IMG/VR virus record: IMGVR_UViG_2541047885_000003
Length of the DNA stretch: 8,493 nt
Reading direction: 5' to 3' (one strand)
Source: a virus
Lineage: Duplodnaviria > Heunggongvirae > Uroviricota > Caudoviricetes
Part shown: positions 1 to 8,493 of the stretch, one piece after another
Layout of the letters: each line of letters starts with the position of its first letter
Numbering within the stretch: position 1 is the stretch's first letter
Notes under the pieces: generated by a model
The model's database searches: none
Seen by the model: only the letters and a program-made list of their open reading frames with translations
What the model was told of the DNA's origin: nothing
Program-made: the position numbers and the translations under genes

Positions 1-287
1 AGTGTTTGTGCGGCAAGTATGCCAAACCAGTCGGCGGCATTCCGCAGCCGCTTCAGGAGAGCCACGTCAGATAATGTTGCAACGTCATGGAGCTGAGCCC
101 ATGCAGTGACTTCACGTAATGACATCCCCCCGGGGCCGTAAGCCAGCCCCAGACGTAGCAGAGTTGCAGCATCACGAATTTCGCGGCGGCGGGTTAGAGC
201 CCCGGCATTACGTGCCGAAGTATCCAGTTCTTCGGGCTTACCAATATGGGCCAGAATTGCTGACCAGTTATCGTGAGAGTAATTCAT
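1..287 (-). CDS. insL: IS186 transposase, N-terminal ~95 codons (5' partial in window; no stop before the window edge)
   Basis: Minus-strand ATG at 285-287; translation MNYSHDNWSAILAHIGKPEELDTSARNAGALTRRREIRDAATLLRLGLAYGPGGMSLREVTAWAQLHDVATLSDVALLKRLRNAADWFGILAAQT matches my recollection of the IS186 InsL N-terminus. Not in the ORF track because it is truncated by the window edge. Confidence 0.8.
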   Translation of the reverse strand, partial: MNYSHDNWSAILAHIGKPEELDTSARNAGALTRRREIRDAATLLRLGLAYGPGGMSLREVTAWAQLHDVATLSDVALLKRLRNAADWFGILAAQT

Positions 288-319
288 CGGCACGTTAAAT
301 CATATCAGGCGTAATACCA

Positions 320-342
320 CAACCCTTAAGTTAGCGCTTATG
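320..342. repeat. IS186 terminal inverted repeat
   Basis: caacccttaagttagcgcttatg at the element boundary; the flank begins GGGAGAATCCC, the kind of G..C-bracketed target IS186 is known to prefer. Confidence 0.65.
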
Positions 343-397
343 GGGAGAATCCCTCGCCACCTCTGATGTGTCAGGCATCCTCAACGCACCCGCACTT

Positions 398-426
398 AAC
401 CCGCTTCGGCGGGTTTTGTTTTTTCC
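398..426 (+). terminator. Rho-independent terminator
   Basis: 7-bp GC-rich stem aacccgc / gcgggtt (398-404 / 409-415) with ttcg loop, followed by ttgttttttcc. Confidence 0.6.
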
Positions 427-496
427 TGGCATTCTGGTTTACAATTCGCACGCCAGCCTGAACAACTGGCACCTGCTGCGCCAGCAGAGACAACCG

Positions 497-775
497 ATGG
501 CGCACGATACCAAATTACACAATTCTGATGATTCTGCCGTCTTTGCCAGCAGGCACGGGCGGTGTTCCCGCACTTTCAAATCTGACTGGTTCCAGCATCC
601 CCCATGCACTGAAGAACAGGCCGAGTGGCTAATTCAGTGCTACCGCAGACACGGATACGAGATTAAGAAAGCCCTCAGCCTCGATTATCGTCACTGGATA
701 ATCTCCGTCAGGCTTCCTTACTCCGAACGCCCACCGCGTCCGTCCCGCACATTCCAGCAACGCATCTGGAGGTAA
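497..775 (+). CDS. hypothetical small protein; start uncertain (track ORF starts at GTG 368, but that would read through the terminator at 398-426; first in-frame ATG is 497)
   Basis: Only open frame in 368-775; its stop TAA (773-775) sits 1 nt before the GTG start of the next gene, which has a GGAGG Shine-Dalgarno inside this ORF's 3' end (translational coupling). No family recognised; Cys/His-containing. Confidence 0.3.
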   Translation: MAHDTKLHNSDDSAVFASRHGRCSRTFKSDWFQHPPCTEEQAEWLIQCYRRHGYEIKKALSLDYRHWIISVRLPYSERPPRPSRTFQQRIWR

Positions 776-776
776 C

Positions 777-1708
777 GTGCGGGTATTACTTCGATCTGTT
801 CTGGTACCGGAACTCGGGCTGGTGATCGTTAAGCCGGGCCGTGAATCCATGCCGGTATTCCACAATACCCGGTTACTGGTGGAGCCGGAACCGAAAAGCA
901 TGCGTAATCTGCCGTCCGGGGTCGTTCCTGCCGCTCGCCAGCCGCTGGTGGAAGACAAAACATTGCTGCCGTTTTTCAGTAACGCACGGGTGATTCGTGC
1001 TGCTGGTGGTGCTGGTGCATTGTCTGACTGGCTGTTGCGCCATATTAAATCCTGCCAGTGGCCACACGGCGATTATCATCACAGCGAAACCGTCATTCAC
1101 CGTTATGGTACCGGCGCAATGGTGTTGTGCTGGCACTGCGATAACCAGCTGCGTGACCAGACATCCGAATCACTCGAGCAACTTGCTCATCAAAACCTGT
1201 CAGCATGGATGATTGACGTCATCGGTCACGCAATAAGCGGTACGCAGGAGCGTGAATTATCTCTGGCTGAATTATCCTGGTGGGCGGTCCGCAATCAGGT
1301 GGCGGACGCGCTACCGGAAGTGGTATTACGTCGTTCGCTGGGGTTGCGTGCGGAAAAAATCCGCTCAATGTACCGTGAAAGCGACATCGTACCGGGAGAG
1401 CAGACCGCCACCAGCATACTGAAACAGCGCACAAAAAATATTGCGCCGCTGCCTCACGCCCACCAGCAACAGAACCCACCACAGGAAAAGACGGTGGTAA
1501 GCCAGCCGACGATCCCCATCACCTGATTGGTCATGGTCAGGGCGGAATGGGGACAAAATCTCACGATATTTTCACGCTACCGCTGTGTCGGGAGCATCAC
1601 AACGAGCTTCATGCGGATCCTCTGGCGTTCGAAGAAAAGCATGGTTCTCAGGTTGATTTAATTTTTCGTTTTCTTGATCACGCCTTTGCAACTGGCGTGC
1701 TTGGGTAA
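777..1708 (+). pseudogene. DUF968/YdfU-like nin-region protein with C-terminal HNH-like motif, apparently disrupted by a frameshift
   Basis: GTG 777 with GGAGG SD; 249-codon ORF ends at 1526. A second frame (open 1379-1708, no convincing start) encodes DPHHLIGHGQGGMGTKSHDIFTLPLCREHHNELH, an HNH-type signature. The frame change must lie within 1379-1523. The DUF968 assignment is from memory. Confidence 0.5.
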
Positions 1709-1720
1709 AAGAGGTGACTG

Positions 1721-2080
1721 ATGCTCATAGATTTGGTTTTACCTTACCCGCCGACGGTGAACACTTACTGGCGACGCCGTGGCAGCACATATTTTATCTC
1801 GGAGGAGGGAAAGCGTTATCGCCGGGCTGTGGCGCTTATTGTTCGCCAGCAGCGGCTGAAATTAAGCCTGTCCGGAAGGCTGGCGATAAAGGTGATTGCA
1901 GAGCCACCGGATAAGCGTCGTCGCGACCTGGACAATATCCTGAAAGCACCGCTGGATGCGCTGACGCATGCGGGAGTGTTAATGGACGATGAGCAGTTTG
2001 ATGAAATCAATATTGTACGTGGTCAGCCAGTATCTGGTGGACGGCTGGGTGTGAAGATTTACAAAATTGAGAGTGAGTGA
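1721..2080 (+). CDS. rusA: Holliday-junction resolvase RusA
   Basis: 119 aa; strong SD AAGAGGTGA 5 nt upstream of ATG; contains RRRDLDN and LMDDEQFD blocks equivalent to the acidic catalytic residues of E. coli RusA; position just upstream of Q is typical of lambdoid nin regions. Confidence 0.9.
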   Translation: MLIDLVLPYPPTVNTYWRRRGSTYFISEEGKRYRRAVALIVRQQRLKLSLSGRLAIKVIAEPPDKRRRDLDNILKAPLDALTHAGVLMDDEQFDEINIVRGQPVSGGRLGVKIYKIESE

Positions 2081-2643
2081 GCGTAAATATGATATATCCG
2101 GAAATTACAGGCAAAAGCGGCGAGCATTTACGTCTAAAAACGCTGGAAGCAGTCTGGATCCAGGGGAAATTACGGATGTGGGGGCGGTGGTCGTATATTG
2201 GCGGCGGTAAGACGGGAAATATGTTCAACCAATTACTGACCTCTAAAAAGCTGACAAAAACGGCAATTAACGAGGCGCTCCGGAGGATGAAAAAAGCTGG
2301 TCTGGACAAACCTGAACTTGAGGCTTTTTTGCGGGATATGATCAACGGCAATCAAAAAAGCTGGCTGGCACATTGTACCGATTCAGAGGCGTTAATAATC
2401 GACAGGGTTATTGGTGAAGTCCTGGCAGGCTATCCCGGGCTGCTCAATGTCCTGAGTCAGCGTTATGTGGGGCGGGGGATGACTAAGCGCAAAATGGCTG
2501 AACTGCTGAATGATGCACACCCGGAATGGAGTTTAAGAACCTGTGAAAGACGCATTGAGCATTGGCTAAAGGTGGCAGAATTTATTTTGTACAAACCAAT
2601 GGTTATGGCTTTTGGTATAGAGGAAAAAGTTATTGCTTTTTGA
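2077..2643 (+). CDS. late-gene antiterminator Q-like protein (alternative start ATG 2089)
   Basis: 188 aa ORF immediately after rusA and followed within ~80 bp by a strong intrinsic terminator, the canonical Q-PR'-tR' arrangement. Assignment rests mainly on synteny; sequence family not confirmed. Confidence 0.55.
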   Translation: MSVNMIYPEITGKSGEHLRLKTLEAVWIQGKLRMWGRWSYIGGGKTGNMFNQLLTSKKLTKTAINEALRRMKKAGLDKPELEAFLRDMINGNQKSWLAHCTDSEALIIDRVIGEVLAGYPGLLNVLSQRYVGRGMTKRKMAELLNDAHPEWSLRTCERRIEHWLKVAEFILYKPMVMAFGIEEKVIAF

Positions 2644-2720
2644 CGTAAAAACTGCTTCAATTCCGGTACGCTTCGCAAAGCTGTACCACGAGGCGAATAG
2701 CAGACATGGACATTTGAAAG

Positions 2721-2746
2721 AGCCCGCTTTTTGCGGGTTTTTTTAT
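2721..2746 (+). terminator. Rho-independent terminator, tR'-like (end of the short PR' leader transcript)
   Basis: agcccgc-ttttt-gcgggtt hairpin followed by a T7 run (tttttttat). Confidence 0.7.
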
Positions 2747-2867
2747 GCCTGAAAAACGGCACAGAACATTAAACGCGCTGGTGGTTGCGAATACCGGTCT
2801 TTCAGCTTGCTGGCTTTTCCGACAAGAGTTATTGGTATGTTACGTTAACCAGAAAAGGGAAAAAGAC

Positions 2868-3065
2868 ATGCTAAAACAGCAGGATATGACCGAAACCGCC
2901 AGAGTGGTGTTTAATGAGTTAAGCGTCACCGAACCGGCGACAGTCGGGGAGATTGCACAGAATACTTACCTTTCACGCGAACGCTGCCAGTTAATACTGA
3001 CCCAGCTTGTTATGGCGGGTCTGGCAGACTATCAGTTTGGTTGTTACAGACACCTTCAGTCCTGA
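2868..3065 (+). CDS. small (65 aa) putative winged-helix DNA-binding protein, PapI/FaeA-like pattern
   Basis: ATG 2868 preceded by AAAAGGGA SD; MLKQQDMTETARVVFNELSVTEPATVGEIAQNTYLSRERCQLILTQLVMAGLADYQFGCYRHLQS has the name-TxxEIA-helix layout of small wHTH regulators. The track ORF start at 2745 lies inside the tR' T-tract and has no RBS. Confidence 0.45.
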   Translation: MLKQQDMTETARVVFNELSVTEPATVGEIAQNTYLSRERCQLILTQLVMAGLADYQFGCYRHLQS

Positions 3066-3080
3066 AGGCTTTTTTATTTG
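3053..3080 (+). terminator. Rho-independent terminator overlapping the stop codon of the small wHTH ORF
   Basis: ccttca-gtcc-tgaagg stem-loop followed by cttttttatttg. Confidence 0.55.
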
Positions 3081-3394
3081 TGGTAAATGGGCGGCTGGTG
3101 GGTGTGGTGGTTGTTGCTTTCCCGTTGCTGAAAAAGAAAACGCCAGACTGTTAGCCGGGTATCAGTTATCTGGAGAAATTTTTAAATACCTCACAATTCA
3201 GGCGGTTGACTGTTGTCTGGTTTGCGGGGAGTTTGTTAAAAGAAACTGGCATGGTGAATCCCCCTGTGCGGAGGGGCAATCAGCAACTGGTGTTTTGTCA
3301 CCGACCCTTATCCTTTCTGTGCGGGTTCAGGTGCTGATACTGAACTCACCGGGAGGCACCCGGCATCATGCAATGGCACATAGCGCCACTCTCC

Positions 3395-3430
3395 AGCCCC
3401 TCTCCGGAGGGGCTGTTTATATTGATTTTG
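3395..3430 (+). terminator. Rho-independent terminator ending a ~330 bp non-coding stretch
   Basis: Perfect 8-bp stem agcccctc / gaggggct with tccg loop, followed by gtttatattgattttg. On the minus strand it is preceded, not followed, by the U-rich tract, so it is + strand specific. Confidence 0.5.
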
Positions 3431-3446
3431 TCAGATGTGAGTAAAC

Positions 3447-3480
3447 TCCTTATGGACTTTGTTGTTTTAGTCCATAAGGA
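3447..3480. terminator. perfect 12-bp inverted repeat (hairpin) between convergent transcription units; possible bidirectional terminator
   Basis: tccttatggact (3447-3458), 10-nt loop ttgttgtttt, agtccataagga (3469-3480); overlaps the last codons of the minus-strand ORF 3450-3785. Confidence 0.4.
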
Positions 3481-3785
3481 CATATTTGCAGAGTGCAACG
3501 GTTATTAAAGCATTCATTCAATACGTTATCTGTATTTGTAGGACATTCCTGGCTGTTTTTGATTAAATTCCAGAATGTTTTATTGAATGGTGCTACGTTG
3601 TAAATGGTTACAGGTAGCACTTTGTTATTGAGCATGATACCTGTGTGAGTCAGTGTAAATATACTTTCAGGAGGTAAGAAAGCATCCGATTGATACCAGA
3701 TTATTAATTTTATTTTACTCCATATGACTGAAAAAGATATTCCGCATGATGGCTGGATAACTGTATCAATCACAATCCACTTCAT
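3450..3785 (-). CDS. hypothetical protein (111 aa), ORFan in AT-rich island, transcribed opposite to the phage late operon
   Basis: Minus-strand ATG 3783-3785 with AAGGA SD about 6 nt upstream; five Cys in the C-terminal third (QECPTN...[16 protein letters not shown]); base composition far more AT-rich than the flanks. No family recognised. Confidence 0.4.
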
Positions 3786-3825
3786 TTAGTTTCCTTGTTT
3801 ATGTCTTGCTGGTGATGTTCTGAAA

Positions 3826-3852
3826 AGTATAAATGATATTTTTGAATGTAAA
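3826..3852 (-). promoter_or_regulatory. candidate sigma70 promoter for the minus-strand ORFan
   Basis: On the minus strand: -35 TTTACA (3847-3852), 15-nt spacer, -10 TATACT (3826-3831), about 40 nt upstream of the start codon. Spacer is short and AT-rich DNA yields chance matches. Confidence 0.25.
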
Positions 3853-4045
3853 CCATAGAGCAGAATTATTTTTCTGATGTTGTTTATTGTTTATTTAAAT
3901 GCAGGGTGGTTTATATCTCGTCTTGTAGTTTATCCATGCATATCTGCTTGATGATGAGGTTTTTATTTAAGGTATGGTTTTGTGTTTTTTCTGTATTACA
4001 TGTCAGGTATTTTAAAGAATTATTTTTCAGATGGTGGAAAGAACC

Positions 4046-6006
4046 ATGGCATTTAAACACTATGATGTTGTCAGGGCGGCATCGCCGTCAGACCTTGCGA
4101 AACGACTGACACAAAAACTGAAGGAGGGGTGGCAGCCATTTGGCAGTCCGGTGGCCATCACGCCTTATACCCTGATGCAGGCCATTGCGGCGGAAGGTGA
4201 TGTCACCACACCTGTGGTGGTGAAGCCGTCGGATGGAGAAGGCGCAGTTATCAGCACCACCAGCAACCCGGAGTATTACTTTGTTGTTGCCCTAGCCGGG
4301 CGGTCAAACGGTATGGCGTATGGTGAAGGGCTTCCGCTGCCGGAGACATATGACCGTCCGGACCCGCGTATTAAACAGCTGGCGCGTCGCAGCACTGTCA
4401 CGCCGGGTGGTGCGTCCTGTAACTACAATGACATTATTCCTGCGGACCACTGCCTGCATGATGTTCAGGATTTGAGTAAGTTTTCACACCCGAAAGCCAG
4501 CGCAGCTCAGTATGGATGCGTGGGGCAGGGATTACATATCGCGAAGAAATTGTTGCCGTTTATTCCGGCGAATGCCGGTATTCTTCTGGTTCCGTGCTGC
4601 CGTGGTGGTTCTGCATTTTTGGCGGGCGATGAAGGTACCTTCAGCGAATCCACCGGCGCAAGCGAGACCTCGGCACGCTGGGGTGTTGATAAGCCACTGT
4701 ACAAGGACCTGCTTACCCGTACTCAGGCCGCACTGAAGGCCAACCCTAAAAATATTCTGCTTGCAGTGGTCTGGATGCAGGGCGAGTTTGATTTGAAACA
4801 GGGTGCATACGCCACTCAGCCGGGGCTGTTTGATTCCATGGTGGAAAAATATCGTTCTGACCTGTCGGAATTCGGAGGTCAGTGTCTCGGGGGCTCTCCG
4901 TCATCAGTTCCCTGGATTTGTGGCGACACGACCTACTACTGGAAGCAGACTTATTCTTCGCAATACGATGCGGTGTATGGTGCATATAAGACGAAATCCG
5001 CAAAAAAATCTTCTTTGTGCCGTTTATGACGGATGAAAACGGGCGAAATGTGGGTACCAACGAGCCGTCAGAAGATCCGGATGTTGCGGATATTGGGTAT
5101 TACGGAGCCGGTGGTCGAACGGACGCCAAAACCTGGACGACGGCCGACCGTAAAACGCATTTTGGATCATGGGCACGTCGTGGGATTATTTCCGACCGTC
5201 TGGCAACGGCGATTCTTGTGCATGCCGGGAGAAACGCTGAATTCATTACCGGAAAACAGCCTGATACGGTGAAGCCCACCGGACCTTCCGGTGAAGGTAC
5301 GGAGAGAGAGCCGGAAGCCCCGGTCAGTAACCGAACCCTGATGAGTCTGCTGGCGTCCGGCGAAGACCTGGCATCACAGGGCTGGCGCTATTATCACAAA
5401 CCGGCGAGCGGAGACAATGTTAACAAAAACATTGCTGAAGCGGTGGTCAGTGATGCGGGGGCTACGGGAGGTAAGGCCCTGCAACTGAATAAACCGGAAA
5501 ACCACATCTGGTTTCTGGAGCATGATGCAGCCGGACAGGGAGTGGAGTTACTGAAGAAGGGGGGACGTGTGAGCGTACGGTTTAAGTTGCCGGGTTCACT
5601 GGTGCCGAATCAGTTTGCCCTGGGCATTTACTGGCAGTTGTCGTCCCTGCCGGAGGGAGTGACGCTGGCAGAGGAAGGCAACGACATGCTGATGTCCTTC
5701 TTCCTGCAGACGGATGCGACGAACCTGAACGCGATGCACCACAAGAAGCCGAATGCGAAGCTGGATACGTTCGGGGTCTTTGATAACGGATGGCACACAC
5801 TGGCTTTTGAGTTTGCCGGAAACAACAGCATTCAGGTGACGCCGGTACTGGATGAGAAACGGGGGACGCCGTTCACACTGGTGAAATCTCCGGCATCAGG
5901 GGCGGCGGACAAACTGCAACTGACAGGCATATCAAAGGCGGCGACATATACGCTGCTGATTGACAGTGTGAAGGTGGAAGTGAACAACGCGGATGCCGCG
6001 GCATGA
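4046..6006 (+). pseudogene. nanS: prophage sialate O-acetylesterase (NanS-p-like: N-terminal DUF1737-like region + SGNH/SASA esterase + C-terminal domain), interrupted by a frameshift at an A7 tract (5002-5008)
   Basis: Frame A 4046-5029 (MAFKHYDVVRAASPSDL..., contains the GRSNG esterase block) and frame B 5017-6006 together total ~655 codons, the size of intact NanS-p as I recall it. The frames overlap at gcAAAAAAAtc; adding one A (or removing two) fuses them into ...SAKKIFFVPFMTDENG.... Confidence 0.65.
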
Positions 6007-6142
6007 TAAAAAAAGGCCGCCAGCGGCAGGAATGGAAGCTGGCGGAGGTAATCCCAATGGAGAATGTAAAGAAAAGATGCTTTCGTATATCGGTTTTTTA
6101 AATGAAAACAGTTCTCATTGTCAACCATAACGGTAAGAAATT

Positions 6143-6325
6143 ATGACATTTATTCATCAGGTGATGCTGTACTTCTGTACGGCAGTCTGTGTTATGTATC
6201 TTCTTTCGGGTGGGTACAGGGCAGTGCGCGATTTCTGGCGCAGGCAGATTGATAAAAGGGCCGCTGAGAGAATCAGCGCCAGTCAGTCAGCCGGAAGCAA
6301 ACCCGAAGATCCGCTCATTCCGTAG
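6143..6325 (+). CDS. hypothetical small protein (60 aa) with one hydrophobic segment
   Basis: ATG 6143 with a weak RBS; N-terminal VMLYFCTAVCVMYLL looks like a single transmembrane helix. Overlaps the implausible N-terminal extension of the 6189 track ORF. Confidence 0.3.
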   Translation: MTFIHQVMLYFCTAVCVMYLLSGGYRAVRDFWRRQIDKRAAERISASQSAGSKPEDPLIP

Positions 6326-6362
6326 TCACTTTCTTGACAACACCTTTCAACGAGAAAATCCC

Positions 6363-6608
6363 ATGTCAGAAATCACATCCCTGGTCACTGCTGAGGCAGT
6401 GAAGGAAGTCCTGCGCTCTGAAGAAGTCCTGAGCGCACTGAAACAGAAACTCCGCCAGAACCTTGAGGCGCGTCTTGATGCAGAAGTGGATGCCATTCTG
6501 GATGAGCTGCTGGGCGTACCAGCGGTTCCGGAGCCGGAAGGTATCGCGGGTGACGGGAGTGCTTCAGATGGCGGTGAACCCACACCTGACAGCGACATGA
6601 TGATGTAA
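6363..6608 (+). CDS. hypothetical small acidic protein (81 aa)
   Basis: ATG 6363 (internal Met of track ORF 6189-6608); helical N-terminal half and strongly acidic Pro/Gly/Asp-rich tail ([26 protein letters not shown]). Small ORFs occupy this position between nanS-p and the holin in Stx-type prophages. Confidence 0.45.
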
Positions 6609-6684
6609 GCCTGCGCAAGGGACCATCGGTGTGTGCCGGTGGTCTTTATATTGTTGTGAGCTTCCGGATAACGGGAGACGGGGT

Positions 6685-6900
6685 ATGTACCAGATGGAAA
6701 AAATCACAACAGGTGTGTCATACACCACGTCAGCGGTGGGAACGGGCTACTGGTTCCTGCAGTTGCTGGACAGGGTTTCCCCGTCTCAGTGGGCGGCAAT
6801 AGGCGTGCTGGGGAGTCTGCTGTTTGGGCTGCTGACGTACCTGACTAACCTGTATTTCAAAATCAAAGAGGACCGGCGTAAGGCGGCGCGGGGAGAGTAA
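6685..6900 (+). CDS. S: class II holin, phage 21 S-type (pinholin-like), with possible dual start (Met1 6685 / Met4 6694)
   Basis: [71 protein letters not shown]: two transmembrane segments plus a charged C-terminus; near-identical in pattern to the S21/933W-type holins as I remember them; GGGAGA SD upstream. Confidence 0.85.
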
Positions 6901-6904
6901 AGTG

Positions 6905-7393
6905 ATGAATAAAAAATATGAACTGGTTGTTAAGGGGATAAATAATTACGGGGATAAGGTTACTGTTACTGTGAAGCCGGAAGGTGACGGGCAAGCGTCG
7001 CTGTTGTTGCCAGATGTGGCGATTAGTCTTGACCGTACTGAAGGTGCCACGCTGGAGTTTTACGAAGCTGAGGCGAAAAAGCAGGCGAAGCAGTTTTTCA
7101 TGGATGTTGCTGCCGGGTTATGTGAAGGGAACGAACCGTTGCCGGAAAAGCGCCCCATAATTTTAGAGGCGCAGGATGTGTTGATAACCTACAAAGGAAA
7201 GCTACCGGGAAGAATTACTGATGCTCTGAAGATGCCGCCGTCAACACTGCGGTCAGAAAAAGATGATGTTGAATCACGTATTGAAAAACTGGAGCGCTAT
7301 ATCGCTGAATTGAAAAAAAGCGCCCCAACAAAAAATGAGGTGCTTGCAGCAGATGAAATGAAAGAAGCTATTCTTGATCGCGCGGGCATCTAA
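6905..7393 (+). CDS. hypothetical protein (162 aa) inside the lysis cassette; possibly DUF1327/YdfR-like
   Basis: ATG 6905 (GTG 6902 also in frame) with GGAGAG SD overlapping the holin stop; beta-rich N-terminal half and a predicted coiled-coil C-terminus (ESRIEKLERYIAELKK). The family guess is from memory of the essQ-ydfR-rrrQ arrangement in the Qin prophage and is unverified. Confidence 0.55.
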   Translation: MNKKYELVVKGINNYGDKVTVTVKPEGDGQASLLLPDVAISLDRTEGATLEFYEAEAKKQAKQFFMDVAAGLCEGNEPLPEKRPIILEAQDVLITYKGKLPGRITDALKMPPSTLRSEKDDVESRIEKLERYIAELKKSAPTKNEVLAADEMKEAILDRAGI

Positions 7394-7407
7394 GCTGCGC
7401 TTCACGA

Positions 7408-7893
7408 TTGAAAGAGCATCTTCAGCGGCCTGAAGAAAAACGCCGCGATGAGCAGTTTGCTGCGTTTGACGATTATTGTCGGAAAGTGATGAGCAGAAAT
7501 CTCGCAGAGTGTTTCAGTATTCATAATGATAATTTCAGTGAGCTGGAATGGGAGTGTAACCGGCCATCCTTTGTTGTATCCGGTGATGCTGGGAAAATAA
7601 CCATCTCAGAAAATGGGAAAGTAACACCTCCATCGCACCAGCACAGTGAGGAGCTCATTGAATTTGCCATTGATTACCTGAAGAACAATAAAAAGCAGGG
7701 GCTGATGAAGCGCGTTGGCCGTTGCATGGGATATCTTCAGGTAGCCGCTGAGATTGAAGCGCTGGCCAGTGGTGCTGATAAGGATGCAATTGTGCGGGAG
7801 GCTCTTCTTCGTGATTTTAATACTCCACCCTTTAAAAAAGTGCCGGCTTACTGGCTTCATCCGGGGCTGACTTATCTTAAAGTGCGTATTTAG
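7408..7893 (+). CDS. hypothetical protein (161 aa from TTG 7408; 134 aa if ATG 7489 is used)
   Basis: Long open frame filling the gap up to the endolysin; no convincing SD for either start. No family recognised. Confidence 0.45.
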   Translation: MKEHLQRPEEKRRDEQFAAFDDYCRKVMSRNLAECFSIHNDNFSELEWECNRPSFVVSGDAGKITISENGKVTPPSHQHSEELIEFAIDYLKNNKKQGLMKRVGRCMGYLQVAAEIEALASGADKDAIVREALLRDFNTPPFKKVPAYWLHPGLTYLKVRI

Positions 7894-7929
7894 TGGGCCA
7901 GGGACAGCGGCTGAATATTTAATATATCC

Positions 7930-8463
7930 ATGAACACCAAAATCAAATACGGCCTGTCGGCTGCCGTTCTGGCGCTGATTGCCGCTGGTGCGCCTGCGCC
8001 TGACATTCTCGACCAGTTTCTGGATGAAAAGGAAGGCAACCACACCACAGCATACCGTGATGGTGCAGGTATCTGGACCATCTGCCGTGGTGCCATCATG
8101 GTGGATGGCAAACCTGTCGTTCCGGGCATGAAGTTGTCGAAGGAAAAATGCGACCAGGTTAACGCCATTGAGCGTGATAAAGCGCTGGCGTGGGTGGAGA
8201 AAAACATCAGAGTGCCGCTGACCGAACCCCAGAAAGCGGGGATCGCGTCATTCTGTCCGTACAACATTGGTCCCGGTAAGTGTTTCCCGTCGACGTTTTA
8301 CAGACGAATTAATGCTGGTGATCGAAAAGGTGCCTGCGAAGCGATTCGCTGGTGGATTAAGGACGGTGGCAGAGACTGCCGTATTCGTTCAAACAACTGT
8401 TACGGTCAGGTATCCCGTCGTGACCAGGAGAGCGCGCTGGCGTGCTGGGGTATCGACAGATAA
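7930..8463 (+). CDS. R: SAR endolysin (T4-lysozyme-type muramidase with N-terminal signal-anchor-release domain)
   Basis: N-terminal Gly/Ala-rich weakly hydrophobic segment GLSAAVLALIAAGA (SAR-like), then E-x8-D-x5-T spacing (EGNHTTAYRDGAGIWT) matching the T4 lysozyme catalytic triad; matches my memory of Stx-phage R proteins. Confidence 0.9.
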   Translation: MNTKIKYGLSAAVLALIAAGAPAPDILDQFLDEKEGNHTTAYRDGAGIWTICRGAIMVDGKPVVPGMKLSKEKCDQVNAIERDKALAWVEKNIRVPLTEPQKAGIASFCPYNIGPGKCFPSTFYRRINAGDRKGACEAIRWWIKDGGRDCRIRSNNCYGQVSRRDQESALACWGIDR

Positions 8464-8493
8464 GCAGAATATTTTGCTGAAAAATGAGGAATG

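Follow-up and report, generated by a model that had tools for sequence, protein, structure and literature searches.

The window analysed here, a stretch of 8,493 nucleotides belonging to a lambdoid prophage, begins within a copy of IS186 that very probably inserted into the conserved 3′ hairpin of a prophage-borne hok/sok locus, separating the body of hok from its fold-back-inhibition (fbi) element and its terminator. The promoter, tac, the Sok target and the hok open reading frame (ORF) are on the upstream side of the insertion sequence (IS); fbi (379-391) and the terminator (398-425) are on its downstream side, inside the window. The IS186 transposase is antisense to hok. Region 343-425 of the window is the 3′ end of the hok mRNA, cut off from the rest by the IS, and the insertion is a further instance of the known association of IS186 with hok genes, as at hokC and hokE.

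IS186 at the start of the window

The reverse complement of window 1-342 is identical to IS186A and IS186B of E. coli K-12 MG1655 at 342 of 342 positions, counted from the terminal CATAAGCGCTAACTTAAGGGTTG; as the identity is exact over 342 bases, a chance match is ruled out. A preliminary description of this DNA had recognized an IS186 end, with the transposase reading leftwards and a junction at 342, and the alignment with MG1655 confirms this. In the complete-genome collection, 2714 records match window 1-342 at 99% identity or more, and these are annotated as "IS4-like element IS421 family transposase." The region represents the transposase-proximal end of the element (minus strand) and terminates in the 23-bp inverted repeat CATAAGCGCTAACTTAAGGGTTG (320-342, minus strand). 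The same 23 bp are present at both IS ends in L002, L003, L005, L006 and L015-L017, and oppositely oriented IS186 copies align to the window from 320 onward. The first 95 codons of the InsL transposase, starting MNYSHDNWSAILAHIGKPEEL, are encoded on the minus strand (3-287), with the ATG at 287 and the reading frame leaving the window leftwards; the DNA is that of insL1 and insL2 of MG1655, both annotated as IS186/IS421 family transposase. The junction between IS and flank lies at 342/343, and the flank starts at 343 with GGGAGAATCCC.

Scaffold KE701649.1 (GCA_000460275.1; L007) contains the window as exactly one contig, at 9225-17717 and with 100% identity. Stretches of N border this contig on both sides, 695 N before it and 10 N after it (the latter at L007 17718-17727); behind the 10-N gap, window 8401-8493 appears a second time, an overlap of contigs that was left un-merged. 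The 695-N run (L007 8530-9224) lies inside the IS, directly before the start of the window, and the remainder of IS186 consists of this gap and of sequence farther upstream in the scaffold. There, the other end of the element is found in 385 bp that carry the IS186 repeat and adjoining sequence, with the left-hand 23-bp repeat at L007 8144-8166 and its right-hand counterpart at window 320-342. The middle of the element is represented by the 695 N, and InsL codons 1-95 are intact. In the closed genome L003 the equivalent IS186, annotated as frameshifted, measures 1335 bp between ATAAG and CTTAT. Within the complete-genome collection, no genome carries the whole junction together with the flank of the window at 100%.

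The insertion site

The length of the target duplication depends on the assignment of the terminal C and G: it is either GGGAGAATCC (10 bp), with IS ends CATAAG...CTTATG, or GGGGAGAATCCC (12 bp), with IS ends ATAAG...CTTAT. A previously quoted duplication of 11 bp is wrong. The right-hand copy is located on the plus strand at 343-352 of the window (GGGAGAATCC) or at 342-353 (GGGGAGAATCCC), and the left-hand copy at approximately 8133-8144 of L007. In KE701649.1 the left flank reads ...GAGGAGTAA-GAGACCAGGC-GGGGGAGAATCC(C)|(C)ATAAGCGC..., and in the window the right flank reads ...GCGCTTAT(G)|GGGAGAATCCCTCGCC. Deleting the IS together with one of the two repeat copies yields exactly the empty site of L001 and L004; in the IS-free relatives this site has the structure hokD-TAA-GAGACCAGGC-GGGGGAGAATCCC-TCGCC.... 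The preliminary description had pointed upstream of the window for the other IS end and its target duplication, and both were found there in KE701649.1, the duplication matching. By these sequences, IS186 entered by simple insertion, and neither a deletion nor a rearrangement accompanied it.

IS186 is inserted into the first hairpin of the 3′ untranslated region, 22-24 nt past the stop codon of hok. The uninterrupted hairpin, GGCGGGGGA-GAA-UCCCUCGCC, is located 10 nt after the hok stop, and in the predicted fold the IS target is at the top of the hairpin. The 3′ half of this stop-codon-proximal hairpin, which is the IS186 target, remains in the window at 343-358 (plus strand); when the IS-free transcript is folded, the predicted hairpin has a 9-bp stem. 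According to PMC6925257, which cites Chong 1985 and saiSree 2001, IS186 prefers the target 5′-GGGG(N6/N7)CCCC. Compared with the consensus as given in PMC6925257, the empty site of the prophage locus, GGGG-GAGAAT-CCCT, agrees at 7 of the 8 specified positions, and the targets in hokC and hokE agree at all 8. A search of the window for exact GGGG(N6-7)CCCC returned 0 matches, the near-consensus half-site alone being left after the insertion.

Organization of the split hok/sok locus

An ORF of 51 amino acids of the Hok/Gef family (Pfam PF01848, HOK_GEF) is located at L007 7966-8121, upstream of the window, where it adjoins the IS end; it is annotated as HokD in related genomes. The Rfam model for the sok/hok 5′ region (RF01794) matches L007 7796-7968 with 106 bits and the IS-free L001 with 120 bits. 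An Rfam scan of window 1-430 gave no match; the sok model spans only the 5′ part of the hok mRNA, which lies outside the window. By eye, an upstream ORF of 19 codons that overlaps the hok start as ATGA was identified in L007 as a candidate mok leader, and in L001 the upstream ATG shares its frame with hok.

Closure of the mRNA by pairing of tac with fbi is a defining trait of hok mRNAs, as in hok/sok of plasmid R1. The IS-free hok transcript of 423 nt folds with a predicted energy of -165.6 kcal/mol (z = -6.4 against shuffled sequences). In the IS-free L001, the first 12 nt of the transcript (tac, GGGUGCUUGAGG) are predicted to pair with CCUCAACGCACCC, which corresponds to window 379-391, in both the minimum free energy (MFE) and the centroid fold. 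The fbi element is thus placed at 379-391 on the plus strand, and its pairing with nt 1-12 is present in the predicted MFE folds of L001 and of L007 as reconstructed. Its partner tac lies upstream of the window, and the IS is now between the two. The same long-range pairing of 5′ and 3′ ends is predicted for six other hok loci after removal of IS186 in silico, including those of L015 and L016, hokC, and hokE, in which both partner sequences of the predicted pairing differ.

The window further contains an intrinsic terminator at 398-425 (plus strand), with a 7-bp GC-rich stem, the loop TTCG and a T-run; its hairpin (398-415) is AACCCGCTTCGGCGGGTT and is followed by TTGTTTTTTC. It is the sole terminator-like site in window 1-1000. 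The preliminary description had noted the flank GGGAGAATCCC and, 55 bp past the junction, a strong terminator on the plus strand, and the terminator scan bears out both. The element is located 28 nt after fbi and, in relatives that lack the IS, marks where the hok transcript ends. Because the hok transcript ends at 398-425, after fbi, the strong terminator is that of the hok mRNA. This name perhaps describes one role only, as the same element could also serve the early-right operon of the phage.

Expected consequences of the insertion

PMC3562002 states that IS186 located 3′ of gef (hokC) is thought to disrupt fbi and the normal processing of the mRNA, and that the gef mRNA of about 644 nt ends inside the IS and is still under antisense control. 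By analogy with hokC (gef)::IS186 and hokE::IS186 of K-12, hok transcripts of the prophage would run into IS186, antisense to the transposase, and end there. Deprived of fbi, they would not form the closed, translationally inert and Sok-refractory fold of the full-length mRNA, and hence would not provide a stable reservoir. As the tac-fbi closed fold would not form without fbi, competence for post-segregational killing is probably lost; if hok/sok of R1 and gef are a guide, the hok ORF would be left intact and Sok-regulated. A further effect may concern the phage genes. Transcription reading through from the early-right region in the direction of the Q-like gene (2089-2643) would have to traverse 1.3 kb of IS ahead of the orphan terminator, and by the same analogy the IS is probably polar on it.

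For annotation, the orphan terminator, like the conserved 80 bp of window 343-425, is to be read as belonging to the displaced 3′ end of a hok mRNA and not as a phage terminator of unknown role, the toxin gene upstream is best treated as probably deregulated or inactive in killing, and the presence of IS186 alone is no sign that a phage gene has been destroyed. In itself the case is of little importance, being one more example of IS186 just 3′ of hok, cutting off fbi.

Comparison with known systems

In K-12, IS186A adjoins hokC (gef) and IS186B adjoins hokE. The homologous hairpins are GGGGAGTGATCCCC in hokC and GGGGAGTAATCCCC in hokE, each with a 12-bp duplication if the IS ends are taken as ATAAG...CTTAT, and the junctions read GGGGAGTGATCCC|IS|GGGAGTGATCCCC and GGGGAGTAATCCC|IS|GGGAGTAATCCCC, respectively. 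All extracted junctions fall in the same homologous hairpin, and at hokC and hokE the IS follows the ORF and precedes the predicted fbi. The prophage locus resembles both in carrying the same IS (100% over the end present in the window) in a GC-rich hairpin homologous to theirs, 10-12 nt past the stop codon of hok, and resembles hokC also in the orientation of the element, with the transposase antisense to hok. In contrast to hokC and hokE, which belong to the chromosomal backbone of K-12, it is a hokD-type copy in a prophage, next to ead and DUF968/RusA/Q-like genes, and its target is GGGG-N6-CCCT, whereas both K-12 targets are perfect GGGG-N6-CCCC sites. PMC2654758, citing Pedersen & Gerdes 1999, names IS elements, point mutation or a large rearrangement as what inactivated the five hok loci of K-12, and does not say which of these applies to which locus.

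Once the IS is removed in silico, the locus shares with hok/sok of R1 the Rfam-defined 5′ region, the Hok ORF, the predicted tac-fbi pairing and the 3′ terminator; it differs from R1 in being located on a prophage instead of a plasmid, and in that its 3′ regulatory part is displaced by about 1.3 kb, across the IS.

The lon site takes IS186 in either orientation. Similar to the site analysed here, lon is subject to recurrent, sequence-directed insertion of IS186 at a GGGG(N6/N7)CCCC-type site with GC-rich duplications of variable length, but the promoter is destroyed at lon, whereas in the prophage the 3′ untranslated region of a toxin mRNA is split and all ORFs are intact (for lon, PMC3861542 and PMC6925257). 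With hokD (relF) of the K-12 Qin prophage, the locus has in common the Hok family and a similar neighborhood. A Qin-type locus in strain RM10410 (L017) has the order relB-relE-hokD-rem-ydfU-Q. The K-12 hokD gene has reportedly lost its sok/mok part by rearrangement; the prophage locus differs in keeping the 5′ part, with the 3′ part displaced by the IS.

Recurrence of IS186 at hok hairpins

Three 200-bp queries centered on the site were compared with 5426 complete E. coli genomes, with a coverage of at least 80%. The empty site was found in 4557 genomes, the junction in the orientation of the window in 46, and the junction in the opposite orientation in 16 (and in many plasmids at 75% coverage). 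The same type of prophage is occupied in the orientation of the window in L003 and in the opposite orientation in L002, where the left junction is one base different; other occupied contexts include a different lambdoid prophage (L015), a plasmid-borne hokD (L016) and the relBE-hokD region of Qin (L017). The occupation of several flank classes and contexts therefore points to multiple independent insertions at the same nucleotide, and the hok hairpin appears on this comparison as a recurrent hot spot for IS186 and not as the site of a one-off event.

Among the 5426 complete genomes, hokC::IS186 is present in 821 and hokE::IS186 in 1732. IS186 as a whole occupies 8572 places in 2202 genomes, and about 30% of these places are hok loci (hokC, hokE and the prophage sites), a share much of which must go back to descent and not to new events. 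As many sites are inherited, the counts of occupied sites overstate the number of independent events. The hok hairpins may hold a large share of the IS186 copies of the species, which may merit a population-genetic look.

Alternative explanations

The assembly itself could have created the structure if the IS end had been joined to the hok locus by scaffolding only and the true arrangement were different. The window does begin directly after the 695-N gap, and the IS ends are 1421 bp apart in the scaffold compared to a true IS length of 1337 bp, yet such an artefact is extremely improbable: the same 10/12-bp duplication is present on both flanks, which together rebuild the empty site exactly; closed genomes (L003; H51/H52) have a complete IS186 at the same nucleotide and in the same orientation; and the right-hand junction occurs at 100% in five independent assemblies or metagenome contigs (L008-L010, L013, L014). 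An artefact was rejected on the target duplication and the closed-genome parallels. The junction might alternatively be read from the phage side, with IS186 interrupting the early-right operon of the prophage at the edge of the nin region, a terminator of the phage tR type, an IS end that may act as an outward promoter for the nin-like genes, and an insertion that marks or causes defectiveness. Consistent with this, the IS lies between the cI/cro-replication-ead block and the DUF968-RusA-Q-like genes, in one orientation, a 1.3-kb insertion is plausibly polar on Q expression, and the same prophage bears further marks of decay. We nevertheless regard this reading as quite improbable, as the terminator comes 28 nt after fbi in a complete hok mRNA, which it brings to an end in relatives without the IS, and the phage ORFs are all uninterrupted. 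The outward promoter, suggested for IS186 ends in the preliminary description, found no support either: a sigma-70 scan of the plus strand of window 1-1000 returned no promoter-like site, the hok terminator follows directly, within 55 bp, and a literature search for an IS186 outward promoter yielded no report. The hexamers TTAAGT and GAGAAT, picked out by eye, are merely 13 bp apart and were discarded as a candidate.

An insertion of IS186 into the hok hairpin, which we thus prefer, leaves room for different reasons for its recurrence. Selection for disarming or re-tuning the toxin, as a form of domestication, could be the main cause instead of target preference. Exact consensus sites are not very rare (about 0.2 expected per 8.5 kb, or about 100 per genome by extrapolation) and hok loci nevertheless hold the share of IS186 places given above; two of the three IS186 copies of K-12 are at hok loci; and every insertion has spared the hok ORF, all of which count for selection. 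On the other hand, the hairpin itself is a perfect or near-perfect IS186 target, both orientations at the same nucleotide are a signature of target preference, IS186 is present at no more than about 1% of the hokD-type sites in prophages, and the high counts for hokC and hokE may stem from a few old events passed on by descent. Selection as the main cause is thus unlikely in our estimation. More speculative still, and rather doubtful, is the broader proposal that the stop-proximal hok hairpin is not just one of about a hundred consensus sites per genome but a privileged, perhaps structure-recognized landing pad for IS186, whose capture amounts to a recurrent, selected disarming or re-tuning of hok in prophages, plasmids and the chromosome; if true, a large share of the IS186 copies in the species would exist because of hok loci.

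Prophage context and possible decay

IS186 has the replication/ead genes of the lambdoid prophage on one side and its DUF968-RusA-Q-like genes on the other, all in the same orientation, and "edge of the nin region," as the site had been called, is acceptable as a loose description. In IS-free relatives the order is cI/cro - replication - ead-like genes - hokD - (site) - 92-aa gene - DUF968 - RusA - Q-like. Such relatives include E300010, with 99.8% identity over window 342-1502, and ATCC 25922 (and many resequenced copies of it), with 99.5% identity over window 342-8489. The IS physically separates the terminator and the genes downstream from what lies upstream, as had been proposed, but the interrupted phage gene that was to be identified by comparison with IS-free relatives does not exist: no ORF spans the empty site in these relatives, the genes to both sides of the IS are arranged in the same order as theirs, and the target duplication is clean.

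The earlier claim that the prophage is likely defective stands only in part; it does not follow from an IS that interrupts no ORF, whereas other lesions suggest decay. The DUF968/ydfU-like gene has a frameshifting deletion of 118 bp compared to all relatives examined (window 1494-1502), with a short microhomology of the GTGGT type at the join, and persists as ORFs of 249 and 53 amino acids (777-1526 and 1547-1708) instead of one of 349. A DUF1737+SASA ORF (4046-5029) and a DUF6645 ORF (5026-6006) overlap by 4 nt and represent a split gene; in ATCC 25922 the SASA/DUF6645 stretch is annotated as a single frameshifted DUF6645 pseudogene. Upstream of the window, at approximately L007 5170-6310, a second IS with IS2-like ends and rve_3/HTH_Tnp_1 fragments around a 690-N gap sits in the ead/Ea22 region and is an insertion relative to L001 and L004. 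Taken from sequence comparison, the deletion in DUF968, the split SASA/DUF6645 gene and the IS2-like element suggest decay of the prophage.

An identical truncated DUF968 protein is encoded on 17 contigs, metagenome assemblies among them. One metagenome relative (L011, an ERZ772845 contig; 178-254 and 2412-3871) has the same truncated DUF968 and a hok hairpin without the IS; its hok terminator is separated from the 92-aa gene by about 2.1 kb with coding sequences for a 216-aa protein, an HTH/Peptidase_M78 protein and Rem.

Elsewhere in the window, the Rfam model of the STnc100 small RNA matches 3220-3424 (plus strand) at full length with 133.5 bits, convergent with an iraM/PmrD-like gene (3450-3785, minus strand), and a second STnc100 match is found in an unrelated lambdoid prophage (L015 5727-5913). 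From the DUF1327/YdfR-like gene to the next ORF, window 7299-7451 has 152 bp in place of 54 bp in the prophage of ATCC 25922; YdfR is a full ORF of 162 amino acids in the window (6905-7393) and is annotated as partial in ATCC 25922.

Follow-up and report, generated by a model that had tools for sequence, protein, structure and literature searches.

In the DNA analyzed here (8,493 nucleotides, hereafter the window), the motif of a putative nuclease is found in a different reading frame from the ORF that should contain it, and the question was whether this split corresponds to a dead gene, a programmed frameshift, an artefact or a retained shorter product. The ORF list contained an ORF of 249 codons at 777-1526 on the plus strand. 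Relative to it, the -1 frame opens at 1379, the base that follows a TGA at 1376-1378, and runs to the stop codon at 1706-1708. Its translation contained ...GKPADDPHHLIGHGQGGMGTKSHDIFTLPLCREHHNELH... (in a longer stretch of the product, …GKPADDPHHLIGHGQGGMGTKSHDIFTLPLCREHHNELHADP…VLG*), with the motif DPHH...CREHHNELH.

Structure of the DUF968 locus

The first ATG, GTG or TTG in the -1 frame of the ORF list is located at 1547, with none before it. Because this position is downstream of DPHH, the whole motif lacks a usable start. The original prediction had stated that the ORF 777-1526 is devoid of the nuclease-type motif, which would be encoded at 1379-1708 in the -1 frame, and the ORF list, the translation and Pfam agreed in this respect.

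Both fragments were compared with the Pfam profile of DUF968 (PF06147; gathering cutoff, 27.8 bits). The ORF 777-1526 matched profile positions 1-75 only (E 5e-14, 53 bits), and the -1 frame piece matched positions 105-171 (E 2.5e-32, 112.7 bits). Both values were above the cutoff, and an intact relative reached 255 bits. Profile positions 76-104 were absent from the window, and no single frame spanned the domain since its two halves lay in different frames. In PHROG 96 ('HNH endonuclease', 334 positions), the ORF 777-1526 covered positions 1-222 and a 53-aa ORF within the remnant covered 282-333; an intact protein covered 1-333 of the same profile. These matches indicate that both pieces are real DUF968 homologues and not chance resemblances, and that the window copy is a pseudogene member of this family. 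The features of the locus were as follows:

497..775, plus strand: small upstream ORF, hypothetical, 92 aa, intact; counterpart of WP_032141837.1 of ATCC 25922, with positions carried over from the annotation of the ATCC 25922 locus, L001 (2798-3076; offset 2301), a 92-aa gene being also called here in the source scaffold, L005
777..1526, plus strand: truncated DUF968 ORF, 249 aa; native to residue ~242 (…QEKTVVS), then 7 out-of-frame residues (QPTIPIT) and a TGA at 1524-1526; from Pfam, PHROG 96 and the alignment to 13 intact homologues
1494..1498, plus strand: deletion junction, a single retained GTGGT; from the DNA alignment to ATCC 25922, the BLAST overlap and a GTGGT scan
1496..1708, plus strand: what is left of the C-terminal His-Me/HNH-like core (GKPADDPHH…CREHHNELH…VLG*), stranded in the -1 frame versus 777-1526 and without the upstream CxxC pair; from translation and Pfam
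1547..1708, plus strand: 53-aa ATG ORF within the remnant, starting after the DPHH histidines; from the ORF list and PHROG 96
1721..2080, plus strand: rusA (Holliday-junction resolvase), intact and in its usual place downstream of a DUF968 gene; annotated as RusA in ATCC 25922, with a PF05866 match in L005
2077-2643: DUF1133 Q-like gene, intact

The remnant at 1496-1708 was 99% identical to the C-terminus of an intact homologue (P0003). In the public assemblies L005-L012, the 53-aa ORF at 1547-1708 was a separate gene call with a Pfam match to DUF968. This short product cannot form a complete nuclease core because its start falls after the DPHH histidines.

The 118-bp deletion and its occurrence

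Window 700-1800 was compared by megablast with 5,426 complete E. coli genomes, and most of the query was covered in 2,139 of them. The best matches were 99.6-99.7% identical and always consisted of two pieces, with an intact span of 1219 bp versus 1101 in the window. The alignment to the intact allele of ATCC 25922, which encodes a 349-aa protein annotated as 'DUF968 domain-containing protein' (WP_001265310.1), revealed a single gap in the window, clean and 118 bp long, with no further indel. The frameshift or small deletion that the original prediction had placed within 1379-1523 was located in this manner, as a 118-bp deletion with its junction at 1494-1498.

The BLAST pieces overlapped at window 1494-1502, and their offsets differed by 118. 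The intact allele has the pentamer GTGGT at L001 3795 and 3913, 118 bp apart, and these were the sole two copies in L001 3701-4000. Their contexts, GTGGTcAGC and GTGGTaAGC, share 8 of 9 bases, the exact microhomology being 5 bp. A junction microhomology of at least 5 bases is expected in ~0.5% of random joins (~0.005). The lost segment corresponded approximately to residues 241-280 of the 349-aa intact protein (…SIAVDPESPESFMKRPKRRRWVNEKYKRWVKTQPCAC(C)…), and the frame shifts because 118 is 3×39+1, that is, 39 codons plus 1 base, and not a multiple of 3.

The reading that we favor, with a probability of about 0.93, is that the window carries a dead copy of the DUF968/YdfU gene of the lambdoid-prophage nin region, generated by a 118-bp deletion between GTGGT pentamers. 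An ancestor of the window allele lost the 118 bp between the two GTGGT copies and kept one of them, and the signature of the junction points to replication slippage (slipped-strand) or to microhomology-mediated end joining as the mechanism. The deletion took residues ~241-280, and with them the two cysteines of the invariant CxxC zinc knuckle. Translation from 777 then meets 7 aberrant codons and ends at 1526, and the DPHH…CxxHHNxxH core at 1496-1708 is untranslatable within the protein.

An artefact of sequencing or assembly in a draft genome would also produce such a split, and the original prediction had named indel-type sequencing errors among the possible causes. The window was 100% identical to scaffold KE701649.1 of GCA_000460275.1, from the clinical isolate E. 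coli UMEA 3139-1, in which the 249-aa product is EQW95958.1 ('phage protein'). The scaffold belongs to a draft assembly and has N-gaps close to the locus. In addition, the 30-nt junction was absent from the GTDB representative genomes and the JGI metagenomes, and an 81-nt junction query against the 5,426 complete E. coli genomes gave two-piece matches only, all of them undeleted alleles. Nevertheless, an exact-protein look-up retrieved the identical 249-aa product on at least 17 contigs, from 4 draft genomes at NCBI, several human-gut metagenomes at ENA and IMG/VR (one contig). The same junction and ORF were present in these contigs, which came from independent projects and assemblers (MEGAHIT and SPAdes for those from ENA); the IMG/VR contig contained the junction and was 100% identical to window 268-6735. 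Moreover, two of the contigs carried different flanking sequence, and a clean loss of 118 bp is atypical of base-calling error. Sequencing error was rejected for the DUF968 locus because the identical allele occurred in at least 17 independent contigs, and an artefactual origin of the split is scarcely conceivable.

The two contigs with different flanks, both metagenomic, were 100% identical at the nucleotide level to the deleted allele over window 722-1917 (L009, 2412-3871; L010, 1-1846). In L009 the upstream region was diverged, containing Rem and a gene for an M78 peptidase, and IS186 was missing; L010 had a different Q antiterminator family downstream. These comparisons indicate that the deleted allele is identical by descent and was moved or re-flanked by lambdoid mosaic recombination. 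Such sharing across mosaics does not show that the split form is selected for.

Conserved residues and alternative products

The protein search yielded 1430 homologues, and the best 120 of these 1430 were nearly all single-frame proteins of ~349-352 aa. In an alignment of 13 intact homologues, 79-97% identical to the first, the CxxC pair (C276 and C279), DDPHH, C310, H314 and H318 were invariant. C276 and C279 fall within the deleted segment or at its edge, and the window does not encode them; the second zinc pair, C310/H313, is present. The structural zinc site of His-Me finger/HNH nucleases is formed by two Cys/His pairs (CxxC … CxxC/H), of which the window copy is without the first. The DPHH…CREHHNELH motif, invariant among the homologues, is encoded at 1496-1708 out of frame with the ORF 777-1526.

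Similarity to HNHc_6 and to YbcO was weak. The match to Pfam HNHc_6 reached 22.2 bits (16.2 bits for the window fragment), below the cutoff of 26.6. The top match of a profile search of the PDB was 3g27 (YbcO), over residues 276-325 and non-significant (E 0.42), and a PDB search with the single sequence gave no match. An AlphaFold2 model of an intact homologue, built from the 13-sequence alignment, had low confidence (mean pLDDT 45.8). NCBIfam contained no model for the DUF968 protein. No assay of a DUF968 protein was found in a literature search, and we know of no biochemical demonstration of nuclease activity for the intact proteins.

The undeleted form is present in the functional phages Evi and mEp460_ev081. 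DUF968 has been placed together with DUF1364/YbcO (PDB 3g27) in group 7 of the His-Me finger superfamily, with RusA and Q as typical neighbors of DUF968 genes (Jablonska et al., 2017; PMC5714182), and a zinc-finger HNH C-terminus has been described for DUF968 proteins (PMC4118853). Intact DUF968/YdfU proteins are predicted to be His-Me (HNH-type) zinc-finger nucleases encoded beside rusA, a classification that follows PMC5714182. The predicted nuclease function would be lost in the window allele.

Regarding the N-terminal region, the motif at window 1053-1145 (residues 93-123 of the ORF 777-1526) was visually similar to the C-terminal HH…CxxHHN His-Me core, and the low-confidence AlphaFold2 model contained a beta-beta-alpha element at residues 105-126. 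In PHROGs, phrog_11007 comprises the N-terminal 134 aa only and phrog_23141 the C-terminal ~71 aa only. These two families suggest that split or fragmentary DUF968 annotations recur in phage records.

A programmed -1 ribosomal frameshift could in principle join the ORF 777-1526 to the HNH-like frame and give a functional fusion. The original prediction had proposed a search for slippery heptamers, and the only X_XXY_YYZ heptamer in the zero frame within 1379-1526 was A_AAA_AAT, at 1433-1439, upstream of the stop codon; a -1 slip at this site would read on to 1708. This heptamer, however, was unchanged in the intact single-frame alleles, so that it is not an adaptation to the split, and the 91 nt that follow it (window 1440-1530) were less stable than shuffled sequences (-14.6 kcal/mol versus a shuffle mean of -18.4, z = +1.31). 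Furthermore, the slipped product would exchange ~20 native residues for unrelated sequence and would still be without the invariant CxxC pair and ~39 conserved residues. A two-frame layout conserved among homologues, which the original prediction had also considered, was not observed in any of the 13 aligned homologues, all single-frame, or among the listed matches, and was restricted to copies that were 100% identical at the DNA level. With the heptamer shared by intact alleles, no downstream structure and no two-frame layout in the diverged homologues examined, programmed frameshifting was rejected, and we give it practically no weight.

It is also conceivable, although very unlikely, that the 249-aa protein, alone or together with the 53-aa ORF, has been retained as a functional derivative, for instance as an N-terminal module that binds DNA or acts in regulation and works without the C-terminal nuclease. 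Conservation is high over the N-terminal 160 residues, among which C93, H101, H102, C118, C121, D122 and N123 are invariant, and the truncated ORF that keeps them could preserve some activity, which is a point against a completely dead gene. A stand-alone N-terminal family also exists in PHROGs (the 134-aa phrog_11007), and the allele persists in three mosaic contexts. Its 100% nucleotide identity in these three flanking contexts fits neutral hitch-hiking, although retention by selection would be compatible with it as well. Nevertheless, since all of the copies are identical by descent, they give no sign that the split form is under purifying selection. The comparison of N-terminal and C-terminal profiles was non-significant (hhalign, 9 columns, E 0.12), Pfam at E<=10 gave nothing relevant in the N-terminal part, and the same prophage carries other degenerative lesions. 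More specifically, the N-terminal motif C93…H101-H102…C118-x2-C121-D-N might constitute a shorter second His-Me/zinc-knuckle module, still able to bind or cut DNA when the C-terminal domain is missing. If true, this second module would explain the persistence of a 100% identical deleted allele in three prophage mosaics; we consider it highly improbable. The loss of the gene by the 118-bp deletion is the reading retained in what follows.

Other lesions of the prophage and comparison with known systems

The window begins inside an IS186 copy, directly after a 695-N scaffold gap. The features of this end were as follows:

1..342, minus strand: right end of the IS186 copy, with the terminal inverted repeat CATAAGCGCTAACTTAAGGGTTG (reverse strand) at 320-342; from L005 and the comparison with ATCC 25922
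343..352, no strand: IS186 target-site duplication of 10-11 bp, GGGAGAATCC, with a GGGG…CCC target; the uninterrupted allele has this site just after hokD

In L005, the inverted repeats of IS186 were found at 4144-4166 and 5544-5566 (~1.4 kb apart), with the 695-N gap between them. The decamer GGGAGAATCC was also present immediately to the left of IS186 in L005, and it occurred once in ATCC 25922 (L001 2644), where the locus has no IS at this site. The IS186 insertion of the original prediction was thus borne out by the inverted repeats, the 10-11 bp target duplication and the uninterrupted site of ATCC 25922. A second IS was observed upstream in L005 at 1181-2220, as rve_3/HTH_Tnp_1 fragments around another N-run.

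The nanS-p-like SASA/DUF6645 esterase gene (~4046-6006) is split into the ORFs 4031-5029 and 5017-6006. Compared with the intact gene of strain Ecol_745, it has lost 1 A from the A-run at ~4995-5001; the nanS-p frameshift that had been predicted corresponds to this 1-nt loss near 5001. A homopolymer miscall is improbable as the cause of this loss, because the same A7 run was found in the independent assemblies L002 and L006. In ATCC 25922, the nanS-p-like gene carries a different, independent frameshift, a +G near window 5558.

Two other regions were noted in the window. At 7300-7450 (151 bp), ATCC 25922 and Ecol_745 have 53 unrelated bp instead, and YdfR/DUF1327 is annotated as partial in them; the window contains a complete 163-aa DUF1327 ORF (6902-7393) followed by a 161-aa ORF (7408-7893). 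An IraM/PmrD-like anti-adapter gene (111 aa, 3450-3785, minus strand; IraM in ATCC 25922) lies between the Q-like gene and nanS-p, as a host-physiology 'moron' carried by the prophage.

In this strain the prophage has at least three lesions (the DUF968 deletion, IS186 and the nanS-p frameshift), which supports the description of the element as decaying. The original prediction had gone further and called it a decaying, probably cryptic prophage. Crypticity was not demonstrated: the genes affected by the three lesions include none with a known essential role in lytic growth, and the closest relative, found beside potC in ATCC 25922, is a full-length lambdoid prophage that extends from int/xis through the tail genes.

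The locus is an ordinary pseudogene of an already known family and represents no new arrangement. Its significance goes little beyond annotation: 777-1526 and 1547-1708, listed in public drafts as separate 'phage protein' or DUF968 genes, should be combined into a single annotation, marked as a pseudogene that arose by a 118-bp deletion. It provides a clean small case of gene decay, probably microhomology-mediated, in a lambdoid prophage of E. coli, and of a pseudogene allele carried between mosaic prophage backgrounds via recombination. It has no bearing on the open questions about HNH nucleases or recoding.

Among known systems, the window copy most resembles YdfU/DUF968 of lambdoid prophages (WP_001265310.1 of ATCC 25922 and YdfU of the K-12 Qin prophage). 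It shares 99.7% DNA identity outside the deletion and the same neighbors, with hokD and the small ORF upstream and rusA and the Q-like antiterminator downstream, and it differs in being frameshifted and in lacking the 118 bp that encode residues ~241-280, CxxC included. DUF968 has in common with YbcO/DUF1364 (3g27) and His-Me group 7 the C-terminal core CxxC…HH…CxxH/C-H-N-xx-H. The similarity to YbcO/DUF1364 is nonetheless weak (E 0.42), DUF968 proteins are ~250 aa longer with an uncharacterized N-terminal region, and the window copy is without the first zinc ligand pair. The closest parallel for the lesion itself is provided by the microhomology-mediated pseudogenes of decaying prophages, in which a short direct repeat flanks the lost segment, one copy of it is left, the result is out of frame and further lesions are found in the same element, here IS186 and the homopolymer frameshift in nanS-p. 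The window copy shows no unusual difference from these pseudogenes, its microhomology being only 5 bp when counted exactly (8/9 bases over the wider context).

Follow-up and report, generated by a model that had tools for sequence, protein, structure and literature searches.

A small winged-helix protein gene in the late-regulatory region of a lambdoid prophage, and the methylase cassette and leader RNA that adjoin its relatives

The locus and its 65-aa gene

The window, by which we mean the whole 8,493-nt stretch of viral DNA that was analyzed (IMG/VR record IMGVR_UViG_2541047885_000003), is the late-regulatory region of a lambdoid prophage and matches prophages of E. coli ATCC 25922, ST131, and related strains at 99.9–100% identity. 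In window order, a DUF968 gene and then rusA come first, and they are followed by a Q-like late antiterminator gene of the DUF1133 type (2077..2643, + strand), whose product matched Pfam DUF1133 (5.6e-106), Pfam Phage_antitermQ (8.2e-08), and PHROG 753, “anti-termination protein Q-like”. A tR'-type intrinsic terminator follows on the + strand (2715..2752; stem AAAGAGCCCGC / GCGGGUUUUUU with a U-run after it). The hairpin, at approximately 2715–2745, and its seven U residues had a folding energy of -18.2 kcal/mol (z -4.7), and none of 200 shuffled sequences was as stable. The name tR' is given by position and strength only, as a consensus scan of the + strand from 2400 to 4200 found no promoter that could be taken for PR'. 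An equivalent terminator stands 100–135 nt 5' of the gene described below behind every Q type examined and in all of the genera aligned. The sequence that is common to prophages with different Q genes starts within the terminator, at 2733, which is also where megablast homology to Stx2, phiP27, and PhiR5_1 phages begins.

Directly after the terminator, where the original prediction had placed it, is a gene for a 65-aa winged-helix (wH) protein on the + strand (2868..3065, from an ATG at 2868 to the end of the stop codon at 3065). PGAP annotates the identical CDS in ATCC 25922 as “hypothetical protein” (WP_000917765.1). The ribosome-binding site that had been predicted for it is a Shine-Dalgarno-like AAGGG (2855..2859, + strand), 8 nt 5' of the ATG, and the block AAGG...AAAAGACATG is kept across genera. 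An ORF of 65 aa is not in itself unusual in the window, which holds 107 ORFs of at least 30 aa, and the case for the gene consequently rests on its conservation. We found 334 homologues, in Escherichia, Shigella, Salmonella, Klebsiella, Citrobacter, Buttiauxella, and others, and their coding signal is conserved. Values of dN/dS were mostly 0.03–0.2 against the 63 other distinct coding sequences with measurable dS, being 0.03–0.23 against nearly all of them and 0.3–0.4 against the two most divergent. The protein also matched PHROG 331, a phage family of unknown function, over residues 1–64 (E 5.5e-37, 126.8 bits). The wH gene is real. Two other readings of the same DNA were rejected. The first is a 106-aa frame (2745–3065) whose ATG at 2745 is inside the T-run of the terminator; no N-terminal extension is conserved across genera, and there is no Pfam support for it. 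The second is an overlapping 145-aa ORF (3007–3444) which is not conserved, is likewise without Pfam support, and crosses both a deletion junction (see below) and a small RNA gene.

The prediction had named the distribution of the gene across prophages as one check, and this distribution proved to be wide within E. coli. A 373-bp module that carries the gene (2733–3105) was present in 2158 of 5426 complete E. coli genomes (~40%), with up to seven copies per genome. The family itself is narrow, as only 89 clusters were recovered when 1.8 billion representative proteins were searched with a profile. It is an uncharacterized family, annotated as “hypothetical protein” or loosely as “TrmB family”, and literature searches by protein accession or locus tag found no paper. 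The gene is present in many Stx2-converting phages, where it lies between Q and the toxin genes; it is absent from the interval between Q and stx1 of the Sakai prophage Sp15.

The sequences that flank the gene were considered as possible signals for its expression. On its 5' side a Chi site (GCTGGTGG, 2777..2784, + strand) is one of eight in the window, where 0.4 would be expected. Further along is a conserved block, CTTGCTGG-N-CAAGAGTTATTGGTATGTTAC (2806..2843, + strand), which was recognized by the alignment of 24 loci and by motif counts. The block holds a -35-like TTGCTG (2807–2812) separated by 17 nt from TATTGG (2830–2835), together with an extended -10-like element, TGg-TATGTT, at 2833–2841. 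Its role may be that of a weak promoter or of an operator. This block is all that answers to the weak promoter that had been put forward as one alternative for the gene, the consensus scan having found none. The box within the block reads CAGAGTTA in other genera. From this position, ~45 nt 5' of the wH gene, the box recurs 5' of the gene pair 50–51 of phage N15 and, in 10 methylase leaders (see below), ~21 nt before the methylase ATG. We also considered a structured leader for the wH gene, and dropped it, as the 5' UTR at 2750–2875 folds no better than shuffled sequences (z +0.5).

At the 3' end, a hairpin CCUUCAG-UC-CUGAAGG spans the stop codon and is followed by CUUUUUUAUU (3053..3078, + strand; found by terminator scan). 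The terminator of its own that the gene had been credited with exists in this form but is weak. The hairpin (3053–3068) and its six U residues had a folding energy of only -6.8 kcal/mol (z -1.1), and 32 of 200 shuffles were equally good. A stop-codon hairpin is retained in other genera with different stem sequences, and in relatives it lies directly 5' of the methylase leader. Beyond it in the window are an STnc100-family sRNA (3220–3424), an iraM homologue on the - strand (3450–3785), and then a frameshifted nanS-p-type esterase gene and genes for holin and lysozyme. The Rfam search of the window, in which STnc100 was matched, gave no family over the wH gene.

Fold and family of the protein

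The original prediction had compared the protein to small winged-helix regulators of the PapI/FaeA type. The winged-helix part of this comparison was borne out by structure prediction. AlphaFold2, run with a 22-sequence alignment, placed helix 1 at residues 7–19, a short strand, helix 2 at 26–32, helix 3 at 37–49, and a β-hairpin wing at 53–62. The best model had a pLDDT of 84.7 and the other four models were lower. The model has the H1-S1-H2-H3-S2-wing-S3 topology and the similarity to solved wH domains by which the wH superfamily is recognized. The parts of the protein that are most conserved are an N-terminal “DMTExA” motif and helix 3, “RCQLILTQLVMAGL”, which is largely hydrophobic. There are two cysteines, neither of which is invariant across the wider family. 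The protein of the window is acidic (pI 5.1), with only five basic residues; the homologue of the mEp460 type has a pI of 9.6.

The PapI/FaeA part of the comparison, on the other hand, is largely refuted. Pfam FaeA was not matched at E ≤ 0.1, and a search of PDB sequences with the family profile yielded no significant match, with neither a PapI nor a PefI chain appearing at E ≤ 10. There is no detectable sequence relationship to PapI, FaeA, or PefI, and the wH gene has a different context from theirs, being found in the late region of prophages, with Q on one side and the methylase, esterase, or lysis genes on the other. The best Pfam match was to TrmB (PF01978) over residues 13–55 (E 0.0027), at 18.0 bits and so below the gathering threshold of 25.6 bits; MarR_2, DprA_WH, and HTH_24 matched more weakly. 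The name TrmB is also given by NCBI to some homologues, for example L23 of phiP27. TrmB regulators carry a C-terminal effector-binding domain, for which there is no space in a single-domain protein of 65 aa, and the name TrmB is a fold-level label here and not a functional assignment. NCBIfam had no family for the wH protein. Foldseek searches of the PDB and BFVD returned only generic wH matches (E > 1e-3), the best of those in the PDB being N-terminal winged-helix domains of SAM-dependent O-methyltransferases. Those N-terminal domains act in dimerization. Among the defense and anti-defense families of PADLOC there was a single marginal match (E 0.002). Known regulators encoded by EHEC prophages were of no help in placing the protein: PsrA and PsrB are of the AraC type, and one review of EHEC prophage regulators never uses the word “winged”.

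The methylase cassette, its leader RNA, and the deletion in the window

The usual 3' neighbor of the wH gene in relatives is a gene for a ~350-aa β-class N6_N4 methyltransferase (Pfam PF01555) of the M.EcoGII family. In 88 of 109 loci, the distance from the wH stop codon to the start of a full-length methylase gene is 147–153 nt, and several of the other 21 loci are contig ends. At the species level, 19 of 21 GTDB loci have the methylase; one of the other two is a contig end and the other has lost the gene. The order of the cassette is Q and tR', the wH gene, a hairpin with a U-run, a leader of ~150 nt, the methylase gene, often tRNA genes, and then stx, esterase, or lysis genes. The adjacency of the wH and methylase genes was observed in phiP27, SfV, mEp460, phiNP, Hafnia phage yong2, and Stx2a, Stx2c, Stx2d, Stx2e, and Stx2k phages, as well as in prophages of Kluyvera, Salmonella, Citrobacter, Klebsiella, Enterobacter, Proteus, and others; the Q genes that precede the pair in these loci come from at least four unrelated families. 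The intact junction of wH gene, leader, and methylase gene is present in 1982 E. coli genomes, and the arrangement of the window in 195. The tRNA genes bear on a further part of the original prediction, in which the wH gene was placed at the site where 933W-type phages carry tRNA genes. None was found when tRNA genes were sought in the window; those that had been expected are present in relatives, where they lie 3' of the methylase gene.

The association has outlasted considerable exchange of sequence. The wH proteins of the SfV and mEp460 types are only 46% identical, yet their genes stand before methylase genes that are 98% identical and have near-identical leaders, which indicates that a wH gene has been retained through the shuffling of modules. 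In phage 1720a-02, the wH gene is directly 5' of the methylase gene. The methylase of that phage is very similar to M.EcoGII, which is deleterious when expressed constitutively and whose gene is silent in its native lysogen (Murray et al., PMC5778455); the word “upstream” is never used in that paper. The homologue in Serratia OS31 was found by experiment to be non-specific, and NP_543076 of phiP27 was named as a homologue (PMC7556043).

The two genes also occur apart. The methylase gene and an essentially unchanged leader are present without the wH gene in LLS, Eeyore, Serratia OS31, and VHML, so the wH protein is not required for the cassette. Conversely, an intact wH gene without the methylase is found in the window, in the 195 E. 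coli genomes, and in phage PhiR5_1, which has the arrangement of the window. In other phages, unrelated cargo takes up the slot that extends from tR' to the leader, either a GIY-YIG nuclease gene or a gene for a 192-aa membrane protein. Because the slot carries unrelated cargo elsewhere, the adjacency could reflect a hot spot for morons combined with tight linkage. We considered whether the 192-aa protein, which replaces the wH protein in LLS, has a hidden wH domain; this was not supported (hhalign E 0.4).

More distant homologues adjoin the same methylase gene and leader in linear-plasmid prophages. These are the small wHTH proteins N15 gp51, phiKO2 gp51, and PY54 ORF59, which are alike in size, have the “MTExA” motif, and align with the wH protein without a shift of register (hhalign E 1.3e-4 to 2.5e-4). 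They differ in that their identity is only 22–26% and that their genes precede the annotated late promoter and tR', whereas the wH gene follows tR'.

Across genera, the intergenic leader of ~150 nt between the wH and methylase genes is conserved more than the coding sequence of the wH gene. In Rfam searches of four methylase-bearing loci, the leader matched no family. With a covariance model of 22 leader sequences, it was found 5' of the methylase gene in N15, phiKO2, PY54, Serratia OS31, VHML, MAR, Val-yong3, and phiARM81ld, with scores of 29–59 bits. The leader appears to be previously undescribed, and its conservation extends from Escherichia to Vibrio and Aeromonas phages. Its structure covaries. 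In an alignment of 36 sequences, which was fitted to the model, 93.7% of cells were able to pair compared to 24–38% in slid controls. Double-sided changes were present in 24 of 34 pairs of this model-fitted alignment, and it had 70 compensatory cells versus 10.7 ± 2.8 in shuffles. The ~13 nt directly ahead of the methylase ATG are base-paired in the outer helices of the leader (helices 3 and 4), and no good Shine-Dalgarno sequence was evident there. Translational control of the methylase is plausible. The leader always comes directly after a terminator-type hairpin and U-run. In lambdoid phages this is the stop-codon hairpin of the wH gene, whereas N15-like phages, VHML, and phiARM81ld have tR' in that place. 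The palindromic first hairpin of the leader (GGCTGGTGGGTG...CACCCACCAGCC) was considered as a DNA operator for the protein and rejected as a sequence-specific target. Its arms differ in sequence in Proteus and Hafnia, where helix 3 is unchanged, and the sequence of the hairpin is accordingly not the recognition target.

Mu Com, the translational activator of mom, is a protein of ~60 aa that is encoded directly 5' of a DNA-modification gene whose product is toxic to the host if mis-expressed (com-mom). Activators of its type bind the leader of the mRNA and so unmask the start site of the modification gene. The wH protein resembles Com (PF10122) in its size and in the place of its gene 5' of a modification gene. 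In the Mu system, too, the start of the target is buried in RNA structure, as the ~13 nt 5' of the methylase ATG would be in helices 3 and 4 of the leader. Genes of the Com type do precede the homologous methylase gene in Aeromonas phage phiARM81ld and in Vibrio phage Val-yong3, where a zinc-ribbon gene of the Mu Com type stands between the leader and the methylase gene (p55 of phiARM81ld scored 27.9 bits against PF10122, for a cut-off of 22.9). Their presence in these relatives is suggestive of post-transcriptional gating in this methylase family. The differences from the wH gene are equally clear. Com is a four-cysteine zinc ribbon, whereas the protein of the window is a winged helix with two cysteines and does not have the make-up of a zinc ribbon. 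The Com-type genes lie between the leader and the methylase gene, whereas the wH gene lies 5' of the leader, with the hairpin and U-run in between.

Comparison of the window to methylase-bearing loci revealed why its wH gene has other neighbors. Blastn and a three-way alignment showed homology to those loci from 2733 to 3105. Homology then resumes, from 3096, with sequence that is 1.5–2.2 kb further on in the relatives, 3' of the methylase gene and three tRNA genes. The two stretches overlap in a 10-nt microhomology, TGGTGGGTGT (3096..3105, no strand assigned), which is the deletion junction, and ~1.5–2.2 kb is missing in the window relative to loci L009 and L073. A microhomology-mediated deletion removed the leader, the methylase gene, and the tRNA genes from the window. 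What is left of the leader is its first ~25 nt (GUGGUAAAUGGGCGGCUGGUGGGUGU; 3080..3105, + strand, recognized by alignment to methylase-bearing loci), and these take in a Chi site (3094–3101) as well as the left arm of the first hairpin. The 24-aa “DUF3927” CDS that PGAP annotates at 3080–3154 is a chimeric frame over the junction. The wH gene of the window, now beside STnc100 and iraM, is probably an orphan left over from the deleted cassette. Membership of the cassette, in the sense of a position directly 5' of the leader and a gene of the M.EcoGII family, holds for the family and not for the window.

Possible functions of the wH protein

We tentatively favor a role for the wH protein as a late-expressed, nucleic-acid-binding gatekeeper of the methylase cassette, a proposal to which we give somewhat less than an even chance. 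Its gene would be expressed mainly from the PR' late transcript, after Q permits read-through of tR'; the Q-dependent read-through that was originally predicted fits the position of the gene. The conserved helix 3 would then bind nucleic acid nearby, the candidate targets being the CAGAGTTA-type box and the methylase leader, and the protein would in this way gate a methylase that is harmful if mistimed, much as Com acts on mom or as controller proteins act in restriction-modification systems. We infer each of these steps, from the binding of nucleic acid and the choice of target to the sense of the regulation and the late expression of the gene. The orphaned gene of the window may be without its normal target after the deletion. 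Several observations speak for a functional link of the wH protein to the cassette, namely the synteny, the exchange of wH subtypes, the neighborhood of the distant homologues, the tight control that the methylase calls for, the covarying leader and the Com-type genes of the Aeromonas and Vibrio relatives, the conservation of helix 3 and the N-terminal motif, and the recurrence of the CAGAGTTA box. Others speak against the link: there are cassettes without a wH gene, wH genes without a methylase, and unrelated cargo in the same slot; a pI of 5.1 is atypical for a nucleic-acid binder; and the Com-type genes, being 3' of the leader where the wH gene is 5' of it, are not its strict positional equivalents.

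The controller (C) proteins of restriction-modification systems are small HTH proteins, encoded just 5' of modification or restriction genes, that time a potentially lethal enzyme. They are Xre-type HTH dimers that act at C-boxes, usually before C-R operons. The wH protein, in contrast, had no Xre/HTH_3 match in Pfam, no restriction gene was found in any annotated locus, and the methylase is an orphan, non-specific enzyme of the late phage genes. A more specific form of the gatekeeper proposal is that the wH protein is an RNA-binding gate like Mu Com, built on an unrelated fold, which together with the ~150-nt leader would keep the methylase silent in lysogens and turn it on late. We consider this form unlikely.

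The evidence has also to be weighed against other functions. The wH gene could be an independent moron in a cargo hot spot after tR', encoding a small transcription factor for host genes or for genes of other prophages that would act in the lysogen or after induction, in which case its adjacency to the methylase gene would be historical. This comes close to the role that was originally predicted, and it is possible, if on balance rather unlikely. It agrees with the intact ORFs that are under purifying selection in loci without a methylase, with methylase cassettes that work without the wH gene, and with the unrelated genes that occupy the slot in other phages; moreover, the -35/-10-like block and the hairpin flank the gene as they might in a self-contained unit, and the 373-bp module moves as a unit behind different Q genes. 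On the other side, a consensus promoter was not detected, either candidate -10 (TATTGG or TATCTG) is without the critical final T, and the terminator is weak. In addition, the linkage to the methylase gene outlasts protein identities of 46–57%, swaps of wH subtype, and at least four Q backgrounds, which exceeds the neutral hitch-hiking expected in mosaic phages, and no data here point to a host target.

A protein partner in place of nucleic acid is another option. The wH protein would then be an adaptor or inhibitor, which might pair with the methylase and alter its activity or targeting, or it would neutralize a factor of the host, for instance a type IV (m6A-dependent) restriction enzyme to which phage DNA with heavy adenine methylation would be exposed. 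We regard this as improbable, even though the acidity of the window protein, its few basic residues, the hydrophobic character of helix 3, the Foldseek matches to O-methyltransferase N-terminal wH domains, and the genetic linkage to a non-specific m6A methylase could all be read in its favor. Prokaryotic wH domains are also described as sensors of adenine methylation in one report (PMC11037411). Against these stand the charge, which is not conserved, given the basic mEp460-type homologue; the PADLOC result, which is marginal; and the persistence of the gene where the methylase is gone. By far the least probable function is that of a regulator of the PapI/FaeA/PefI family, which would work with Lrp at Dam (GATC) sites to switch host or prophage operons. 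Such regulators are of similar size and have the same single-domain wH architecture, and the adjoining methylase would supply a conceptual link to adenine methylation, but neither the Pfam nor the PDB search gave a match to them, and in more than 100 loci the context was a phage late region and never a fimbrial operon.

The gene of the window is that of a small phage wHTH protein, and the items of greater interest, the cassette and the leader RNA, lie partly outside the window. For the window strain, in which the gene is probably what remains of a cassette that was lost, no phenotype should be assumed for it. The wider family is of interest because methylases of the M.EcoGII type are widely used enzymes in biotechnology, and the silence of the gene in lysogens and the harm done by its constitutive expression have been noted and not explained (PMC5778455). 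An RNA-binding gate, if this is what the wH protein proves to be, would explain the silence of M.EcoGII in its native strain. More generally, if the wH protein, the leader, or both control the methylase, they would constitute a new regulatory cassette in the late operons of Shiga-toxin and other lambdoid phages, and a model for how phages time genome-wide anti-restriction methylation.

Leader RNA upstream of the methylase genes

Comparison of the window with related phages and prophages revealed a conserved, structured and covarying leader of ~150 nt 5' of all of the M.EcoGII-family methyltransferases (non-specific m6A methylases) examined, with the exception of that of phiO18P. The leader was observed in phages of Enterobacterales, Vibrio and Aeromonas (e.g., comparison loci L004, 3195–3344; L067, 3140–3290; L110, 1356–1500; L112, 1316–1460; and L109, 1218–1368). 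It is always preceded by a terminator-type hairpin, and its outer helices pair the nucleotides immediately 5' of the methylase start codon. No family in Rfam 15 matches the leader, and we consider it a candidate for a new cis-regulatory RNA. Phages phiARM81ld (Aeromonas) and Val-yong3 (Vibrio) each carry a Mu Com-type zinc-ribbon gene between the leader and the methylase (L109, 1362–1577; L114, 762–878). The Val-yong3 gene carries an incorrect annotation, “RNA polymerase subunit P”.

Deletion scar and Chi sites

The methylase has been deleted from the window, in which only a leader remnant (3080–3105) follows the small winged-helix gene. The 24-aa “DUF3927 family protein” annotated by PGAP in identical genomes (3080–3154, + strand) is a chimeric frame produced by the deletion: its upstream part comes from the beginning of the methylase leader and its downstream part from the 3' end of a DUF3927 ORF. 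Chi (GCTGGTGG) occurs eight times in the 8.5 kb, versus 0.4 sites expected from shuffles, at 944, 1002, 2777, 3094 and 8348 on the + strand and at 1408, 1460 and 4257 on the − strand. Two of these sites flank the winged-helix gene. The one at 3094, within the deletion microhomology, forms the first leader hairpin's left arm.

Neighboring sRNA, iraM homologue and split genes

Downstream of the scar is a full-length STnc100-family sRNA (3220–3424, + strand; Rfam RF02076, 133.5 bits) with its own terminator at 3394–3415. STnc100 has been linked to prophage PasD sRNAs by a 2026 preprint. Convergent with that terminator is a prophage-borne homologue of the anti-adaptor gene iraM (3450–3785, − strand; NCBIfam NF007393, 162 bits; PHROG 4407), and in relatives this sRNA-iraM pair is located downstream of the methylase and tRNAs.

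Two genes in the window are split. Compared with the near-identical prophage of Escherichia coli ATCC 25922, the DUF968 gene is 2 nt short (at ~1493) and is interrupted, giving two ORFs (777–1526 and 1547–1708); this strain's copy is therefore probably a pseudogene. The nanS-p-type esterase (DUF1737, SASA and DUF6645; 4031–6006, + strand) likewise comprises two overlapping ORFs, and is labelled “frameshifted” by PGAP in identical genomes. The first ~340 nt (1–340) diverge from ATCC 25922, which has hokD at the corresponding position, and there is no hok ORF in the window.

A box upstream of the winged-helix gene and in some leaders

Across many genera, a box, CAGAGTTA, was found ~45 nt 5' of the winged-helix gene start; its form in the window is CAAGAGTTA, at 2823–2831. 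The same box is also upstream of the gene 50–51 pair of N15 and phiKO2, and in 10 leaders it is located ~21 nt 5' of the methylase ATG. Copies outside the window include those in L010 (3957–3964 and 4322–4329), L110 (711–718) and L117 (102–109). The box may represent a shared operator or RNA site.

Follow-up and report, generated by a model that had tools for sequence, protein, structure and literature searches.

The late region of this lambdoid prophage holds, on the plus strand at 3249-3424, a copy of STnc100, a family of small RNAs (sRNAs) already catalogued in Rfam and in several papers on EHEC, EPEC and Salmonella; the candidate is thus not a new RNA. When the window, by which we mean the whole 8,493-nt stretch analysed (IMG/VR record IMGVR_UViG_2541047885_000003), was searched against all Rfam families, the sole strong match was STnc100 (RF02076, titled 'Gammaproteobacterial sRNA STnc100') at 3220-3424 (+), with 133.5 bits against a gathering score of 47 and an E-value of 5e-30. 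The match covers covariance-model positions 1-206 of 206 with no truncation, and all consensus helices — the closing stem, the CCCCU/AGGGG hairpin, the GGGUUCAG/CUGAACUC hairpin and the CCGGG/CCCGG hairpin — were found within 3249-3424 (+), together with a 3′ intrinsic terminator. A first-pass annotation, made from the letters alone, had proposed a structured regulatory sRNA of the Stx-prophage kind ending near 3425, and this proposal is borne out by the full-length match, by late-region copies in all ten phage loci that we fetched, and by the published expression and Hfq binding of other copies. Its extent of ~350 nt proved too generous: the RNA spans ~176-205 nt, and the first 75 bases of the interval are a gene fragment. 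We consider it highly probable that 3249-3424 (+) is an STnc100-family sRNA gene that forms a self-contained late-operon moron and likely acts in trans by Hfq-assisted base pairing through its 3′ linker.

Genomic setting and spread

Gene calls based on open reading frames, Pfam and the RefSeq annotation of the near-identical ATCC 25922 locus identify the window as the late-regulatory part of a lambdoid prophage. A disrupted DUF968 gene (777-1708), a RusA gene (1721-2080) and a Q-type antiterminator gene (DUF1133/Phage_antitermQ; 2077-2643) are followed by a strong terminator (~2721-2747) and a 65-codon ORF (2868-3065) with its own terminator-like hairpin at 3053-3068. Beyond the sRNA, an iraM-like gene at 3450-3785 is read from the minus strand; it is followed by an esterase gene with DUF1737, SASA and DUF6645 (4031-6006), which is frameshifted, by a holin gene at 6685-6900 and, at 7930-8463, by a lysozyme-like ORF assigned from its position and the syntenic EPEC locus. 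The element therefore occupies the location expected of STnc100, in the lambdoid late region downstream of Q and pR′ and upstream of the lysis genes. Interval 3081-3430 is identical in ATCC 25922, whereas the neighbouring genes differ or are broken: relative to that strain, 118 bp of DUF968 are deleted in the window, the esterase gene shows one-base indels, and there are scattered substitutions.

BLAST searches against phage genomes revealed homology to divergent phages that begins at ~3182-3191 and runs to the terminator. All ten phage loci fetched from these matches carry full-length STnc100 at the equivalent site (139-208 bits), and in the eight that are annotated with stx genes or an engineered remnant of them the element lies just 3′ of stxB, ~75-80 nt past the stx2B or stx1B stop codon where stx is annotated. 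Phage 24B carries its copy after the engineered stx remnant, and in both 933W and 24B the anti-sRNA AsxR lies in convergent orientation right behind STnc100. Among the findings that would count against an sRNA, the first-pass annotation had named an interval that is simply a decayed remnant of stx-flanking sequence or of a tRNA. The former is literally true of the location and leaves the sRNA idea intact, because the flanking sequence is itself an sRNA gene; the latter fails, as ARAGORN finds 0 tRNA genes in the window and no Rfam tRNA match appears at E up to 10. The true tRNAs of relatives lie upstream of stx.

Of 5426 complete E. coli genomes, 2693 match the 176-nt core by megablast, at up to 9 places per genome and with a few of the matches on large plasmid records; 352 records match at ≥99% identity. 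Among the matches listed, the core is unannotated in RefSeq: annotation skips the RNA at every copy listed yet records the adjacent 24-codon gene fragment. A strict-pattern scan of genome contigs, which is no measure of true taxonomic range, gave 10 loci, mostly in Escherichia. In its full-length model match, late-region prophage site and multi-copy occurrence in E. coli, the window copy is like STnc100 as published (PMC5331693). Its score is the lowest of the STnc100-proper copies that we scored (133.5 bits versus 139-208), because its variable hairpin and 3′ linker differ.

Searches for other prophage sRNAs in the window gave negative results: AsxR and AgvB (RF02703/RF02702) have no match at E up to 10, and a PasA-, PasC- or Esr41-like sRNA between the esterase and holin genes was rejected after 5990-6150, aligned with the EPEC PasA region, showed no homology; Esr41 itself reached 18 bits against a gathering score of 102.

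Helices and a covarying long-range pairing

The core 3249-3424 folds with a minimum free energy (MFE) of -73.8 kcal/mol, matched by 1 of 200 shuffles (z -3.48), while folding of the whole interval 3081-3430 is not unusual (z -1.44). A good fold is obtained for the opposite strand of the core as well (z -2.83), so fold energy alone is no proof of strand; the plus strand is proven by the T-tract and the covariance-model match.

A search pattern covering the RNA start found 149 occurrences in the fetched phage and E. coli loci, IMG/VR contigs and GTDB representative genomes, which reduce to 99 distinct sequences, and 48 distinct 5′ domains were aligned. The Rfam consensus and RNAalifold on these 48 relatives agree on a conserved 5′ domain (3249-3371, +), which on the plus strand comprises P1 (3249-3256 with 3364-3371), P2 (3261-3265 with 3272-3276), a variable hairpin (3288-3292 with 3299-3303), P3 (3323-3330 with 3340-3347) and P4 (3349-3353 with 3359-3363), with P1-P4 all recovered by RNAalifold. 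A ccggg-aggca-cccgg hairpin picked out at first pass lies exactly at 3349-3363 and is helix P4 of the Rfam STnc100 consensus. The MFE fold instead pairs 3266-3276 with 3312-3322, a window-specific arrangement that is unconserved in relatives, and the consensus P2 was preferred.

Covariation analysis, a check suggested with the first-pass annotation, uncovered compensatory changes in P3 and in a long-range helix when run on the 48 distinct relatives. Overall, 92.1% of cells are paired, versus 34-44% with the partners slid, and none of 500 shuffles reaches the observed paired-cell percentage, the count of both-side changes or the covariation score. Compensatory changes occur at five of the eight P3 pairs. 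P1, P2 and P4 are near-invariant, and their support comes from conservation and energy only; since the search pattern fixed P1 and P2, the near-invariance of these two is not independent evidence.

The long-range helix joins the 6-7 nt directly after P2 to the complementary P3 loop. In the window, AUCAGCA at 3279-3285 (+) pairs with UGCUGAU at 3332-3338 in a pseudoknot-type arrangement with a duplex energy of -8.1 kcal/mol. The helix is 6-10 bp long in five of seven sequence classes, and both strands change together: AUCAGCA is found with UGCUGAU, AUCAGUAC with GUACUGAU, CUGGUGCA with UGCACCGG, CUGGUG with CACCAG, CACCGG or UACCAG, CUGGUGU with ACACCGG, AAUGAC with GUCAUU, CUGGCU with AGCCAG and, in the EPEC relative PasD, AAUGAUC with GAUCAUU. 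Paired with its own loop the mean helix is 6.9 bp, compared with 4.0 bp for shuffled loops and 4.2 bp for loops of other classes, and both-side changes occur at five of the seven pairs in the alignment, even with some classes out of register. Because both strands covary, P3 and the long-range helix are under selection; the two either coexist as a pseudoknot or alternate as a switch. The long-range pairing is absent from the Rfam consensus structure and from a 2026 preprint on the family (10.64898/2026.05.13.724894), which makes no mention of a pseudoknot, promoter, CRP or DUF3927.

Boundaries, promoter and 3′ linker

The interval 3081-3430 had been described as non-coding, which holds for all but its first fifth. 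There, in another frame from the long ORF noticed at first pass, a 24-codon ORF with a GTG start (MVNGRLVGVVVVAFPLLKKKTPDC; 3080-3154, +) lies outside the sRNA and translates to a C-terminal fragment of DUF3927 (PF13064; 32 bits against a cut-off of 25, profile positions 32-53 of 53). DUF3927 is a small membrane protein. A full-length member has about 50 aa and two hydrophobic segments; the window encodes 24 aa, keeping only the 3′ end of the gene beside the terminator of the 65-codon ORF. Many genomes in RefSeq, ATCC 25922 among them, have the 24-codon ORF annotated as a CDS, and in EPEC E2348/69 an intact 52-aa DUF3927 gene lies immediately upstream of both PasD1 and PasD2. A type I toxin-antitoxin pairing with DUF3927 was considered and rejected, as no DUF3927 gene accompanies the STnc100 copies that follow stxB, and the one in the window is truncated.

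We place the 5′ end at 3249 by homology to PasD2, 29 nt downstream of the point at which the Rfam model begins. The PasD2 start estimated from RNA-seq and Northern blotting is the G of GCAUGGUGAAUCC (GCAUGG; NC_011601 position 741157), and the shared motif begins at 3249 in the window; the RNA would therefore be ~176 nt (3249-3424), in keeping with the measured size of PasD. This 5′ end is carried over from an RNA that itself scores only 38-41 bits against the STnc100 model, and may represent a processing site.

With this start, 3180-3248 would form the promoter region, outside the RNA proper. A probable sigma-70 promoter occupies 3213-3242 (+), with a -35 of TTGTCT (3213-3218), an 18-nt spacer, TG at 3234-3235 and a -10 of TAAAAG (3237-3242). 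Across the family, both promoter types keep TGtTAAAA(A/G) at 6-8 nt before GCATGG, the preceding TG marking the STnc100 type. We treat the promoter as probable because it is non-canonical (the -35 matches at 4/6 positions and the -10 lacks the T at -7) and was missed by a consensus promoter scan of the window. The first-pass reader had seen no convincing promoter by eye; a promoter-like region can nonetheless be named. RpoD binding has been reported by ChIP-exo at Salmonella STnc100 copies (PMC10794520). Two other arrangements were rejected. TTGACT (3206-3211) as the -35 lies 25 nt from the conserved TAAAAG, too far, and the alternative -10 at 17 nt, GAGTTT, is poor. For a sigma-54 promoter, no GG-N10-GC arrangement was seen by eye in the region; one paper reports an RpoN signal at Salmonella copies. 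The chosen -35, TTGTCT, does not account for an invariant GTTGAC.

Further upstream, a putative CRP-like box, TTTTA-AATACC-TCACA, lies at 3180-3195 (+), its centre at -61.5 if +1 is 3249, which is the class I CRP position. Its left half-site, TTTTA, is weak (3/5); most relatives have TGTTA-N6-TCACA, at a constant distance from GCATGG in STnc100-type promoters, divergent ones included. This pattern in the sequence suggests that the STnc100-type promoter may additionally be class I CRP-dependent.

At the 3′ end, the terminator scan, the Rfam consensus and the MFE fold agree on an intrinsic terminator at 3394-3424 (+), in which a 9-bp stem (3394-3402/3407-3415) with a UCCG loop is followed by UUUAUAUUG. 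The scan gives the hairpin as CAGCCCCUC-UCCG-GAGGGGCUG at 3394-3415, with nine pairs, seven of them G-C, and then TTTATATT; the GC-rich hairpin and U-tract recognised at first pass are thereby upheld, with one more pair in the stem than had been claimed. The U-tail, UUUAUAUU, is interrupted and so does not offer the six or more consecutive U looked for in Hfq-binding sRNAs, while most relatives have UUUUUU-type tails; the interruption may weaken both termination and Hfq binding.

Between the 5′ domain and the terminator lies the linker AAUGGCACAUAGCGCCACUCUC (3372-3393, +), the commonest version in our sample. Downstream of P1 the family is a mosaic, with at least ten unrelated linkers of ~16-60 nt joined to a few terminator types, and in some copies an STnc100-type 5′ domain is joined to a PasD-type terminator. 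Such exchange of the segment between 5′ domain and terminator is as expected for a seed cassette. In PasD, the equivalent 3′ part is where RIL-seq chimeras map and where the seed UGUGAG is predicted (PMC8550237); because that predicted seed lies in the corresponding linker, we infer that 3372-3393 probably carries the seed here. Speculatively, CACUCUCC in the linker would pair with GGAGAGUG-like (Shine-Dalgarno-like) sequences.

Taken over the family, these features suggest that STnc100 and PasD RNAs share a conserved pseudoknotted 5′ scaffold to which linker/terminator cassettes are joined and swapped by phage recombination, with a CRP-dependent promoter possible besides; we advance this model tentatively, as quite possible and just short of probable. 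If true, lysogens would gain a modular, multi-copy sRNA platform.

Proposed action, alternatives and relatives

The STnc100 family is among the most abundant E. coli prophage sRNAs, and one copy lies directly after stx2. That stx2-proximal copy of EHEC O157:H7, which lies 3′ of stx2B in Sp5/933W, is known as EcOnc27 in Sakai and as sRNA103 in EDL933 and 86-24 (PMC4104026, PMC7873438, PMC12711010). EcOnc27 has been detected by Hfq-CRAC and Northern blotting (PMC7873438, PMC4104026); overexpression of sRNA103 raises fimZ and espA by an unknown route, and a machine-learning study placed sequence variants of the stx2-adjacent copy among the best predictors of haemolytic uraemic syndrome (PMC12711010). 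In Sakai, at least eight prophages have such sRNAs as convergent, Hfq-binding 'dyads' at their moron site, which lies between pR′ and the lysis genes (PMC4104026, PMC7873438). In EDL933, all 11 Rfam STnc100 copies are transcribed in LB, at 97-1897 RPKM, with one confirmed by Northern blot (PMC5331693), and STnc100 has been detected in outer-membrane vesicles by RT-qPCR with a forward primer equal to window 3250-3269 (PMC12370729). The preprint mentioned above ties STnc100 to EPEC PasD by structure and synteny (10.64898/2026.05.13.724894). PasD1 and PasD2 measure 172-173 nt by RNA-seq and Northern blotting and form RIL-seq chimeras with many mRNAs, mainly through their 3′ ~50 nt (PMC8550237). 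Rfam-based reviews give no function for STnc100 (PMC9029176), and no validated target is reported for any member of the family.

Building on these relatives, we propose that the gene would act as a self-contained 'moron' between the Q antiterminator and late promoter on one side and the esterase and lysis genes on the other. In the lysogen, its own promoter region (~3213-3242) would express the ~176-nt RNA, whose synthesis the intrinsic terminator at 3394-3424 would end. The 3′ linker would then base-pair in trans with mRNAs or other sRNAs, assisted by Hfq at the terminator and U-tail, and the compact 5′ domain would serve as a stabilising or protein-binding scaffold to which an exchangeable 3′ part, linker plus terminator, is attached.

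The weight could instead be placed on the conserved 5′ domain as the functional part, binding a protein or ligand or acting in cis on the late transcript (its processing or stability, or control of flanking stx, esterase or lysis genes), with the linker a mere spacer. Near-invariance of ~120 nt, in P1, P2, P4 and the junctions, across mosaic phages is more than simple hairpins need, a covarying long-range helix is typical of compact tertiary folds, and the element keeps a constant late-operon position through which Q-modified polymerase must read (PMC4104026). PasD abundance also appears insensitive to hfq: a supplementary EPEC expression table gives log2 values of -0.18 and +0.55 for PasD1 and PasD2, while PasA, PasB and PasC drop (PMC8550237), and PasD stability may be independent of Hfq provided that the values are for the hfq mutant relative to wild type, as we presume. 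Against this reading, Hfq binding by relatives and chimeras between their 3′ part and many mRNAs are on record (PMC8550237), a promoter-like box and a terminator belong to the element itself, and the exchange of linkers among copies looks like seed diversification. No Rfam riboswitch or ribozyme family matches the 5′ domain at E up to 10, and on balance we regard this reading as improbable.

Two further explanations are an inert remnant and a coding sequence. Decay is evident around the element (the DUF968 deletion, the frameshifted esterase, the truncated DUF3927), the region shares homology with what follows stxB, and its U-tail is weaker than those of relatives, all of which would suit an inert remnant of stx-flanking sequence or of recombination, its hairpin serving only as a terminator for the 65-codon ORF, for the DUF3927 fragment or for the iraM-like gene that converges on it. 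Such a remnant is very unlikely given a full-length covariance-model match, identity to the ATCC 25922 copy, 352 near-identical records and covariation that shows selection on RNA pairing in the family; moreover, the hairpin is not the iraM terminator, because the minus strand has no T-tract after it, and the 65-codon ORF has its own terminator-like hairpin. Translation, the other possibility, could use either the long ORF or a short peptide from an AUG two bases into the RNA (MVNPPVRRG...), whose first nine codons are near-invariant, and ribosome footprints do occur on some EDL933 STnc100 copies, with coverage values up to 3.2 (PMC5331693). The ORF that the first-pass annotation saw running through 3081-3444 does exist, as 3007-3444 (145 aa, TTG start), but has no Pfam match and contains at least one stop in 72 of the 99 distinct relatives; peptides from the AUG at +3 range from 8 to 71 aa and diverge after residue 9. 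With neither frame conserved, substitutions that track base-pairing rather than codon patterns, and low ribosome coverage on most EDL933 copies (PMC5331693), a protein-coding role is scarcely credible.

Read as an sRNA gene, the element offers several structural handles for experiment: a 5′ end in common with PasD, a long-range helix that covaries, a 3′ cassette that can be swapped and the CRP-like box. The Rfam model lacks the long-range helix. With EcOnc27/sRNA103 the window copy has in common the family, the 5′ domain, the promoter layout and the moron site after the late promoter, but the linker and terminator of EcOnc27 (AGUAUACAGAGAUUAGGCAUAUACCA...) differ from the AAUGGCACAUAGCGCCACUCUC of the window, as does its P3 loop/pseudoknot class (CUGGUG/UACCAG). 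In 933W, AsxR lies convergent to EcOnc27; the window has the iraM-like gene in that place and no stx upstream. PasD1 and PasD2 share the start GCAUGGUGAAUCC, the architecture and the pseudoknot-type pairing, with a DUF3927 gene upstream in both cases (a fragment here) and an esterase gene downstream for PasD2. PasD nonetheless falls under the gathering score of the STnc100 model, its seed UGUGAG and its GGCUGCGCAU(U/G)GCGC(A/G)GCC terminator are absent from the window, and its promoter is of the other type, with a TTGACT -35 inside the DUF3927 end; the kinship is confined to the 5′ domain. AsxR, AgvB and StxS share the Stx-phage late-region neighbourhood (PMC7873438, PMC4104026), but are sponges of 51-74 nt or pR′ transcripts that terminate early, and they lack the 5′ domain. 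Elsewhere in the window, ~2650-2747 may form an StxS-like pR′/tR′ unit.

Sequences upstream of the sRNA gene

A TGTTA-N6-TCACAATTCAG...GTTGAC block lying 5′ of the sRNA promoter (window 3180-3211, plus strand, and the equivalent region of relatives) is near-invariant among STnc100-type copies. Its first part resembles a CRP site, with its centre at -61.5. The invariant GTTGAC was considered as a -35 element and rejected, because its distance from the -10 box is too great; in copies of the type found in the Stx phage 933W, it falls within an inverted repeat, TGACAG-N4-CTGTCA.

The STnc100/PasD sRNA family is also syntenic with a gene for a small hydrophobic protein, DUF3927. In EPEC, an intact 52-aa version lies immediately 5′ of both PasD1 and PasD2 (loci L012 959-1117 and L013 862-1020); the window holds a remnant comprising the C-terminal 24 codons only (3080-3154, plus strand). 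This 24-codon remnant is annotated as a CDS in the RefSeq records of many genomes, though it is a fragment.

The convergent neighbour and further copies of the sRNA

Convergent on the sRNA terminator is an iraM-like (anti-adaptor) gene (window 3450-3785, minus strand), which carries the RefSeq name IraM and returned no Pfam match; its 3′ end overlaps a 36-nt inverted repeat (3446-3481). Stx phages differ at this site, where they encode the convergent anti-sRNA AsxR/AgvB instead.

Some phages harbor two STnc100 copies in the same orientation, ~270-480 bp apart, as at L003 (1539-1750 and 1812-2025) and at several IMG/VR loci (e.g. L020, L028, L036, L049, L080 and L090). Paired copies differ from one another in the variable hairpin, the pseudoknot class and the 3′ linker. 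The exact E. coli-type sRNA start also occurs on very short contigs assigned to unrelated taxa: a Veillonella MAG (L140, identical to the EPEC PasD2 copy), an 888-bp Xanthomonas pisi contig (L143, identical to the 933W copy) and a Proteobacteria MAG (L136). These matches look like E. coli or phage DNA contaminating the respective assemblies.

Other terminators and prophage decay

A short plus-strand unit (2644-2747), closed by an intrinsic terminator that is strong (~2721-2747; gagcccgc-tttt-gcgggttttttta), lies directly 3′ of the Q-like gene. Its Rfam matches to isrK and Trp_leader were weak and sub-threshold (18-19 bits); because of its position, comparable to that of lambda 6S RNA or StxS, the unit is probably an early-terminated pR′/tR′ transcript. 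A G+C-rich hairpin, ggccgccagc...gctggcgg, follows just 3′ of the esterase stop codon (6007-6050, both strands), and its flanking A-run on the plus strand makes it read as a minus-strand terminator. Alignment of this region with the EPEC PasA region revealed no homology, and the Rfam match to Esr41 was far sub-threshold.

Compared with E. coli ATCC 25922, the DUF968 gene in the window lacks 118 bp (junction 1493/1494), a deletion that splits it into two ORFs (777-1526 and 1547-1708). The esterase gene, frameshifted in both sequences, differs by two one-base indels (5001/5002 and 5558/5559), and the sRNA region shows no change. The prophage is decaying, with the sRNA region unaltered.

What the first reader, a model, noticed from the sequence alone, without database searches (positions are those of the whole stretch)
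3447..4030. AT-rich island with a convergent ORFan at the position where Stx phages carry stxAB
Between the Q/tR' module and nanS-p, where Stx-converting phages carry tRNA genes and stxAB, this prophage has a ~580 bp segment that is visibly far more AT-rich than the flanking phage DNA. It carries a 111-aa ORF (3450-3785) on the opposite strand to the late operon, with its own AAGGA RBS, a promoter-like TTTACA/TATACT pair, and a perfect 12-bp hairpin at its 3' end. The product has a Cys-rich C-terminal third and matches nothing I recognise. An oppositely oriented, self-contained cargo gene at the classic moron/toxin hotspot is a good candidate for an undescribed accessory function such as a defence, exclusion or virulence factor.
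Basis: partly seen in the sequence, partly recalled or inferred. Interest (0 to 1): 0.7.

Follow-up and report, generated by a model that had tools for sequence, protein, structure and literature searches.

The report
Prophage iraL gene, already characterised
The AT-rich island carries iraL, a known prophage gene whose small protein blocks the adaptor RssB and so protects the stress sigma factor RpoS from degradation; it is real and functional, but it was described in 2014.

Summary
Window 3447-4030 is 32% G+C against 52% for the rest. It carries an intact 111-aa ORF (3450-3785, minus strand) with an AAGGA ribosome-binding site, a TTTACA/TATACT promoter pair and a perfect 12-bp hairpin.

The ORF is not an ORFan. 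It scores 162 bits on NCBIfam NF007393 "anti-adapter protein IraM" (cut-off 121). It is 110/111 identical to IraL of uropathogenic E. coli CFT073. IraL was shown in 2014 to bind RssB and stabilise RpoS in log phase.

The island is in 1446 of 5426 complete E. coli genomes. It does not sit in the stxAB slot. It lies one slot further on, between the STnc100 sRNA gene (3220-3424) and nanS-p, where phage 933W carries the AsxR anti-sRNA.

Verdict: already known, low interest.

Two side observations may be new. A third IraM/IraL clade lies directly 3' of stx2AB in 232 complete genomes. The four C-terminal cysteines are among the most conserved positions in the whole family, although the structural study removed that tail.

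The parts
3447..4030 (.). AT-rich island as defined by composition. By loss of homology to phage 933W, the replaced segment is 3373-4044.
   Evidence: G+C 0.320 against 0.518 for the rest. Homology to 933W ends at 3372 and resumes at 4045.
3450..3785 (-). iraL coding sequence (111 aa), an RssB anti-adaptor of the IraM/IraL family
   Evidence: NF007393 162 bits, cut-off 121. 110/111 identical to CFT073 IraL. PDB 8TWD IraM E=2e-32. dN/dS 0.16-0.19 against iraM.
3792..3796 (-). Shine-Dalgarno AAGGA, 6 nt upstream of the ATG
   Evidence: read from the sequence; lies within the published 5' UTR
3786..3818 (-). 5' UTR (33 nt); transcription start at 3818
   Evidence: the 5'-RACE sequence ACATCACCAGCAAGGCATAAACAAGGAAACCA (PMC4045071) equals the CFT073 locus and matches the window at 30/32 positions
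3826..3852 (-). sigma-70-type core promoter: -35 TTTACA (3847-3852), 15-nt spacer, -10 TATACT (3826-3831)
   Evidence: sequence. The position fits the mapped start. The -10 is invariant in 110 island copies. Not listed by the generic scan.
3853..4045 (.). AT-rich region (about 29% G+C) between the iraL promoter and the nanS-p start codon; probable regulatory region, and it also supplies the nanS-p ribosome-binding site
   Evidence: composition. Most variable part of the island, 27 variable sites per 100 nt. The one PhoP-box-like match (3881-3897) is no more than chance.
3447..3480 (-). perfect 12-bp hairpin covering the last 10 codons and the stop codon of iraL; specific to the IraL allele
3220..3424 (+). 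STnc100-family sRNA gene, convergent with iraL; its intrinsic terminator is the G+C-rich hairpin 3394-3415 plus the T-tract
   Evidence: Rfam RF02076 133.5 bits (gathering score 47), full model 1-206; terminator scan
4046..6006 (+). nanS-p (DUF1737 + SASA esterase + DUF6645), the right-hand neighbour of the island; split here by a 1-nt deletion in an A-run near 5001
   Evidence: Pfam; annotation of intact copies; alignment

Best explanation
The island is the iraL locus of a lambdoid prophage, a lysogenic-conversion ('moron') gene.

In the lysogen, iraL is transcribed from its own sigma-70-type promoter. Transcription starts at window 3818 on the minus strand and runs against the silent late operon. 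The 111-aa product has an N-terminal PmrD-like beta-barrel. This domain binds the response-regulator-type adaptor RssB. RssB then cannot hand sigma-S (RpoS) to the ClpXP protease. RpoS is therefore stabilised already in exponential growth, and the general stress response of the host is raised.

Shown experimentally, for a protein 110/111 identical (Hryckowian et al. 2014): the transcript 5' end; co-purification and two-hybrid interaction with RssB; lower RpoS level and half-life in a deletion mutant; restoration of RpoS stability by iraL under its own promoter.

Shown here: identity with that gene, fold, conservation, purifying selection, locus architecture and distribution.

Inferred only: silencing or thermoregulation through the AT-rich upstream DNA; down-regulation by head-on late transcription after prophage induction; any role of the 3' hairpin; any role of the Cys4 tail.
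For: - Family model: NF007393 'anti-adapter protein IraM', 162.4 bits against a cut-off of 121, full length.
- Identity: 110/111 aa with CFT073 C_RS06710 in the potB prophage. Three nucleotide differences in the 336-nt CDS.
- Published work on that gene (PMC4045071): RssB binding, RpoS stabilisation and 5' RACE.
- The 5'-RACE sequence is found exactly in CFT073 and at 30/32 positions in the window, ending at 3818.
- RNA-seq in CFT073 detects iraL (c1429), 1.6 log2-fold higher at 37 C than at 23 C (PMC12890032).
- Solved homologue: PDB 8TWD (IraM bound to RssB), E=2e-32.
- Fold: the AlphaFold model (pLDDT 82.8) matches 8TWD_A at TM 0.91 and rmsd 1.2 A, and three PmrD structures at TM about 0.71.
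- Contacts: of the 15 IraM residues reported to touch RssB, 11 are identical and 4 conservative in this protein (alignment).
- Selection: dN/dS against iraM is 0.16-0.19. The ORF is an intact 111 aa in 86 of 93 loci held.
- Distribution: the island is in 1446 of 5426 complete E. coli genomes and in 292 IMG/VR contigs. It always lies between STnc100 and nanS-p, behind three different Q modules.
Against: - Nothing contradicts the identification.
- The window allele has Ala65 where CFT073 has Val65, and two changes in the 5' UTR. Their effects are untested.
- The -35/-10 spacer is only 15 nt, and the generic promoter scan does not list the pair.
- No convincing intrinsic terminator follows the gene.
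[quoted passage not shown] The IraM-RssB crystal structure may therefore not transfer in detail.
- The Pfam copy used here gives no hit at all.
Confidence: 0.95

Rival explanations
1. One reading: an undescribed accessory function such as anti-phage defence, superinfection exclusion or a toxin or virulence factor, unrelated to known families.
For: Position in the late-region cargo zone; foreign composition; own promoter. PHROGs lists the family (phrog_4407) as 'unknown function'.
Against: Clear membership of the IraM/IraL family, with experimental data for a 99% identical protein. No PADLOC match. No signal peptide or toxin-like features seen.
Confidence: 0.02
2. A decaying, non-functional remnant: an ORF kept by chance in AT-rich junk between two phage modules.
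For: The neighbouring genes in this window are damaged: a nanS-p frameshift and a DUF968 deletion. No clean terminator follows the ORF.
Against: The ORF is an intact 111 aa in 86/93 loci. dN/dS is 0.16-0.19. The CDS is less variable than its flanks, 10 against 27 variable sites per 100 nt. The -10 is invariant. A deletion phenotype is published.
Confidence: 0.02
3. IraL does more than sequester RssB. As a PmrD-fold 'connector' with an invariant C-terminal Cys4 motif, it might act on a second response regulator. Alternatively, its activity or stability might be switched by metal or redox state through the tail. This adds to the best explanation rather than replacing it.
For: The fold is shared only with PmrD, which binds the receiver domain of PmrA. 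C81, C97 and C102 are 100% conserved and C92 98% conserved in 43 family representatives down to about 25% identity. That makes them among the best-conserved positions of the protein. The tail is dispensable for RssB binding in IraM, so its conservation needs another explanation.
Against: No experimental hint. AlphaFold gives the tail only pLDDT 50-67. The spacing C-x10-C-x4-C-x4-C has no CxxC pair typical of zinc knuckles. The profile search finds no solved relative for the tail. The tail may simply be a stability or degradation element.
Confidence: 0.12

Closest known systems
IraL of uropathogenic E. coli CFT073 (c1429 / C_RS06710; Hryckowian et al. 2014, mBio, PMC4045071)
   Same: 110/111 aa identical. 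Same 5' UTR, promoter and flanks: about 98% mean column identity in a three-way alignment of about 740 nt (window, CFT073, WP3-W18). Same place in a lambdoid prophage, between STnc100 and nanS-p.
   Different: Ala65 in place of Val65, and two substitutions in the 5' UTR. The Q module upstream is of the DUF1133 type without tRNA genes. CFT073 has an 822-nt Q gene, IS200 and three tRNA genes.
IraM (YcgW/ElbA) of E. coli K-12; PDB 8TWD
   Same: Homologous over the full length: 63% identity with no gaps, same four Cys, same PmrD-like fold. RssB-contact residues are largely kept. The CDS and upstream DNA are similarly AT-rich, 34% and 27%.
   Different: Similarity is confined to the coding region. 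iraM lies next to, not inside, prophage e14. IraM is induced by Mg2+ starvation through PhoP/PhoQ (papers), whereas IraL acts in log phase. IraL has four extra C-terminal residues created by the hairpin. [quoted passage not shown]
Stx2-phage-linked IraM-family gene (e.g. WP_001398907.1 of E. coli O111:H- 11128)
   Same: Same slot, strand and neighbours (STnc100 on one side, nanS-p on the other). 78/111 identical to IraL, with the same Cys4 tail.
   Different: A separate clade, 70/107 identical to IraM. Its upstream region is only faintly similar. It sits directly 3' of stx2AB in 232 complete genomes. No paper in the library discusses it.
AsxR anti-sRNA of Stx2 phage 933W/Sp5 (Rfam RF02703)
   Same: Occupies the same slot, between the STnc100 terminator and nanS-p. 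It is also on the minus strand and convergent with STnc100. It is also cargo that acts on host regulation.
   Different: A 53-nt RNA in a spacer of about 205-260 nt, not a protein gene. No sequence similarity.
PmrD (PDB 4HN7, 2JSO, 2RQX)
   Same: The only other solved protein with this fold (TM about 0.71). There is weak profile similarity, E=0.023. It also binds a response-regulator receiver domain.
   Different: About 15% identity, no Cys4 tail, and the target is PmrA rather than RssB.

Membership tests
IraM/IraL RssB anti-adaptor family (NCBIfam NF007393) | Scores above the curated cut-off of the family model over its full length | tested here: met
   162.4 bits against cut-off 121, residues 1-110 on profile positions 1-113 of 114
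IraM/IraL RssB anti-adaptor family (NCBIfam NF007393) | PmrD-like fold: antiparallel beta-barrel with a beta-hairpin and one alpha-helix, residues 1-78 | tested here: met
   AlphaFold model with pLDDT about 90 over residues 1-78. Foldseek: 8TWD_A TM 0.91, rmsd 1.2 A; PmrD 4HN7/2JSO/2RQX TM about 0.71; no other hit below E=1.
IraM/IraL RssB anti-adaptor family (NCBIfam NF007393) | Conservation of the IraM residues that contact RssB in 8TWD (clusters I-III and Pro66) | tested here: met
   I4, I6, W22, K26, I42, C14, F18, W30, I61, Y62 and P66 are identical. T13S, L75I, H63N and I64V are conservative.
IraM/IraL RssB anti-adaptor family (NCBIfam NF007393) | C-terminal tail with four conserved cysteines ending in C-P-[YF]-G | tested here: met
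   C81, C92, C97 and C102 are present. They are 98-100% conserved in 43 representatives.
IraM/IraL RssB anti-adaptor family (NCBIfam NF007393) | Binds RssB and stabilises RpoS against ClpXP | not testable with these tools
   Published for CFT073 IraL, which is 110/111 identical (PMC4045071)
iraL allele group (as opposed to iraM), by the criterion of Hryckowian et al. 2014 | At least 95% nucleotide identity to CFT073 iraL over the whole CDS, and a conserved promoter region (at least 96%) | tested here: met
   3 differences in 336 nt of CDS. About 98% mean column identity in the three-way alignment (window, CFT073, WP3-W18), which spans the promoter region. Identity to K-12 iraM is only 71.5% at nucleotide level.
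Phage moron / lysogenic-conversion gene | Own promoter, independent of the phage late operon, active in the lysogen | tested here: met
   The transcript 5' end from uninduced log-phase CFT073 maps to window 3818 on the minus strand. RNA-seq detects the gene.
Phage moron / lysogenic-conversion gene | Own terminator | tested here: inconclusive
   A 12-bp hairpin overlaps the stop codon but lacks a T-tract. The next hairpin (3394-3415) terminates the opposite strand.
Phage moron / lysogenic-conversion gene | Composition distinct from neighbouring phage genes, and present or absent between otherwise similar phages | tested here: met
   32% against 52% G+C. Among 80 nanS-p loci, 25 carry iraL and 51 an AsxR-type spacer.
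Known anti-phage defence systems (PADLOC-DB 2.0) | Match to any defence-system protein model | tested here: not met
   0 families at E <= 0.01
Cargo of the stxAB slot of Stx phages | Lies between the tRNA genes and the STnc100 sRNA, on the late-operon strand | tested here: not met
   iraL lies beyond STnc100 and on the opposite strand. It co-exists with stx2AB in related loci.

The most novel reading that the evidence does not exclude
The short interval between the STnc100 terminator and the nanS-p start codon may be a dedicated hot spot for minus-strand, lysogen-expressed modulators of host global regulation: iraL, an Stx2-linked IraM-like gene, or the AsxR anti-sRNA. The third, uncharacterised IraM/IraL clade lies directly 3' of stx2AB in at least 232 complete STEC genomes (O111, O145, O26, O103, O91 and some O157). 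If it is a working RssB anti-adaptor, many Stx2 phages would raise RpoS at the protein-stability level, in addition to the known StxS sRNA that activates rpoS translation. Separately, the near-invariant Cys4 tail, removed in the only crystal structure and described there as less conserved, could be a metal- or redox-responsive switch for the whole family.
Probability: 0.35. Interest if true: 0.5.

Novelty: already known. Interest (0 to 1): 0.15.

Why it matters
For the finding itself, little is at stake. iraL has been a described anti-adaptor since 2014, and NCBI's pipeline already names it.

The value of this check is threefold. It removes a false 'ORFan'. It corrects the map of this much-studied phage region, which runs: Q, tRNA genes, [stxAB or filler], STnc100, [iraL, IraM-like gene or AsxR], nanS-p.

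If the side observations hold, they bear on how Stx2 phages tune the RpoS stress response of EHEC. They also bear on what the conserved cysteine tail of IraM-family proteins does.

Tried and rejected
- Pfam scan of the ORF, at E up to 10: no hit. The precomputed annotation of its homologues lists PF11183. The failure was put down to the Pfam copy, not to the protein.
- PADLOC: nothing.
- PhoP-box search (KGTTTA-N5-KGTTTA, 2 mismatches): one hit at 3881-3897 against 2.2 expected by chance. Rejected.
- Weak phmmer hits of residues 9-47 to Kti11/Dph3 zinc proteins (E 0.26-0.9): treated as noise.
- First AlphaFold run with 16 close homologues: pLDDT 56, tail below 50. Superseded by a 47-sequence alignment, pLDDT 82.8. 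The tail is still only 50-67, so neither model tells whether the four Cys cluster in space. Coordinates could not be inspected.
- Chimeric query of 933W stx2B plus iraL: 0 of 1980 genomes have both side by side. Taken alone this suggested mutual exclusion. It was overturned for the wider family by the diverged allele found next to stx2.
- Looked for a remnant of the phage slot around K-12 iraM. Similarity is confined to the CDS, and there is no STnc100 match.
- The Battesti 2012 paper on H-NS control of iraM and iraD is not held. H-NS control of iraL remains an inference.

Full report
**1. The observation**

The segment is really there. In 200-nt windows, G+C falls to 0.275-0.36 between 3401 and 4000, against about 0.45-0.58 on both sides. 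Computed directly, 3447-4030 is 32.0% G+C and the rest of the window 51.8%.

The mechanical ORF list contains a 111-aa ORF at 3450-3785 on the minus strand. AAGGA lies 6 nt before its ATG. A TTTACA / 15 nt / TATACT pair lies at 3852-3826. A perfect 12-bp inverted repeat has arms at 3447-3458 and 3469-3480, with dG -16.7 kcal/mol.

Two corrections apply. First, the hairpin is not behind the gene. It covers the last ten codons and the stop codon, and it lacks a T-tract, so it is not a canonical terminator. Second, the generic promoter scan does not list the pair, because of the short spacer.

**2. What it is**

The product is not an ORFan.
- It scores 162.4 bits on NCBIfam NF007393 'anti-adapter protein IraM', cut-off 121.
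- It matches the IraM chain of PDB 8TWD at E=2e-32.
- It is 63% identical, without gaps, to K-12 IraM.
- NCBI's annotation pipeline already names the gene in every genome examined.

A literature search found Hryckowian et al. 2014 (mBio, PMC4045071). That paper described IraL, the IraM homologue of uropathogenic E. coli CFT073, carried on the potB island. I fetched that region of CFT073. The gene C_RS06710 lies in a complete lambdoid prophage next to potB. Its product is 110/111 identical to the window ORF. The flanks from 3340 to 4080 align in a three-way alignment (window, CFT073, WP3-W18) at about 98% mean column identity.

The paper reports the 5'-RACE end of iraL mRNA as ACATCACCAGCAAGGCATAAACAAGGAAACCA. 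This string is present exactly in CFT073 and at 30/32 positions in the window. Its first base corresponds to window 3818 on the minus strand.

**3. How it works**

Published experiments on the 99%-identical protein show four things.
- IraL co-purifies with RssB and interacts with it in a two-hybrid assay.
- Deleting iraL lowers RpoS in log phase in CFT073 and in Shigella sonnei.
- The deletion halves the RpoS half-life.
- iraL under its own promoter restores RpoS stability.

The crystal structure of IraM(1-78) bound to RssB (Brugger et al. 2023, PMC10844676) shows a PmrD-like beta-barrel. It bridges both RssB domains and occludes the face that binds RpoS.

My AlphaFold model of the window protein used a 47-sequence alignment and reached pLDDT 82.8. 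It superposes on 8TWD_A at TM 0.91 and rmsd 1.2 A. The only other meaningful hits are three PmrD structures. Of the 15 IraM residues listed as RssB contacts, 11 are identical and 4 conservatively replaced.

Selection is purifying. dN/dS against iraM is 0.16-0.19. The ORF is an intact 111 aa in 86 of 93 loci held. The CDS varies less than the UTR and the upstream DNA.

RNA-seq in CFT073 detects the gene (c1429), with 1.6 log2-fold more transcript at 37 C than at 23 C (PMC12890032).

The following remain inferences: H-NS-type silencing of the 29% G+C upstream region, interference from Q-dependent late transcription after induction, and any role of the 3' hairpin. A PhoP-box search gave nothing beyond chance. 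BLAST similarity to the K-12 iraM locus is confined to the coding region. This agrees with the different regulation reported for the two genes.

**4. Where it sits**

Comparison with phage 933W shows otherwise.
- Window 3191-3372 is homologous to the DNA just 3' of stx2B.
- Window 4045 onward is homologous to the start of L0105 (nanS-p).
- So the island replaces a 262-bp spacer of 933W, not the toxin genes.

Rfam identifies the conserved segment as the STnc100 sRNA: window 3220-3424, plus strand, 133.5 bits against a gathering score of 47. The G+C-rich hairpin at 3394-3415 is its terminator.

In 933W, STnc100 lies in the same place. It is followed immediately, on the minus strand, by the AsxR anti-sRNA.

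The map is therefore: Q, (tRNA genes), [stxAB or filler], STnc100, [iraL or AsxR spacer], nanS-p.

Three samples support this map.
- In loci found through the IraL protein, iraL always has these neighbours. It lies behind three different Q modules and never next to stx2.
- In 80 loci found through the nanS-p N-terminus, 51 have the AsxR-type spacer, 25 have iraL and 3 have diverged IraM-family genes.
- The iraL island is present in 1446 of 5426 complete E. coli genomes. The AsxR-type spacer is present in 1110.

**5. A side result**

A chimeric query of 933W stx2B plus iraL found no genome with both side by side. However, one IMG/VR contig reads tRNA genes, stx2A, stx2B, STnc100, a diverged IraM-family gene on the minus strand, then nanS-p. 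That whole arrangement is present in 232 complete genomes. They include O111:H- 11128, O145:H28 RM13516 and strains of O26:H11, O103:H2, O91 and O157:H7.

The protein is 78/111 identical to IraL and 70/107 identical to IraM. The paper library holds nothing that links IraM to Stx phages. Stx phages are already known to activate rpoS translation through the StxS sRNA (PMC7547250). An anti-adaptor next to stx2 would be a second phage route to RpoS. This is untested.

**6. The cysteine tail**

An exhaustive search found 74 representative relatives. Their sources name them IraM in Salmonella salamae, Citrobacter, Enterobacter, Klebsiella, Cronobacter, Kosakonia and others.

In 43 full-length representatives, down to about 25% identity, C81, C97 and C102 are invariant and C92 is 98% conserved. 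These are among the best-conserved positions of the protein.

The structural paper removed residues 79-107. It described the tail as less conserved and flexible. AlphaFold gives the tail only pLDDT 50-67, and no solved relative exists for it. What the tail does is open.

**7. Comparison, novelty and verdict**

The finding is the known gene iraL. It passes every testable membership criterion for the IraM/IraL family and for the iraL allele group. It fails the test for defence systems and the test for the stxAB slot.

Novelty: already known. Interest is low. The first reader's anatomy was accurate, but the 'undescribed function' reading is not supported.

The side observations are modest but possibly new leads: the slot architecture shared with AsxR, the Stx2-linked clade and the near-invariant Cys4 tail.

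Noticed in passing
window 3220-3424 (+): A full-length STnc100-family sRNA gene (Rfam RF02076, 133.5 bits against a gathering score of 47) lies convergent with iraL. Only about 25 nt separate its terminator from the iraL stop codon. If iraL transcription reads past its weak hairpin, it would produce RNA antisense to this sRNA.
   Followed up: partly
L006 (phage 933W) 5778-6037: In 933W the same slot, between STnc100 and nanS-p, holds the AsxR anti-sRNA on the minus strand (RF02703, 88 bits). iraL and AsxR are therefore alternative occupants of one slot, in the same orientation.
   Followed up: partly
L158 1367-2500; L174 (E. coli O111:H- 11128) 3501-4634: A third IraM/IraL clade (78/111 identical to IraL) lies directly 3' of stx2AB and STnc100 in 232 complete E. 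coli genomes (Stx2a and Stx2c phages). No paper in the library mentions it.
   Followed up: partly
window 3450-3545 (codons 81-111 of iraL): The four tail cysteines (C81, C92, C97, C102) are 98-100% conserved across 43 family representatives, putting them among the most conserved positions. Yet the published structure truncated this tail and called it less conserved.
   Followed up: partly
window about 5001-5008: nanS-p is split into two ORFs (4031-5029 and 5017-6006) by loss of one A in an A8 run, relative to an intact copy. The ATCC 25922 copy is broken at a different place, by an extra G near 5558. Either the gene has decayed independently twice, or these are homopolymer sequencing errors.
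   Followed up: yes
window about 1494-1502: The DUF968 gene carries a 109-bp deletion relative to ATCC 25922, at a short repeat (GGTGGT...AGCC). This leaves ORFs 777-1526 and 1547-1708.
   Followed up: yes
window 2745-3065 (+): A 106-aa ORF lies just after the DUF1133-type Q gene. It belongs to phrog_331 (unknown function) and ends in a terminator-like hairpin at 3053-3068. It recurs downstream of different Q genes in many iraL loci.
   Followed up: no
window 7300-7450 and 7408-7893 (+): This stretch is not matched in the otherwise 99.5% identical ATCC 25922 prophage. The 161-aa ORF matches only the C-terminal half of phrog_1085 (unknown function).
   Followed up: no
L082 (IMGVR_UViG_2671180603_000013): This contig has the iraL locus followed, after 56 nt of nanS-p, by a DNA methyltransferase gene. 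A second copy of tRNA genes, STnc100 and nanS-p follows, without iraL. It is either a recombinant or tandem prophages. The contig contains N bases.
   Followed up: partly
window 3450-3785: The local Pfam-A copy returns no family for IraL or for K-12 IraM, even at E=10. The precomputed annotation of the homologues lists PF11183.
   Followed up: partly

Follow-up and report, generated by a model that had tools for sequence, protein, structure and literature searches.

The closest described relatives of the gene discussed here are the NanS-p enzymes of EHEC (933W z1466, phi24B vb_24B_21/gp84, and the O104:H4 alleles), which have the same DUF1737–SASA–DUF6645 architecture and are known to de-O-acetylate Neu5,9Ac2 and mucin sialic acids, with induction among the late genes (PMC8065619; PMC10462455). 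A 2026 preprint further describes the phi24B homolog as a virion protein, the DUF1737 domain of which decorates the capsid. The characterized EDL933 and O104:H4 alleles are reported to be active (PMC8065619), whereas the gene described below is both frameshifted and altered at a motif residue (Q86R). Chromosomal NanS (YjhS, 3PT5) has a homologous esterase domain with matching GQSN, QGE, and His motifs, but it is a single-domain protein (the 3PT5 chain has 337 residues) that contains neither DUF1737 nor the jelly-roll domain.

The lesion also has described counterparts. In homopolymer-slippage pseudogenes, too, a single base is gained or lost at the longest mononucleotide run that the gene contains, and NCBI already labels as "frameshifted" several copies of this very gene, with A7 in T309.Ta3, Ec15103, and FCI17 and G7 in ATCC 25922. 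Nothing essential separates the locus from such pseudogenes, although at least six origins and a second tract make it somewhat more than a one-off case. Contingency loci resemble it in having a variable mononucleotide tract within coding sequence; unlike theirs, the tract described here is tied to haplotype and unconserved. Programmed −1 sites (dnaX, and IS elements with A_AAA_AAG or A_AAA_AAA) share with it an A_AAA_AAA in the 0 frame, but the present locus has no stimulatory structure, and its frameshift-requiring form is rare.

The nanS-p-like gene and its prophage setting

The window, that is, the whole 8,493-nt stretch of DNA that was analyzed, is 100% identical over its full length to scaffold KE701649.1 of E. 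coli UMEA 3139-1 (GCA_000460275.1). Its gene order reads DUF968, RusA, DUF1133 (Q-like), iraM (on the opposite strand), the esterase gene, DUF1378, DUF826, holin, DUF1327/YdfR, and lysozyme. This is a lambdoid prophage late-region placement, as expected of NanS-p, which occupies the same site, flanked by the Q-type antiterminator and the holin/lysozyme cassette. The Stx2a-phage homolog, with 64% amino-acid identity to the window protein, sits at the equivalent position directly after stxAB; the window has iraM upstream on the opposite strand instead, and contains no stx or tRNA genes. No match to a sigma-70-like promoter was found on the plus strand directly upstream (3786–4046), and expression may therefore depend on read-through of the late operon.

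Megablast of the 2.2-kb region against 5,426 complete E. coli genomes found the region in 2,347 of them. Matches of at least 99% identity are annotated as "SASA family carbohydrate esterase" (653 aa), and broken copies as "DUF6645 domain-containing protein, frameshifted". Pfam places DUF1737 (residues 3–50), SASA (83–274), and DUF6645 (503–616) on the intact homolog; in the window, the first two fall in ORF1 and the third in ORF2, and the three-domain NanS-p architecture is present, but only after frame restoration. The alignment to 3PT5 covers residues 73–391 (E = 1.4e-118) and is uninterrupted across the break at residue 321, and 6YP6, the NanS-p C-terminal domain, matches residues 464–648 (E = 1.3e-60). 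Annotation, Pfam, structure matches, and lambdoid late-region neighbors therefore identify the gene as NanS-p-like, and the sialate O-acetylesterase proposed in a first-pass annotation of the bare sequence is borne out by the Pfam and 3PT5 results. The features on which the following discussion draws are these:

4046..6006, plus strand: nanS-p-like sialate O-acetylesterase gene, frameshifted (1961 nt; 1962 nt if intact)
4046..5029, plus strand: ORF1, 327 aa, comprising native residues 1–321 and an out-of-frame tail, SSLCRL
4301..4303, plus strand: codon 86, CGG (Arg) instead of CAG (Gln), the Gln of the GQSN block I motif
4304..4306, plus strand: codon of catalytic Ser87, upstream of the break, placed by the 3PT5 alignment (AGQSN on AGQSN)
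4778–4786, plus strand: block III QGE motif (residues 245–247), in ORF1, placed by the 3PT5 alignment
5002..5008, plus strand: A7 homopolymer, site of the −1 deletion; A8 in intact alleles
5017..6006, plus strand: ORF2, 329 aa, comprising the remaining esterase domain with His372 and the C-terminal jelly-roll (DUF6645)
5026..5029, plus strand: ATGA overlap of the ORF1 stop TGA (5027–5029) with the ORF2 ATG (5026–5028)
5158..5160, plus strand: codon of catalytic His372, 3′ of the break and in frame with ORF2 ("drkTHF" on NanS "lrsSHF")
5559..5564, plus strand: G6 homopolymer, of wild-type length here; a second indel hotspot in other strains

We take His372 to be NanS His301 (in a numbering of Ser19/His301), a presumed correspondence that the 3PT5 alignment supports.

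The frame change and its distribution among assemblies

The letters of the window read g5000 c5001, A5002–A5008, t5009 c5010, which confirms an A7 run at the change of frame between ORF1 and ORF2 exactly where the first-pass annotation had located it. In intact alleles, the codons GCA AAA AAA ATC (A-K-K-I) supply a run of eight. The frames of ORF1 and ORF2 are one base out of register and both are open through 4990–5029; in the A7 allele, the frame stops seven codons past the tract, and ORF1 retains DUF1737 together with the first three quarters of the esterase domain, Ser87 included. Insertion of a single A after 5008 produces a continuous ORF reading ...YKTKSAKKIFFVPFMTDENG..., as had been predicted, with 653 codons against an estimate of about 655. 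A longer version of ORF1 is also listed (4031..5029, 332 aa); because homologs annotate the ATG equivalent to window position 4046 as the start, the gene is taken as 4046–6006. Gene callers begin ORF2 at the ATG at 5026, and the identical 4-nt overlap between the two ORFs recurs in the gene calls of ten public contigs. An A7 run alone is not unusual, the window containing three of them and one T7 run. Homologs of at least 99% identity, however, have A8 at the tract and an unbroken 1962-nt coding sequence, and it is this contrast, not the A7 run per se, that is beyond chance.

The exact 327-aa ORF1 product occurs on 31 contigs in a collection of 15 billion proteins, with two more called from the 4031 start. 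Ten of these 31 places were inspected; they derive from NCBI, ENA, JGI, and Logan, represent both isolate and metagenome assemblies, and fall on at least two prophage backbones, including versions in which DUF968 and DUF1327 are intact and another whose upstream region differs. Ten of the 11 recovered genes combining R86 with A7 are identical over 1961 nt. All 11 carry both A861 and T942, as against none of the nine genes combining R86 with A8 (Fisher p = 6e-6, for sequences that are related to one another); the point of this comparison is that the tract state is inherited unchanged across many hosts and more than one backbone. R86 itself is found with A8 on nine contigs in one look-up and 13 in another. 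On the simplest reading, it therefore predates the frameshift, and an intact R86 allele that circulates in 13 contigs is not obviously purged.

Surveys of tract length place this allele in a wider context. A 91-nt query at the tract returned 262 E. coli records, with exact A7 in the three strains named above; NCBI annotates all three copies as frameshifted, and their prophage contexts differ from one another. A variable-gap pattern scan for A6 to A10 recovered 68 contigs from IMG/VR (two A7, one of them the window sequence) and 36 from a metagenome collection (three A7); the remainder were A8, and neither A6 nor A9 appeared in either scan. A synthetic A9 query likewise found no exact match in the 5,426 E. 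coli genomes and none in the 262 records (0/262), while an A9 product, either real or an error, is present only in 10 Logan contigs. Of the 262 E. coli records, 259 have the fused A8 form, as do 99 of the 104 environmental contigs. Polymorphism of the tract among close relatives does occur, but it is rare (about 2% overall) and consists essentially of −1 changes.

The change from A8 to A7 arose independently at least six times, judged by SNP distances of 0–15 to the nearest A8 allele; each A7 lineage lies closer to its nearest A8 allele than to other A7 lineages, with L076 about equally close to both. The A tract is therefore a mutational hotspot. The only other homopolymer of six or more in the gene is the G6 run some 550 nt downstream. 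Exact G7 was found in 17 of 344 records, and characterizes ATCC 25922 and its derivatives in more than 10 separate assemblies; A7 and G7 occur together in one lineage (T309.Ta3, L073, L109), and Ec15103 has G5. An apparent G8 in MS10860 was rejected as a tract state, the gene there containing 10 scattered single-base insertions, which we take for assembly error. Among 98 contigs unselected for tract length, five have lost a base at the A tract and three have gained one at the G tract, and three other single-base deletions occur in two contigs each. Broken copies amount to about one in eight of these contigs, with the A tract as the most frequent single site. In E. coli mutation accumulation experiments, A:T runs are reportedly biased toward losing a base and G:C runs toward gaining one, a tendency that would fit the −1 and +1 changes seen at the two tracts.

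Competing readings of the tract

The first-pass annotation had left three options unranked: a sequencing or assembly indel, a genuine pseudogenization, and on/off switching of the esterase. The first of these, in which the strain would truly have A8, is a very remote prospect. Homopolymers are classic error sites, at least one complete genome, MS10860, has 10 single-base insertions in this gene, and Ec15103 joins A7 with G5. Yet the same haplotype of R86 and A7 is recovered from an isolate genome matching all 8493 bases of the window and from ENA, JGI, and Logan assemblies, on 31 contigs in all; the contig naming styles differ (k141_/k127_/k119_, scaffold_, JGI), ten of the genes show no SNPs over 1961 nt, and A7 is tied to two private SNPs, which would not be expected of random error. 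Assembly or sequencing error is essentially excluded. That the split ORFs are instead two real genes, one for a capsid-decoration protein that also holds part of an esterase, the other for a lectin-like protein, has a negligible probability, even though callers annotate adjacent coding sequences with a 4-nt overlap and the preprint reports that DUF1737 alone decorates the phi24B capsid. The SGNH/SASA fold of 3PT5 aligns continuously over the junction, and the fused form predominates among both the E. coli records and the environmental contigs. The first-pass annotation had named intact homologs that end at the break as grounds for calling the two ORFs separate genes; intact homologs in fact read through it. 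On/off switching, in which the poly-A tract together with the poly-G tract would act as a slipped-strand phase-variation switch within a population, is very unlikely, despite several observations in its favor: the repeated independent origin of A7, the variation of the second tract among G5, G6, and G7 (recurrence at two tracts being contingency-locus-like), the A9 products in Logan contigs, and an accessory, niche-specific gene function. Tract length is not decoupled from the flanking haplotype but fully linked to it, and the A7 allele has persisted without change in numerous samples and on more than one prophage backbone. Alleles in the OFF state amount to about 1–8% of the surveys and are nearly all −1, with no A9 in the DNA surveys; among ten listed places for A7 and ten for A8, no sample was common to both lists. 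Moreover, a run of eight is on the short side for a contingency locus in E. coli with proficient mismatch repair. The idea of a conserved tract was rejected, the divergent Stx2a-phage NanS-p reading TEKNIH at the site and NanS reading LANII (within ...NNILANIIFVDF...), both without the run, and the tract is therefore better seen as a by-product of codon choice; no upkeep beyond the needs of the protein is apparent across orthologs. One A7 lineage has additionally gained G7, and the window allele carries Q86R, which suggests decay rather than reversible switching.

It is also conceivable, if very unlikely, that the A7 allele still yields full-length protein by recoding, and that the gene is down-tuned rather than dead. 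The tract at 5002–5008 forms a slippery heptamer, A_AAA_AAA, in the 0 frame (codons AAA 5003–5005 and AAA 5006–5008; GC(A AAA AAA) TCT), and a −1 ribosomal slip, or an extra A added by RNA polymerase slippage, would give SAKK-IFFVPF, exactly as in the wild type, so that the gene may be leaky and not null. Published rates lend this some weight: frameshifting on A_AA.A_AA.A exceeds 0.10% in E. coli without a stimulator, over a background of 0.055% (PMC4066793), and C-AAA-AAA has given 25–60% in a pDEST17 overexpression context (PMC1851650). Further, the ATGA shared by the end of ORF1 and the start codon of ORF2 might allow ORF2 to be produced by reinitiation. However, the 82 nt following the tract (5009–5090) have a minimum free energy of −18.8 kcal/mol, whereas shuffled sequences average −20.8 (z = +0.69), revealing no stimulatory structure; Rfam returned nothing at the site, and no Shine–Dalgarno-like element was seen on reading 4975–5001. 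The arrangement that requires a frameshift is a rare allele rather than a conserved one (about 97–99% of homologs have A8), a rescued protein would still carry Q86R, and a split enzyme would lack residues 322–327, which are predicted to belong to a core strand. If the allele leaks, the level is probably below 1%, small, incidental, and not selected. The most elaborate reading joins this leak to reversion: the A8/A7 and G6/G7 tracts would together constitute a low-frequency contingency or attenuation device that keeps the DUF1737 module, allows some esterase to leak through, and reverts to A8 under selection, where the selecting condition might be growth on O-acetylated sialic acids. We consider this device, too, most improbable.

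Probable loss of function and its implications

Genuine pseudogenization, the option now strongly favored, remains: as seen in assembled contigs, this prophage copy of a nanS-p-like gene is very probably a real loss-of-function allele that is inherited stably, although a minority of A8 revertants might exist within the strain. The ancestral product would have been a capsid-associated sialate O-acetylesterase composed of DUF1737, SASA, and jelly-roll domains. Replication slippage may have removed one A from the incidental A8 run of GCA-AAA-AAA-ATC, and in this lineage the frameshift would have fallen on an allele already carrying Q86R, as an accessory gene decayed within a degenerating lambdoid prophage. 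Decay fits, since the frameshift and Q86R coincide with two other disrupted phage genes: DUF968 in the window has lost 118 bp, out of frame, between short GTGGT repeats, and DUF1327 is split by a substituted segment at 7300–7450.

The expected loss of activity follows from the positions of the catalytic residues. An intact SASA apparatus is not found in one polypeptide: Ser87 and QGE are separated from His372, and GQSN reads GRSN. Neither fragment is likely to be an esterase, because Ser87 is in ORF1 while His372 and the carbohydrate-binding domain are in ORF2; by what is known of the SGNH/SASA family, both products would be expected to be esterase-dead (PMC9487903). Q86R is the sole amino-acid difference between the restored window protein and intact WP_000874509.1, at a position that is Q in 78 of 81 aligned homologs. 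[quoted passage not shown] With Q86R in the same allele, adding the A back may therefore not restore activity, and family-level statements suggest that the restored R86 enzyme would probably not be fully active. ORF1 does retain the capsid-binding DUF1737 domain, and the loss of function may therefore be limited to the esterase.

Public annotation already labels equivalent A7 alleles as frameshifted, and the gene is an ordinary pseudogene of a known family. Its import beyond annotation is accordingly small: two "hypothetical" ORFs, in UMEA 3139-1 and on dozens of metagenome contigs, are to be re-read as a single nanS-p pseudogene with a frameshift. What deserves to be retained is the second hotspot, Q86R, and how often copies are broken. 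Where nanS-p copies are counted per strain, for instance in support of a growth benefit from mucin sialic acids, the counts will overestimate functional copies unless the A tract, the G tract, and the GQSN motif are checked; even ATCC 25922, a widely used reference strain, has a G7-frameshifted copy. Were the idea of leak or reversion true, against which the haplotype data argue, the locus would represent a rare slippage-tuned prophage accessory gene in E. coli, and the gene so tuned would be a phage-borne metabolic or virion-surface gene of commensal and extraintestinal strains.

Surroundings of the esterase gene and the window ends

Between the Q-like gene on one side and the nanS-p-like esterase gene on the other lies a small RNA, and the anti-adapter gene iraM stands directly upstream of the esterase on the opposite strand:

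3220-3424, + strand: sRNA STnc100 (full-length Rfam match, 133.5 bits)
3394-3415: strong terminator-like hairpin with which the STnc100 match ends
3450-3785, - strand: iraM (anti-adapter, PmrD family)

From its position, STnc100 may be a candidate for a short late-promoter leader transcript, analogous to pR'-tR'. In Stx phages, the part of the prophage late region occupied here by iraM carries tRNAs and stx.

At the left end, nucleotides 1-341 do not align to the ATCC 25922-type prophage, and in E. coli UMEA 3139-1, which contains the whole window at 100% identity, a 70-aa transposase fragment (DDE_Tnp_1; L115, the compared sequence of this isolate, 1046-1260) is located ~700 nt before the start of the window. 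Together, the unaligned 341 nt and the nearby transposase fragment suggest that the left side of the prophage has been rearranged. At the right end, the final 93 nt (8401-8493) recur with 100% identity 103 nt downstream in the same isolate (L115 10459-10551), and thus form a short tandem duplication directly downstream of the lysozyme gene.

Disruption of two further genes

Two genes outside the esterase are also broken into separate ORFs:

777-1708: DUF968 (YdfU-like) gene, with its deletion site at 1494-1502
6902-7893: DUF1327/YdfR-family gene, split, with its substituted segment at 7300-7450

The DUF968 gene lacks 118 bp relative to E. coli ATCC 25922 and FCI17. A short direct repeat, GTGGT, borders the deletion, and the resulting shift of frame leaves ORFs of 249 aa and 53 aa. 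This deletion is common to UMEA 3139-1 and JGI contig Ga0168698_103807, and the 349-aa gene is intact in other carriers of the same esterase A7 allele. Related contigs carry the DUF1327/YdfR-family gene as one 296-aa ORF. In the window, ~53 nt of it are exchanged for a 151-nt segment that includes a stop codon, and this divides the gene into ORFs of 163 aa and 161 aa. The same split state, annotated as "incomplete", occurs in ATCC 25922 and many relatives.

Lesions and variants within the esterase gene

At 5026-5029, the TGA stop of the upstream esterase ORF overlaps an ATG of the downstream ORF (ATGA). This overlap is a classic coupling arrangement, one that the frameshift itself has produced; no Shine-Dalgarno sequence is evident upstream of it. 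Codon 86 (4301-4303) reads CGG (Arg) in the window and CAG or CAA (Gln) in 78 of 81 homologues. Within the SASA motif GQSN, this Gln belongs to the oxyanion hole and adjoins the catalytic Ser. An intact-frame version of the Arg allele also occurs (13 contigs read).

The second indel hotspot of the gene is a G6 run at 5559-5564. It is G7 in ATCC 25922 and its derivatives (>10 independent assemblies, annotated as frameshifted) and in the lineage of T309.Ta3 and compared sequences L073 and L109; in Ec15103 it is G5. The "complete" genome of strain MS10860 (NZ_CP059332.1) carries 10 scattered single-base insertions within the 2-kb gene, an apparent G8 among them. These insertions are almost certainly assembly errors, and the case serves as a warning that part of the collection's "frameshifted" calls are artefacts. 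Three further single-base deletions lie outside homopolymers, each in two environmental contigs:

Gene position 98: L107 and L108
Gene position 163: L084 and L100
Gene position 983: L055 and L027

These three deletions are additional, independent routes to pseudogenisation of the esterase gene.

Follow-up and report, generated by a model that had tools for sequence, protein, structure and literature searches.

The window, by which we mean the whole 8,493-nt stretch of DNA that was analysed, contains a lysis cassette in which two + strand open reading frames (ORFs) lie between a holin gene and a lysozyme gene (Table 1). A preliminary description of this DNA had read the two ORFs as two uncharacterised genes inserted between holin and endolysin. 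Its coordinates for the ORFs, the holin, and the endolysin were confirmed from the sequence and the ORF list, and the two ORFs proved to be coding sequence rather than chance ORFs, as they match phage family profiles at E values of 1e-76 to 1e-103.

Table 1. Positions of the lysis-cassette features in the window, with the evidence for each assignment.
Feature	Position (nt)	Strand	Evidence
Class II (phage 21 S-type) holin, 71 aa	6685-6900	+	Pfam PF04971, E 1.5e-32; phrog_20 and phrog_9876 (holin)
ORF1, 162 aa, 5' piece of long-form ydfR	6905-7393	+	PF07041; phrog_1085
Single-base (C) deletion site splitting the ydfR gene	7385-7386	+	DNA alignment to intact alleles
ORF2, 161 aa, 3' piece of long-form ydfR in shifted frame	frame open 7378-7893; listed 7408-7893	+	phrog_1085
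Lysozyme (endolysin), 177 aa	7930-8463	+	PF00959, E 2.4e-24; phrog_7 (endolysin)

The holin gene has two candidate ATG starts (6685 and 6694), four codons apart, with Shine-Dalgarno duplexes of -7.4 and -6.4 kcal/mol, and ends with a TAA at 6898-6900. The holin has one hydrophobic stretch (maximum Kyte-Doolittle value 1.70), and the identical 216-nt coding sequence is labelled 'class II holin family protein' in relatives. Counterparts of the window endolysin are annotated 'lysozyme' in relatives (rrrQ in some records). Its N-terminal segment is weakly hydrophobic, as is typical of signal-anchor-release (SAR) endolysins, with a maximum Kyte-Doolittle value of 1.74 at residue 8. The enzyme is putatively of the SAR type, by analogy with phage 21 R. 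The endolysin ATG at 7930 shows no Shine-Dalgarno complementarity (+0.4 kcal/mol); it is preceded by an AU-rich leader and lies 36 nt past the ORF2 stop (7894-7932).

The ATG of ORF1 lies 4 nt past the holin stop, with an alternative GTG at 6902, and has a strong Shine-Dalgarno site (duplex of -8.5 kcal/mol). This agrees with the earlier proposal that the first ORF is coupled to the holin stop. The TTG of ORF2 at 7408 has essentially no Shine-Dalgarno site (-0.5 kcal/mol), and the site at ATG 7489 is weak (-3.5 kcal/mol); the second ORF thus lacks a ribosome-binding site at its TTG start, as had been noted before. A scan of the + strand found no promoter-like sites, and the sole terminator-like site on this strand between 6900 and 7930 was a weak hairpin at 7852-7869.

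The preliminary description had proposed profile searches for both ORFs. The first ORF had been called DUF1327/YdfR-like, and it matched Pfam DUF1327 (PF07041) over residues 1-100 with an E value of 1.1e-40 (138.2 bits against a cut-off of 25). ORF2 had no match in Pfam, NCBIfam, or PADLOC, yet the phrog_1085 profile (296 positions) joins the two ORFs: ORF1 matched its positions 1-151 (E 1e-76) and ORF2 its positions 140-296 (E 3e-103). Because one profile is matched colinearly by ORF1 and then ORF2, the ORFs are consecutive parts of one protein. ORF1 is colinear with residues 1-160 of an intact 329-aa gene, and the translation in the ORF2 frame, which reads ...SRGHLSCASRLKEHLQRPEEKRRDEQF..., is colinear with intact proteins. 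The frame-repaired conceptual protein is 90% identical to a 329-aa protein over 100% of its length. An intact single 329-aa gene is found at the equivalent position in the Stx2a phage Stx2_95, in the gap between holin and endolysin, and in Escherichia coli 2013C-4830. In E. coli ATCC 25922, this position is occupied by an intact 296-aa frame that carries both the N- and C-terminal sequences of the window. The clusters of intact proteins are large, with 648 members at 329 aa and 962 members at 296 aa, and an intact 296-aa ORF was found at each of the four loci sampled whose C-terminal domain DNA was at least 99% identical.

The alignment placed the lesion precisely. Where the closest intact allele, from phage PhiR5_1, reads GATCGCGCGGCGCATCTAAGC, the window reads GATCGCGCGG-GCATCTAAGC, with one C missing between 7385 and 7386, and the same gap appeared in the alignments of the window to Stx2_95 and 2013C-4830. 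The missing C shifts the frame of ORF1, which therefore stops at the TAA at 7391-7393. ORF2 represents the 3' half of the ydfR gene read out of frame, which accounts for its odd start: its TTG encodes an internal Leu in the original gene. The region 6905-7893 is thus very probably a single long-form gene of the YdfR (DUF1327) family that is split by one missing base, rather than the two genes described earlier. By position it is a YdfR gene, located after a class II holin and before a lysozyme in a lambdoid late region; its reading frame, uninterrupted in intact long forms, is disrupted in this allele.

The feature is ordinary. It belongs to a known family, and its frameshifted form is already in databases, where RefSeq represents it as a pseudo 'YdfR family protein' together with the hypothetical protein WP_015674699.1. 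An 80-nt sequence spanning the deletion was present with 100% identity in 14 of 5,426 complete E. coli genomes (CE10, SCU-125, AR_0013, AR_0017, and others), and the 81-nt intact form of the site in 21. Among public assemblies, the exact 161-aa ORF2 occurred on 326 contigs and the exact ORF1 of the window on nine. The deletion is therefore a real, young allele circulating in E. coli. Its youth follows from the last 441 nt of ORF2, which show zero differences from the intact ATCC 25922 allele. The strains CE10, SCU-125, AR_0013, and others are identical to the window in the deletion and in ORF2, whereas the ORF1 of CE10/SCU-125/AR_0013-type strains has the N-terminal haplotype MKKKYELVVKGINNYPDKITVTVALEVGGYPS... 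and the window has an ATCC 25922-type N-terminus. In SCU-125-type strains, the same frameshifted linker is thus joined to a different ORF1 haplotype. Since the linker is joined to at least two such haplotypes, the allele is old enough to have recombined, and its commonness together with these haplotypes indicates that it is at least tolerated.

A gene of this family between a P21-type holin and a lysozyme is normal for this cassette and is not an insertion. In the K-12 Qin prophage, the order is essQ-ydfR-rrrQ, with ydfR 4 nt past the holin stop, and a 114-aa YdfR-family gene in BP-4795 and a 268-aa gene in Stx2-86 likewise lie between holin and lysozyme. The DUF1327 domain was found in 101 phage records, all of E. 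coli lambdoid or Stx phages, and the C-terminal domain of the long form in five. The preliminary description had regarded the spacing of holin and endolysin as unusual and had suggested a survey of the intervening content; the relatives show that in P21-type E. coli lambdoid and Stx cassettes this gap normally holds a DUF1327 gene. In the literature searched, a single paper mentions DUF1327, and does so in passing; the paper on Stx flanks ends at the holin.

The modules of the long form also occur in other arrangements. DUF1327 stands alone in K-12 and BP-4795. At loci L007-L010, the modules are separate genes in reversed order, namely holin, a 213-aa protein with coiled coil and C-terminal domain, a 75-aa DUF1327 protein, and lysozyme. 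The C-terminal domain protein alone (185 aa or 209 aa) lies between holin and lysozyme in O157:H7 PV15-279, Escherichia sp., and Shigella flexneri. Such natural stand-alone genes start at an ATG of their own, 4 nt past the holin stop, and retain the coiled coil. Salmonella prophages contain a sister family with the same three-part plan, whose C-terminal domain is 35-46% identical. In these prophages the gene comes after Q and before the holin gene, which is next to the lysozyme gene. This position upstream of the holin ties the family to the late leader/lysis region as accessory cargo, whereas the junction of holin and endolysin as such is not what defines its place. After the long-form gene, a ~104-aa convergent ORF of the Stx2-86 gp06 type is present in some prophages of E. 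coli and Salmonella (locus L012, 2585-2899 on the - strand; L021, 1658-1972, -; L024, 4309-4626, -). This ORF is conserved across both genera, had no match in Pfam, and is absent from the window.

Alignments divided the long form into three parts: the DUF1327 domain (~75 aa), a coiled coil (RIEKLE..ELNKK), and a C-terminal domain of ~115 aa. ORF1 contains the DUF1327 domain at approximately residues 1-75 (nt 6905-7129), followed by a linker and a predicted coiled-coil helix, and the C-terminal domain lies at ~7549-7890 in the window. The linker is variable, with a difference of 33 codons between the 296-aa and 329-aa forms. The C-terminal domain contains the invariant motifs GRxMxxLQxAAEIE and DNPPFK..W..PG..YL. 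Its dN/dS ratio was 0.16-0.38 against five relatives, which indicates purifying selection across the family and therefore a true coding domain. The AlphaFold2 model of ORF2 had pLDDT values of 85-96 over residues 50-160. Searches of Pfam, NCBIfam, PADLOC, and the PDB with single sequences and with a profile gave no significant sequence relative of the domain, and no fold relative was detected. A local similarity to LSm3 (E 1.3) was attributed to chance; it falls in the variable linker, which is predicted to be helical.

The C-terminal domain was seen only in Escherichia, Shigella, and Salmonella sequences, and in prophage late regions in every context inspected. The family is narrow, with 20 representatives among 1.84 billion clustered proteins. 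DNA encoding the domain was present in 787 of 5,426 complete E. coli genomes (~14%), and a species-level genome scan returned three loci only, all from Escherichia or Shigella. The RefSeq pipeline (PGAP) calls intact 296-aa and 329-aa ydfR genes a 336-nt partial pseudogene with 'missing C-terminus' and leaves the C-terminal domain unannotated (L005, 9684-10574; L016-L019, 758-1648; L002, 1766-2755). In a spread sample of the 787 genomes, all 23 listed loci with at least 99% identity were unannotated at the match, as were a few loci of lower identity. This routine truncation of intact ydfR hides the domain, a well-folded module of enterobacterial prophages under purifying selection that has neither a Pfam family nor a fold relative.

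The one experimental lead to function comes from the K-12 homologue. YdfR emerged from a bacterial two-hybrid screen as a protein that binds Rne(1-597) (Göpel et al. 2026, PMC13232886). It also co-purifies Rne(1-598), with YdfR residues 1-72 being sufficient for the interaction, and DNase-resistant nucleic acid (RNA) co-purifies with it (PMC13232886). Overproduction of YdfR altered few transcripts and left growth unimpaired (PMC13232886). The first ORF had been assigned to a family with no known function. That statement is partly outdated, as RNase E is bound in its catalytic half by K-12 YdfR (PMC13232886), and it holds to the extent that the role of the family is still inferred. ORF1 and K-12 YdfR are 47% identical over residues 1-74 (E 7e-22). 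This is exactly the RNase E-binding part, and we counted the similarity in favour of a role in RNase E or RNA metabolism; by homology, ORF1 may bind the catalytic half of RNase E.

Hydropathy revealed no transmembrane or signal segment in ORF1 or ORF2, whose maximum 19-residue Kyte-Doolittle values were 0.59 and 0.75, compared to 1.70 for the holin. The ydfR gene would share the Q-dependent late transcript with the lysis genes, in line with the lack of a promoter-like site on the + strand and of any terminator-like site but the weak hairpin between holin and endolysin. ORF1 would still give a cytoplasmic protein equivalent to the short YdfR proteins, keeping the ~72 residues that suffice in K-12 YdfR, while the C-terminal domain would be made poorly or never from the split allele. 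The intact protein would be an accessory, cytoplasmic late product that the phage can dispense with; it would contact and act on host RNase E or RNA by way of its N-terminal domain, and would not form part of the holin-endolysin mechanism. These steps form a tentative account to which we give somewhat less than an even chance. The RNase E interaction was demonstrated for the K-12 short form only, whose overproduction altered few transcripts, so that the physiological role should be read as putative.

Alternatively, ORF1 and ORF2 could both be made as separate subunits, with ORF2 translated by termination-reinitiation at TTG 7408, 15 nt past the ORF1 stop, or at ATG 7489. The naturally separate modules (the 213-aa and 75-aa pair, and the 185-aa and 209-aa proteins with the C-terminal domain alone) lend this some credit, and because of them the split state need not be non-functional. 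The allele is also widespread and has no second lesion in ORF2, but the missing lesion carries no weight because the ORF2 DNA is 100% identical to the intact allele and has had no time for decay. Against a functional pair of genes, the TTG has no Shine-Dalgarno site and that of the ATG is weak. Furthermore, ORF2 has neither its own ATG near the holin nor the coiled coil, unlike the natural stand-alone genes, and the split falls exactly at the place explained by the 1-nt deletion. We therefore consider such an arrangement improbable. Slightly less probable still is a bolder version, in which DUF1327 and the C-terminal domain would form a two-part late phage system (a targeting domain and an effector) directed against host RNase E or RNA metabolism and working whether fused, permuted, or split, with both halves made from the frameshift allele and ORF2 produced by reinitiation. 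If true, the window would represent a gene fission caught in the act, and not a dead gene. Programmed -1 ribosomal frameshifting, as in some phage tail-assembly genes, would yield the full-length protein together with the short form, and a -1 shift within the 16-nt overlap (7378-7393) would indeed restore the full frame of this common allele. However, the overlap (CTT GAT CGC GCG GGC ATC TAA) contains no slippery heptamer of the form X XXY YYZ, the folding of the next 100 nt is no more stable than that of shuffled sequence (z = -0.24), and most relatives are single-frame, the allele differing from them by one deleted base. Frameshifting of this kind is very improbable.

The same very low probability applies to a sequencing or assembly error in a gene that is really intact. 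The window does have two other lesions compared to ATCC 25922 (a change of A8 to A7 at 5001 and a 118-nt deletion), but the ydfR deletion lies outside any long homopolymer, the 14 complete genomes with the identical 80-nt sequence are independent, and the 161-aa ORF is called on hundreds of contigs. The roles proposed in the preliminary description, namely regulation of lysis timing, superinfection exclusion, or abortive infection, gained no support and are unlikely to be those of the product or products. The gene does lie inside the lysis cassette, translationally close to the holin, and a genetic screen cited by Göpel et al. links ydfR to envelope integrity (PMC13232886). On the other hand, unlike antiholins, the protein is soluble and lacks transmembrane and signal segments, and the ORFs are separate from the holin frame, so that they do not have the features of an antiholin or membrane-bound regulator. 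ORF1, ORF2, and four relatives had no PADLOC match save one chance-level hit (E 0.015), and overproduced YdfR caused no growth defect (PMC13232886). The position of the Salmonella homologues between Q and holin means that the holin-endolysin position is not conserved; moreover, many strains have a frameshift in the gene, and the C-terminal domain is absent from many phages.

A single frameshifted gene also suits its surroundings. Over 94% of its length, the window shares 99.5% identity with the ATCC 25922 prophage; judged by its sequence, it is a decaying copy of a prophage of this type. The nanS-p-like sialate O-acetylesterase gene (DUF1737, SASA, DUF6645) at 4031-6006 (+) is split into 4031-5029 and 5017-6006 by the A8-to-A7 run-length change at 5001. 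The ATCC 25922 gene keeps A8 but is frameshifted at another point, within a G run (G7 vs G6, at the equivalent of window position 5558), and is annotated 'frameshifted'. A DUF968 (ydfU-like) gene at 777-1708 (+) is broken into 777-1526 and 1547-1708, with the breakpoint near 1493-1502, because of the ~118-nt deletion compared to the intact 1,050-nt ATCC 25922 gene. A third disrupted gene, ydfR, fits this picture of decay. In addition, a 111-aa ORF at 3450-3785 (-), with no match in Pfam, corresponds to the ATCC 25922 prophage gene annotated 'anti-adapter protein IraM' (L005, 6227-6562). For the window itself, the result has very little significance: two presumed genes become one accessory gene with a frameshift, in a prophage that is decaying. 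What interest is left is modest and concerns the C-terminal domain, which is uncharacterised, and the link to RNase E. Together with the report on YdfR and RNase E, the family is a reasonable, if modest, target for studying the effects of lambdoid phages on host RNA decay late in infection.

T7 gp0.7, T4 Srd, and phiKZ Dip are phage-encoded modulators of host RNase E. YdfR may be likened to them as a phage protein that contacts RNase E (PMC13232886), a proposal of similar working only: there is no relationship in sequence or fold, and the likeness concerns the contact with RNase E and not an effect on its activity. Among YdfR proteins, that of the K-12 Qin prophage (b1555, 103 aa, PF07041) belongs to the same family as the window gene and has the same position, between the holin essQ and the lysozyme rrrQ. 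It is a short form, consisting of DUF1327 and a short helix, whereas the window gene is a frameshifted long form with the coiled coil and the C-terminal domain. The intact long forms share both the position and the three-part architecture of the window gene (296 aa in ATCC 25922; 329 aa in Stx2_95, BCI50300.1; 268 aa in Stx2-86 gp05, phrog_1085). That of ATCC 25922 is nearly identical to the window in its N- and C-terminal parts, whereas the linker of the window is of the long Stx2_95/PhiR5_1 type. All these intact long-form genes are single uninterrupted ORFs, from which the window gene is set apart by its 1-nt deletion.
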